Origin: the human T2T-CHM13v2.0 reference genome, Homo sapiens
Strand: one strand, 5' to 3'
Length of the DNA: 64,000 nucleotides
NCBI RefSeq assembly: GCF_009914755.1
Contig: NC_060933.1
Within the stretch, counting starts at the first letter, position 1; the number at the start of each line of letters is the position of its first letter. The translations under genes were made by a program, and so were the position numbers. Of the stretch, positions 1 to 64,000 are shown in pieces. The notes beneath the pieces are model-generated. The model worked only from the letters and a program-made list of their open reading frames with translations, was not told the DNA's origin and did not search any database.

Positions 1-23
1 ACTTTAAAGTCATTTAATATAAC

Positions 24-155
24 TAGAGTGACTATATGATTTATCTTCCAAACTGGGACATTTTTGATAGCGAAATGGGGTAGAACTAATAATTATGCTA
101 GGGAAACATGTAAACTAGAACTGTCCTGGGAAAACTGAGATGCGTGGACACCCTA
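24..155. mobile_element. MER94-like hAT-Blackjack MITE
   Basis: Termini tagagtgact…/…ggacacccta match the TAGGGTGACC TIR; 132 bp; 8-bp TSD aatataac (16-23) / aatataat (156-163). Confidence 0.8.
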
Positions 156-200
156 AATATAATCCAGCCTTTCAATGAGGTTAAAAATTCACCCAATCTC

Positions 201-498
<298 letters not shown>

Positions 499-884
499 TC
501 ACCTGATCTCATCTCAGTTGGTCATCTGAACTCTTCACTACAATACCTGAGTAGGGGTACCCATGCCTGCACAAAGGAATTTATTCCATTGTTAGGTAAA
601 TTTAGATTATTTTAGTTGTGAGAATGTTCTTTCTGCCATTGCCATGGTATTTGCAAAACATTCCCTTAACTTCATGCTGCCACTTTGGACAACCCAGTAC
701 AAGTGGGCTCCCTCTTGTTGGTGTTACTGCTGAAAGGACTGAGTGATTTTCTCTGTTAGGCTGAGTTCCTCAAAGCTACTTGCCTGTGTCTCCCACTCTG
801 TGTCTCTCCCCACTAGTGAATGATTGACTCAACTGATAGACGAGTCCCTCTACAAACAATCTGAGTCTTACGAAATGTCCTAAT

Positions 885-1075
885 TAGGACTATTGGAAGA
901 CATCTAGTCCAACCTCTAATCCAGTGTTCTCATCCAAAGGAAATCAGAATTTTCTCTAAGACACCCCTTCCAAGCTGTTGTCTATTCTGTCTTTAAACAT
1001 TTCCAATCAATGGGAAATTTACTGCTTTCAGAGGTAGACTATTCCATCTTTGCCCAACTCATGACTGAAGAATGT
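885..1075 (-). mobile_element. L3/CR1 3' fragment
   Basis: catctagtccaacc…gggaaatttactgctttcagaggtagactattccatc resembles the antisense CR1 3' end. Confidence 0.5.
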
Positions 1076-1794
1076 CCTGCCAAAGTGCTTCAAAGTTTCA
1101 TGATACACTCTATGGGAAATTTTGTGATAGGAATTTTGATCTTAGGATTTTGGAGTCAGTCATAAGAGGAAATCCACGTTTAGGAAATATACATACATTT
1201 AGAGTGAATCATTATTGCTTTAATTTATTCAAAAATATTTGTTGACCATGCATTACTTTTCAGAGATTAACCAGGTATGCTGCTGAGTCCCAAGAAAATT
1301 GTCATCAAGCGAGAGATGATAAAATTATATGATAGCCCTTATAACATTTTATTTTTATTCACTTATAAAACTTACATAGGCATAAAAAAAGGGAGACCAA
1401 TTCAATGTTGGCAGGACAGGAGAGACTCCTCAAAGGAAGTAGTAGATGAATAGATGAACAGTATTTCTCTAGACAAAGAAGATGGAGAAAGCCACCCAAC
1501 AGAGAGTACAAGATGTGCAGATATAAGCGTCTCAAATTAGATGACCCAACAGTTCTCAGAATTGATTCCACTATTGATTTTCAGATTAAGTGACTGGGCT
1601 ATTTTTATATTCAAGAATGAGATTCTTAAATTTGTTAACACTGTATCTTACAGTGTGAATGAAGCTGACTTGGCGATTCTTAAAGTCTTCCATGAATGTA
1701 TTCTTGGAAGTCTTTGTTCTCGTACTTGAAGTATAAGGGATATGGACTAGGTAATCTCAAGATTCTGTTATAACTGGAAAATTCTATTAGTTAC

Positions 1795-1980
1795 ATGGGT
1801 GCAGCAGTAAAAAATTCCTAGACTGGGAGGCTGAGAGCTCTCCTGTGTCCAAACTTCACTATGAATTAGCTATTGCAACTGAGAAAAGTCCTTCTTCTCT
1901 GTAAGAATTTCCTCTTTGTAAAATTAGGACCATACAAAGTAATTGTTAAAGTTCTTCCTGGACTTTCTATTTTATGATAT
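1795..1980 (+). mobile_element. MIR3-like SINE
   Basis: tRNA-like head (tagactgggaggctgagag), core (tttcctctttgtaaaatt) and L3-derived tail. Confidence 0.5.
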
Positions 1981-2361
1981 TATCTCCTTCCTTTCTTTGA
2001 GTTTGCTCTATATCCTTTGTAAGGAAACTATCTTCCTTTCTTTCCTTGTGTATTGTGTAATGTCCATGTTAAGAATTGGGAACTGGCTTTGCCTGAGCTT
2101 GAGGGTGACCAATGGTCAATTCCATTGATTAGAGGGAGCTGAGGGTGAAGGGGAACAGAAAAGGGTTAGGGAAGTTAGAGACTGCCATGTATCTCAGCGC
2201 AGCAATTTGAATAGGAAGTATGAAGCCTATAAGAGATACAGGGTGAGACTTAGCATTTTACTACATTTTTAGTATCCTCAGCTCTGGAAGAATAATTCCC
2301 AGATTCCCAGAATTAACTCATAACTTCCTTTTCTCAGTATTTCAAAGAGTATCAAATTTGT

Positions 2362-3170
2362 TTTTTTAATTATGAAACATACTTTTAATTTTAAACATAC
2401 TGAGAACTATAGAAAACAGTATACAGACACCAGTGTACCTACCACCCAAATTTAATATTTTTTGTCTACATATGAGCTTCAAATCATTTTTCTTATAAGA
2501 AAATATTGCATTACAAATGTAACTGAAGCCCTAGAACACTCCTCCGAATTCCCTCCTCCCCAGGGGTAAATACTGTCCTGAAGTTGACATATGTCATTCT
2601 AGTGCATACGTTTTTTACTTCCACACGTTTATTCTTAAAATATACATGTATAGTGCTATATTGTGCCTTTCAAAATTTCACATAACTGGTATTATTATCT
2701 CTCTGTCTTTTTTTTTTTTTTTTAAGGCAGGGTTTCACTCTGTTGCTCAGGCTGGAGTGCAGTGGTGCAACCATGGCTCACTGCAACCTCAACCTCCCAA
2801 GGCTCAGGTGATCTTCCCACCTCAGCTTCCTGAGTTTCTGGAACTACAGGATTGCGTCACCATGCCTGGCTAGTTTTTCTGTTTTGGTAGAGATGGGTGT
2901 TGCCATGCTGCCCAGGCTTGTCTCGAACTCCTAGGCTCAAGCAATCCACCTGCCTTGGCCTCCCAAAGTGCTGGGATTACAGGCCTGAGCCACTATGCCT
3001 GGCCATAATGGGTATTATTCTCTATGAATCCTTGTGTGACTTTTTTTCAGCTGACACTATTTTTTAAATATTTGCCCATGTTGATACTTGTAATTGACTC
3101 AACATCACATTGATGTAGCATTCCACTGTATAAATTAACCTTCTCTCTTCTTTATTCCCTATTGAGGGCT
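2362..3170 (-). mobile_element. L1ME-type 3' end, split by AluJ
   Basis: gtgtacctaccacccaaattt…cctccccaggggtaaatactgtcctgaagttg, typical old L1M 3' UTR antisense. Confidence 0.6.
2708..3004 (-). mobile_element. AluJ
   Basis: Poly(T) then antisense Alu with J diagnostics (gggtttcactctg, ctcctaggctcaagcaatcc); TSD ataactggtattatt / ataatgggtattatt. Confidence 0.93.
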
Positions 3171-3449
3171 GTTTTTCTTTTAAAAAATAAAAAATCTGGG
3201 AAGAAGAACCCAAGTTTAAGGACCTTTTCTTTGTGCCTTTGTTATATCCTAGCTATGTATGGGCCTTTTGTCGCATTTATCCTGTTGTTTTCTCATAATT
3301 AATTATCTTTTTTCCTGAATAGACTAAAAATGCATAAAAGCAGTTTCAACTCATTCATGCGTGCATACATTCAAGAAGCATTTAATTACAGTTATATTTT
3401 GCTGAATACTTCCAGAATAAAGAGAGATAGCCTGGATTAAAAGTCTTGA

Positions 3450-3722
3450 ACTGGAGGTGCACGAGCTAGATTCACCACACAAAGTAGTCTTACTTTGTTT
3501 ATAACTAAGCTAACCTTGAAAAATGGAAAAACCACATAAAAATCTGAGGTTCTGACTTCTCTTGAAAAAGTGCAATACCACCTTACACTGTTCTTTGTTG
3601 AAAACTGAGTGGAGCTGTATAGTGGCTGTGCCCTTTAGATGGGGCAAGCATTCTTACTTGGCCCACTTCCCTCATTTGTAGTGTCTGTTTGCGCCTCGTA
3701 GCCCTTCAAGTTGGTCATTCTT
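3450..3722. mobile_element. MER102-like hAT-Charlie DNA transposon
   Basis: ttctgacttctcttgaaaaa…ggagctgtatagtggctgtgccctttagatggggc matches recalled MER102 consensus. Confidence 0.65.
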
Positions 3723-3849
3723 CACATAGACGAAGATGGGGGAGCCACGGCTGAGATCATATATATTGAGGCAGAGCATAAGGCTAAGAAATGGAGCTGT
3801 CTAACCAGTAAGGTGAAGTGTTGGAGTACTGACAATCTATTTAGCACAC

Positions 3850-4760
3850 AAGTAGTGTTTTGTTTAATCTCCCTTAACAGTTGTGTTTGTCATTTTATCT
3901 TTGTATTTTACTCAGTTTTTGTGTCTTGTGAAGTATTTGATCCATGATATAATGTTAGTGTCTGCCATAACTTCATTATATGTTTTGACAATTCTAAATG
4001 GTCTCATTTATCTCATGCAATACTTTTCCCTCCAATTCTACCCTCTTAAATATCAACAATATCCATTTTCTTCCTTTCTTCATTGGATTTGCATGATGAT
4101 TCTTTGCTCATCTTTTTTTCATAACTTTTTAGTGTCATTTTGTTTTATATGTCTCCCATATATGATACAGTTTTGGTTTGGAGATATTTATCTTTTGATA
4201 GAGAAACATAACCATGTTATACTTATTATCTTTGTGTTTTAAGAAGAAAATTTAAGCAAATGATATTTAATTTAATTTGTGTTGCATACCTTGTCTTGTT
4301 TTATGTTTTCTGATTTTGGTGCTTGCTCATTTTTTTCATGCATTTTCGGTTGACTTAATTTTACTGTGTGATTACACTCTTATGGTTAGTTTAGTTTTTT
4401 AAGCAGTGGTCAGGATACAAAATAATTCGGATTCTCAGTGTATTAGAAATTGATTTCAGACTTATAAAATTCATAATTAACTGTGCATTTCCTTGCCAAA
4501 GTCAAAGACAGACTAACTTCATTTGGTCTATCCATGCCCAAGGAGCAACTTAGCATGTCTTTATGCCCCTGTTCTTCTTACTCCTCAAATCTCCTTTCTG
4601 TCAATTTAATCAGGGGTTAAAGACATCACTTATGATTATCATATCATTATTATATTCTTACAATACTAGTCATATTTTAAAGAAGGTCTGATGTCATTTG
4701 ATTCTATACATTTGATGGGTTTTCCTGCACACTTGAAGTCCTTTAAATACAATCCCCTAT
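3850..4760 (-). mobile_element. Highly diverged L1M fragment
   Basis: T-rich antisense L1-like text (tcttttgatagagaaacataaccatgttatacttattatc). Confidence 0.4.
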
Positions 4761-5154
4761 TCGTTTAGTCTTCTGTGTAAAAAAAAAAAGAGCCAAAGGG
4801 AGGAAGAGGAGTTTGTATAGCTGGCAAGGTTGTTCCAACGCAGTGCTTAGTTGGGTACCCAGTTTTCTGGTCTCTCTACCCACTTCAACTTAGAGTAAGC
4901 CCAGTGAGGATTGGTGGATTGAATGAGGTGTTTCTTAATAGCAAATCTTAATGTTTTAAAGAACAAATAATAGGAGAAAGAATCACCAAACGTGGGTGCT
5001 AGACGAAGAGGATGTGAGAAGATCTTAGAAAATAGTTTTAAAGTTTAAAGACTCAGCAATTTCCACATTTGCTCACCTATCAATTTTCAGAGATCTATCA
5101 TCTTGGGGCATTTCCTATTTAATGACTTACAAGAGACAGGATGACTGGTGGATG

Positions 5155-5360
5155 GTACTGTGGTATTACAGAGGCCTGGCTGTGGACTTTGACTCTGTCC
5201 TTTGCCAGCTATTCACTTTTAGATGGGACATATTATGTATCCGAGCCACTGATTCTTAATCTGTAAAGGGGAATAATGAAGCTCCCTTCACAGAATTAAA
5301 TGAAGCAACAAAGTACTAGGGCTGTGCCCGATATATATTAAGTCCTCGATTTTAAAATAT
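5155..5360 (+). mobile_element. MIR
   Basis: Core gagccactgattcttaatctgtaaaggggaataat and tail gaattaaatgaagc. Confidence 0.6.
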
Positions 5361-5989
5361 TACTTAGAGAGTTTTAGATTTGCTGTTTCCAGACTTGCTC
5401 TAAATAGTGCACCATAGGTTAAAAAAAAAAATCTGAATCCCAATCCACTTGATTGGCATAGAGAAGGGAGAAGACTGACAAACTGGTGTGCCTTTAGGTG
5501 TATTAGCAGGATGTTCCGAAGTTGCACACTCAGCCATTCCCTAATTCGATAACTCAGAGATTATCAGCTCTGCCTTCTTATTTACTTTTGTCTTTCTGAC
5601 TTATAATGACCTCTTTTGTAATGCAGTTTACCCATTATTTTTTCCTCTCTCTGCCATTCACAGACTCACTGATAGTGTTTCCTTTTCCTTCATCCTCATG
5701 CTGACCTATATTTCACTTCTGAGCCTTGCCTTTGCCCTCATGGGTCACGCTTTATGAAGGTCTCCTCCGTAGCTCACTAGTTAGCAGTGTTTCCTTTTTG
5801 TCCTGTCTCATAGGAGTGCATCTTGAGGTTTTTTATTCATTCTTCCTGGGCACTCTTGTCTATTCTCATGGCTTCGATGGCCATCTATCTCGACTCCCAG
5901 TTCTGTATCTTTAGTGAAGGTCTCAATCTAGATACTAGTTGTTTGTTGGATATTTCTACCCATGGATCCTGTAGAAACCTCGACCTCAT

Positions 5990-6514
5990 TACAAGGCAGG
6001 TTCACTGTGCATTGGTATCAGTCCCTGGAAAAGGACTCTAAACACCTTGGGCTGTGCCCATTTCTATCACTTGTATGTATCTGATGAGACAAAACACATA
6101 TACACAACAAATTACTTGAAGCAGGTTTATTACCTACAGATAGGCATCAAGGGATACCAGAAACCTAGGATGCATGGCAAGCTGATCACCCCAAGGCTCA
6201 AGGCTCAGGAAAGCTGCCCAGGATAAATGAAGTCTTGTCTGCATGTCCCCTACTTGCACCACAGCTGAGGGACCCTAGAAAGCATGCTCCATTCTGAGTT
6301 TTATACCCAGGGGCAACATGAAACACTGAGCTAAAGCACTGTAAGACATCCTGTTCTAGGAGAAACTGGAACAGAGCACAGGCTATTCTGGTCACTTCCT
6401 CTTCATCCCAGGAGATTGCATTCTCAGCACATTCTACAGTTGTTCTGAGAACTACAAGGGAGGAAATGAGGAGGAGCTAGGTTAGTTCAAGGTCACCTGG
6501 AGAACTCTCCTGCA
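5990..6514 (-). mobile_element. ERVL solo LTR (LTR32/LTR42-like)
   Basis: Antisense of TGCAGGAGAGTTCTCCAGGTGACCTTG…GTGAACCTGC; ctcat on both flanks; L2 host resumes in register. Confidence 0.75.
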
Positions 6515-7231
6515 ACTCATCACATTTCAAAATGAGTATATATCTGTCCCCTCAATCTGAGCTCCTCATTCTGTGCTCCCTGGCTCAGGGTACTATGGTG
6601 TTGTTCTGAATGATACCATGTTCTATCAGGGAAAATGAATCAAGAGCTGTGAAGTTCATTCTAGACCCCTTCTGCTTTTCCTTAAGTTTGAGAGGAAAAG
6701 ACTTTTGAAATCCGACTTCAAGTAGCACCAAGTCCATCACACTGTCTTTATCCTCACCACTGGTGACTTTCTTCTCTCCCTTCCTATTTGTGGATGAATG
6801 CTACAGGCCCTTTGCTTTCCAGTTCACTGTCTTCTGATATGCTTTATCTTCTAGGAGGTGGATCATTTCAAAATTCAAGTTTTCTTATGTTACTTCTTCT
6901 AGCTTTGAAACTCAACAATTTCTTCTCTTAACCTTTAGGATAAATCCCCAAATCCAAAGCCTAGCAAATAAAGCCTTTTGTTACCTGACCACTGCCTCCT
7001 TCTCCTGTTTCACCTCTCCTCATCCTCTTGTGTCCTCTCTGGGTTCCACCCATGCCAAAATATATGCCCTTCCTTGGAGACTCCACACTTTTCCTTGCTA
7101 CTTCACCTTTAAAAATGTCATTCTCTTTGGCTGGAATACCCTCTCCTCTCTTTATCATTAGGTTAATTCCATCTTATTTTTTATGACCAAGCTCAAGTGT
7201 TACCTCCTCTGAAAAGCCCTCTGTGAACGCT

Positions 7232-7510
7232 TGTGGCATATGTTAATTAGTTAGGCAGATATTAGGACTCTGAGCAGAAGTGACAGTGTGACTTATGGAC
7301 CAACACTGTTAGTAGTCAATGTGCTGCTTCCATTCCTCTCTTTCTCTGCCATGAAACCTTGGAGTCCACACATTACAAATGGCATAGCTACAGGAAGGCT
7401 GCCCAACATGCATCAGCCTCAAACGAGAGAGCAATAACCCTTGTTAAGCCCCTTAGGCTTCAGAGTTGATTTGTTACCACAGCAAAGCAAAGTCATGCTG
7501 AATAGTATCA
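7232..7510 (+). mobile_element. Old MLT1 (H/I/J-like) MaLR LTR
   Basis: tg…ca ends; tgagcagaagtgaca; ttaagccccttaggcttcagagttgatttgttaccacagc 3' motif. Confidence 0.6.
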
Positions 7511-7915
7511 CCTCCCACTAAAATGAATAGAGGACCTTTCCTTTTTGCCTCCCCAGCCTGTCTCCACTGCAATCGTTGAGTTATTACTCTGTCTTCTTTG
7601 CTAGACTATGGGTGTCTTAAGGAAAAAGATTGCTTTTTATCTCTGTGGACTCACTGCAATGCAATGCTAATGCACACTAGGAACTCAAGAAATACTTGCT
7701 GGATTGAATTGCATTTTGATTCTTTCCTAACCATAGACAGGGCAGCCATTATGATATCCATCTTCAGAGGGATTCAGAAGTGCAAGATGACTCTGCCTAA
7801 GGTCACTCAATCCACTAGACGTCAAATATGCTCCTCATATGCTCAGCTCTTGTGGTTTGTGAGGCTACCAAAGATGAAGCTTGGGTCAGTTAAAACTTTT
7901 TGTCTTCTCTCACCT

Positions 7916-8366
7916 TTATCAACCAGGGTCCCAGAGAAAACAGATGGCATCTTTGTGTGGGGATTGTGAAAAAATTTTTAGATGAAAGAATGATTTAGAG
8001 AAGAGTGGGTAGGTATAAAAGAACCCAACAAGGAATATTGAGGCACCCAGGCACTAACATGAAGAATAAGTAGAAATGGTGTTCCTGGAGCCCAGTTGAG
8101 AGCTGTAGCCAAGGAAGACTATGGCAGAAGCTACAGTCATAGAAGAATATGGTGACTAGTATAACTGCAACAAATCCAGAAGGAGTGCAATTACCAACAC
8201 CACTCTCCTTCTGCTATTGGGCTCTTCTGCTCGTGTTTCCATGTTGGTCAAACCCAAATGAAGCCCAAGAGTAATGGAGTCCAGGTGATGCAGTCTCTAG
8301 AGGTCATCCTCTCAGAGAAGGGATGTCAATCATTCAGGGAAGAGAGGATGAAGAATAACCAGCATA
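7916..8366 (-). mobile_element. LTR33-family ERVL solo LTR
   Basis: cagggtcccagagaaaacagatggca…ttggtcaaacccaaatgaagcc…ccaggtgatgcagtc. Confidence 0.65.
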
Positions 8367-8469
8367 TACCCTCAAATCAGCACCTGAGACTTGGTGAAGA
8401 TTTCCCTTCCAAGCAGGCTTCTAGTGAAGTGTAGAAGGTAAGGTGAAAACTCAGTTCATTTTAGCACTG

Positions 8470-8705
8470 GCCTTTAACTCATCCTTCAAGGCCAATCTGA
8501 TAAATCACATCCTCCAGAAAACCTTCTCTAGACCCTTCTCTATGTCCCCTTATCTTCCAGTGCCTAACTCTTTCACAACACTTAACAAATTTCGCTGAAG
8601 TTATATCTATGTGTCTCTCTCCCTCACTGGACTGTAAGCTCCTTGAGGATAGGGATTATATATTACACACCTTTGCATCTAACATAGTGTCAGGCATCTA
8701 AAATT
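8470..8705 (+). mobile_element. L2 3' fragment
   Basis: actcatccttcaaggcc; ctggactgtaagctccttgaggataggga. Confidence 0.7.
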
Positions 8706-9119
8706 GCCCACTTTGTACCAGAGATTTCTTATTCAACAGTATACATTTTCCACCAAGTTCTTAGTCTTCAAACTGCAAACTTTCCCTTGCATGGCACTGA
8801 GCATGCCTATGGCCCAGTGAAAACTGAAAAACAGTGGTTCATAACACAGGGATACAAAATCAACATGATGAATGTAATTGAATTTCTGGTCCATTGAGGG
8901 AAAACATGAAATTATACAACTGCTTCATGCATTATATTGACCAGACATCTCAGCCAGATCACTGAACAGCAGCATGAGGCAGGCATGGTTCTGCTTGTAA
9001 TGCCTGTGGGCACTTGTAGTCTGTGACTAACCCCCCATACAGATAGGTAAGCTGAGGATAAAGAGATAACTTAAATTTTTCTTTCAGATTTGCTTAGTTA
9101 CACAGTGTCTTTTTATTTG

Positions 9120-9310
9120 TAGGTAGTGCGGGAATAGTGCAAAGCCCCTGACCCTAAAGATTAACGTGATTTGAGGTTAAATTGTAGCAAGTCACTTTGT
9201 GAGCTTGGACTAGTTTCTGACCCTTTCTGAGCCTCAGTTCCACATGGAGTTGTGAGGATTAAATTGAGCAACTTTTTGTAAAGTACAGGGTTCAGTGTAG
9301 GCACTTGCTG
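9120..9310 (+). mobile_element. MIR
   Basis: ttctgagcctcagttcc…gttgtgaggattaaattgag. Confidence 0.7.
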
Positions 9311-10318
9311 TGAATTTGTTCCTTTTGCTTTATATTATGGTGCCATACTTGTGGACCAAAGATGAGAAATGAGAGCCTGCCTTCCATCCTACACAGACAA
9401 CGGTGGAAATTTAGTTATGGAGCTGTATAGGTAGATATAAGATAAGATACCAAAGGGAAATAAAATCCTTGGAATATGATTAACAAAACAAATATCTGAA
9501 TTGCTTGAACCACAACAACTGGATCAGGTCTAAATCTTCTTTGCATTGATGTGCAAATACAAGCTGTCTTTGAATCAGGGACGGGGTCTGGGGGGCAGTG
9601 GGTGCACCTATCCTCTCACCCAAATTTCCTGTGCTCTTCGTTTCATTATAGCCCTTCAGTGCCCTTCTCGGGGCTGTCAAAACTTATTTCCAATCACCTC
9701 TTCTTCTTTACAACCAACGCTCACCACAACCACACAACACGGTGAATAAAGCTGATGTAGAAGGGAGGTACAAAATCTTCCAAACAAAATGAGGAATGGG
9801 AAACAACTTTGTCTCCGTTCTCTGCTGTCAATTCTTGCTGAGTGTCAGAACACAGTCCCATAGTAGACAATGCCATCTTGTGGTTCTTGTGAAAATCATT
9901 CCTTGGAAAATTCAAGAAGGTCATTGTTTAAATTTCACCACTAGCGTTCCTTCCTATCATATTTGTACAGATTAAATCATCATCCCCTGAGGCTTCACCT
10001 AACAAAAACAAGAGCCAGATTATTGATAAATGAGAAGGTCACTTTAAAATGGGAAAATCCCACTACTCTGTTTTTAAAGAGTCTTAGCACATTTATGCTT
10101 TCGACTGAAAGATAGAGGCAGGCTGGCTTGGTGGTTTGTTTTCCTTGGGAAGCAGTCACATATAATTTTTTATAATAACATAGCCTGGAATACCAATTCC
10201 CATGCCACACTGTCATCCTGCATGTCAGCACTTTGAGTATTGAATCCTGTGCAGAAAGCCCTCATCCGCACTTGTCCGAGAATGTTTCCTCTGGGTTAAA
10301 ACCCGCACATAAAGGTTT

Positions 10319-10336
10319 CAGCAGCAGCAGCAGCAG
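10319..10336 (+). repeat. (CAG)6 trinucleotide tract
   Basis: Direct reading. Confidence 0.9.
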
Positions 10337-11369
10337 CTGTTTGGGCCACTTTCTGGAGTTATGTGAGTACTGTGGGTTCAGTTATATTTCCTTGGAACAT
10401 AAAAATAGGAGGTTTTGGTTTGTTACCTTTGAAACCTCAGGGAAATCAAAACCAGAGCTCATTTTGGATGCTGAAGCGATTAATCCATACTGCCCTCTGA
10501 GCTGAAGTAATGATTTGATGCACTGGAATAGTTTCTGCAGCAACGTTCTGTCTCTCTTCTGTTTGTAAGTGATCAGAAACAGCATTTAAAAAAATCCCAC
10601 AGTAGGACACAGAGTATTCTTATATATAATAAGCATACCAATTAATGGGGTTTTCTTTTTTTTGTTTATAACCCAATTCCAGTGGAATCTATTAAAAGCA
10701 AATGTATATAAAATGTGGTTTTAAATTATTAATATTACAGTTTAATTTGTCATATAGTATTAAAACACTTTGGTAACGTTTATGGGAAAAAATAGACTAT
10801 GTTTTGTAAGACAACTTGCCCTTTTAAGACCTCAAATATTCTCATAAAATTAACTTATTTTTTCAGTCAACAGATTTTTTTGAGGACCTACTAAGTCCCA
10901 GATACTCTGTGAGGGGTTGGGTACCAGAAAATAGTAAGACATGATTCCTGCTCTGAAGGAGTTTACAGTGCAATGGGAGGAACAGAGAAATAAACAAGTA
11001 GCTACAAATGCATGTGGTTAGTTCTGTAATGGGGGGAATTGTGGGCTATATGAGCAAACATTGGAGCAACACAGCATCCAATCTTAGTAATTATAGGTTT
11101 CTAGACAAAAGTGACAAAATTAAAGATGAGAGAGTTCACTAAGTGAAGGAATGAGAAATAATATTTTGCCCAAACAGAATAGCATGGGCAAATATCTAAT
11201 ATAAATAGGGTCTTTGACTCAGAGAATGAGAAGTACTTAACTAAGGTTGAGACAAAGAATAAGGGATGGACTTGATTCACAAAAGGAGCAATTGGGCCTT
11301 CAAATTCATATCAATAACTGTTCCCAGTATCCTGAGGATGGAGGGAAGCTCTGGAAGGGTTAATAAAGC

Positions 11370-11482
11370 CAGAGGGACCAACTGTCCTTATTTTTGTGGA
11401 AATTTCACAGTTCTAGCACTGAAAGTTTTGTGTTTAAGGAAACCCCTCTATCCCAGACAAACCAGGGTTGTTGGTCACCTTA
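11370..11482. mobile_element. MER81-like hAT-Blackjack MITE
   Basis: About 113 bp; TIRs agagggaccaactgtcc / gttggtcacctta; internal tagcactgaaagt. Confidence 0.7.
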
Positions 11483-11717
11483 AATGTGCCACGACATAGT
11501 TTGGTTTTAGAAATATTATCATGGCTACAAGATGGAGACTTGATTACAGGGAGTGTGACAGAAAGGAAATCAGTTAGGAGGCTGTTGAAGTGATATGGGA
11601 GAGAAATAACTGTGGCCTGAACTAAAATAATGGTGATGGGGGATGAAGAGAAATGAAGTGATTCAACAAGAGATGCTAAGACAAAGACTAGACAGAGGTC
11701 ATATTAGACTTGTATGG

Positions 11718-12081
11718 TGTATTAGTGTGTTGTCACACTGCTATAAAGAAACTACTTGAGACTGGGCAATTCATAAACAAAAGAGATTTAAGTGACTCAC
11801 AGTTATGCACGACTGGGGAGGTCTCAAGAAATTTACAACCATGGCAGAAGGTGAAGAGGAAGCAAGGCATATCTTATATGGTGGCAGGAGAGAGAGAGAG
11901 TGAAGGAGGAAGTGCTACTTTTAAACCACCAGATCTCTTGAGAACTCACTCAGTATCACAAGAATGGCATGGGGGAAACTGCCCCATGATCCAATTACCT
12001 CCCACCAGGTCCCTCCATCGATACGTAAGGATTACAATTTCAGATGAGATTTGGGTGGAGCCACAGAGCCAAACCATATTA
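11718..12081 (-). mobile_element. THE1D LTR (3' LTR of a MaLR)
   Basis: tgtattag…cacactgctataaagaaactac…cacagagccaaaccatatta matches antisense THE1D. Confidence 0.88.
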
Positions 12082-13210
12082 TTCTGCCCTAGCCCCTCCC
12101 AAATTTCATGTCCTTTTCACATTTCATAACGTATCATGCCTTCCCAACAGTCCCCCAAAGTCTTAACTCATTCCAACATTAACTCAAAAGTCCAAGTACA
12201 AAGTCTCATCTGAGACAAGGCAAGTCCCTTCTGCCTATCAGACTGTAAAATAAAAAACAAGTTAAGTACCTCCAAGATACAATGGGGGTACAGGCATTGG
12301 GTAAATGTTCCCATTCAAAATGGAAGAAATTAGACAAAACAAAGGAGTCACAAGCCCCATGCAAGTCTGAAAGCCAACAAGGCAGTCATTAAATTTTACA
12401 GCTCCAAAATAATCTTCTTTGACTCCATGTCTCACATCTAGGGTGCACTGATGCAAGGATTGGGTTTCCAAGGCCTTGGCAGCTCTGCTCCTGTGGCTCT
12501 GCAGAGTATAGCCCTGTGGCTGTTTTCACAGACTGGCATTGAGTGTCTGAGCCTTTTCCAGGTGCACAGTGCATACTGTTGGTGGATCTACCATTCTGGA
12601 GTCTGGAGGATGGTGACCCTCTTCTCACAGATCCACTAGGTAGTGCCCCAGTGGGGACTGTACTTGGGGACTCCAACCCCACATTTCCCCTCTGCATTGC
12701 CCTAGTATAGGTTCTTCATGATGGCACCGTCCATGCAGCAGACTTCTGCCTGGACATCCAGGAGTTTCCATACTTCCTCTGAAATCTAGGCGGAGGTTCC
12801 CAAACCTCATATCTCATTTTCTGCATATCCACAGGCCCAGTACCATGTGGAAGCTGCCAAGGCTTGGGGCTTACACTCTGAAGAAATGGCCTGAGCTGTA
12901 CATTGGCCTTGTTGGGCCCCTTTTAGCCACAGTCTCTTGAATGCTTTGCTGCTTAGAATTTTTTTCTGCCGGATACCCTAAATCATCTTTCTTGAGTTCA
13001 AAGTTCCACAGATCTCTAGGGCAGGGGCAAAATGCCACCCATCTCTTTGTTAAAGCATAGCGAGAATGACTTTGCTCTAGTTCCTAATAAATGCCTCATC
13101 TCCATCTGAGACTACCTCAGTCTGCCCTTCATTGTCCATATCACTATCATCATTTTGGTCAAAACCATTCAAGTCTCTAGGAAATTCCAAACTTTCCCAC
13201 ATCTTCCTGT
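12082..13210 (-). mobile_element. THE1-int MaLR internal region, truncated near its 5' end, with an internal deletion near 12930
   Basis: caaagtctcatctgagacaaggcaagtccc; ORF track 12389-12697 gives typical THE1 ORF text (GNVGLESP..VPTGALPSG). Confidence 0.9.
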
Positions 13211-14038
13211 TCTCCTGACATTATATTCTGCTGGCCTATAGGTCTTAGTTCCAGCAGGAGGAATGCTGCCACCAGGAGACACAACAATGATTCCATGAAA
13301 CTGGAAGTTTAGATTGCCACCTGGCCACTTTGGGCTCCTCCTACCTCTAAGTCAACTGGCTAAGAAGGTAGTTACAGTGTTGCCTGGGGTAATTGACCCA
13401 GACTATCAGTATGAACTCAGTCTACTACTCCACAATGGATGTAAGGATCAGTATGTGTGGAATACAGGAGATTCCTTAGGGCATCTCTTAGTATTACCAT
13501 GCCCTGTGATTAAGGTCAATGGGAAACTACAACAACACAATCAAAGCAGGACTACAAATGGCCTAGAACCTTCAGGAATGAAAGTTTTGATTAATGCATA
13601 AGGTGAAAAACCATGACCAGTTGAAGTACCTGCTGAAGGCAAAGGGAATACAAAATGGGTAGTAGAAGAAGGTACCAGAGACAACCATGTGACCAGTTGC
13701 AGAAATGAGGACAGTAATTGTCATGAGTATTTCTCCCTTATTTTGTTAAGAATAGGTTTGTGCACGTATACATTTGTACTAAGAAAATACCTTCTTTTAT
13801 TTCCTTTCTTTTTCCTTTATCATGTGACATAAGATTTATTGACTTCATGTTGGCATTTAAGTATTGTTAACTTTATGCATTAATAATAGCACTTAGGTTA
13901 AGCATTAGTGCACTTCCAGTTGTACAAAGGATAGCTGTATTATGTTAGGTGTAATTATGACCTTATTATTATCTTTATTTGGAGGTTAAGTATAATTTCA
14001 GGAGATGTGTATGGGTTGAAGTTGACAAGGGGTGGACT
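13203..14038 (+). mobile_element. HERV-L internal 3' region (end of pol, dUTPase, PPT)
   Basis: ggaggaatgctgccaccaggagacacaacaatg; dUTPase ORF; PPT acaaggggtggac directly before the LTR. Confidence 0.9.
13314..13601 (+). pseudogene. HERV-L dUTPase remnant
   Basis: PPGHFGLLLP…GVIDPDY (dUTPase motif 3)…LLLHNG; no ATG start; upstream part not in an open frame. Confidence 0.85.
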
Positions 14039-14597
14039 TGTGATGGTTAATATTAAGTGTCAACTTGATTGGATTGAAGGATGCAAAGTATTGTTTCTGT
14101 TTGTGTCTGTGAGGGTGTTGCCAGAGGAGATTAGCATTTGAGTCAGTGGACTGGGAGAGGAAGACCCACCCTCAATGTGGGTGGGTACCATCCAAAAGGC
14201 TGCCGGTGCGGCTAGAAAAAGCAGGCAGAAGAAGGTGAAATAAGGTGGCTTGCTGAGTCTTCCAGTTTTCATCTTTCTCCCGTGGTGGATGCTTCCCACC
14301 CTTGAACATCAGACTCCAGGTTCTTCTGCTTTTGGACTCTTGGACTTAAACAAGGGGTTTGCCAGGGACTCTGAGGCCTTCAGCCACAGACTAAAGGCTG
14401 CACTGTTGGCTTCCCTACTTTTGAGGCTTTGGGACTCAGACTGAGCCACTACTGGCTTCCTTGCTCCTCAGCTTGCAGATAGCCTGTTTTGGGACATTGC
14501 CTTGTGGTCATGTGAGTCAATTCTCTTTAATAAACTCCCTTTCATATATACAGGTATCCTATTAGTTCTGTCCTTCTTGAGAACACTGACAAATACA
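14039..14597 (+). mobile_element. MLT2 LTR (MLT2A2/MLT2B3-like), HERV-L 3' LTR
   Basis: tgtgatggttaatattaagtgtcaacttgattggattgaagg…aataaactccc…gaacactgacaaataca. Confidence 0.92.
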
Positions 14598-15125
14598 TAT
14601 GGTGTGGAAAGGAAGAGAGTGGTGTGGGAGAATGACGCATTTAGGATAACTCTTAGATTTATGGCTTAGTTGACTGGGTAAGTAGAAGTGCCAAACGCCA
14701 AGAGAGGAAACTAAAAGAGAAATGAGTTTGGGGAAGAAAATGTTGAAAGAGTTTTGGAAATATTGGTAAGTCCGAGGTGCCTGTGAAATTCTAAGTAGAC
14801 TGATCCTGTAGACAGATAGTTTAGGTGAGAGATTTGGGTGAATGCATAGACTTGAGAGTCTTCTAGATATAGATGGTAACTTGGGAATGGGTGAGGTCAC
14901 CAAGGGAGTATGTGAAAAGATTAAGAGAGGATAGCTAAAGTCTATAATTAGGATTTTGACATTGTCAAAGGAAAGCACAGAGGAAACTTCCAGGAAAAGG
15001 AAAACCAGAAGAGAATAGTGTTATAAAAGCTAAGGAAAGGGGGGTTTTCAGAAAGAGGGAAGTGGCCAACATTATTAAATGATGTAGAAACGTTTAATAA
15101 GATGAGGATAAAAAGTGCCTATTGG

Positions 15126-15182
15126 GTGATCGTACCACTGCACTCCAGTCTGGGCAACAGAGTGAGACCCCATCTCCAAAAA
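15126..15182 (+). mobile_element. Severely 5'-truncated Alu (last ~55 bp, J-like)
   Basis: ccactgcactccagtctgggcaacagagtgagaccc + A tail; TSD aaaaagtgcctattgg / aaaaagtgcgtagtgg. Confidence 0.85.
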
Positions 15183-16175
15183 AAAAAGTGCGTAGTGGAT
15201 CCAGCAACATAGAGCTTATAGATAGCCACATGGATATCAGTTGCAAGGGGCCCCAAAGGTAGAATCAAGTTTACGGTGAATTAGTGACAGGTATTGTAAA
15301 TAAAAGGTAAAAGTAGAGAAAGAAATTGCAGATAGATCTTTCACAAAGTTTGGTTGAGACAGGATGGAGGGATGATGATAGCTAAAAGATGATCAGGGAT
15401 CAGAGAAGATCTTGTTCAAGATGGAAGTGCTCAACCTTCAAATAGGACAAGTGTCTTCATGCTATATCTGAGATAATTCTAGCAGTGTTGTGACTACTGG
15501 ACCCCAGAATTCAGGCACTCCTCAGTGTAGACTGCTATATCCCTGTTTGAGAATGACTGATGTGCCTCCCTGGAGACTTGTGCCAATGGTAACACTTACA
15601 GTAATCATCTCAAACTGGTATAATAACTTCAATAGCCTTTCAACTGGTCTCTCTTTCTCTAATATTTCCAACTTCAAACCCATTTTACACCAGCAGCTTG
15701 TGACCCTTTAAAACCGTAAACTATTGAACAACCACTAAGGAAACTACCCAAAGAGATACTATTAAAATTCTATTAAAAAGTAAGATGGGATTCTCAAAAT
15801 TGTTCGAGTAACACAGGAAGGCAAGAAGAAAGAAGCATGGGAAGACAAATCAGAGACAAATGAAAAGCAACTAGCAAAATGGCAGATGTTAGCTCTACCA
15901 TATAAATAATTACCTTAAATTTAAATAGTCTAAATTCACTAATTATGAGGCAGAGATTGGCAAAGTTGATAACTTTTTTTAAGATTTACTACCAAAAACA
16001 TAATGCATAAAAAGAAAAAATGATAAATTTGACCTCATCAAAATGAAAAACTCTTGTTCTACAAAAGACCCAGAGCAGGAGAAAACATTTATAAACCACA
16101 TATCTAACAAGTAATTTGTATCTGAAATATGTAAAGAAATCTTAATACTCAATAATTATTAAAAAAAAAAAAATC

Positions 16176-16549
<374 letters not shown>

Positions 16550-17260
16550 TTAGGGAAATGCAAGGCAAAACTGCAAGGACATGTCATTACAACCTATAAA
16601 CAAAATGAATTTTTTACAGTGGCAACAACAAATGCCAGGAAGAATTTGGAGAAAATGGGTCACTCATACATTGCTGGTGGGAATGTAAAATAGTACAGGC
16701 ACTCTACAAAATAGTTTGGCAGTTTCTTATAAATCTAAACATGTAATTCCTATAAGACCCGGCACCTGCACTCAGAGAAATGAAAGCTTAGGTTTACACA
16801 AAAAAATTGTACGTGAATATTCACTGTAACTTTGTTTGCAATAGCCAAAGACTAGAAGCAACTCAGATGTCCTTCAATGAAAAAAATATGGTTGAACACA
16901 CTGTGGCATATCTATACTATAACATATTACTCAGCAATTAAAAAGGAATTATGGAAATACACAACAATCTGGATAAATCCACAGAGAATTATACTGAGTG
17001 AAATAAGCCAATACCCAAAGACTAGATACTATTGATTTCACTTATAAAAGATTCTTGAAATGAAAAATTACAGAGATGGAGAACAGACTAGTGGTTTTCA
17101 GGAGAGAGGAATGGGGAAGGAAGAGGGAGGGAGGGAAGTAGGTATGATTCTAAACAAGCAACCCATGGGGGATCATTACAGTGATAGAACTTCCTGTATC
17201 TTGACTGTGTTAGTAAAGACACAAACATGTGTACATGATAAAAGTACAAAGAACTGAAAT

Positions 17261-19436
17261 CACAGACTGGGATAAAGTACTTGAAAAGGATATACTGATA
17301 AAGGACAGTTATCCAAAATATACAAAGAGCTCTTAAAACTCACCAACAAGAAAAGTCAGAGGAAGCAAATGAGAAACAACTAACAAAATGGAAACCAATA
17401 GGAAAATGAACTACCCGATTTAAAAACGGGCAAAAGACCCAAATGGACACTTCATTCACCTACTGAAGCACAATTTGGCAGTTTCTTAAAAAACTAGATA
17501 GACTCTTACCATAACATTCAGGAATCTTGTTTTTTGGTATTTAACCAAAGTTGAAAACTTATGTCCAGACAAAAACTGCACATGGATGTTTATAGTAGCT
17601 TTATTTGTACCTTTCAAAAACCAGAAGCAACCAAGATGTGCTTTCAGTAGGTGAATGAATTTAGGAATATATACAGATGGTAAATAAATACATGAAAAGA
17701 TGCTCAACATCATACGTCATTAGGGAATGCAAATTAGAACAACAATGAGATACCACTACATAAACCTATTTGAATGGCCCAACATCCAAAACAATGACAG
17801 CACTAAATGCTTGTGAACATGTGGAGCCACTGGAAGTTTCATTGACTGCTAGTGGGAATGTAAAATGGTACATCCTTATTGGAAGACAATTTGGCAGTTT
17901 CTTAAAAAACTAGATAGACTCTTGCCATAACATTCAGGAATCTTGTTTTTTGGTATTTACCCAAAAGTTGAAAACTTATGTCCAGACAAAAACTGCACAT
18001 GGATGTTTATAGTAGCTTTATTTGTACCTTTCAAACACCAGAAGCCACCAAGATGTATTTCAGTAGGTGAATGAATAAATACACTGTGGTACAGACAATG
18101 GAACATTATGTGGCACTAAAGGAAATAAGCTATCAAGTGACAAAACATGGAGGAATCTTAAATGCATATTACTAAGTACAGGAAACTAATCTGAAAAGTT
18201 AAATATTGTATTACTTAAGTGTATGACATTCTAGAAAAGCCAGAACTATGGAGACTAAAAATTGCAGCCAACAGACGCATGAAAAAATGCTTATCATCAC
18301 TGGTCATCAGAGAAATGCAAATCAAAACCTCAGTGAGATACCATCTCACGCCAGTTAGAATGGCAATCATTTAAAAGTCAGGAAACAACAGATGCTAGAG
18401 AGGATATGGAGAAATAGGAATGCTTTTACACGTTGGTGGGAGTGAAAATTAGTTCAACCATAGTGGAAGACAGTGTGGCGATTCCTCAAGGATCTAGAAC
18501 TAGAAATACCATTTGACCCAGTGATCCCATTACTGGGTATATACCCAAAGGATTATAAATCATGCTACCATAAAGACACATGCACACGTATGTTTATTGC
18601 AGCATTATTCACAGTAGCAAAGACTTGGAACCAACCCAAATGTCCATCAATGATAGACTGGATTAAGAAAACATGGCACATATACACCATGGAATACTAC
18701 GCAGCCATAAAAAAGGATGAGTTCATGTCATTTACAGGGACATGGATGAAGCTGGAAACCATCATTCTCAGCAAACTATCACAAGTACAGAAAAGCAAAC
18801 ACTGCATGTTCTCACTCATACATAGGAGTGAAACAATGAGAACACATGGATACAGGGTGGGGGAACATCACACACCGGGGCCTGTCGTGGGGTGGGGGAC
18901 TGGGGGAGGGATAGCATTGGGAGAAATGCCTAGTGTAAATGACGAGTTGATGGGTGCAGCAAACTAACATGGCACATATATACCTATGTAACAAACCTGC
19001 ACATTGTGCACATGTACCCTAGAACTTAAAGTATAATTACGTAGATAGATATGTAAATAAATAAAAATTCAATGGCTGTAGAGTTTGGTGGAAGGAAGGG
19101 ATGAATAAACAGGGCACGGAGGATTTTTAGGGCAGTGAAACTATTCTATCTGATACTATAATGATGGATACATGTAATTATACATTTCTCAATGCCTATA
19201 GAATGTACAGCACCAATAAATGAACACTAATGTAAACTATGGACTTTAGGCCACAAAGATGTGTCAGTGTAGGTGCATCACTGGTAACAAATGTGTCACT
19301 ATAGTGCAGGATGCTGACAGTGGGGGTGTCCGGGCCTCGATGGAGAAGGGGGCATTTGGGGATTCTCTTTACTTTCTGCTCAATGTTTCTGTGAATGAAA
19401 AACTGCCTAAAAATAAAGTTTGTAAAAAAAAAAAAA
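17261..19436 (+). mobile_element. L1MC1-like 3' element inserted in L1MD
   Basis: ggatttttagggcagtgaaac…actaatgtaaactatggacttt; poly(A); degenerate TSD aaaagtacaaagaactgaa / aaaattacatagaagtaaa. Confidence 0.75.
18264..19061 (+). mobile_element. L1PA (PA6-like) 5'-truncated 3' end with ORF2 C-terminus
   Basis: ORF 18473-18967 WRFLKDLELEIPFDP…MEYYAAIKKDEFMSF; 3' UTR ends gtaccctagaacttaaagtataat; TSD taaaaatt. Confidence 0.93.
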
Positions 19437-20952
19437 TTACATAGAAGTAAACACACAAGACAAATAAAACTGAGGGAATCTGAATAAGATTGGTTGCATT
19501 AATGTCAATATCCTGGTGGTGATATTGTACTATCATAGTTTTATGATATTATCATTGAGGTTTATGAGAGATATTATCATTGGGAAAACTGGGTAAAGGG
19601 TTCATTGAGTCTGTTCTATTTCTTACAACTACATGGGTATCTAAAACTATCTCAAAATTAAAAGTTTAATGAAAAAATCTAAACCAGATCAAGTCTCCAT
19701 TTTGTTTAAAAGCATTTAACTTTTCATATCCCTTAAAATCAGAGCTGCTTTCTGTATTGTTTATGGTCTTACACAATCTCCTCTTTGTCATCTTCTCTCT
19801 TTCTCTCTCTCTCTCTGCGTGCACGTGAGTGTGTGTGCATAGGCTTCAACCACAATGACTTTCTCTCCGTGCCTTGGATATTCCAGACTACATTGCTCTC
19901 TGAGCCTTTACGTGGTTGCTTCTGCCTCGACTCTTCTCCAGGTCATTTCTATGGCTGCCTCCGTCTTGTTCATTAGTTCCAATGTCACTATTTCAGCAGA
20001 TATGTTCCCGATCGTTCTATTTAAAATGATTTTCCCAGACACTCCATCACATTACCTCTATTACTTTATGTATTGTACTCACAATTGGAAGCTCTCTACA
20101 TTTTTATTTGCCTTTCCCCCCTTGCATATCCTCCTCTGCAGAATGCATGTTCCATCACTCAAGGAATGATTGCTTTGTTTCCTACTGTGCCTGGTACCCA
20201 GCTCAGTACCTGATTCCCAGTAAATGCTCAGTACAGATCTGCTAAGTGAATGAAGTTTTTTAAATGCATGAATGTCTCAAAGAAGATACCCATTTAAATG
20301 GGAAGAAAATTAAGAGAAAGAAAAAGAACTATAGCTTAAGGCCTTCAGAATGCAGCTGTTTAAATCGCACTTTTGCTGAGAAAAAAAGAGCTTTAAAGGA
20401 AGGAAGACATACTGCTTGGTGGGAACCAAAATCAATTTCCCAGCTTTTCTGAATATATGTAGAGGTGAGTCTGAAAAGTAATTAACTACAGGTTCCCACT
20501 CCCTATGCTCTGGGTCTGTGAGTAAGGTTAATGTGCTCTTAGAAAGAAGAGTCCCTGTGCCTCCTAAGATGAAGGTCTGAGATCTGAAAGAATTACAAAG
20601 CATGTGTTTTTGGTACAGGATGCTAGGATGTTTTATTCGAGTTCATTGTTAAATCTATTATTTGCATACTGCTTGTCTGATGGCTCCCTCATTTCACTAG
20701 GTTTGGTGCCTGGAATGTATGAGGGAATGGTGAAGCATGAAAGAAAAGACATCCAACTTCTTGGGGGATAAAATGTGTTTACTCACCACAGCAGCACTTT
20801 GGCCTGACTCCATTAGGTAAAAATTGTTCAGAAGCAAAGCTCAGAAGAGGGCGGCAGGCGTTGCCACCCTTACCCCTCACACGACACATTCTCCTGATGT
20901 TTGCTGCTGCTGCTAGTCCTCTAGCTAGACTAGGAATGATTTCTCTATTTCC

Positions 20953-21348
20953 TGCTGTCTTCATTCAAGCTGCTATTACAAGATACCGTAGACTGGATAG
21001 CTTAAACAATGGAAATGCGTTTCTCATATGTCTGGCAGCTAGAAGTCTAAGATCAAGGTGCCAGATGATTTATTCCTGGTGAGGATCTGCTTCCTGGTTA
21101 TGTCCTCAGAGGTGGAGGGAAGGAGGGAGGGAGAGAGAGGGAAGGAGAGAGAAAGAGACAGAGAGAGAGAGAGACAGAGAGGAATCAGGCTGTCTCCTGT
21201 CTCTTCTTATAAAGACGCTAATCCCATTATGAGGGCTCTACTCTAATGACCTAATCACCTCCCAAGGTCCCACTTCCAATGCCATCACATTGGGGATTAG
21301 GGGTTCAATATATGAATTCTGGGGAGCAACAACATTCAGTCCATAGCT
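20953..21348 (-). mobile_element. MLT1A0-like MaLR solo LTR with internal GA-rich tract
   Basis: gctagaagtctaagatcaaggtgcc…atgacctaatcacctccca…acattcagtccatagc. Confidence 0.8.
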
Positions 21349-21699
21349 ACTGCCAATCCCATTTTCTCTCTTCTGCCTCCAAGGTGGGTTTACCAAGATG
21401 TAATTTCTTAATATCCAGCGTCCATCTATAACCCAGGAGAGAGAAATGTATGAACAGTGAAGCTTTAGTCAGAAACCTCAAACTCTCTTAGTGGTTGTGA
21501 GAACTGACCTTCACAAAGCCCAGGTTCTCTGCCAAAGGATCAAATTCTAGTACCCCCAACTCCTCCTCCTAAAACAGCAAGGTTTTCATATGTTTTCTTT
21601 GTTGCCTTCTTTGGAAGATTAGATTTAGAAATAATTTCTGAAAGAGTTATATTGCTGTACCACAGAAGTTTGCAAATGGCTCTAGCATACTTCTGAATT

Positions 21700-23262
21700 T
21701 CCTCCTGGTTTAATTGCCAATGAGCTAATGAGTCAGTCTTCTTTACTGGACACCCTTCATAATTCAAACTTCTAAGCATCAGGGTGATTCAGGGCTCAGT
21801 CCTCAGCTCTCTTTTTTCCCCTCACTCCTGAGGGGTCCTTTCCAGTTACTTGACTTTAAATACTATCTACATGCTGATGGCTCACAGACGTGTATCACCA
21901 GCCCTGACATTGTCTCTGAACTCCAAACTTCTCTGTGCAGCAGCCCATGAAGCTTTTCCACCGGAATGTGCACTGGACAGCTCAAGCCTAACCTGTCCAA
22001 AACAATTTTGGATAGAGCCATTCATTCTATATTCTTGACGTTTCTCCAAGTCATACCCCATATTTCATCCCTCAGTGAGTCCTGAATCTGCCCGGTCTTC
22101 AAAATATATCCCATCACTTCTCACCACCTGCACGGCATCCTCTTTGTCTCCTGTGGTTTCCTGCTGTGCATCCTAACCATTGCCTTAATTTCTACTCTGA
22201 CCCTCTGCAGTCTCTACAGAGCAGCAAGAGGAACCATTTCAAACTATAAATCAGATCATAGCATTTCCCTTGCTGAAAATCCTTGAGTGGCTTCTCATTA
22301 CCCAGGGAATAAAATCCAAGCTCTTTACTTTAGCTCAGGAGGCCCCACCTGGTCTGGCCCCTGCCCCTGCCCCTTCTCCAATGATTCCTTTTTCTACACT
22401 CTCCCATAGCTGCCTGCTCCAGCTACGCTGGCCTCCCCGCTGTCCTTGCGCTCCTCTTCAAGGTATCTGCATCTGCCTTTCTTTCTGCCTTGACCACACT
22501 TCCCCCGGGTGTCTATATCCTTAGTCCCTCACTTCTTCAGGACTCGGCTCAAGTGTCTCCTCCTCAGAGAGGCCACTGCTGACCCTTCCACCTAAAATAG
22601 CAAAGCCCCTCACCATCGTTCCCTGTTCCCCTTACACAGATGGCTCCCAACTTGTGATGGGTTGACTTAGGATTTTTCAACTTTATGATGGTGCAAAAGT
22701 GATAGCATTCAGTAGAAACCATACTTCAAATTTGGCATTTTGGAATTTTGATCTTTTCCTGGACCAGCGATATGAAGTTTGATACTCTCTCTTGATGCTG
22801 GACAGTCGCATGGGAGGCACAGCTCCCAGTCAGCCCCGCCATCATGATCCCAGGGTAAACAACAAATAGTGTACTGCATTGCTGGATAATTTAGCCCAAC
22901 TGTTGGCTAACATAAGTGTTCTGAGCACACCTAAGGTAGGCTAAGCTAAGGTACGATGTTCAGTAGGTTAGGTGTAATAAAAGCATTTTTGACTTATATT
23001 TTCAATTTACAATGGATTTATCAAGCTGTAACCCCATTGTAAGTGGAAGAGCATCTATATTTCTTTTCTTAATACTATCCCAGTCTGATTTACATTATAT
23101 TCATTATATTATAGTTACTATACTTTGTTCATTGTCTGTTTGACTCACTAGAATGTAAGCTCCATGAAGGCAAGGAATTTCTCTTATTCGTTCTTCTATC
23201 TCCATCAGCCTTCAAAACAGCACCTGTTATATGGCAATTGATTAACAAATAGTTGCTGAACA
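21700..23262 (+). mobile_element. L2a, split by a Tigger5 derivative
   Basis: cagggctcagtcctcagc; catcacttctcaccacc; cactagaatgtaagctccatgaaggcaagga. Confidence 0.8.
22637..23057 (-). mobile_element. Tigger5b/MER47-like TcMar-Tigger element
   Basis: TIRs cagatggctcccaacttgtgatgg / ccattgtaagtggaagagcatct; TA(CA) flanks; aaggtaggctaagctaag. Confidence 0.85.
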
Positions 23263-23358
23263 AATTATCTAATTTTTCAGATAAGAAAATTGAAGCCCAG
23301 AAGATGGAAACACTAAGAGGTAAGAAACTGAAGCAATTGCTTAAAAAAATAAAAACTC

Positions 23359-24241
23359 CTCTAAATTGTTTTCCACAGTGGCCGAACTAATTTACATTCC
23401 CACCAGCAGTGTATAAGCATTCCTTTTTCTCTGTAACCTTGCCAACATCCATTATTTTTTTTACTTTTTAATAATAGTCATTCTGACTGGTGTGAGATGG
23501 TACCTCACTGTGGTTTTGAATTGTATTTCTCTAATGATTAGTGATGTAGAGCATTCTTGCATATGCTTGTTGGCCAAGTGTATGTCTTCTTTTGATAAGT
23601 GTCTGTTTATGCCCTTTGCCCATTTTTAAATGGGGTTGTTTTCTGCTTGTTGATTTGCTTAAATTCCTTGTAGATTCAGAACTTAAAAGAGAACTACCAT
23701 TTGACCCAGCAATCCCATTACTGGGTATATACCCTAAGGATATAAATCATTCTACCAAGAAGACGCATGCACTTGTATGTTTATCACAGTACCATTCACA
23801 ATAGCAAAGACATGGAATCAACCTAGATACCCATCAACGGTGGACTGAATTTAAAAAAAAATGTGTTACATATACACCATGGAATACTACACAGCCATAA
23901 AGAAATAAATCATGTCCCTTGCAGCAACATGGATGCAGCTGGAGGCCATTATCCTAAGTGAGTTAATGCACAAAGAGAAAACAAAATACCAGGTTTTCAC
24001 TTACAAGTGAAAGCTAAATATTGAGTACACGTGGAAACAAAGAGGGTCACAACAGACACTGGGCCTACTTGAGGGTGGAGAATGGGAGGAGGATGAGGGT
24101 TGAAAAACTGCCTATCAGGTACCATGCTCACTACCTGGTGACCAAAGCATTTGTATAACAAACCCCAGTGACATACAATTTACCCATGTAACAAACCTAC
24201 ACATATACCCCTCAACCTAAAAGTTGAAAAGGAAGAAAAAA
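23359..24241 (+). mobile_element. L1PA15/16-like with 5' inversion (23359-23677 minus; 23678-24241 plus)
   Basis: Antisense ORF2 text switches to sense at tagattc|agaacttaaaa; 3' UTR ends aacctaaaagttgaaaa. Confidence 0.88.
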
Positions 24242-25735
24242 CCCAAACATTATTTTCAATGCACAGAATTTGTTCACCAAAATAAATTGTCACATTCAGG
24301 TATAAGGCCAAATAAAAAATCAGCATTTCCCTTCTTGACTGGTTATATTAGAGAACTAGTATTTCTGAAGGCAAGAGATACCAACATTTGTAGAGACTTT
24401 CTCAGTTTTCCACTGACATGAGCAATGACCAGATAGTTGAGATAACATGCAAAACAAAAATAATGTGAAGCCTAGGAGTATGAAGTGAGGCAGAAATTGT
24501 GCAGTAATTCCTCAGTAATAGTCACATTCCTAGAGGGATGCACCCCTACTTTGAGATGCTGTGGTCTGAGAGGAGCCCCCTTGAGAGTAAAGGGGGATAG
24601 AGGCCACATCCATTTGTGCTCTGTGAGCAAAGAATATGTGGGTGCCCAAACAGAAGTAGCCAGTCATGCTATTTCAGGGTTAAAATAGATGGCTGAGGGA
24701 GTAAGAATAGATATGTCTGATATACATCCCACCCTATCTATAGTATTATATCAATAGCTCACTTAAGCATTTATGAAAAACATACAAATACCTATAGATA
24801 AATACTTTGCTCTCCTTTATAGGACAATTATTTTACAAAGCAAAAAGGATCGTTGTACTAATTTCTTGATAATTAAAAAAAAAATTTCTGATCTACTCAT
24901 TCTGTGTCCATTGCACCACAGAGAAAATGGGAGGAATGTCCGCTGGCAGGTCAACTGGTTGTCTCCGTGAAATCATCAGTGAATCCCGAATTGGGTCTCA
25001 TCAACCTCTTTGGCCTTTAACATTGCTGTGGCTGACAGGCTGTTTTATACAATCTGCCCCTTCCTACCTGCATGTGTACACACATGGAGACCTTCACACT
25101 TGTTCACATCTGGTACTAATGGAAGTCAAAGTCTTCCTGGGAAATGCTGTGCCATGATGGTAGGAGTCCAAGCCAATCCTGAATTTTGGGTAGTGCCCAA
25201 CCTGATATCTTAATTGTACTGCTAGAAGAGAGAACAATTTTCTTTCAACAATTTTGGTATTAGCAAAGTCTACTCACTCCCGGAAAAGATGTGCTGCGAA
25301 ACACAGTACCATTGAACTTGACAAGTCCTGACTCTTAAAAAACTGGGTTTACTAGATTATTCTGCAATACAGACAGCAGTATAAAGGGATAAATGAAGAG
25401 GGGTTATCAAATTCTCTCCCTTGACATTGGTTTCACATTGTATTCTTTCTTTCTGAGTTTCATTCAGTGGCCAACTCTTGTAAGCAAGCAATCTTCCCCC
25501 ATTTTCGCAAATTCACTTACAAACATAGCCAGTTAACTTGAGCCACATCATTGAAGTGCAACAGTGCTACAATGATACAGGTACGTGCTCATCAATTCCT
25601 TAATGATGGAGAGGCTTACCTGCCTTATCTTTCCACTGTACAGTATGCTCTGAGGGAAGGCCCAGAATAAAATCAAAATTTTAAAGTCTATAATCTAGCA
25701 TTCTCTAGAACCTCATATGGGGCATGTTAATGAAG

Positions 25736-25915
25736 CAGTGGCTCTGGTCCATGGCTGCCCATTAAGATCACCTGGCAACTTATAGAAAACGCCAATGCAT
25801 ACGCTCTATCTGCAGGGAATGGGACTTCATTGGTCAAGCGGGGAGCTCAGGTAGAGGGCTTATTATTTTTAATGCTCCCAAGGCATTTCCTATTTGCACC
25901 AAGGAATGGCACTAC
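25736..25915. mobile_element. MER5B-like hAT MITE
   Basis: cagtgg…ggctgcccattaagatcacctgg…tttttaatgctcccaagg. Confidence 0.5.
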
Positions 25916-26109
25916 TTGGTCAGGGCAGATTTGAAAGCATGTTTCATCGTATACTACTTGTATTGTCCTGACCAAGTTTGCTCATTTTCGAAGACAGGAC
26001 TAACAATTAATATTTCCCTGGATTGTTATTCCCTGGATGGGATCACATTTTCCCCATTTGGAACTGACATCGCTGCTTGAACTCTGTAGGCTACTATTTA
26101 ACAGGTCAA

Positions 26110-26235
26110 AGATTTAGATTTCCTTTTGTAAAATGGAGAGTTTTATAAGTATAAACATACAGGTTTAGTGTGGGGATTGAGTGAAATAACGTGAAAAGTA
26201 CTTAGTCCGGTGCTTGGCACATAATTAGATTTCAG
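26110..26235 (+). mobile_element. MIR
   Basis: tttccttttgtaaaatgg…gtggggattgagtgaaataacgtgaaaagtacttag. Confidence 0.65.
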
Positions 26236-26606
26236 CAGGCCTTAACCACTCTGTTCACTGCCTAGCAGAGTATTTGGCCAAGGGTACACTCTATAAATCT
26301 AAATCATTTCCTCTCCTTTCCTTCCATCTATCACTATCCCCTGTCCTGATCTCTATCGTTATAATTTGGGGTCTTTGTATTTAGTAACCAAATTCCTCTA
26401 CAGGAGATTAAGATGTCTAAGTACAATTTTGAATTCCGTCTCTTTTAAAATGATGGTGAATTAAAGAGGACACAGTGTGTGTACTTGTGGGACAATGAAT
26501 ATACTTATAGATACAGTTAAGATATTACTCAGGTTCTAGTTTTTAAAGGTAAAGCATGTAAACATTGGGCAATGCCAGGCACCTCATAGAAACTCACAAA
26601 CATTCA

Positions 26607-26779
26607 CAGTACCTTATTACTCAAAGTACAGTCCTTGGACCAACAGAATCAGCATCTCTTGGGAGCTCGGTAGGAAACCATGTTCTGAGGCCCCACCTCA
26701 GAACTGCCAAATCAAAATCTGCATTTAAACAATATGGCCAAGTGATTTGTGCACACACTGAAGTGTGAGAAAGACCGCC
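26607..26779. mobile_element. MER5A1-like hAT MITE
   Basis: tactcaaagt…atcagcatctcttgggagct…aatcaaaatctgcatttaaaca. Confidence 0.7.
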
Positions 26780-28452
26780 ATAGAATGATAAAATGATGGC
26801 TGACAATTGAAAGTACCCATGGACCTAGTTTACAGAGGTATTAGTATCAATTCCTCACTGCTACTCCAGGCCATCCTCAGCCCAGGCTGCCAAATCAGCT
26901 ACTAGGACCACATTGTTGCAGTGTGAGGAAAAGCTCTGAGTCTGAAGTGGCTCTAAACCAAATGCTCTAAACCAAATCCCTTTAGTGTGAACATACAGAG
27001 TCCTGGCCCTATTCACAAGCTGTGCCTCACACCCCATCACCTTTTTCCCATACCCGGATCTCCAGATCTCATCCTGACCTCCTGGACCTAGGGCTCATTG
27101 CCTTAGCCTCTGAAAATTCTCATACTTTCCCACTGGATCTGGCAAATGGTGATGCTCTTTCACTCCTCATTCTTGACTTTCCCCTTTTGGCTGCAATTGG
27201 CTCTTCTTATGTTCTCCTCTTCTTCCCACTCTGTAAAACAGCTCCACCCGGGAGGTGAGGACTCTAGAACTAGACTGGCCACTGAGAAAGGAAATCTGGG
27301 TAAGGAGGCAGAGTCAAGTGGGCTGTTGAGGGCTGCTTTGACCCTTTCAAAGTCATCTGAGCCTCAGGCTGGCTCTGCGGGGGTGCAGCATTCCTTACAG
27401 GAGCATCATTTCTTAGAGGAGGTGTGGGGTGGGAGAGGGAGTCTGTGAATGCTGCCAGAGTAACCCTTGTTTGGTAAAGGGAACACTGCAAGTGGCTAAT
27501 ACCACTCCTGATTTTCTCTTTAGGAACTGCCATTTTGAAATGGCCTTTCAGGTTCTGGACTTTCTCCCTGTCTATTCATCTTGACCAAATTGGTTAAATA
27601 AAAGACACTCCGCTGTGCAAACCAAAATTATGTGGGGAATGAAACTCAATAAAAGCTGCATCTGATGTATACATCAATAGATCATTCATTCAGCAGTTGC
27701 TAAAGAGGATCCACCAAGCTGCCCTTGTTTTCCTGCAGATATGGTATTTTTGTTTATTTTAGTGCATACTGTTTGGCATCTTAAAGTAGTTTTTTATTCC
27801 AGTCATTTCACAAGCAAACTGATTTCACTGGTAAATTCCCCCCATAATGGCAATTTCACCACTTATTTTCATTTTACTAGGAGACGGCCTGTGGATTATT
27901 AAGCAGGTGTCAGCTCTCACCCACCCACATACCTTCAATGCAATCAGAAAAAGATGTCAACAGTTCTAAGGTGCGCCCAGATGATATGTAGTTTCCACAG
28001 TTTCACATTTGGAGGCATATATCATGCTATTTATGCATATAGGTTAGCTCAAGTATTTGGGATTTGTTTTAAAGCCTACTAAATTAATTTGAGGATCTCT
28101 GAATGCAACGATACAGATTTTAATTGGCTATGTTCTAGTAATATATGATTTTATACTGAATTAAAATATACTGTTATTGGTATTAGTTTAGGTTTTAAAT
28201 AATATTTTGTATTTCACAAAGCCCATTTAAAAAGGTATTTGACTAGAATGAATAATACTCTATGAGACTGGCAAATTCAGGAAAAGGCAGTCTGTGGCAT
28301 CTTACACCTATAAGTTCAACTGATGTGGGGGGTTGGCGTGATCCATTCCGCTCGATGAGCTAACTATTCCTGTTATAATCACACCTTCCTCCAATGCAGT
28401 AACACTCACATATTACCAATTAGGCAGATACTTTTTCATCCAGTCCCTAATA

Positions 28453-28661
28453 TAGTATTTTTCAAAATGCCAGTTACAATCCTTTAGTGAGCCATAAAAA
28501 CAATTTAGTGAGTTTCATACGGTATCTAAAACAATAGAATTGAATAGATCAGAGTGCCTCACAGGCAAATTTCAGTGACATGTATGTGTGTGTATAATTA
28601 CATGGTAATATAGATTATATTGCTTATTATGGGTTGTAAAAAAAAAAGTTTGAAATACACA
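28453..28661. mobile_element. MER112-like hAT-Charlie
   Basis: caatttagtgagt…aatagaattgaatagatcagagtgc…aaaaaagtttgaaa. Confidence 0.6.
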
Positions 28662-28844
28662 AATGAACCTAATATTGGTTCCCTCTTGAAATGATTCCAT
28701 GATTTGGAAATCAAGGATTTTTATCTCTTAAGAAGCCAGAGTCCTTAGATCGCTACAAAGCTAATGGCTATCGCCATGTCCAAGGAATGGCTCTGGATCC
28801 TCTAGTTAATTAATAATATTGAGAATTATCTAATTATCCAAATT

Positions 28845-29036
28845 GGAGGTTTTCAAAGTGTGGACCCAGGACCAGCAGCATCAGCTCTCAGCATCACCTG
28901 GGAACTTGTTAGAAATGCAGCTTCATAGGTCCCACCCTAGACCTGCTGAATTAAAATTTTAGAGAAGGGGCCAGCGATCTGTGCTTTAACAGCCCTCCAG
29001 GTGATTCTGATGCGTGCTGACATTTGAGAACCACTG
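28845..29036. mobile_element. MER5A
   Basis: ggaccagcagcatcagc…cagcatcacctgggaacttgttagaaatgca…tttgagaaccactg. Confidence 0.88.
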
Positions 29037-29898
29037 GTCTATCCCTATATGCAACCCAAGTATGAGTCTGGATTTTGCTTCTACTTGTTTATATATGACC
29101 TCTTCCATCTGAAAACCCCACCCCAAGTATTTCTGCAGGGCCTCAGAGGGTGCCTCCCATATGATGATTAAGTCTATTCAGTTATGACTTCCAACAATGT
29201 TTTCCTCCCCTTTTGCCCGTAGCCTCCTGCCCTCGGTTCTGCTAAGACCTGCTGGGTACTGAGACTACCTTTGTTTGGGCTTGCTGTCTCCCACTGGTAC
29301 CATGAAGGCCCGGAAATGCCAGTGCTATACATGGCTACTTCATAAAGCCGGAGAACACAGCATAGTCAGAGGCAGGGGCTTATTTTATGCAGAACCGTAT
29401 AAACTCATACTAAATGGTTTTGTTTGAAAATATCACAGTCCATCCTATTCACTGAAGGCTCTTTAATATAATTTGATATATCAGTAATTCTTGTGTGATT
29501 TTATGTCCATTTTATGCACTTTTTAGATCTTGAACAGAGATAGCTTATTTAATATTTCCATAAATCTTATGAGGACTAAATAAGATAACTTAGATAAAAT
29601 GATTTTTAGGTGTATGGCACAAAGTATGCATTCGGTTTCTCTCTGGCAAGATGAAGACCCTTGGCTGTTAGTTTAACAAGGTACAAGACTTTTCCTCAAC
29701 TGTAAGTGTTCTGGTTTCCACAATATGAGCCCTAGTGTTTAGGGGACTACACGCATATACTTACATGAGGTTTTCAATCTGGAGGGGCTAAGTAGTGTTT
29801 TTCCAACAGAAATCCCAGTGTTTAAGTGGCATAGAATTTTCTAAGGACTCAAAGGGCAGAGAATAGTAGGCTCTTTAGGGTAAAAAATTCTGCCATCA

Positions 29899-30126
29899 CG
29901 TCACACACACACACATCCTACAAATATCCCCACCCCCTACACCACATACTATATACACACATGGACAGACATACATGCACACCTTACAAACACATGGCAC
30001 ACATAACCATGTCCATACCACACACTGCTCCACACTTTCCCCCATATCATACACCAAGCACAAACTCACACACATACATAACACCCACACACATAACACA
30101 AACACACACAAACACACACACACACA
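29899..30126 (+). repeat. Degenerate CA-rich microsatellite / low-complexity tract
   Basis: Imperfect (CA)n with cacac, acata and ccac variants over about 230 bp. Confidence 0.85.
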
Positions 30127-30286
30127 GAGTCAGTAGGGTCTTGCTGCTATGGATTCTCTTTGCCCTGCCTCTGAGCCTGCTTCTACTCTGTATCATTTGG
30201 GAGATGAGGCAGCCATGTCTTTTCCTTGACCTCTAGCCATGAGAGTAGGTGGGAAAAATGTAAAGTGTGGTTTAAAGAAATGTGAA

Positions 30287-31362
<1,076 letters not shown>

Positions 31363-31364
31363 TC

Positions 31365-34300
31365 TTTTTTTAATCTTTTTATTGTGGTAAAATGTACCAC
31401 ATACAATTTACCATCTTAATTTATAATTGTAAGTTCAATGTTATTAAATATATTCATAATGTTCAATAATCACCATCATTCATCTCTATAACTCTTTTCA
31501 TCTTGTAAAACTGAAATTCTGTACCCATTAAATAACTATTATCTCCTCCCACTAGTGGGCAACCACCATTCCACTTTCTGTCTCTATGATTTTGACTACT
31601 CTAAGTATCTCATGTAAGTGGAATTATACAGCATGTGTCTTTTGTGACTGGCTTATTTCACTTAGCATAATGTTCTAAAGGTTCATCCATGTTGTAGTTG
31701 TAGTATATGTTAGCATTTCCTTTTGAAGGCTGAATAATATTCCATTGTATGTATAGCTCATATTTTGCTTACCCATTAATCCATCAATGGATACTTTGGT
31801 TGCTTTCATGTTTTCCCTATTGTGAGTAATGCTGCTATGAACATAAATATGCAAGTATCTTTGAGATTCTGCTTTCAGTTTTTTTAATTTATCCAGAAGT
31901 GGAACTGCTGGATCATATAGTAATTTTAGTTTTAATTTCGAACTGTCATACTGTTTTCCACAGTGGCTCTACCATTTTACATTCTCACCAACAAGGGTTC
32001 CAATTTCTCCACATTCTTGTCACCATCTGTTACTTTCTCTTTTTTTCTTCTTCTTTTTTCTTTTTTTCATAGAAACCATACCACTAGATGTGAGGTCATA
32101 TCTCATTGCAGTTTTCATGTGTATTTTCCTAATGAACAGTCACGTTGAACATCTTTTCATGTGCTTACTGGGCATTTATATATTTTCTTTAGAGAAATGT
32201 CTGTTCAAGTTCTTTGACCATTTTTGATATGGGTTGTTTTTCTTGTAATTGTTGAGTTTTTTAATATAGGAGTTCTCTGTGTAGTCTGGATATTAACCCT
32301 CTGTCAGACATATTATTTGCAAATATTTTCTCCCATTATGTGGATCGCTTTTTTACTCCATTGAAATTGAATTTTAATGTAAAAATTTTACCAATTTTGT
32401 GAAGTCCCATTTGTCTGTTCTACTGTTGTTGCCTATGTCTTTGGTGTCATGTCCAAGAAAATGTTACTGAATCCAATTTCATTAATATTTTTCTCCATTA
32501 TTTTCTTGTTATTATTTTTTTTTTATTTTGGAGACAGGGTCTCGCTCTGTCACTTAGGCTGGAGTGCAGTGGCATAATCTTGACTCACTACAACCTCTAT
32601 CTTAGGGCACAAGCAATCCTCCCACCTCAGCCTCCTGAGTAGCTGGGACTACAGGTGCATGCCACCACGCCTGGCTAATTTTTTTGTAGAGATTGGGTTT
32701 TGCCATGTTGTTCAGGGTGGTCTTAAACTCTTGAGCTCAAGTGATCTGCCTGCTTTGGCCTCTCAATATAGTGGGATTACAGGTGCAAGCCACCATGCCC
32801 AGCCTCTCTCATGTTTTCTTCTAAGGGTTTTACAGTTTTCAGTTTTATACTTGGGTCTTTGAGAACTTTTTGTTAACTTTTGTATATGGTATAAAGTTAT
32901 GTGTCCAACTTCTTTCTCTTGCCTGGTACCATTTGTTGAAACGTTTCCCCATTTCAACAAATGGTGAAACAAATGGTTTTCCCATTGAATGGTTTTGGCA
33001 CCCTTGCCAAAGATCATTTGACCATGTATGTGAGGGTTTATTTCTGGGCTCTGTGTTCTATTCCATTTGTCTAGATGCCTGGGTTTATTTCAGTACTGTG
33101 CTATTTTGATGGCTGTAGCTTGGTAGTTTTGGAATCAGAAAGTGTGAGACCTCCAACTTCGTTCTCTTTCAATATTTTGGCTATTTGGGGTCCCTTACGG
33201 CTTTCCATATGAATGTTGAGATGGATTTTTTGTTGCTGAAAAAACATCCTTTGGATTTTGAGAGAGATTTCACTGAACCTATAGGCTGTTTGGGGTGGTA
33301 TTGAGTTTTTAACAATATTAATTATTCCAATCCATGTACATGGAATGTCTATCCATTTATTTGTACCTTCTTTATTTCAGCAACATTTTGTAGTTCTCAG
33401 TGTATGGGTTTTTCTTCTCCTTGGTTAAGTTCATTTCTAACTATTTTATTGTTTTCGATGCTATTGTAAATGGATTTGTTCTCTCGATTTTCTTTTTGGA
33501 TGATTCATTGTGAGTATATAGAAATGCAACTAAACATTTTGTGTTGATTTTTTTTCTTGAAACTTTGCTTAATTAGTTTATTGTTAATTCTAACAGGGTA
33601 TGTGTATGTGTGTATAATCTTAGGGTTTTTTATATATAAAATAATGCCATCTGCAAATGGAGATACTTTCACTCTTTCCACTTTGTATGCCTTTTATTTC
33701 TTTTTTTTTGGTCTAATTGTTCTAGCTAAGACCTAGTACTGCATTGATCAGAAGTGGTAAAAACAACATCCTTGTATTGCAGAAAGAAATTTCACTTTGT
33801 CATGGTGTGTAAGCCTTTTAATGTACTGTTGAATTCAGTTTGCTGGTAAGTTGTTATTTTTGCATCAGTATTCCATCGGGGACATTGGTCCTTAGTTTTC
33901 TTTTCTTGCATTGTCTTTGTCTGGCTTTGGTATCAGTATAATGCTTACCTCATAGAATGCGTTTGGAAGTGTTCCCTCCTCTTCAGTTTTTTAGAAAAGT
34001 TTGAGGAGGATTGGCATCAATTCTTCTTTGAATGTTTAGTAAAATTCATCAGTAAAGCCATTGAACCCTGGGCTTTTCTTTGTTGAGAAGTTTTTGTTAT
34101 TCAGATTTTCCATTTCTTCATGATTTAGTCTTGGTAGGATGTGTACTTCTAGGAATTTATCCACTTCTTCTAGTTGTTGGTGTACAGTTGTTCATAATTT
34201 TCTCTTAGAATTCTTTTATTTTTCATAAAATTTCCCATTATGTGCCCCATTTTGTTTCTGATTTTAGTTAAGTCTTTCCTCTTTTTTTCTTAGTCAATCT

Positions 34301-34640
34301 AGCTAAAGACTTATCAATTTTATTGATCTTTTTGAAGAAGCAAATCTTGGTTTTTAAAATTTTCTCTACTATTTTTCTCTATTTTGTTTATCTCTGTTCT
34401 AATATTTATTATTTCTTTCCTTCTGCTAACTTTGGTTTCAGATTGTTTTCTTTTTCCAGTTTTTTAAAGTGTAAGGTTAGGTTATTGATTTGATATCTTT
34501 CTTCTTTTTTAATGCAAAGGTTTGCAGCTGTAAATTTCCCTCTTGGCACTGCTTTTGCTGCATTTTGTAAGTTTTGATATTTTTTTCGTTTTTATTTGTC
34601 TGGGGATACTTTCTAATTTTTCCTGTGATTTATTATTTTT
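31365..34640 (-). mobile_element. L1MB3-like (3' UTR + ORF2), split by AluJ
   Basis: ttattgtggtaaaat…catcttgtaaaactgaaattctgtacccattaaa; ORF 32763-33017 IFGKGAKTIQW is ORF2-like. Confidence 0.88.
32508..32804 (-). mobile_element. AluJ
   Basis: gagacagggtctcgctc…caagcaatcctcccacc; TSD tctccattattttctt / tctctcatgttttctt. Confidence 0.92.
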
Positions 34641-34787
34641 TTCAGCTAGTGTTTGTTTAAATCTTCCCATGCATTAGTGATTCCTTTGCTTATCATTACT
34701 TCTGTATTCACACTTTTTTTTCTGGGATTATTTCTTTTCTTCTGAGGTTTATCCTTTAGGAGTTCCTTTGGTGAATTAGAAAACTAA

Positions 34788-35171
<384 letters not shown>

Positions 35172-35176
35172 TCTCA

Positions 35177-35234
35177 AACAAACCTGCACATTGTGCATAT
35201 GTACCTTAGAACTTAAAGTATAATAAATAAATAA
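35177..35234 (+). mobile_element. Minimal L1PA 3' terminus (~45 bp + A-rich tail)
   Basis: aacaaacctgcacattgtgcatatgtaccttagaacttaaagtataataaataaataa; compare 18990-19037. Confidence 0.88.
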
Positions 35235-35340
35235 GAGAAAATATTTATCTTCCAAAAAAAAGTGGTTTCACTAGGTATAGAATTCCAGGTATCAGTATTT
35301 TTAACATATCGTGTGACCGTCTTTGGCTTTCTGAGGTTGC

Positions 35341-35799
35341 TATGGTAAGCGGAATAATGGACTTCCCAAAAGGTCCTCATTCTCATCCCTGGAATCTGTG
35401 AATATGTTACTTTACATGGTAAAAGGGACTTTACAGATGTGATTAAGTTAAGGATCTTGAGATGTGGAGATTCTTCTGGATTATTTGCATACACGAAATA
35501 AACACAAGAGTCATGATAAGAGATAGGTACTAGGATTAAAGTCAGTAGTAGGAAATATGATAATAGAGATTGGTGTAATGGAGCTGTGGAGTGCTGGCAG
35601 CCTTTAGAAGCTGAGAGGCGCAAGGAACAGGTTTTCCCCTGGAATCTCTGAAAGGAACCAGCTCGCTGACATCTTGATTTTGGCCCCATAAGATTCATTT
35701 TGAACTTCTGACCTCCAAGACCATAAGAGAATAACTGTATGTTTTTTAAGTCACTAAATTTGTGATAATTTGTCACAGCAGCAATAAAAATCTAAGGCA
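35341..35799 (+). mobile_element. MLT1D solo LTR
   Basis: ctgtgaatatgttactttacatggtaaaagggactttacagatgtgattaagttaaggatcttgagat. Confidence 0.85.
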
Positions 35800-36811
35800 G
35801 GCTGTTGTTGGTCTAATTATAGTTCTACTTTAATCGTTGTTTTTTTGTGTTTTTTTTTTTAATCTCTGGCTGCTCTTAAAGTTTTCAGTTTTGTCTTTGG
35901 TATTCTGTAATTTTATTTTGACGTCTAAGCTTGGATATCTTTTTATTTATTGTGCTTGAGATTCGTTGGGTTTTCTAACTGGTGTCTTTGATCATTGCTA
36001 GGAAATTTTCACCATTGCCTCTTCTAACATCAACAGTCTCCTCCATTCTATTATATCCTCTTGGAAACCCACATTATGTTTGCAGGTATTTTTACCGTAT
36101 CCTGCATGTCCCTGTTTCTATGGGCTACATACTCTGTACTTTCTCAAATCTCCTTTCCATAGTCCCTGTTTACCTGCGTCTAATCTTCTGTTTATTCTGT
36201 CCATTGACGTTTTAATGGAAATGGTCATATTTTACATTTCTAAAAGCTCTATTTGGTCCTTTTTCAAATATGTCTGGTCAGTTTTGATAGCCTTATATTA
36301 TTTTACCACACATTCAACATGGTATTTTATTTCTATAAACATAAAACACACTGATTTTATATTTAGTGTTCAATCATTCCATTATCTACAGTTTTTATAG
36401 ATAGAATAATGTGCTTTGTTGTTGTTTCTCATGACTTGCTCATGGTGGTTTGTTCCCTCCTGTGCTCAGTGAGTTTTTGAGCTCTTGTGCCTTGTAAATT
36501 TTATGATGGATTTATGGAAATTCTTGTAGGTGTTTGTATAAACAGTGGTCCTCCAGAAATAATTTACATTTGCTTCTGCTAAGCACCTTGGAGAATTATC
36601 AACCAGGAAAAACTTTAAATTTCAGTTTAGGATTTTGTGTCACACAATCAGTATTAGTTTAAGCCCCACACCTCTGTGTTTTATGAGCTTGTGCATAAGG
36701 ATTTTAAGGGGAGACTTTAATCTTTTTTACTCTTCTCTCTTCTCTATCTAGGGTGAAGCCAAAGACATGTCAAAGCCATCTTCTTTCTCATGGTAGTTTC
36801 TTTTCTAGATC

Positions 36812-37188
36812 TGTATTAGTCCATTCTCATGCTGCTATAAAGAACTACCTGAGACTGGTTAATTTATAAAGGAAAGAGGTTTAATTGACTCACAGTTTTG
36901 CAGGGCTCAGGAGGCCTCAGGAAACTTACAATCCTTGTGGGAGGGGAAGCAAACACATCCTTCTTCACATGGTGGCAGGAGAGAGAAGTATAAGAGCAAA
37001 GAGGGAAAAGCCCCTTACAAAACCATCAGATCTTGTGAGAACTCACTCACTGTCACGAGAACAGCAGCATAAGGTAACCATCTCCATGATTCGGTTACCT
37101 CCCACTGGGTCCCTCCCATGATATGTGGAGATTATGGGAACTACAATTCAAGATGAGATTTGTAGGGGGACATAGCCAAACCATATCA
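36812..37188 (-). mobile_element. THE1C solo LTR
   Basis: tgtattagtccattctcatgctgc…gccaaaccatatca; TSD agatc / aggtc. Confidence 0.9.
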
Positions 37189-37532
37189 AGGTCACCCACT
37201 GAGCATGTCACATGTTTGATCACATGTGAATGGGGGAGAAGGTTTCTAATTAGACTTCCCAATCTGCCTAGGCCCAAGGCTTTGCCTCTGTCGTGAGTCC
37301 ATTAAAACCCAGGACCTGAGTTACCAGGGACTGGCAGATATCTCAAAGGCAAAACAGACTATAGTATTTGCTTATCGGCTACTGAGATTTTACTTCTTGT
37401 ATTTCTGAGTATTCCTTTATTTTCCTGGTAATTCATGTATACATTAAGAAATATGTCATCTGTATTTTATGCAGCATCTTTAGGTGTGAGGCCTCTAAAA
37501 AATCTAGTATGCTATATTGTTGAAAAGATCCT

Positions 37533-38584
37533 TGTATTAGTTATCTATCCCTGTGTAACATATTATCCAATACTTAGTGTATTCAAACAGAAAACAACTA
37601 TTATAAGTTCTGTGTGTCAGGAATGGATGTGCAGCTAATCTCTCTGCAAATCTGCAGTCAGTGTGTTGGCCAGGGCTTTCGTCACTTCTAGGCTCTGCTG
37701 AGGAAGGATCTGCTTCTAAGCTCACTCACAAGACTCTTGGAAGCTCATGAAATGTTTATTTCATGACTCACTCACATGGCTGTTGGCAAAACTCATGTCC
37801 TTGCTGGCTATTGGTTAGAGGCATTAGTTCCTTACCATGTGGATCTTTCCAAAGGGCAGGTCAAAACACAGCAGCTTGTTTCTCCTAGAGTCAGGACTCT
37901 GAGAGAGGGAAAGAGGGAGAAAGTAAGAAAAGACAAGGTGAGCAACATGGAAGTCACAGTTTTATGTAACCTAATTTCAGAAGTGACATCCCGTGACTTA
38001 CCATCTTCTATTCACCAGAATCAACTCACTATTTCTAGCCCATATTTAATGGGATGAGGGAGAAATGTATTTACCTAATGTGAATACCAGGAGGAAAGAA
38101 CCATTGGGAGCCGTTTTATTTTATGCTATTACTTTTGTCCTTTTTTTTTTTTTTTAACTTTCGTTTTACGTTGAGGAGACACCTGTGTAAGTTTGTTACC
38201 TGGGTATGTTGCATGATGCGAAGGTTTGGGTTATGGATGGTCCTGTCCCCCAGACACTGAGCATAATACTGAACAGTTTTTCAGCCCTTGACACCTCCCT
38301 CCTTCCCACCTCCAGTAGTCCCAGCTGTCCATTGTTGCCATCTTTATGTCCCTGAGTACCCAGCGTTTAGCTCTCGCCTATGAGTGAAAACATGCAGTAT
38401 TTCGTTTTCTGTTCCTGTGTTAATTTGCTTAGGATAGTGGCCGCCGGCTGAATCCGTGTTGCCTCAAAGGACATGATTTTTTTTTTGTTTTTTGGTGGCT
38501 CTGTAATATTGTATGGTATATATGTGCCACATTTTCGTTTTCCAATCTACCTCGGGGTGACCGTTTTAAAGGTTGCCTACCTCA
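37533..38584 (-). mobile_element. MLT1F-like LTR, split by L1PA
   Basis: tgtattagttatctat…ggatctgcttctaagctcactcac…tgtgaataccaggagg; end ggttgcctacctca after the L1. Confidence 0.75.
38119..38552 (-). mobile_element. L1PA16/17-like 3' end
   Basis: Poly(T), gtttgttacctgggtatgttgcatgatg…ctccagtagtccc; TSD core ccgtttta at 38111 and 38561. Confidence 0.82.
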
Positions 38585-38589
38585 CTTCT

Positions 38590-39440
38590 ATAAATCAATC
38601 TTTTTTCAATGAACACCAAAGTGGAAAAAAATTAGGAAAATAGGGATTTTTTTCAAATAAGAAATCTAAATGTCTGCTGAATATATAAAAAATGTACAAC
38701 TCTCTAGTAACCAAAGGAGTGTCATTTAAAATAGTAATTAGGTAACAATCTTCATCTGACAAATTTTTTAATGCCAGACGTTGAGAATATATAAAAACTA
38801 GCAAACTTGAACAAAGCTGGTAGGAGTGTAATTTAGTATCTATGTTGTGGTTTAATTTGGCAGTATGTCTTAATACCCTTAAAAGCCCAGGTGTCCTTAA
38901 AAATCTATATATTAAATCCATATTAAAAATTCATTGTTCCCAAATTTCACATTGAATCACTTATCCTAAGGAAAATTATAACATAATAAAAATATTTATG
39001 TAAACTATGGCCATATTTATGATAAAATCATTGGAAATAAATACCCCTTCTAAAAGAAGGCGTTGGTAAATAAATTGCCCCACACACTCATAAAAGAAAA
39101 CTATGCTTGTGTTAAAAATAATATTACAAATCTGCATACATTAACATGAAAAGAAATACCCAACATATTGTTTTGTAAGCAAAATAGTGTATATTGTATG
39201 GTTCATTTTTATTACACATAATGCTTAAATACATGTATATGTAGGGAAAAATAGAGTATAGGTAATGCTCAAAAACTTCTACATGTGGAGAAAAAATAGC
39301 AGACTATAGTAGACTATAGTTAATGAGGTCATCTATGGACAATGGAATTACAAGTGATTTTTATTTTCATCTTTCTTATCTGTATTGTCTAAATTCTCTA
39401 TAATAAAGCTTTACGATCATAATTTTAAACAAAAAATGTT
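38590..39440 (+). mobile_element. L1ME-type 3' region
   Basis: aatttggcagtatgtc; ttatcctaaggaaaatta; ggaattacaagtgatttttattttc. Confidence 0.6.
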
Positions 39441-39729
39441 TATTTCTAAAATAAAAACAAAAACTATAATCCCAGTAATCTGTAAGAATATATAACTTTC
39501 TAATTATCTAGTAGTTCTTTCTAATGTTTTCACTAGAATTTCAGAAATATACATTTGTCACTGCATTGAAGGTCAATGTGTAACGCCAATATTTATTTTG
39601 TAGCCAGGAGTCCTGCCATTAAGAAACGGTCTCCTGACCCACAGATAATTATGCATTTAATGTAATTTTCATATTGTTGCCCCATTATCAAACATAAAAA
39701 TAATCAAACTTATCATATGATAGTATAAA

Positions 39730-39935
39730 ACATACAAAGCAATTTTCACATCACCAGTTTATTCAGTCATCAAAATCCTACTGTTGAGATAGGTATCACA
39801 ATCATTGTCCATTTTACAAATGAGGAAATGAGGGTTCAAAAAGGTGAAGTAACTTATTGAAGACATGATTGTTAGCAAATGGAAGAGCTGAATCTAAGAA
39901 TTGTGCATCACTGACTCCAGGTGCTGGATGCCTTT
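39730..39935 (-). mobile_element. MIR
   Basis: ccattttacaaatgaggaaatgagggttcaaaaaggtgaagtaactt. Confidence 0.75.
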
Positions 39936-40828
39936 TAGCTTCCAAGACTTTGGTGCATCTACGTCATGCTGAGGCACTCTGCTAAGTGCAGGAAACAGAG
40001 GGATTAATAGGGACATTACTCTATCTTTGAGAGGTTTACATTAAACCCTGCAGGTACTCTTCTCACCTACAGATTGTTCTGCAAAAAAATGCCTGGAACA
40101 GACCATTCTTTATAATATACACACCCAGGTGTTTGAACCCATCGCTTGCTGACTAAGCCTATGTGTCCCTTTCATGTAATGATTTCCATAGCTGCATTTT
40201 ACATCTTGGCAGTCTAGGCTGGCTGGATTATCTAAGTTCAAGGACTTGCCTTACTTTTGAACACTGTGCAAAGTTAAAACTCTTCGCGTGTACCAGTAAT
40301 TGGAGTGGAGGATCTATGATGCCCAACAGGTTACTGCAGCTTCAGAGGAAAATGCAAAATGGTCCTCATAGGAAAATATATAATGTGCCCTCACAGCACT
40401 GTTCCTTGACTGCAGTAAGGAGTCAGGAAATGGTAGTTGGAACCCTCTGCAGAGCAGTCTTAGAAATTTGAATTAGAACTATTGAATTTAGTTATTGCTT
40501 TAATTTCTACTTGATTTCCACTTTTAATATCCCTGCCACTTTATGGGAATTAGTATGAAGTTCTATTTTCTCAGCTGTGTTGTGTAACATTCCTTTTCTA
40601 CTTGTATTTTTAAAATAAGCTAGTTCTGTTTTAAGAAAAGAAGGTGCCGTGTGTCATTAAAAAGCACACTTCTAAGAGAAAAAGAAGAATTCTGTGGCAG
40701 AATTGGAATCAAATAGCCCATTTTAAATAGTTAGGTTTGAAGTGTGATCATATTCACTTTATCTAATGAATTTAGTTAATTATCCTCAGCACATTTCATC
40801 TATATTCTTAACCCCCATTTTGAGATAA

Positions 40829-40842
40829 TAGTAGTAGTAGTA

Positions 40843-40885
<43 letters not shown>
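40829..40885 (+). repeat. Compound microsatellite (TAG)5(TAA)14
   Basis: Direct reading. Confidence 0.95.
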
Positions 40886-40887
<2 letters not shown>

Positions 40888-40949
40888 GTACTTATAGCCC
40901 TATGTTTGTTTTAACTGGCACCCAAAGGGAGGGATCAGTCCATTGTCAG

Positions 40950-41135
40950 GGCAACTGTAGTGTAGGGAAAATAGAAGTGGGATATGATTCAACTCAACAA
41001 AAATCCTTGCTCCCCAACCTACTAATTGTTTGACTTAGGTAAGTCACTTACGATCCCTGAACCTGTTTCCTATTTAGCAGATATGCATAACAATGGTTAT
41101 GAAGTTGCTGTAAGGATCAAACAGGATAATTCATA
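40950..41135 (+). mobile_element. MIR
   Basis: tgacttaggtaagtcactta…gttgctgtaaggatcaaa. Confidence 0.6.
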
Positions 41136-41139
41136 TAAT

Positions 41140-41400
41140 GATATTAACATATATTTATTGAAAACTTACTGCATCTACTGTTTTAAGTCTTTTAGGTAAA
41201 TTATTTGTCACAACACCACTCTTTCAATGAATACTATTATTTCCATTGTAATCCTCAATATACAGGTGAGGAAACCAAGGCTCAGAGAAGATGTAAGAAT
41301 TTGCTCAGCTTTACGTTACACAGCTGATAACAAAGCCAGGATTCAAACCCAGGCAGTCTGGCTCAAGTGCTTATACCCTTAGACAGTGAGCTATATGGCC
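41140..41400 (-). mobile_element. MIR
   Basis: acaggtgaggaaaccaaggctcagaga…gccaggattcaaacccaggcagtctggctc. Confidence 0.8.
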
Positions 41401-41964
41401 TCTCAAGTAAAATCCCTTATTGGGTTCTAGCTCGTAATGGTGCACAGTGAAAAGTAGTTCTTATTATAGTTAATGCCTGTAAAATGCAGTCATTAAAAAC
41501 CACCTTGCAGGGCTATAGTAAAGATAAATGAGACCTGTATATCAAATTACATGACACAGACCAGCCTGTAATATATGCACCACATCTTGTGGATTCCACT
41601 GTTTATAGCACAGAGTAAAATAAAGGAGCTAAGCTGGGTGAAGTTTAGAAAACACCCAGGGCTGCATCCTGGGGTATAACAGAGCACTTGAGGCCACTGT
41701 CGGTTTCAGAGGAGGAGAAGTGAAGGCTTCTGTTGAATCCCTTCTGCTATCCTATTCTAGGGCTTCAGCAGATGGGAGCTCCAACTTCTAGCTATTCATC
41801 AAAAATATCTTCTCTGACCTGAAATTGCCACTGCAGGTAGGATTCCATGGTAGAAAATGTCTTGTGCTACCAGTAAAGGGAAAGGAAAATGATTGGATAC
41901 GTTTTAGTGCCAAGAGGAAAGAGTCTGTGGAGAGATGGTTATAGGAACAGAAAAGAAAGGGACT

Positions 41965-42205
41965 AGTTGAGTATCGCAGTTAAAACAAAGGGCTTTGGAT
42001 TTCAACACACTTAGATTCTGTCTCCAACTTAGCCACTTACAGTGTTTCATTGCATTTACACTCTCCAAGATGCTATTTATTTATCTCTAAATGGGTATAA
42101 TAATACTTTCTGCCTCATAAAACTATTAGGAAGATTAAAGGGAATATTGCATCTAAATTATTTAGTGCTGAGACCAGCACACAATGAGAACTCAAAAAAT
42201 ATTAG
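41965..42205 (+). mobile_element. MIR
   Basis: gggctttggatttcaacacac…gccacttac…aaatgggtataataatac. Confidence 0.65.
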
Positions 42206-44741
42206 CTTGTGCTATGATCCTGGAAGGTGTGGAGGTTGGAGCTGCCTGGAATCTGAATTTGCCATCAATATAGGTGAACCAGAGCATGGAAAGGGATACT
42301 AAACTCCGAAAACCCTGCCAAAGAGGTGCAAGAGAGCCCCTGTGGGTCCCAGCAACCAGAACTGCCTATCAAAGGGAAAACCCGCATCCTACCAGTTCCA
42401 ACACATGATGATTTTACAACACACTGTTTATTAGAAAACTCCTGGCATTCATGAGACCAAGATAGAAATTGACAGGCTAAGAGTTAGTCTGAGCTTAAAT
42501 TCAAGGAGTTTGTCAACTCAAGCCATGAAAAACCCTCCTGTATAAAGGTAAATTCCATTAACGCCAGTGGCTGTGCATATGTGAGGGCGGGATGGGTGCC
42601 TCTTCATGTCATTTTTACATTTTCTGGCACTGCAATTTTTCTCCTTTTAAAGCATTCTTCTTAAAGACCTATGTGAGCGTTGAAAAACTAGACAGGAAGC
42701 TTGGGGAATATGAATACGTGTAAATAACAAGTCAGACTTTTTTAAGGATGTCACTTATTCTAAAGTGTGTAAGAATTACTTCAAAGCCATTAGTGTCTAG
42801 AATTCTCTAAAGGTAGAGACACGTCTTAAAAACACACTTTTTCAATCAGACTTTAATAGTGTTAAAGGCAAATCTTTTTTCAATGAGAAAGAAACAAAAA
42901 ATATTGCTTTTGACCTGACAAACCACAACATTCGCCTGTAAGCTTTTCATAAGGATCTCAGACACAACGTCTTCAGGTGTTCAGCCATAAAGAGTTACTC
43001 TGATTAGAAATGTAAAGGAAAAAAAAAATTATTGCTGAATTGAGGTTCTATATTTGAGGGTAAGTCAAACCTTGAACAGCATTTATTGTTTGGATTTCGA
43101 TTATTACAGATTTTGACCTGTTACTTTTGTGATCTGTGAAATCAGAGGCAAAGAATGATTCATTCTTCTTTCTTTTTTTCACTCATCCTCAAATCATGCG
43201 TTGGGCATCTTTGCATTGTAGTGTTCTCTAGATGGCTCCGTGCATGACACAAAACAAGAATAAATATTAAAGTGCCAGTGTTAAAGATTTTAAGTGAATC
43301 TTGAAAATCTGCTAGCCTTTAAGAGCAAACTTCTCTTCACCAAAGGATGACTTAAAATAAGAAAGGTAATAATGGTACGTCCCAGCTGTGTTTCATTCTG
43401 GCTGTTTTCACAAACTTCCCTCTTCTCTTGGTGCTTCCTTTACCAAGTATTTCAGAGAAAGCCGGTATCTGTTCTGAACTAACACCTCACCCTGCAAAGA
43501 CTTAAAGGTAACTGTTTTCATTCTTTGCCCTTTGCATGCCCTCTGAAAAATTACAGCCTGATGTCAATTGCTTTGCATAGTGGATGGGAAAAATAGGTTC
43601 GAAAGGAGGAGAATCTTTGCTGGATTTAGATTTTTGCTGATTCTGGGAACTGGTCTAATTTCAAATTGCAAACAGTTGCCTGAAATGAAGTAAGTGTCCT
43701 CTTCTCTCTGTCTCTTTCTCTCTAATGTGAGGGCAATGTGAAGAAATAACTTTATCAGAAAAGTCTTCCCTGACATTTTTTTGTTTGAAACACAGGAGAG
43801 GTTTTGTTTCATGCCACCAAGAATGGGGAAGGAGAAAGCCAGACAGAAGACAGGAAATAAGAGAGAAAAGGAGAGAAAGAAAAACACTGTAGAAACACGA
43901 TGTGTTGTTCCCAACCTCTGCCCCAATGACATATTTGCTCATTCATTTGAACATGTACCTGGAATTAATTTTAGTTCCAGCAGACAAAGGAGAATAATAC
44001 CTGGATGATTTCAGGCATTTATTTCACCTTGACCGTAGTTTGAATGAGTAGAAAATAACTTTCAGACCAGGCAACTTGGTTGGAAATGACAATTTTGTGA
44101 TGCCTCTCTCAACCCTTTCCACCACTTTGTGAGAAACACTACTGTTGTCAGCAAGTGACCAGTTTGTGTGGTGAGATGATAATTAAATAATATTTCTATT
44201 TCTCTGTTGGTATATTGAAGTATTTGAGAATGTGTGACATGTGATATGTTCATGGAAATTCAGACAAATTACAATTACTTCAATACAAGTTTGATAAAGC
44301 CATCTGAAAAACAAATCTGAAGATTAAATGAATTCATCTATGGGAAATACTAGAACAGAATGTGGAACAGAGTAAGTGTTCCATAGGATTAGGTGTCATT
44401 ATTGTTATCGAGGCTTTCTCTTCTTGTCAGAAACACTATTTTGCTTTGAAACCGCATGTGTAAAGGTATTAGAAAAAACTGGAAAAACAAGTTGACTTTA
44501 AAAGGAATCTGAATGATCAAATTGTCCCAGGAGACAAAAGTAAGTTTTGTCTTCCACACACTGGAGATCTATGTCTGCCTGTGTTCTAAAGTCGTTTCTG
44601 ATCCATATTCAGTGAAATGGATATTAACCTTGAGATGTGGTGAAAAAGATACAGGCACTGGTGTCCGACTCACATTCAAACCCTGCCGTATTCTTTGGGA
44701 TTGGGGCAGATTCTTTATGTGTAATCCTCAGTAGCATCCTC

Positions 44742-47619
44742 TTGTTTTATATAATTTCAATATTTATTTTAGATTCAGAGGGTACATGTGCAGGTTTGTA
44801 ACCTGGGTATATTGTGTGATGCTGCGGTTTGAGGTACAAATAATCCCACGGGAATAGGTAGTGAGCATAATGCCCAATAGGTAGTGTTTCAGCCCTTGCC
44901 CTCCCCTCTAGTAGTTCCCAGTATCTATTGTTTCCATCTTTATGCTCATGCTTTATGCCAATGCTTAGCTCCCACCCGTAAGTGAGAACATGTGGTATTT
45001 GGTTTTCTGTTTCTGCATTAATTCACTCAGGATAATGGCCTCCAGCTGCATCCGTGTTGCTGCAAAGGACATGATTTTGTTCATTTTTATGGCTGTGTAG
45101 CAGTCCATGTTGTATATGGACTGTATATGTATATTATAAAGAAAATGTGTTTTCTTTATTCAGTTCACTGTTGATGGGTATTTAGGTTGATTCCATGTAT
45201 TTGCTATTGTGAATAGCGCCGCAGTGAACATATGAATGCGTGTGTTTTTTGTTTTTTGTTTTTTGTTTTTTGGTAGAATGATTTATTTTCCTCTGGATAC
45301 ATACACAGGATTGGGATTGCTGGGTAGAATGGTAGTTCCATTTTAAGTTCTTTGAGAAATCTCCGAACTGCTTTGCACAGTGGCTAAACTAATTTATATT
45401 CCTACCAACAGTATATAAGTGTCTGTTCTCTTTTCTCCACAGCCTAACTAGCATCTGATGGTTTTTGACTTTTTAATAATAGCGATTCCAACTGGTGTGA
45501 AATGGTATCTCACTGATTTTGATTTGCATTTCTTTGATGATTAATGATGCATTTCTCTGATAATTAATGATGTTAAGCATTTTATAATGTTAGTTGGCTG
45601 CTTTTATGTCTGTCTTTTGAGAAGTATTTGTTCATCTCTTTTGCACACTTTTTAATGGGGTAATTTGTTTTTTGGCTATGAATTGTTGATAAGCTCCTTA
45701 TAGATTCTGGATGTTAGACCTTTGTTGAATACATAGCATGCAAATATTTTCTCCCATTCTGTAGGTTGTCTGTTTATTCTGCTGATGGTTTCTTCTTTTG
45801 CTGTGCAGAAGCTCTTTAGTTTAATTAGGTCCCACTTGTCAATTTTTGTTTTTGTTGTAATTGCTTTTGAGGACTTAGTCATAAAGTTCTTCCGAAGAAT
45901 TCTGATGTCCAGAATGGTATTTCATAGATTTTTTTCTCGGATTCTTATAGTTTGAGGTCTTACATTTAAATCTTTAATCTATCTTGAGGTAATTTTTCTA
46001 GATGGTGAAAGGTAGGGGTCCAGTTTTATTCTTCTGCATATGGTTAGGCAGCTATTTCAGCACCATTTATTGAATAGGGAGTCCTTTCTCCATGGCTTAT
46101 TTTTGTTGCTTTGTCAAGATCAGATGACTGTAGGCGTGTGGCTTTATTTCTGGGTTCCCTGTTCTGTTTCATTGTTCTGTGTGTCTGTTTTTGTACCAGT
46201 ACCATGTGTTTTGGTTACTGTGACCTTATAACTTAATTTGAAGCTGGTTAATGTGATACCTTTAGCTTTGCTCTTTTTGCTTAGGATTGCTTTGGCTATT
46301 TTGGCTCTTTTTTGGTTCCACATGAATTTTAGAATAGTTTTTTTTTCTAATTCTGTGAAAAACGATGTTGGTAGTTTAATAGGAATAACGTTGAATCTGT
46401 AGATTGTTTTGGACAGTGTGGCCAATCCGTAAGTATGGAATGATTTTTCCATTTGTTTGCACCATCTATGATTTATTTCGGCAGTATTTTGTAGTTTTCC
46501 TTGTAGAGTTCTTTTACCTCTTTGGTTAGATGTATTTCGATGTATTTTATTTTTTTGTAGCTATTGTAAATGGGATTGCATTCTTGATTTGGCTTTCAGC
46601 TTTAAATTTAATGGTGTATAGAAATGCTACTAATTTTTTTTTACATTGAGTTTGTATCCAGAAACTTTACTGAAGTCATTTATCAGTTCTAGGAGCCTTA
46701 TGGCAGGCAGAGTCTTTAGAATTTTCTAGGTATAGAATCACATCATCAGTGAAGAAACATAATTTGACTCATCTTTTTTGTATTTTATTTGGATGCCTTT
46801 TATTTCTTTCTCTTGACTGATTGCTTTGGCTAGGACTTCTACTACTATGTTGAATAGGAGTGGTGAGAGTAGGCATGCTGTGTTCCTGTTTTCAAAAGGA
46901 ATGCTTCCAGCTTTTGCCCATTCAGTATGATGTTGGCTCTGGGTTTGTCATAGGTGATTCTTATTATTCTGAGATATGTTCCTTCAATGCCTGGTTTCTT
47001 GAAGGTTTTTATCATTAAGGGGTGTTTGATTTTATTTAAAGCCTTTTCTGCATCTGTTGAGATAATCATGTGGTTTTTGTTTATGTGGTGAATCACTTTT
47101 ATTGATTTGTGTATGTTGAACCAACCTTGCATCCCAGGAATGAAACCTACTTGATCCTGGTGAATTAACTTTTTGATGTACTGCTACTTTGCTAATATTT
47201 TGTTGAGGAATTTTTTGTCTATGTTCGTCAGAGATACTGGCCTGTTGTTTTCTTTTTTTGTTGTGGCTTTGCCAGGTTCTGGTATAAGGGTGATGCTGAC
47301 TTTGTAGAATGAGTGAGGGAGAGTCCCTCTTCCTTGCTTTTTGGAATAGTTTCAGTAAAATTGATATCGGCTCTTCCTTGTATGTCTGGTAGAATTTGGC
47401 TGTGAGTCCTTCTGGTCTGGGGCTTTTTTTGGTTGGTAAGTTTTTTATCACTGATTCAATTTCAAAATGTGATATTGGTCTGTTCCATGTTTCAATTTCT
47501 TCCTCATTCAATCTTGGGAGGTTGTGTGTTTCCAGGAATTTATCCATTTTCTCTAGATTTTCTAGGTGTGAGCATAGAGGTGTTCATAATAGTCTCTGAG
47601 GATCTTTAGTATTTCTGTG
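44742..47619 (-). mobile_element. L1PA16-like, 5'-truncated (~2.9 kb; disrupted ORF2 + 3' UTR)
   Basis: ORF2 fragments [43 protein letters not shown]; TSD taatcctcagtagcatcctc / taagcctcagtggcatcatc. Confidence 0.93.
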
Positions 47620-48210
47620 TAAGCCTCAGTGGCATCATCATCATCCCATTATTCCCAATAATGGGAATAATTGTCCTGTGGTTGGAGGAAAGATAACATG
47701 AAAACTAGTTACAGTTTAAAATGGATTCATTTAAATCAGTTGTGACATAAGCATATTGTTTGTCTTTTGAAGGACAAGAAAAAAATTACTAAATCATCTA
47801 GAAATATAGCCATTAAGGCCTTGACTTCTAGTCTTGGCTCTCTCTAGAATTCTTAAGGAATACATTGATCTGTTTGTTTACATTTCTATAGGAAATAAGG
47901 TGCTTTCTTTCAGTAGCTTTCTTCCCTTTCCTCCTACGTGGAAAGCCTTAGGAACTTAAAGGCACACCACGTAAGATTCCTGCCCTGTGGAATGCTAGGG
48001 AATCAGGTCACATCCTGACACAAGAGGAACTCTATTCAAGACATGTGCAAAGAGACATTGGAACATGAAGGAGGGAGCCACTGAAGCTGCCTGCAACAGT
48101 GAGAAAGCTTCAGGGAGGAGAGTTCGTAGAAATCTTCCTTTCATTCAGGAATGAAGGTGTCTTCAGGGGAAGAACATTTTTGGCTAACAAGGGATAATGA
48201 GTAGCATTAT

Positions 48211-48383
48211 GCTGAGGACTGTATGTACCTGTTCACTAGCAGTATTGGTAAACAAAAATATTTGCTTAGATAAAAGACTGTATATCATAATTAGTATATA
48301 AAGCTGAGGACTGTATGTACATATTTACTAGCAGTATTGGTAAACAAAAATATTTGCTTAGATAAAACGCTATATCATAATTA
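48211..48383 (+). repeat. Tandem duplication, 92-bp period, 2 copies
   Basis: gctgaggactgtatgtac…actagcagtattggtaaacaaaaatatttgcttagataaaa starts at 48211 and 48303. Confidence 0.93.
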
Positions 48384-48449
48384 AATAGTATTAGTATTAT
48401 TCAAAAGCAAAATTAAAATGTTTAGAAATTTCATTTCCAATATGAATGG

Positions 48450-48665
48450 CAATATTTATTGTTTACTAAACACACTGTCCTGCATACTGTGTATGTTTTA
48501 ACTCAGGATGCTATTATACCCATTTGACAGGAGAAAACTGAAGCAAAGAGATGTTAAGATGCTTGCCAAAGATTACACGTCTAGGAAGTGGAAAAGCAAA
48601 GATTTGATCCAAGACAGTCTGGCTCTGGAATCTAGGCTCGTATCCATTACACTCTACTTCCTCTA
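48450..48665 (-). mobile_element. MIR
   Basis: cccatttgacaggagaaaactgaagcaaagagatgttaag…cagtctggctctg. Confidence 0.75.
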
Positions 48666-51329
48666 CAGCAACAATCTGGAGGTTGAAATATCAAGGCGTT
48701 ATTTCCAACGCTTTAAAATATTATTTACACTACAAACTAGTCTAGGTGATTTTCTAAAAACAGGCCTTCTCAGCTTTGCAGTCCTTGCCAAAGCATGTAA
48801 AATGTGAGTTTGGGAGATTTACCAAGAATTTGAAAATCACTTTCAAATTCCTTTGTAGAATTCCATGGGAATGGGAGAAGAGACTCCAGGTTCATTATTA
48901 AAAGCATTTGGCATTTCACCCACCTATAGTAAGGAGGACACTGAGCTAATTTCTTTCATGCTGACTTAAGTTAGCCATTTAGTCAATCAATCAATAGTTC
49001 CCTGTTGCAAGAGGCAATATGGTTGGATTTATGTTAAAAATTAACAGTAATGAAAATCAGAGGGAAGTTGGGTCCAAATGTTTTCCTCCTTTAAGAGTGA
49101 CATCATTTTCCCCAGTGATAGCTTTTAAGCTCTCTTCCCCATTTATAGCTAAAGAATTTGGTTTGGTTGCTGTGACATTCAGGTTGTCATATTAAAAATA
49201 TTATTATTATTTCATGACTTTCTAACTCTCGCTTTATGCTTGCTCAAACCCAGGGTGATGAACTCACTGCTCTGAGCAGCCTTGTTGTGGCCAGCTGCCA
49301 TCCCTTTGAGGGTGTCTGGGCTCCTCCACCCGGAAACACCAGCATCTGGGAATTATATAGGGATCTCTTCTCTTCCATTTTTTTTTCCTCGTTTTCCTAT
49401 TTACCTTTCTTTCTCTCCTTCTCTCCTTCTCTCCTTCCTTTCACACACTCCCTGCCAAATGCTCAGCTCTGCCTTTGGTTTTAAGAATGACCTTGATTAC
49501 AAATGCCTGCTCAGGCAGGCCCAGCCTCCCAGACAGAAAACCTGCCGTGGCCTTGGCGGCATCTTCAGTGGTACCTCGAGCAGTGCCGGAGAAGCTAGGA
49601 ATCTGCTTCAGCTCTTGTTTCTTGATTAGGCCCCGGAGCCAAGGCTTCCAAGAGGAGCCTCACTTGTCAGCTGTCAGTCAGGAGGCAGCCTGTTCCTCCC
49701 AGGCACTGCCCCTGCCACAGGGGGGTGACCAGACTGTAAAAATGAAATAGACTTCAGTAGGATGCCTGAAATTCATTTTCTCCCTCGGATGCTTTCATCT
49801 CACTCATTTCACTGTGTTTACAGGCCCACAGGTTTCCTGAGGGCAGCCGTGATTTAGATTTACAGTTCCCGAGGCAGTCTGATTCTGAGGAAAAGTTATA
49901 ACACCTGTAATGTATTACTGTCTCCTAGAGGAGCAAAGAATGTCAGGGGCTGTGGAGGTTGGCTACCCCAGTAACTGCAGACTCTCTGTACTGCGGCACT
50001 GAAAAAATTGCAGCCTTCGCTGGACCAGCCTCGGCCTCTCTCACTGCCTACCTGCTCATAGGCACACAACTCACTCAAGTTCTTAGAGATCTGGGGTCTG
50101 TGTGTCAGGGCTGCATGGCCATTTCAATGTGTAGCTCTACAAGGCTCTGTGTAACAGAAGTCCAGCAGCCAAGTCCCTAAGAGTGGACAGGACAGAGAGA
50201 ATTCAGATATAAGGCACGAAAACTAGACTGGATTTTGGGGGGAGTAGAAACACAAGACAATCTGGCTGAGATGAGAAAAGGGACTGCAGTTAGCAAACAT
50301 AGAGGCTCCATGTTAATGCTTGCCTGTCTCGTTGATCTGTTTCACTTAAAATTGGTGCATCTTTGCCAGGACAAGGTAAAATCGTCATTCAGCTGAGCCT
50401 TCCCCAAGGAGTGTTGTCAAAGGGGTGCCTGCAGGGCCCTACACCAAGTGAGAGGAAGGCGAGCCTCTGCCCTGCAAGGTGCCACTTCTGGTCATTGTCC
50501 AGTAGAAATTCAGCTTCCTTGAGAGTCTGGCTGCTACTGCTGAGCTCAGTACCCGCTTAGGAACAAAACCACAACAAAATCACTTTCTGAAATAGAAGGA
50601 GCTGATGAACACTTGAAAAGTTGAACCGGGTTTATTCTATAGCTTGCCTCCAGCACAGGGTCTTGAACATGGAGTTCCAAAGGCTTCATTGTCCTTCCTC
50701 ACGGTGCCCTGTCCTTGTTCTCAAAGATCCAGTCTGAATTCAATTCACTATTCCAGCTATGTCTGTATTGCTCTCACTTCCCTAAGGGTGGACAAGATCC
50801 TGAGACACTAATTTGCTTCTGTATTGCCCTTTCCCCACCTCCACCCCCTTCTTGTTTTGCTCTGCTGTCTAACCTGCCAGAGGGTCTGTTGGCTCTCACT
50901 GTGGGCTGCTCAGGTCAGTTAGCATGTGGATGATGAAATAACTGGACAGAAACCCACATTTACCTACAGAGTTAAATGTGGCTTATTAATAACAAAAATT
51001 TCTATAGCATCAGGAGACTGTGTCCTCCAAAACCCAATGATAATCTCACATTTTGAAAGGACATGATAGGTTCTAGCATCAGTATTTATCTTCCCCTTTT
51101 GCCTGATGGCAATGTTTAGGGAGAGCCCATGGTTGTATGTTCAGTAAATAATTCTTTAATTGGTGCTAAACTTTCTTTTAGACGTGATCCGGGATACTGA
51201 AGGAAAAATGTCAGTGACCCTTTAAATTTTAACATTTCAGTCAGGGGCAGTTATTAATTTTTAAAAAGTGGAGCCCTTTGAAGGACTTGCCAAGTGCTTG
51301 GGGATCTTAAAGTGAAATTTTACCATAAG

Positions 51330-51705
51330 GAGGACCAAAGACTAAATGTCAAGGTGAGCAACAGAAAGAGTCCAGCATCTGGCCAACTTCCAAGTCTGGA
51401 AGGTCCTGAGGTCCCACATGGTTCTGTAGATGCTTTGCTTTCTCCTTTTACTGGATGGATGCAGGGGAGAACCAGGCTCTAAAGGATGTAGAGTCACAGG
51501 ATATAAGGAGCCTGGTCCCTGAATGACAGCATGGAGCAGAGACCTCACTGTTCCCCTTTCCCCTCACCTACCCTTAATACACACCCACCTCCATCCCATG
51601 TTGGACTCTGATGTGGGTGATAAATAAACTTTTATCGTGTCAAACCACGGAGGTTTTTGAGTTTATATGTGTTAGCAGTTAGTGCTACTTATCCTAATGA
51701 ATACA
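51330..51705 (+). mobile_element. Old MLT1 (I/J-like) LTR
   Basis: aaggagcctggtccctgaatgacagcatggagcaga…aataaacttttatcgtgt…taatgaataca. Confidence 0.65.
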
Positions 51706-53384
51706 TGTCTCTTTTTGGACTCTGGATTCTGGGCCATGAAAATTACATAAAATATTCTTAGTTTCAGTAATTTGTTTGTACACGGTGACCTTTGAAGTTA
51801 TTGTTTTTAATGTGGTATCACAAAAAACTCATTTTCTTTAAATATAAAATTTTAAAATTTATTCTACTCTTAAGCTGTATTAGGTTATGAAAATAAAATA
51901 TCTCCACTTTACTCAGATAAGTGGAGACATATGTATTCATTCACTTAAAAAAAATGTATTGCCTTCCTAAACTGTGGCTAGCACTGTTCTAGATGCTGAG
52001 AACAAGGACAGGGCACTGTGAGGAAGGATAATGAAGCCTTTGGATCTCCATGTTCAAAAGCCTGTGCTGGAGGCAAGCTGTCAGAAGTGTCAGAGGTGAT
52101 GGTGACTATGATGAAGTAGGCCCCTACTTTCATGGTGTTTGCACTCTAAGAGGGAAAGACAATAACTTGAAAGGTAAAAAAAATACATAATTTATAAAGT
52201 GATAAGCATTGTAAATAAAGTAAAGTGCTTGATAAATAATAAAGCAATAAGATAAAGAGTTCTGGAAGAGTTGCAGAGCAACATTCTGTCACCCCTCCTT
52301 TAACAGGCTGAAAGTGTAATTGATCTGTAGATCTTTCCATATAAATTGTAATTTCAAGGTCTTCTTTCTATGAAATCGTCTTAAGATCTAGACCCTCTTT
52401 CTTGGCGTGAGCCTAGGACATTTGTTTCTTCTGGAGTGGGCCCAGGAGATAGGCCAGTTCTCAGGTCATACCCAGTCAACCGGGCATGGCAACCCTGAGG
52501 AAGCTAAGCTTGCTTCTAGAGAACACAACAGCTTCTTATGAACTTTCAGACCAAGCTCTGGAGAGATGGGGAAGCACAAGGCTGGGTGTGTCAAGGCCCA
52601 GTAAAAATAAAAAAAGCTATTTTGTGTTGGACCAGATATTTAAAATACTTCAAGAGATGGGAATTCCATTATGTACATTGTAAAATTTTCTCAATTTTCA
52701 AATTTTAAGAAAATGGAGTAAATGACCAAAGTATAAAGTTAATTCAAATATTTTATTTCTCATGTATCTAATCAAAAGAACAACCTTCAAAAGATGACAC
52801 TCAGTTAAACTTAACATACAATTAAATAGAATACCTCATTATTAGGGTAATTACTTAATATTTTACTCTAGCCAAATTCAGAAAAGAAACTTTAATGAAA
52901 AATTTTACTGGTTTAGCATTGATCATCATACAGGAATGATATAGGTCAAAAATTTAAAAAATAAAATAATTTTTCTTTTAATTAAAAACAGTTTTGGAAC
53001 TTTATATCTCAATAAGCTTCAACATACCTTTCCCATCCACCCTACCCCCTATATTTTATTGCTAGTGATCCCTTTATTTTCTCCACCAATGCTGTTTTAT
53101 TTTTGTTCTGGTTGAAGAGGTTCACCTTGCCAAAGAAGACAGGCAGGCTTATCAGTTTGGATAAATACTCCCAGAAGGATATGCCAATTTGCAAACACTA
53201 ACATAAACTAAGTGTTCAGCAGAAGAAAGTGAGATTAAATTAGGTGTATTTTGCTTCCATTCAATTCAGTTTAGAACATTAATAATATTAAGAGCATTTC
53301 CTATTTGCTGATATGTCATAAATAAATAAGATAGTTTAAAGATATTACAACATTCTTAAGGCAAAATTGCAGGTATGAATAATA

Positions 53385-53590
53385 AGAGCTTCCATTTATA
53401 GTAGGGTTTATATGGGCCAAACTTTGTGCTAAGCACTTTGTGTGAATTATTTTCTTTAAGGATAAAGAAATTGAGGCCTGAGAGGTCATGTAAGTTGCTT
53501 AAGTTTACATAGCTGGAAAGTGGCAGACCCAGGACGTCAATAACCTAAGACAGCCTGGCTCCAAAGTCCATGCTCTTAAATACCATATTT
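53385..53590 (-). mobile_element. MIR
   Basis: gtgctaagcactttg…gaaattgaggcctgagaggtcatgtaagttgc. Confidence 0.75.
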
Positions 53591-54604
53591 CCCATAATGA
53601 AAGATCAACAAATGTCAAGTCATTCTTATGATGAATGGTGTATTCTGAATACGTATACTGGAAAAACTCCATATTTTTGGACCAAAAAAATCCACTTTAC
53701 TTTTCATAACAAGGGCTGTTGAAATGCAGGTGTATTATGGCCATTCTACACAGGACTTTTGACAAACAGATCGTCTTCGTTCTGAATCCTCAGTGTTGAT
53801 TTTCCTTCCCCATGGACATGTGGCTTGGGATTTATGTGATTTTTCTTTACCATGTTCTATCATGGCCAGATCTCACCTTAGCTGACCCTGTTCTCCAAAT
53901 TATACAGAGGTCTGCATCTTATGATGACAGCAAACTCAGGGAGAAAGGGACATTTAGAGAGAGACGCTGGATAACTTCCCTAAAGATACAGGTTTCATTT
54001 TTATTCTCCCACAAGATGTTACTGCCATGATAGCACTCTGGGATGGCTTGGGACAGCTACAACAGAATTTCTTGCTATTCCTATATTAAGCATGTGTTCT
54101 CAGAAACAGCTGGTGTGTTACAAATGCAACTGAGTGCCTTAAGAAGTGGGATGATTGGAATCCCACTCCTAAGCACACAGGCTGTTGATGTTTGAGATTT
54201 GGTAAATCAGATAGCAGGAAGGGGTATGATGGGACCTGACAGGGTGGAGTGTAAGAGTAGGAGCCAAGCTCCATGCCTCCGCAGACTTTGTGAACCTGTG
54301 TCTTTCACCTAACATGGACTGTGGAGGACTGTTGTGGGAAGTAGTTAGTTTATATTTGTCAATCAGTTCTCAGATCTTTGCAGTAAGATGTTGGCTGAGA
54401 AGAATGCTTTGTGACAATCTTCGTGGACAAACATGGATGGCATATGGATAGCTGTGAGCAGTCATTCTTCATTTCTTCTGAGATAAAATGGTCAAATTAG
54501 TGTGGGAGGACTTTTTGTTCACTTAGATATTAGGAAAATACCCTAACCTTAAGGCACATATTGGCAGTAGATGCTGCATCATCTTTGTTTAAAATAATCA
54601 CAAC

Positions 54605-54790
54605 TAACAATTATAGAATGGTACATAATTTCAATTTGATTTTATATGCATTGTCCAGTTCATCTTTCAGCAAACAGTTAAGTGGGTAGAACAAGTATTA
54701 CTGTTACTGTCCTCATTTTAAAGACCAAAAAAACTGAGAATCAAAGAGGTTAAGTGACATGCCCAGTTCATTTGCATAAGAAGTGGTGTT
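54605..54790 (-). mobile_element. MIR
   Basis: cctcattttaaag…aaactgagaatcaaagaggttaagtgacatgccca. Confidence 0.7.
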
Positions 54791-55095
54791 ATGTTCATTA
54801 CTCTCCACCCTTCTTCCTTTTGACTCCCTACTTTTGGGGTCCAGGAAAGTGTGTCCCTGGTTCTTCATTTACCATTTGATTATTCTTCCTCAGTATAATT
54901 TTTTGGATTTTTTTTCTGTCTTCTCTGAAGTATTGGCATTCAAGTTTTTCATTTTCTCTTTCCCTTCTCTCCCTTTTTTGATAAACAGTCCTTGGAAAAG
55001 CTCATCCATCCTCTTTAAAAAACAAAGATTGGTTTCCTCAACATTCATTTCAACCTCTTCCTATTGCATCTTTCCATACGATAGAAGTTGCGAAA

Positions 55096-55097
<2 letters not shown>

Positions 55098-55134
<37 letters not shown>
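55098..55134 (+). repeat. Pure poly(A)37
   Basis: Direct count. Confidence 0.93.
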
Positions 55135-55137
<3 letters not shown>

Positions 55138-55211
55138 CATTTCCCAGACTCTCTTGCAGCTAAATTTCTGGGTACAGAATAAGCTTCGCCAATTAGAAAA
55201 TACGTAAGATT

Positions 55212-55323
55212 TTAACGTCTTTATTGAGATATAATTCATGTAACATACAATTCATGCACTTAAAGTGTATAATTAAATGGCTTTTGGTACATTCATAGGG
55301 CTGTGCAACCACCATCATAATCA
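55212..55323 (-). mobile_element. Short L1MB 3' end
   Basis: ctttattgagatataattca…tgtgcaaccaccatc; TSD agaaaatacgtaagatttt / agaaaatatgtaaatttt. Confidence 0.8.
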
Positions 55324-56112
55324 AGAAAATATGTAAATTTTGAAAGACAAAAGGCCAAGGCCATCTATTTGCCACTTCTGATTGTCACTGCTGGTAAGCA
55401 CTGGGTTTTCTTGGCACCACTTTTGTAGTATCCAGTCACCAGCTTCTTATATGGCAACAGGCATTTGCAGCAGCAGTGGTGGCTTCCTGGTGACTTGATT
55501 GAGCCTCCTAATTATTATGGCAATTGTAGCTTTCCTGGCTTATTATTTCTGCAGCCATTTTCTAGGCATTATTACCGAAAATTCAACTTAGAACCTGCGC
55601 CTTCGGCCTTTCCAATGATTTCATAAAACACTTAACCCCCATATTAATTTCCTTGCTGAATAAAGTAGCTAGAGCGATTTGTTACAAATTAGTTGATTTG
55701 AGCCCAAAGTTTTATCTTTAACTTCTAACATTTTACTAATCTTCTCCTATCTTGAAAGGCATTCATAGTCAACATGCCCCCAAATGAACTCATTATCCTC
55801 AGTCACAGACCTTATCTCCTTCCTGATTCTCTACCTCGGTGAATAGATCTACCTGATAGCCCATTAACCCTGCCAGTAACCTTGGAGTTTTCCTTAACTA
55901 CTTTCCCTCAAATCTCCCCTTTCATTTTTTACAATTAGTTAATCAGTTACCAAATCCCAGATCTCAGGCTTCTCTGTCATCTCTACAACTGCCTGAACCT
56001 CTATTCTCTGTTGCTCAGATTGTTAGGAAGAGTAGCTTCCTATTTATTCCTCACTAGCCCTTTTCACCCTCTCAGATCATCCCACATGGAGGCCAGAGTG
56101 ATCAGTCTAAAA

Positions 56113-57158
56113 CAGTGGTCCCCAACTCCGGGGCCATGGACTGGTACCGGTCTGTGGTCTGTGGCCAGTAAGGAACCGAGCTGCACAGCAGGAGGTGAGT
56201 GGCAGGCAAGTGAGTGAAGCTTCATCTGTATTTAGAGCCACTCTCCATCACTTGAATTACCACCTGAGCTCCACCTCCTGTAGGATCAGTGGGGGCATTA
56301 GATTCTCATAGGAGCCTGAACACTACTGTGAACTGCACATGTGAGGTATCTAGGTTGCCTGCTCCCTGTGAGAATCTAATGCCTGGTGATCTGAGGTGGA
56401 GCTGAGGTGGTGGTGCCAGCTCTAGGGAGTGGCTGCAAATACACATTAACATTAGCAGAAAGGTTTGACTGCAGAGACTATAATAAATCAATTGCTTGCA
56501 GACTCATATCGAAACCCTGTCAGTGAGTGGCAAGTGACAATTAAACTGCATCTTGTGGCAAGCTTTATAGTGGCAAGTGAGTTAATGTGCTTCAATTGTA
56601 CAACTGCATCTGGTGGCCTTAAAAGTATGTCTAAGATAACTTCAAATCTTTGTATGTTCTGGATTAAAGTTGAGGCCTTAAAAGTATGTCTAAGATAACT
56701 TCAAATCTTTGTATGTTCTGGATTAAAGTTAAGGCAGACTATCCTGAGATTGCCACAAAAGCAGTGAAATGCCTGCTTCCAATTCCAACATCCTATCTTT
56801 GTGAAGCAGGGTTTTCTGCAGTGACAGCAACCAAAACAAGATTACAGAGTAGACAGGACATAAGCAATACACTTTGGGCGTCACTGTCTTCCATTGCCCC
56901 CAGATGGGACCATCAGTCTAGTTGCAGGAAAACAAGCTCAGGGTTCCCACTGATTTTACATTATGGTGAGTTGTATAATTATTTTGTTACATATGACAAT
57001 GTAATAATAGTATAAATAAAGTACACAATAAACCTAATGAGCTTGAATCGTCCTGAAACCGTCACCCCGCGCCCAGCCATCCCCCTTCCTGTCCCAGTCC
57101 CTGGAAAATTGTCTTTCACGCAACTGGTCCCTGGTGCCAAAAATGTTGGGGACTGCTC
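56113..57158 (+). mobile_element. Charlie3/MER1-family hAT internal-deletion derivative
   Basis: TIRs cagtggtccccaac / gttggggactgctc; 8-bp TSD gtctaaaa / atctaaag (Charlie NTCTAGAN preference). Confidence 0.9.
56686..56915 (+). pseudogene. Charlie3 transposase C-terminal hAT dimerisation-domain remnant
   Basis: FWIKVKADYPEIATKAVKCLLPIPTSYLCEAGFS..TKTRL fits the hATC W…YP…PTSYLCE.GFS pattern. Confidence 0.85.
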
Positions 57159-57383
57159 ATCTAAAGCACCGATCTCATCATGTCATGTTCTTTTTTGAAA
57201 TCCTTCAGTAGTTCCTCTTGCCTAGAAAGTAAAGTGTATGTAAAATTTAAGTTTCCTTAACATAGCATTCAAGGCCCCTTATGGCTTGGCCTCTGTTTAG
57301 CTCTCCAGATCCTTTCTATGCTGTTTCTTACTTTTTCGTATTTTGTACTTTAGCCATATTGAACTATACACCATGCCTTTTAA

Positions 57384-57747
<364 letters not shown>

Positions 57748-58134
57748 TTTACTGATGAATTCTTATTTGTTATTCAAAAATCCTACTCAAGTGTCATCTT
57801 TGTGACTATGAAGACTTTGCTGATCAACTCCCCTAAATGCCCCCCCACATACAATTCAGTATAATCAATCATTCACTCCTTTCTTCTGTTTGCTGCTTTC
57901 TATTGTTGCCTATATTTCAAGTGTCATGTTTGTTTACCTGAATTCTCTCCCACTAGTCTGGTGCTGTGTCTCAATACCTGTGGACCCCAAGTGCCTAGCA
58001 TAGAGCCTGACACAGAGTAGATACTCAGAATATATTCGAAGAATTTAACTACAATGGAGCCCAGTCCCAGACCCAGTAATCTTTGACCAAATGTTTGAGA
58101 TAAGGTGGATAAGCCAAGGCACTCTTCTTTAGCA

Positions 58135-58660
58135 ATTCTACTTTTGGGTATATTCACTTCCGAGTCCAAAAAAAAAAAACTGAAAGCAGAGATTCAAACA
58201 TATTTTGCACTAATATTCATAGTTACATTATTCACAATAGCCAAAATGTGGAAACAGTGTAAATGGCCATCTACAGATGAATGAATAAATAAAATGTGAT
58301 ACACACATATGATGGGACATTATCCAGCCTTAAAAGGGAGTAAATTCTGACGCATACTACAACATGGCAAGCCTTAAAGACATTGTGCTATGTGAAATAA
58401 GCCAGACACACACACAAAAATATTATGTTATTCTACTAAGATACATATAGTAGTAAAAATTCATAGAGGCAGAAAGTAGGATGGTGCTTATCAGGGCCTT
58501 AGGGAAAGGAGAATGAATCAAGGCTTCAATTTAGGATGACAAAATGTTCTGGAGGAGGATAGTGGGGGTGGTTGCACAACAGTGTAAATATAGTTCATGC
58601 CACTGAAGGGTACATTTAAAGTGGACAAAATTATAGATCTCATGTCTATTTTACCACAAT
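58135..58660 (+). mobile_element. L1MB (MB3-like) 3' end
   Basis: ttattcacaatagccaaaatgtggaaac…ggtggttgcacaacagtgtaaat…ttttaccacaat. Confidence 0.8.
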
Positions 58661-59026
58661 TGCTATGGTCTGAATGTTTGTGTCCCCCCAAAATTCGTAT
58701 GTTGAAGTCTAATCACCAATATGGAGGTATTCGGAGGTGGGACATTTGGGAGGTAATTAACTCATGAGAGCAGAGCCCTCATGAATGAGATTACTGCCCT
58801 TATAAAAAAGGCCTTAGAGAGCTACTTTCCCCCTTCCACTATGTGAGGACACAGCTAGAAGGGCACTGCCTATGAACCAGAAAGTGAGTCCTCACCGGAC
58901 ACTGAATCTGCCGGTGACTTGATCTGGGGCTTCTCACCTTCCAGATCTGTGAGAAATAAATTTCTGTTGTTTAAAAGCTACCCAGTCCATGGTATTTTCT
59001 TATAGTACCCCAAATAGCCTAAGATA
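58661..59026 (+). mobile_element. MLT1A0 solo LTR
   Basis: tgctatggtctgaatgtttgtgtcccc…ctaagata; TSD acaat / acagt. Confidence 0.9.
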
Positions 59027-59039
59027 ACAGTAACAAAAA

Positions 59040-59210
59040 AGCAGTATTCTGATCAGGATACGTGAGTTCTATTCTCAGATCTTCCATCATGCAGGTATGT
59101 ATAATTGAACTATCTGATACTCTGCTTTCCTAGGACTCAGTTTCCTTATCTATGTAGTGAAAAGCCTAGAATAAAGGCCTGACATTTCCTTCTAGCTATA
59201 AAATTGTTTT
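59040..59210 (+). mobile_element. MIR3-like SINE
   Basis: ggactcagtttccttatctatg…ccttctagctataaaattg. Confidence 0.5.
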
Positions 59211-59444
59211 CCCACCCACTGGAGGATCTAGTTCAATTAGGTTGAAGGTCCATGTCAAGAAACATACTGCAAAAGATCCACCACATCACAGCCCGAAAGA
59301 ATCTATAACTTTTCTCCTGCAGGCTCATGAAGGCCAGTTGAGTTTCAGCAGGATGGTCTTAGCAATGGTTGACCAGAGTATGATGCATCCTTTCTGTCCA
59401 TAGCAGATCAAGAATGGAATAGAATATGTATCCAGGATTCAAAT

Positions 59445-59740
59445 AATCATTCATTCAGCATTTATTATGTACCTGCCATGTGTCAGGGACTCTACTAAGT
59501 GCCAGGAGTATAGATATCAGTAAGACATGTGGATCAGAGCGTTCATATAATAGTAAAGTAGGAAACACTGGCATATTAACAAATACTTAAGATAAAGGAA
59601 TTCAACATTAAAAAACCAAATAGAGACATGTACAAAGAACTAGGGATTTGTAGGGTCCCTTACTACCTGTGAGGAGTAGAACATCACAGAGAAAGTCAAT
59701 TTTGAGCTAGTTTTGAGGGATGAGGAGTTCTTGAAGCAGG
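59445..59740 (-). mobile_element. L2 3' fragment
   Basis: cattcattcagcatttattatgtacctgccatgtgtcagggactctactaagtg. Confidence 0.7.
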
Positions 59741-60559
59741 AGCTGAGTAGTAGAATTCTTGATTTTCTTCTTTCTTGATCTGCTCTCTGTGTTCATGTTG
59801 CCCCAGCATGGCAGCTGGGATATGAGAGGAATTCAGAAAGGTTGCTGTATCCATGGTACGATGGCTGCTATAAATAGCATTTTTCCTTAAATCTTATTTC
59901 TTCTGATACATTCTCAAAAATATACCCTCTCTTAATATCCTTTAAAGACTCCCTTAGGCAAAGATAAAATATTACCCACAATCTGCTATTCTCTTAATAG
60001 CTTTGCCAATGTTTGCTGTTCCAATGTCAACAGTCATTATATAGCGTGGCTTTCAATTTGGGATTAAACCTCTTTTATTCTTGCAGTAATCAGAAAAGTA
60101 ATTGGATAGTTAGTATGCTCTTTGGAATTCCATTGAAAAAGAATGAGATTCTGCCAGATCCTGTCATGGAAGAAGAAAACAGGTGCAAAAGGTGAAGAAA
60201 AAGCTCCTGAAAGGGAAGTGCTGACAGGTGACACCAGTCACAAAACAGACTTGCAGCACCCAAGGGGCACCAGCTTGGGAGATGTGCCAAAATTGGCCTG
60301 TGGGTCCCAACAAGCAGGAGCTTGAAGGAAACTAATTAATTAAAGAGTGTCAAACACATTGTCAGAGTGCAGACAGCAGAAAATAAAATGGACTTCACAT
60401 GGTTTGACCAGTAGGGCAAGAGTAAGATCATACTGAACTCATAAACTTTTTTTTCTGAAAAAGATAAGTTCAAGCACATTTTAATTCTATCATGGTTAGA
60501 AGACAAATTGCTATTTCAAATTTTGGCTGAAATAGAGGCTTCCTAAAAAGAGAGAAAGA

Positions 60560-60780
60560 AAAACTAGTATTTATTGAGCACATACTATGTGCCAAACATT
60601 GAGAGAAGCCTTCTGGACAAATAAGTTGACACTTCAAGGGGCACAATTTACATTGTAGTATATGTGAAGTTGTGCAGGGTTTCAGCACTTCTGCCATTTT
60701 GTGCATGTCAACTCATTTAAACCTTGTGAAAGCTCAGTGAAGGAAGATGTTATTTTTACAGATGAGGAAATAGACCTGGG
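60560..60780 (-). mobile_element. MIR (possibly carrying a small MER91-like insert at ~60622-60690)
   Basis: atttattgagcacatactatgtgcca…ttttacagatgaggaaa. Confidence 0.6.
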
Positions 60781-60940
60781 TCTTGACTTCAGCTCCCCAA
60801 TGTATTAGCTATGCTATCTTTGAATGTTACTTAACCTTGCTGAGCTTAGAAGTCCCTCCTTATTCCACTATCCCACATGGATGTCAGATGGCAGCCACTG
60901 CAGTATAAATGGCTTCCATGGAAACAAAAACTAAAGAAAT

Positions 60941-63242
60941 TGTCTAAATCTGTTTTGTGTTGCTATAGGAGATACCACAAACTGAGTAATACAGGCCTAT
61001 GAAGGCCCTTTAAAGGCCTATGAAGCCTTGACCTTGGACTACCCTGCCTCTAGAACTGTAAGAAGTAAATCTTCTTACAAGGTCAAATATCTTGTGAGGG
61101 CCTTCTTGCTGTGTCATCCCATGGCAGGAAGCAGAAGGGCAAGAGAGCACACACTTGTGAGAGAGGAAGGGAGACCAACTTACCCTTTTATCAGGAAACC
61201 ACTGTCATGATAACTAACCTACTCCTACATTAATGGGATTAATCCATTTATGTGGGCAGAGCCCTTATGACTTAATCACCTCTTAAAGGTCCCAGCTCTC
61301 AAAACGTGCACTGGGGATTATGTTCTGAACACATAAACTTTGAGGGACACGTTCAAATCATAAAATGGTGCTCCAAGGTCCCCAAATTAATATCCTTCTC
61401 ACATATAAATACATTAATTCCATCACAGTAACACCAAAGTCTAACTCGTTCTGGCACCAACTCAAGTCCAAAATCCGAAATCTCATCTAAATCAGATATG
61501 GGTAAGACTCAGGGCATCATTCATCCTAAGGCAAATTCTCTTCTAGCCATAAACCTTTGAAATCAAAACAAGTTACCTACTTCCAAAATGCAATGATGGG
61601 ACAGGTATAGGATAGACATCCCCATTCCAAAAGGGAGAAATAGGCAAGAAGAATGGGTAACTGGTGCCAAGTAAGAACAAAACCCAACAGGGAAAACAAC
61701 ATTAACTCTTAAAGAATAATTTTCCTACAACTCCATGTCCTGCATCCTGGGCACATGGAGGCCCTCAAGGCCTCAGGCAGCCCTGCCCCTATAGCTTTGC
61801 TGGGATTAATCCACCCAGCAGCTCCCACAGGTTGGAGTCTTGTGCTAGTACCTTTCTTAGGCTGGGATTACACACTGGTGACCGTACAGTTTTGGGGTCT
61901 CATGAACTGCCCAGTTCTGTGGCTCCACTAGACATTGTCCTAGTGAGGATTCCTCAGTGGCTTTGCTCCTACAGCTTCATGGGCCATACCCTATTGGGTG
62001 TTCTGTGTGAAGGCTCTGCCTGGGCCCCTAGGTTGTCCATGACATCCTTTGAAATCCATGTGGAAGAAGCCATGACCCCATAGCTTATATCCTGCATGCC
62101 TGTAGTATTAGCACCAATGGATGCTACCAACATTTATGGCATGTACCTTCTGGAGCAATGAACTGAGATGCACTTGGGCCTACTTGAATCATGGCTGGGG
62201 CAGTTGAGTGGTGCTGTGTCAGAATTTTGGGAGCAGAGTTCTGAGGCAGCAAAAAGCAGCAAATGCAGAGGACCTTGAAGCATCTCTCTGGAAACCTTGC
62301 CCTCAAGATCCTAGATTGCCTCAAAAAATCTTGGAAATGTCTTTGGGTATCATTCTCACATTGTCTTGATGATAGCACCCAGCTTAATATCTTTAGCAAA
62401 CAATCGCTTAGCCATGCACTTGGTTCGCTCTCCTAAAGATGCCTTTTCACTGTTTACATGCTAGGCTGCAAATTTTCAATATTTTTACATTCTGTTTATC
62501 TTTTAGTTATAAATTCTCTATTTAAGCCATTTCTTGTCTCTCACATCTTATTGTATGCAGTTAAAAGTAGCCACATACCTCCTTCAATATCTGCCTTAAA
62601 AATGTCTTCTGTCATATATTCTAGTCCTAAACTTTGCCTTCCATAGAGCCCTCAGGCATGGACACAATTCAGCCAAATTCTTTGCTACTTTATCACAAGG
62701 ATGAGCTTTATTCCAATTTCTAGTACCTTATTCCTCAGTTCCATCTAAGACCTCATGGAAAGTCTTTATATTTATACCAATATTTTGATTATGACCACTT
62801 AAGTAATTACTAAGAAGTTTCAGACTTTCCCTACGTTTCATTTCTTCTGAGTCCTCAGCAGAATTGCCCTTAAGGCTCCACTCCTGACAATCTAGGCTTT
62901 TTCTAGCCTGGTTCTCCAAATTCTTTCAACCTCTTCTCATTACCCAGTTTCAAAGTCACTTCAGGTATTTGTTATAGCAGAAGCCCCACTTTTCAGTATC
63001 AATTTTCTGTCTTAGGCCATTTTGGGTGGCTATAACAGAATACTACAGACTGGGTAATTTATAAGAAACAGAGATTTATTTGCTACATTTCTGGAGGCTG
63101 GGAAGTTCAAGGTCAAAGTTCCTGAATTTGATGAGAGCCTTCTTGCCACATCATCCCATGGCAGAAGAACAAGAGAGCACTTTGGTGCAGGAAAAGAAGG
63201 GGGCTGAACTTATCCCTGGGGACACACATACAAACCATAGCA
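60941..63242 (-). mobile_element. Full-length MSTC-like MaLR provirus (LTRs 60941-61365 and 63008-63242; internal 61366-63007)
   Basis: Two homologous LTRs, MST-int text (gatagacatccccattccaaaagggagaaataggc), perfect 5-bp TSD gaaat (60936-60940 / 63243-63247). Confidence 0.88.
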
Positions 63243-63552
63243 GAAATAGTCCCAATGCTTTAGACTTTGCTGGCCTAAGCAAAATGCTGACATGGACAGA
63301 ATTTCCCTCATCAAAACTTTTCTCCTCAAGGTATGAGCTTTTTAAAGATCTTCCTCTTTTCAAAAACCAGCTCTCAAATTCTGCCTTTATGTCAGGGCAT
63401 AAAATTCCCATGAAACTTTTTTGGTGTCTACCCTTTCAAAAATATCTGCATTTTAACAGATAGGTAAGCATTGAACTAGGGTCCTTTAGTAGCCATTGAC
63501 ATCTGTCTGGAAACCTGAGAATCTTACCTGAAAAAGTTTTCCTGCCAAGTCC

Positions 63553-63886
63553 TTTTCTTTTCTTTTCTTCTTTCTTTTTCTTTTTTTTTTTTTTTTTTTT
63601 TTTTTAGACGGAGTCTCACTCTGTCATCCAGGCTGGAGTGCAGTGGCACAATCTTGGCTCACTGCAACCTGTCTCTCCTGGGTTCAAGCAGTTCTCCTAC
63701 CTCAGCCTCCTGAGTAGCTAGGATTACAGGCACCTGCCACCATGCCCAGCTAATTTTTGCATTTTTAGTAGAAATGGGGTTTCACCACATTGGCCAGGCT
63801 GGTCTCAAACTCCTGACCTCAGGTGATCTGCCCACCTTGGCCTCCCAAAGTGCTGGGATTACAGGTGTGAGTCACGGCACCTGGCT
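63553..63886 (-). mobile_element. AluSx-like
   Basis: TTTC/T tail; ctcctgacctcaggtgatctgccc; TSD core tgccaagt. Confidence 0.94.
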
Positions 63887-64000
63887 CTGGCCCTTGCCAA
63901 GTTTCTTAAGGAGCCTATTGTTAGCATGGCATCTTCATTTGTGGCTGCTTCTAGAATTAGGCTCTTAGATTCATATTCTCCCTACGGAAGGGTGCTGTAG

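What the first reader, a model, noticed from the sequence alone, without database searches (positions are those of the whole stretch)
11713..14602. Two-family chimeric provirus: THE1D (-) fused to HERV-L/MLT2 (+) inside one 5-bp TSD
Seen: the left end is TATGG (11713-11717) followed by tgtattag, the U5 end of an antisense THE1D LTR. The right end is …aataca, the U5 end of a sense MLT2 LTR, followed by TATGG (14598-14602). The host L2 continues in register on both sides. The switch from THE1-int to HERV-L occurs at cttcctgt (13203-13210), which by my recollection both consensus sequences carry at those points. Established: ERVL and MaLR elements make 5-bp TSDs, and MaLRs lack pol and are thought to borrow ERVL enzymes. 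Inference: one integration event used a U5 end from each of two different cDNAs (trans/bimolecular concerted integration, inner ends then joined by microhomology), or an inverted inter-template switch between co-packaged genomes. Either would be a molecular fossil of THE1 using HERV-L machinery.
Basis: partly seen in the sequence, partly recalled or inferred. Interest (0 to 1): 0.85.

Follow-up and report, generated by a model that had tools for sequence, protein, structure and literature searches.

The report
Two-family retroelement chimera, one duplication
Two old, broken retrovirus-like remnants of different families lie tail-outwards between one matching pair of five-base host repeats, which is best read as a single shared insertion about 30-50 million years ago, though the key cross-species check could not be run here.

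Summary
The host pentamer TATGG sits at 11713-11717 and 14598-14602. Between the two copies lie two remnants. The left is a minus-strand MaLR remnant of THE1 type, made of a 3' LTR and most of the internal part. The right is a plus-strand ERV-L-type remnant, made of the pol tail with a dUTPase domain, 3' non-coding sequence and a 3' LTR. Natural kin fix both outer ends to the base as LTR termini. The two remnants meet at 13203-13210, an 8-base stretch that kin of both families carry. Five-base duplications are the rule in both families, in 8 of 8 kin checked. Private divergence is alike in the two halves, 0.076 against 0.068. No other copy of the junction turned up in the reference.

Three things were not testable here: whether the host repeat runs on in register, the orthologous sites in other primates, and the subfamily names. 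I favour one integrase-made insertion that used a U5 end from each family (0.6). It is a fossil, old and fragmentary, with no envelope gene seen.

The parts
11713..11717 (.). left copy of the 5-base host duplication (TATGG)
   Evidence: chance of identity about 1/516 to 1/672
11718..13210 (-). MaLR remnant of THE1 type: 3' LTR plus most of the internal part. It lacks the 5' LTR and about 95-116 bases next to it, and has one internal deletion of roughly 380 bases. Its last 8 bases are shared with the right half.
   Evidence: No Pfam family in 7 minus-strand stop-free pieces. Orientation comes from a purine tract abutting the LTR on the minus strand, 16 of 20 bases here and 16-17 of 20 in 5 of 5 kin.
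11718..12081 (-). 3' LTR of the left remnant (364 bases); its outer end is the U5 end
   Evidence: kin LTRs are 341-381 bases
13203..13210 (.). 8-base overlap where kin of both families match (microhomology at the inner joint)
13203..14597 (+). ERV-L-type remnant: tail of pol (dUTPase domain), 3' non-coding stretch and 3' LTR. Everything upstream is missing.
   Evidence: Pfam dUTPase PF00692, E 3.9e-9. 13 kin rows at 80-84% identity. Kin continue upstream with an integrase core domain.
14039..14597 (+). 3' LTR of the right remnant (559 bases); its outer end is the U5 end
   Evidence: aligns end to end with both LTRs of 3 kin (536-550 bases). 11 of the 15 bases before it are purines.
14598..14602 (.). 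right copy of the 5-base host duplication (TATGG)
10800..11712 (.). left neighbour: old purine-rich host repeat (approximate outer bound).
   Evidence: positive GC skew; no Pfam family above cut-off; no paralogue reaching the site
11363..11492 (-). short repeat nested in the left neighbour (about 125 bases, 19 paralogous places)
   Evidence: weak Rfam match to mir-584, 28.1 bits against a gathering score of 80, E 0.014
14603..15124 (.). right neighbour: the same kind of purine-rich host repeat, followed by an Alu-like fragment

Best explanation
One integrase-made insertion placed a composite DNA into a single host site. That DNA carried two U5 (3'-LTR) ends. One end came from a cDNA of a non-autonomous MaLR of THE1 type and the other from a cDNA of an ERV-L-type element.

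Shown:
- Both outer ends are exact LTR termini.
- Both are U5 ends of 3' LTRs.
- They are flanked by the same 5 host bases.
- 5 bases is the duplication length in both families.
- The inner ends meet at an 8-base stretch that both families carry.

Inferred:
- The two ends were held by one integrase complex.
- The inner joint arose in one of two ways. It may have formed before integration, when one nascent minus-strand DNA annealed by the 8 bases to the other family's minus-strand DNA inside one particle and was extended to its end. Or it may have formed after a two-molecule concerted integration, when the cell joined the two free inner ends by microhomology.

Either way the MaLR cDNA was processed by the same machinery, at the same time and place, as an ERV-L cDNA. 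The age is roughly 30-50 million years. Today the locus is an inert fragment.
For: - Exact termini.
- Identical 5-mers, with chance 1/516 to 1/672.
- 5-base duplications in 5 of 5 left-family kin (1 perfect, 4 with 4/5) and in 3 of 3 right-family kin that have both LTRs (1 perfect, 2 with 4/5).
- Both outer ends are U5 ends. On the right, the dUTPase domain reads on the plus strand upstream of the LTR. On the left, a purine tract abuts the LTR on the minus strand, while only 5-7 of 20 bases are purines at the position the other orientation would require.
- 8-base overlap at the joint. By my arithmetic, an overlap this long at a blind joint has a chance of roughly 1e-4.
- Our copy is as far from kin as kin are from one another in all 5 segments.
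- Private differences with ours plus 5 kin: left half 67/882 = 0.076; right half mean 61.3/904.6 = 0.068, range 0.060-0.076 over 126 subsets.
- No second copy of the joint among the 81 match rows, so it is not a propagated recombinant family or a duplicated segment.
- Feasibility: integrases join two separate donor ends in concert in vitro and give the family-typical duplication (passages of PMC2857682 and PMC3790719).
- MaLRs lack pol and are held to be non-autonomous relatives of ERV-L (passages of PMC3769647 and PMC6466679).
Against: - Continuity of the host sequence across the site is untested. The second genome search only hit a nested short repeat.
- No orthologous empty or filled site could be examined.
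- LTR-pair distances of the fetched kin differ between the families. Left-family kin give 0.166-0.178 (4) and 0.257 (1). Right-family kin give 0.081, 0.084 and 0.149. Their insertion times therefore overlap only marginally, and a real age gap between the halves is not excluded.
- Private-difference rates track LTR-pair ages poorly among the right-family kin, so the equal-age result has low power.
- The finding was picked because its 5-mers match. Across a whole-genome scan, a 1-in-600 coincidence among abutting truncated LTR elements is not negligible.
- It is a single locus.
Confidence: 0.6

Rival explanations
1. Two unrelated insertions landed close together in tail-out orientation. A later deletion removed their inner parts and the host DNA between them. 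The two TATGG are different host sequences that match by chance.
For: Deletions with short microhomology are common in old DNA, and the 8-base overlap fits such a deletion as well. LTR-pair ages of kin differ between the two families. The locus was selected because the 5-mers match. Host continuity is untested.
Against: It needs a 1/516 to 1/672 coincidence on top of a deletion that starts inside one element and ends inside the other. The private divergence of the halves is alike. By my recollection of the host repeat family, which is a lead and not a test, the two flanks read as adjacent parts with little or nothing missing.
Confidence: 0.12
2. Sequential insertion into the very same 5 bases. 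One element integrated first. The other later integrated into one copy of its duplication, giving three TATGG copies. A deletion then removed both inner parts and the middle copy.
For: It gives exactly the present anatomy, with exact termini, one pair of 5-mers and a continuous host. It would allow different ages for the halves, as the kin LTR pairs hint.
Against: It needs integration into the same 5 bases followed by a suitably placed deletion. By my rough estimate from copy numbers, which is recalled and not a call, far fewer than one such case is expected genome-wide. The halves show no age difference.
Confidence: 0.1
3. One-ended integration. Integrase inserted only one of the two ends. 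Host repair joined the other side and captured a stray cDNA of the other family. The 5-base match is incidental.
For: Aberrant proviruses with one normal end, and a second end joined by host enzymes to viral DNA in either orientation, are described for other retroviruses (passages of PMC5041404). Mouse MERV-L/MaLR insertions that are partial, rearranged and tied to deletions are on record (passages of PMC6466679).
Against: In those cases the host-made end is usually truncated and the duplication is not the family-typical short one (PMC5041404 passages). Here both outer ends are exact LTR termini and the repeat is exactly 5 bases.
Confidence: 0.05

Closest known systems
Concerted integration of two separate donor DNA ends by retroviral integrase in vitro (passages of PMC2857682 and PMC3790719)
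   Same: Two DNA ends that are not parts of one molecule are joined in concert to staggered positions of one target. This gives the duplication length typical of the enzyme.
   Different: That is a test-tube reaction with identical short donors. Here it would be a germ-line event with cDNAs of two different families, plus a repaired inner joint.
Aberrant proviruses with one integrase-made end and one host-made end (passages of PMC5041404)
   Same: Truncated viral DNA, viral DNA joined to further viral DNA in either orientation, and host repair taking part.
   Different: Those show long duplications, deletions or inversions of host DNA and a damaged viral end. Here both ends are exact and the repeat is 5 bases.
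Mosaic human endogenous retroviruses: recombinants and secondary ('piggy-back') integrations, including antisense MaLR pieces in other proviruses (passages of PMC4724089; HARLEQUIN-type recombinants in PMC5753468)
   Same: Sequence of two retroelement families within one stretch. MaLR pieces are often antisense and near the 3' end.
   Different: Recombinants keep one orientation and often propagate. Secondary integrations carry their own duplication inside the host element. Here the halves are tail-out, both truncated inwards, share one duplication, and the joint is unique in the genome.
Partial, rearranged MERV-L and MaLR insertions in mouse mutants (passages of PMC6466679)
   Same: The same two related families. 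The insertions are partial elements with rearrangement.
   Different: Those come with host deletions and have no shared short duplication. No two-family tail-out structure is described there.
5'-inverted LINE-1 insertions ('twin priming'; recalled, no call)
   Same: One insertion event yields two oppositely oriented pieces joined at microhomology within one duplication.
   Different: That involves a different enzyme and mechanism (target-primed), with one template rather than two families.

Membership tests
MaLR, THE1 type (left half) | LTR-internal-LTR element of about 2.3 kb with LTRs of about 350 bases (sizes recalled; family listing in PMC5753468 passages) | tested here: met
   The 5 fetched kin are 2287-2393 bases long with LTRs of 341-381 bases. 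Our LTR is 364 bases.
MaLR, THE1 type (left half) | No pol (no reverse transcriptase or integrase), hence non-autonomous (PMC3769647 passages) | tested here: met
   0 Pfam families in 7 minus-strand stop-free pieces at E up to 1. Shorter pieces were not scanned.
MaLR, THE1 type (left half) | 5-base target-site duplication | tested here: met
   5 of 5 kin: 1 perfect, 4 with 4 of 5.
MaLR, THE1 type (left half) | Subfamily D as opposed to A-C or MST, by diagnostic positions of a public model; simian-only distribution (PMC10735291 passages) | not testable with these tools
   No named repeat library and no other primate genome were on hand. Best kin identity of 78-83% fits an older member only by recall.
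ERV-L (HERV-L with MLT2-type LTR; right half) | dUTPase domain at the C-terminal end of pol, after integrase (passages of PMC1224870, PMC4724089, PMC5753468) | tested here: met
   In our copy, PF00692 scores 36.8 bits against a cut-off of 22. In kin, an integrase core (PF00665) above cut-off lies in 3 of 5 kin within 500 bases upstream. dUTPase scores above cut-off in 1 kin and below it in 1 more.
ERV-L (HERV-L with MLT2-type LTR; right half) | No envelope gene between pol and the 3' LTR (PMC6466679 and PMC4724089 passages) | tested here: inconclusive
   Only a few hundred bases lie between the domain and the LTR. The one stop-free piece scanned there had no Pfam family. Absence of a match is weak evidence.
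ERV-L (HERV-L with MLT2-type LTR; right half) | 5-base target-site duplication | tested here: met
   3 of 3 kin with both LTRs: 1 perfect, 2 with 4 of 5. 2 of the 5 upstream stretches fetched held no 5' LTR.
ERV-L (HERV-L with MLT2-type LTR; right half) | Primer-binding site for a leucine tRNA; MLT2 subfamily of the LTR | not tested
   Our copy lacks that end. There was no tRNA comparator and no named LTR library on hand.
Single concerted integration (one duplication for the whole insert) | Exact LTR termini at both outer ends, flanked by identical host bases of the family-typical length | tested here: met
Single concerted integration (one duplication for the whole insert) | Host sequence continuous across the site; orthologues either empty with one copy of the 5-mer or holding the whole insert | not testable with these tools
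   The genome search with the left flank hit only a nested short repeat in 19 places. No paralogue reaches the site.
Single concerted integration (one duplication for the whole insert) | Both halves of the same age | tested here: inconclusive
   Private differences are 0.076 and 0.068, and our-to-kin distance equals kin-to-kin distance. However, kin LTR-pair distances are 0.166-0.257 in the left family and 0.081-0.149 in the right.
L2 (host repeat around the insert) | Similarity of both flanks to adjacent parts of an L2 model | not testable with these tools
No Pfam family above cut-off in 10 flank pieces. No Rfam family except the nested repeat. No paralogue was found.

The most novel reading that the evidence does not exclude
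The locus is a physical fossil of one integrase complex holding the U5 end of a THE1-type MaLR cDNA together with the U5 end of an ERV-L cDNA. Either the two were already fused tail-out by a strand switch inside one particle, or they were two separate molecules. That would be direct structural evidence that primate MaLRs were mobilised by ERV-L machinery. It would also show that two-template integration happens in a germ line.
Probability: 0.55. Interest if true: 0.75.

Novelty: new variant of a known kind. Interest (0 to 1): 0.6.

Why it matters
MaLRs are among the most numerous retroelements in the human genome, yet they encode no enzymes. The papers I read infer their dependence on ERV-L from relatedness (PMC6466679 and PMC3769647 passages), not from a caught-in-the-act event. 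A single insertion built from one end of each family would tie the two together in one reaction.

It would also be a natural counterpart to two-donor concerted integration, which the passages I read (PMC2857682, PMC3790719) describe only in vitro. If a census finds more such pairs than chance predicts, they could be used to map which non-autonomous families used which helpers, and when. If the cross-species check fails, the locus is simply two neighbours trimmed by a deletion.

Tried and rejected
Host register. I searched the reference with the left flank. It returned 19 places, all matching only a nested repeat core of about 125 bases, roughly 230 bases from the site. Relaxed BLAST and single-sequence nhmmer of both flanks found nothing that reaches the site. 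Those runs covered these loci, the whole window and all other loci. Pfam on 10 flank pieces gave nothing above cut-off. Rfam gave only a weak mir-584 match on the nested repeat.

A propagated recombinant family or a duplicated segment is rejected. Apart from the window itself, none of the 81 match rows crosses the joint. Only 40 of 24241 first-look candidates were scored, but a second copy would have ranked at the top.

The idea that right-half kin also begin at the joint, which would make it a natural element end, is rejected. Kin resemble one another upstream of it in 9 of 9 cases, over 56-506 bases.

Primer-binding-site check for the left family. The expected trinucleotide is not within 5 bases of the LTR in 0 of 5 kin. 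A candidate lies a few bases further in, but PMC3769647 states that MaLRs lack such a site. I rest the orientation on the purine tract alone.

Dating by LTR pairs is impossible for our copy, since each half has one LTR. I used kin distances and private differences instead. They have low power.

Literature. Searches listed no report of a tail-out two-family pair inside one duplication. The library lacks most subscription journals and supplements were closed, so this is not proof of absence. PMC104094 was not held.

For PMC5753468, PMC6466679, PMC5041404, PMC1224870, PMC4724089, PMC3790719, PMC2857682, PMC10735291 and PMC3769647 I saw passages only. For PMC4531489 I saw one reference-list passage. 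For PMC10204343 I saw only the start of the abstract in a search listing. The substitution rate of 2.2e-9 per site per year, the THE1 sizes and the L1 comparison are recalled.
Full report
What is there. The window shows TATGG at 11713-11717 and again at 14598-14602. The 2880 bases between them (11718-14597) fall into two parts. A search of the reference genome with 11618-14697 gave 81 match rows. The window itself is the only row that covers the whole query.
- Thirteen rows match only the right part, window 13203 to about 14597, at 80-84% identity.
- About 26 places match the left part at 78-83%. They match window 11718 to about 12908, and most match again from about 12935 to 13210-13218.

The left half. 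I fetched five left-family kin. They are complete elements of 2287-2393 bases with LTRs of 341-381 bases.
- Our LTR is 11718-12081. A diverged LTR elsewhere in the window also starts its match exactly at 11718.
- Four of the five kin alignments start at 11718 and one at 11717.
- Against all five kin, our copy lacks the far LTR and the 95-116 internal bases next to it. It also has one internal deletion of roughly 380 bases.
- Seven stop-free minus-strand pieces hit no Pfam family.
- All five kin carry 5-base duplications, 1 perfect and 4 with 4 of 5.
- A purine tract abuts the LTR on the minus strand, 16 of 20 bases in ours and 16-17 of 20 in the kin. The position that the opposite orientation would require has only 5-7 purines of 20.

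So the element is on the minus strand, the LTR is its 3' LTR, and base 11718 is its U5 end. Size, lack of coding capacity and duplication length fit a MaLR of THE1 type (family listing and properties: passages of PMC5753468 and PMC3769647; sizes recalled). The letter D of the subfamily could not be tested.

The right half. A stop-free plus-strand piece matches the Pfam dUTPase domain (E 3.9e-9, 36.8 bits against a cut-off of 22).
- Nine kin saved all begin their match at window 13203. Five of them end it at 14597 and four at 14569, 14590, 14598 or 14603.
- Upstream of that point the kin go on resembling one another, 9 of 9 over 56-506 bases. Their downstream flanks are unrelated. Our copy is therefore cut off at 13203, and 14597 is a true element end.
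- In the kin, an integrase core domain lies within the 500 bases upstream. It is above the Pfam cut-off in 3 of 5 kin and below it in 1 more.
- dUTPase placed after integrase is the mark of the ERV-L lineage (passages of PMC1224870, PMC4724089, PMC5753468).
- Three of five upstream stretches fetched held a 5' LTR. Both LTRs of those three kin align end to end with 14039-14597. The kin show 5-base duplications, 1 perfect and 2 with 4 of 5.
- The pol remnant is truncated at its upstream side and carries 2 in-frame stops. It shows no frameshift against the 2 kin that align without gaps.
- No envelope gene was seen.

The joint. Right-family similarity starts at 13203 in 9 of 9 kin, with 5-11 chance matches in the 30 bases before it. 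Left-family similarity ends at 13210 (2 kin), 13216 (2) or 13218 (1), with 5-8 chance matches in the 30 bases after. Within 13203-13210, right-family kin match 8/8 (5 kin) or 7/8 (4 kin), and left-family kin match 8/8 (2 kin) or 7/8 (3 kin).

Is the 5-base repeat meaningful? Identical 5-mers turn up once in 669 from window composition, once in 672 at this spacing, and once in 516 between the two flanks. Both families make 5-base duplications, in 8 of 8 kin. The match is therefore significant for a single pre-stated test. It is less so if the locus was picked from a genome-wide scan because of that match.

Age. Distances are Kimura two-parameter without CpG sites. LTR pairs give:

| Kin | LTR-pair distance | Age at 2.2e-9 per site per year (recalled rate) |
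|---|---|---|
| Left-family kin | 0.166-0.178 (4 kin), 0.257 (1 kin) | about 38-40 and 58 million years |
| Right-family kin | 0.081, 0.084, 0.149 | about 18, 19 and 34 million years |

- Our copy is exactly as far from kin as kin are from one another in all five segments.
- The distance from our LTRs to the insertion nodes of kin is an upper bound on our own age. It is 0.105-0.131 for the right half. For the left half it is 0.121-0.164, by my arithmetic from the values. That means at most about 48-55 million years.
- Private differences, counted like for like with ours plus five kin, are 67/882 = 0.076 for the left half. For the right half the mean is 61.3/904.6 = 0.068, range 0.060-0.076 over 126 subsets. 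These correspond to about 31-35 million years if all are post-insertion.
- The halves cannot be told apart in age, but the test is weak. Among right-family kin, the private rate tracks the LTR-pair age poorly.
- THE1-type families are simian-only, and MaLR activity is placed up to about 45 million years ago (passages of PMC10735291).

I put the insertion at roughly 30-50 million years. It is old, fragmentary and without an envelope gene.

How it most likely arose. Two exact U5 ends of 3' LTRs face outwards. One family-typical duplication flanks them. A microhomology joint lies inside. This is what one concerted integrase reaction on two U5 ends would leave. In standard reverse transcription (textbook knowledge), the right-hand LTR is the first part of a retroviral cDNA to be completed. 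Incomplete cDNAs would therefore offer just this end.

The inner joint may have formed before integration. In that case the 3' end of the MaLR minus-strand DNA, about a hundred bases short of its template's end, paired by the 8 bases with ERV-L minus-strand DNA and was extended to its end. Or it may have formed after a two-molecule integration, through joining of the free ends by the cell. The sequence cannot tell these two apart.

Integrases do join two separate donor ends in concert in vitro with the proper duplication (passages of PMC2857682 and PMC3790719). Host repair does finish aberrant integrations in cells (passages of PMC5041404).

Rivals. Three two-step or partial histories remain possible:
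- Two nearby insertions trimmed by a deletion, with a chance 5-mer match.
- Re-integration into the very same 5 bases, followed by a deletion.
- A one-ended integration that captured a second cDNA.

The first predicts missing host sequence between the flanks. I could not test that. The second genome search only found a nested short repeat, and nothing in hand spans the site. By recollection only, the flanks read as adjacent parts of one old LINE. That is a lead, not a result. The partial mismatch of kin LTR-pair ages between the two families counts against a single event and is reported as such.

Verdict. The single-event reading is the best supported (0.6) but not proven. The family assignments hold at the level of THE1-type MaLR and ERV-L type, and the subfamily names and the L2 label remain unverified. 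No report of such a pair turned up in eight literature searches of a library that lacks most subscription journals. I rate it a new variant of known kinds (aberrant integration, mosaic proviruses).

Noticed in passing
window 11363-11492 (minus strand): A short repeat of about 125 bases is nested in the left flank. It has 19 paralogous places in the reference and a weak Rfam match to mir-584 (28.1 bits, gathering score 80, E 0.014). By recall that microRNA family derives from a short DNA transposon.
   Followed up: partly
G000 C4:160749039-160751157; C1:238451214-238452980; C5:92547811-92551154 (rows; the last is next to L010): Three of 13 right-family kin have MaLR-type matches beside or abutting them. 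One abuts the kin's LTR end. They look like ordinary nested or neighbouring insertions, and if so they bear on the relative timing of the two families.
   Followed up: no
window 15125-15188: A 60-base Alu-like fragment in the right flank matches 8 other places in the window at 82-88% identity.
   Followed up: no
L002/L026 and L008/L027 (right-family kin): Two kin have LTR pairs only 0.081-0.084 apart, about half the distance seen in the left-family kin. Either this ERV-L-type lineage stayed active later than the THE1-type kin, or the LTRs were homogenised.
   Followed up: partly
window 11713-11720 and 14598-14605: The identity of the two sides runs to 8 bases. The first three bases of the left LTR happen to equal the three host bases after the right-hand duplication. 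Kin place the LTR end at 11718, so I take this as coincidence.
   Followed up: partly
window 36812-37186: A diverged MaLR-type LTR (72% identical to 11718-12079) lies elsewhere in the window, in the same orientation.
   Followed up: no
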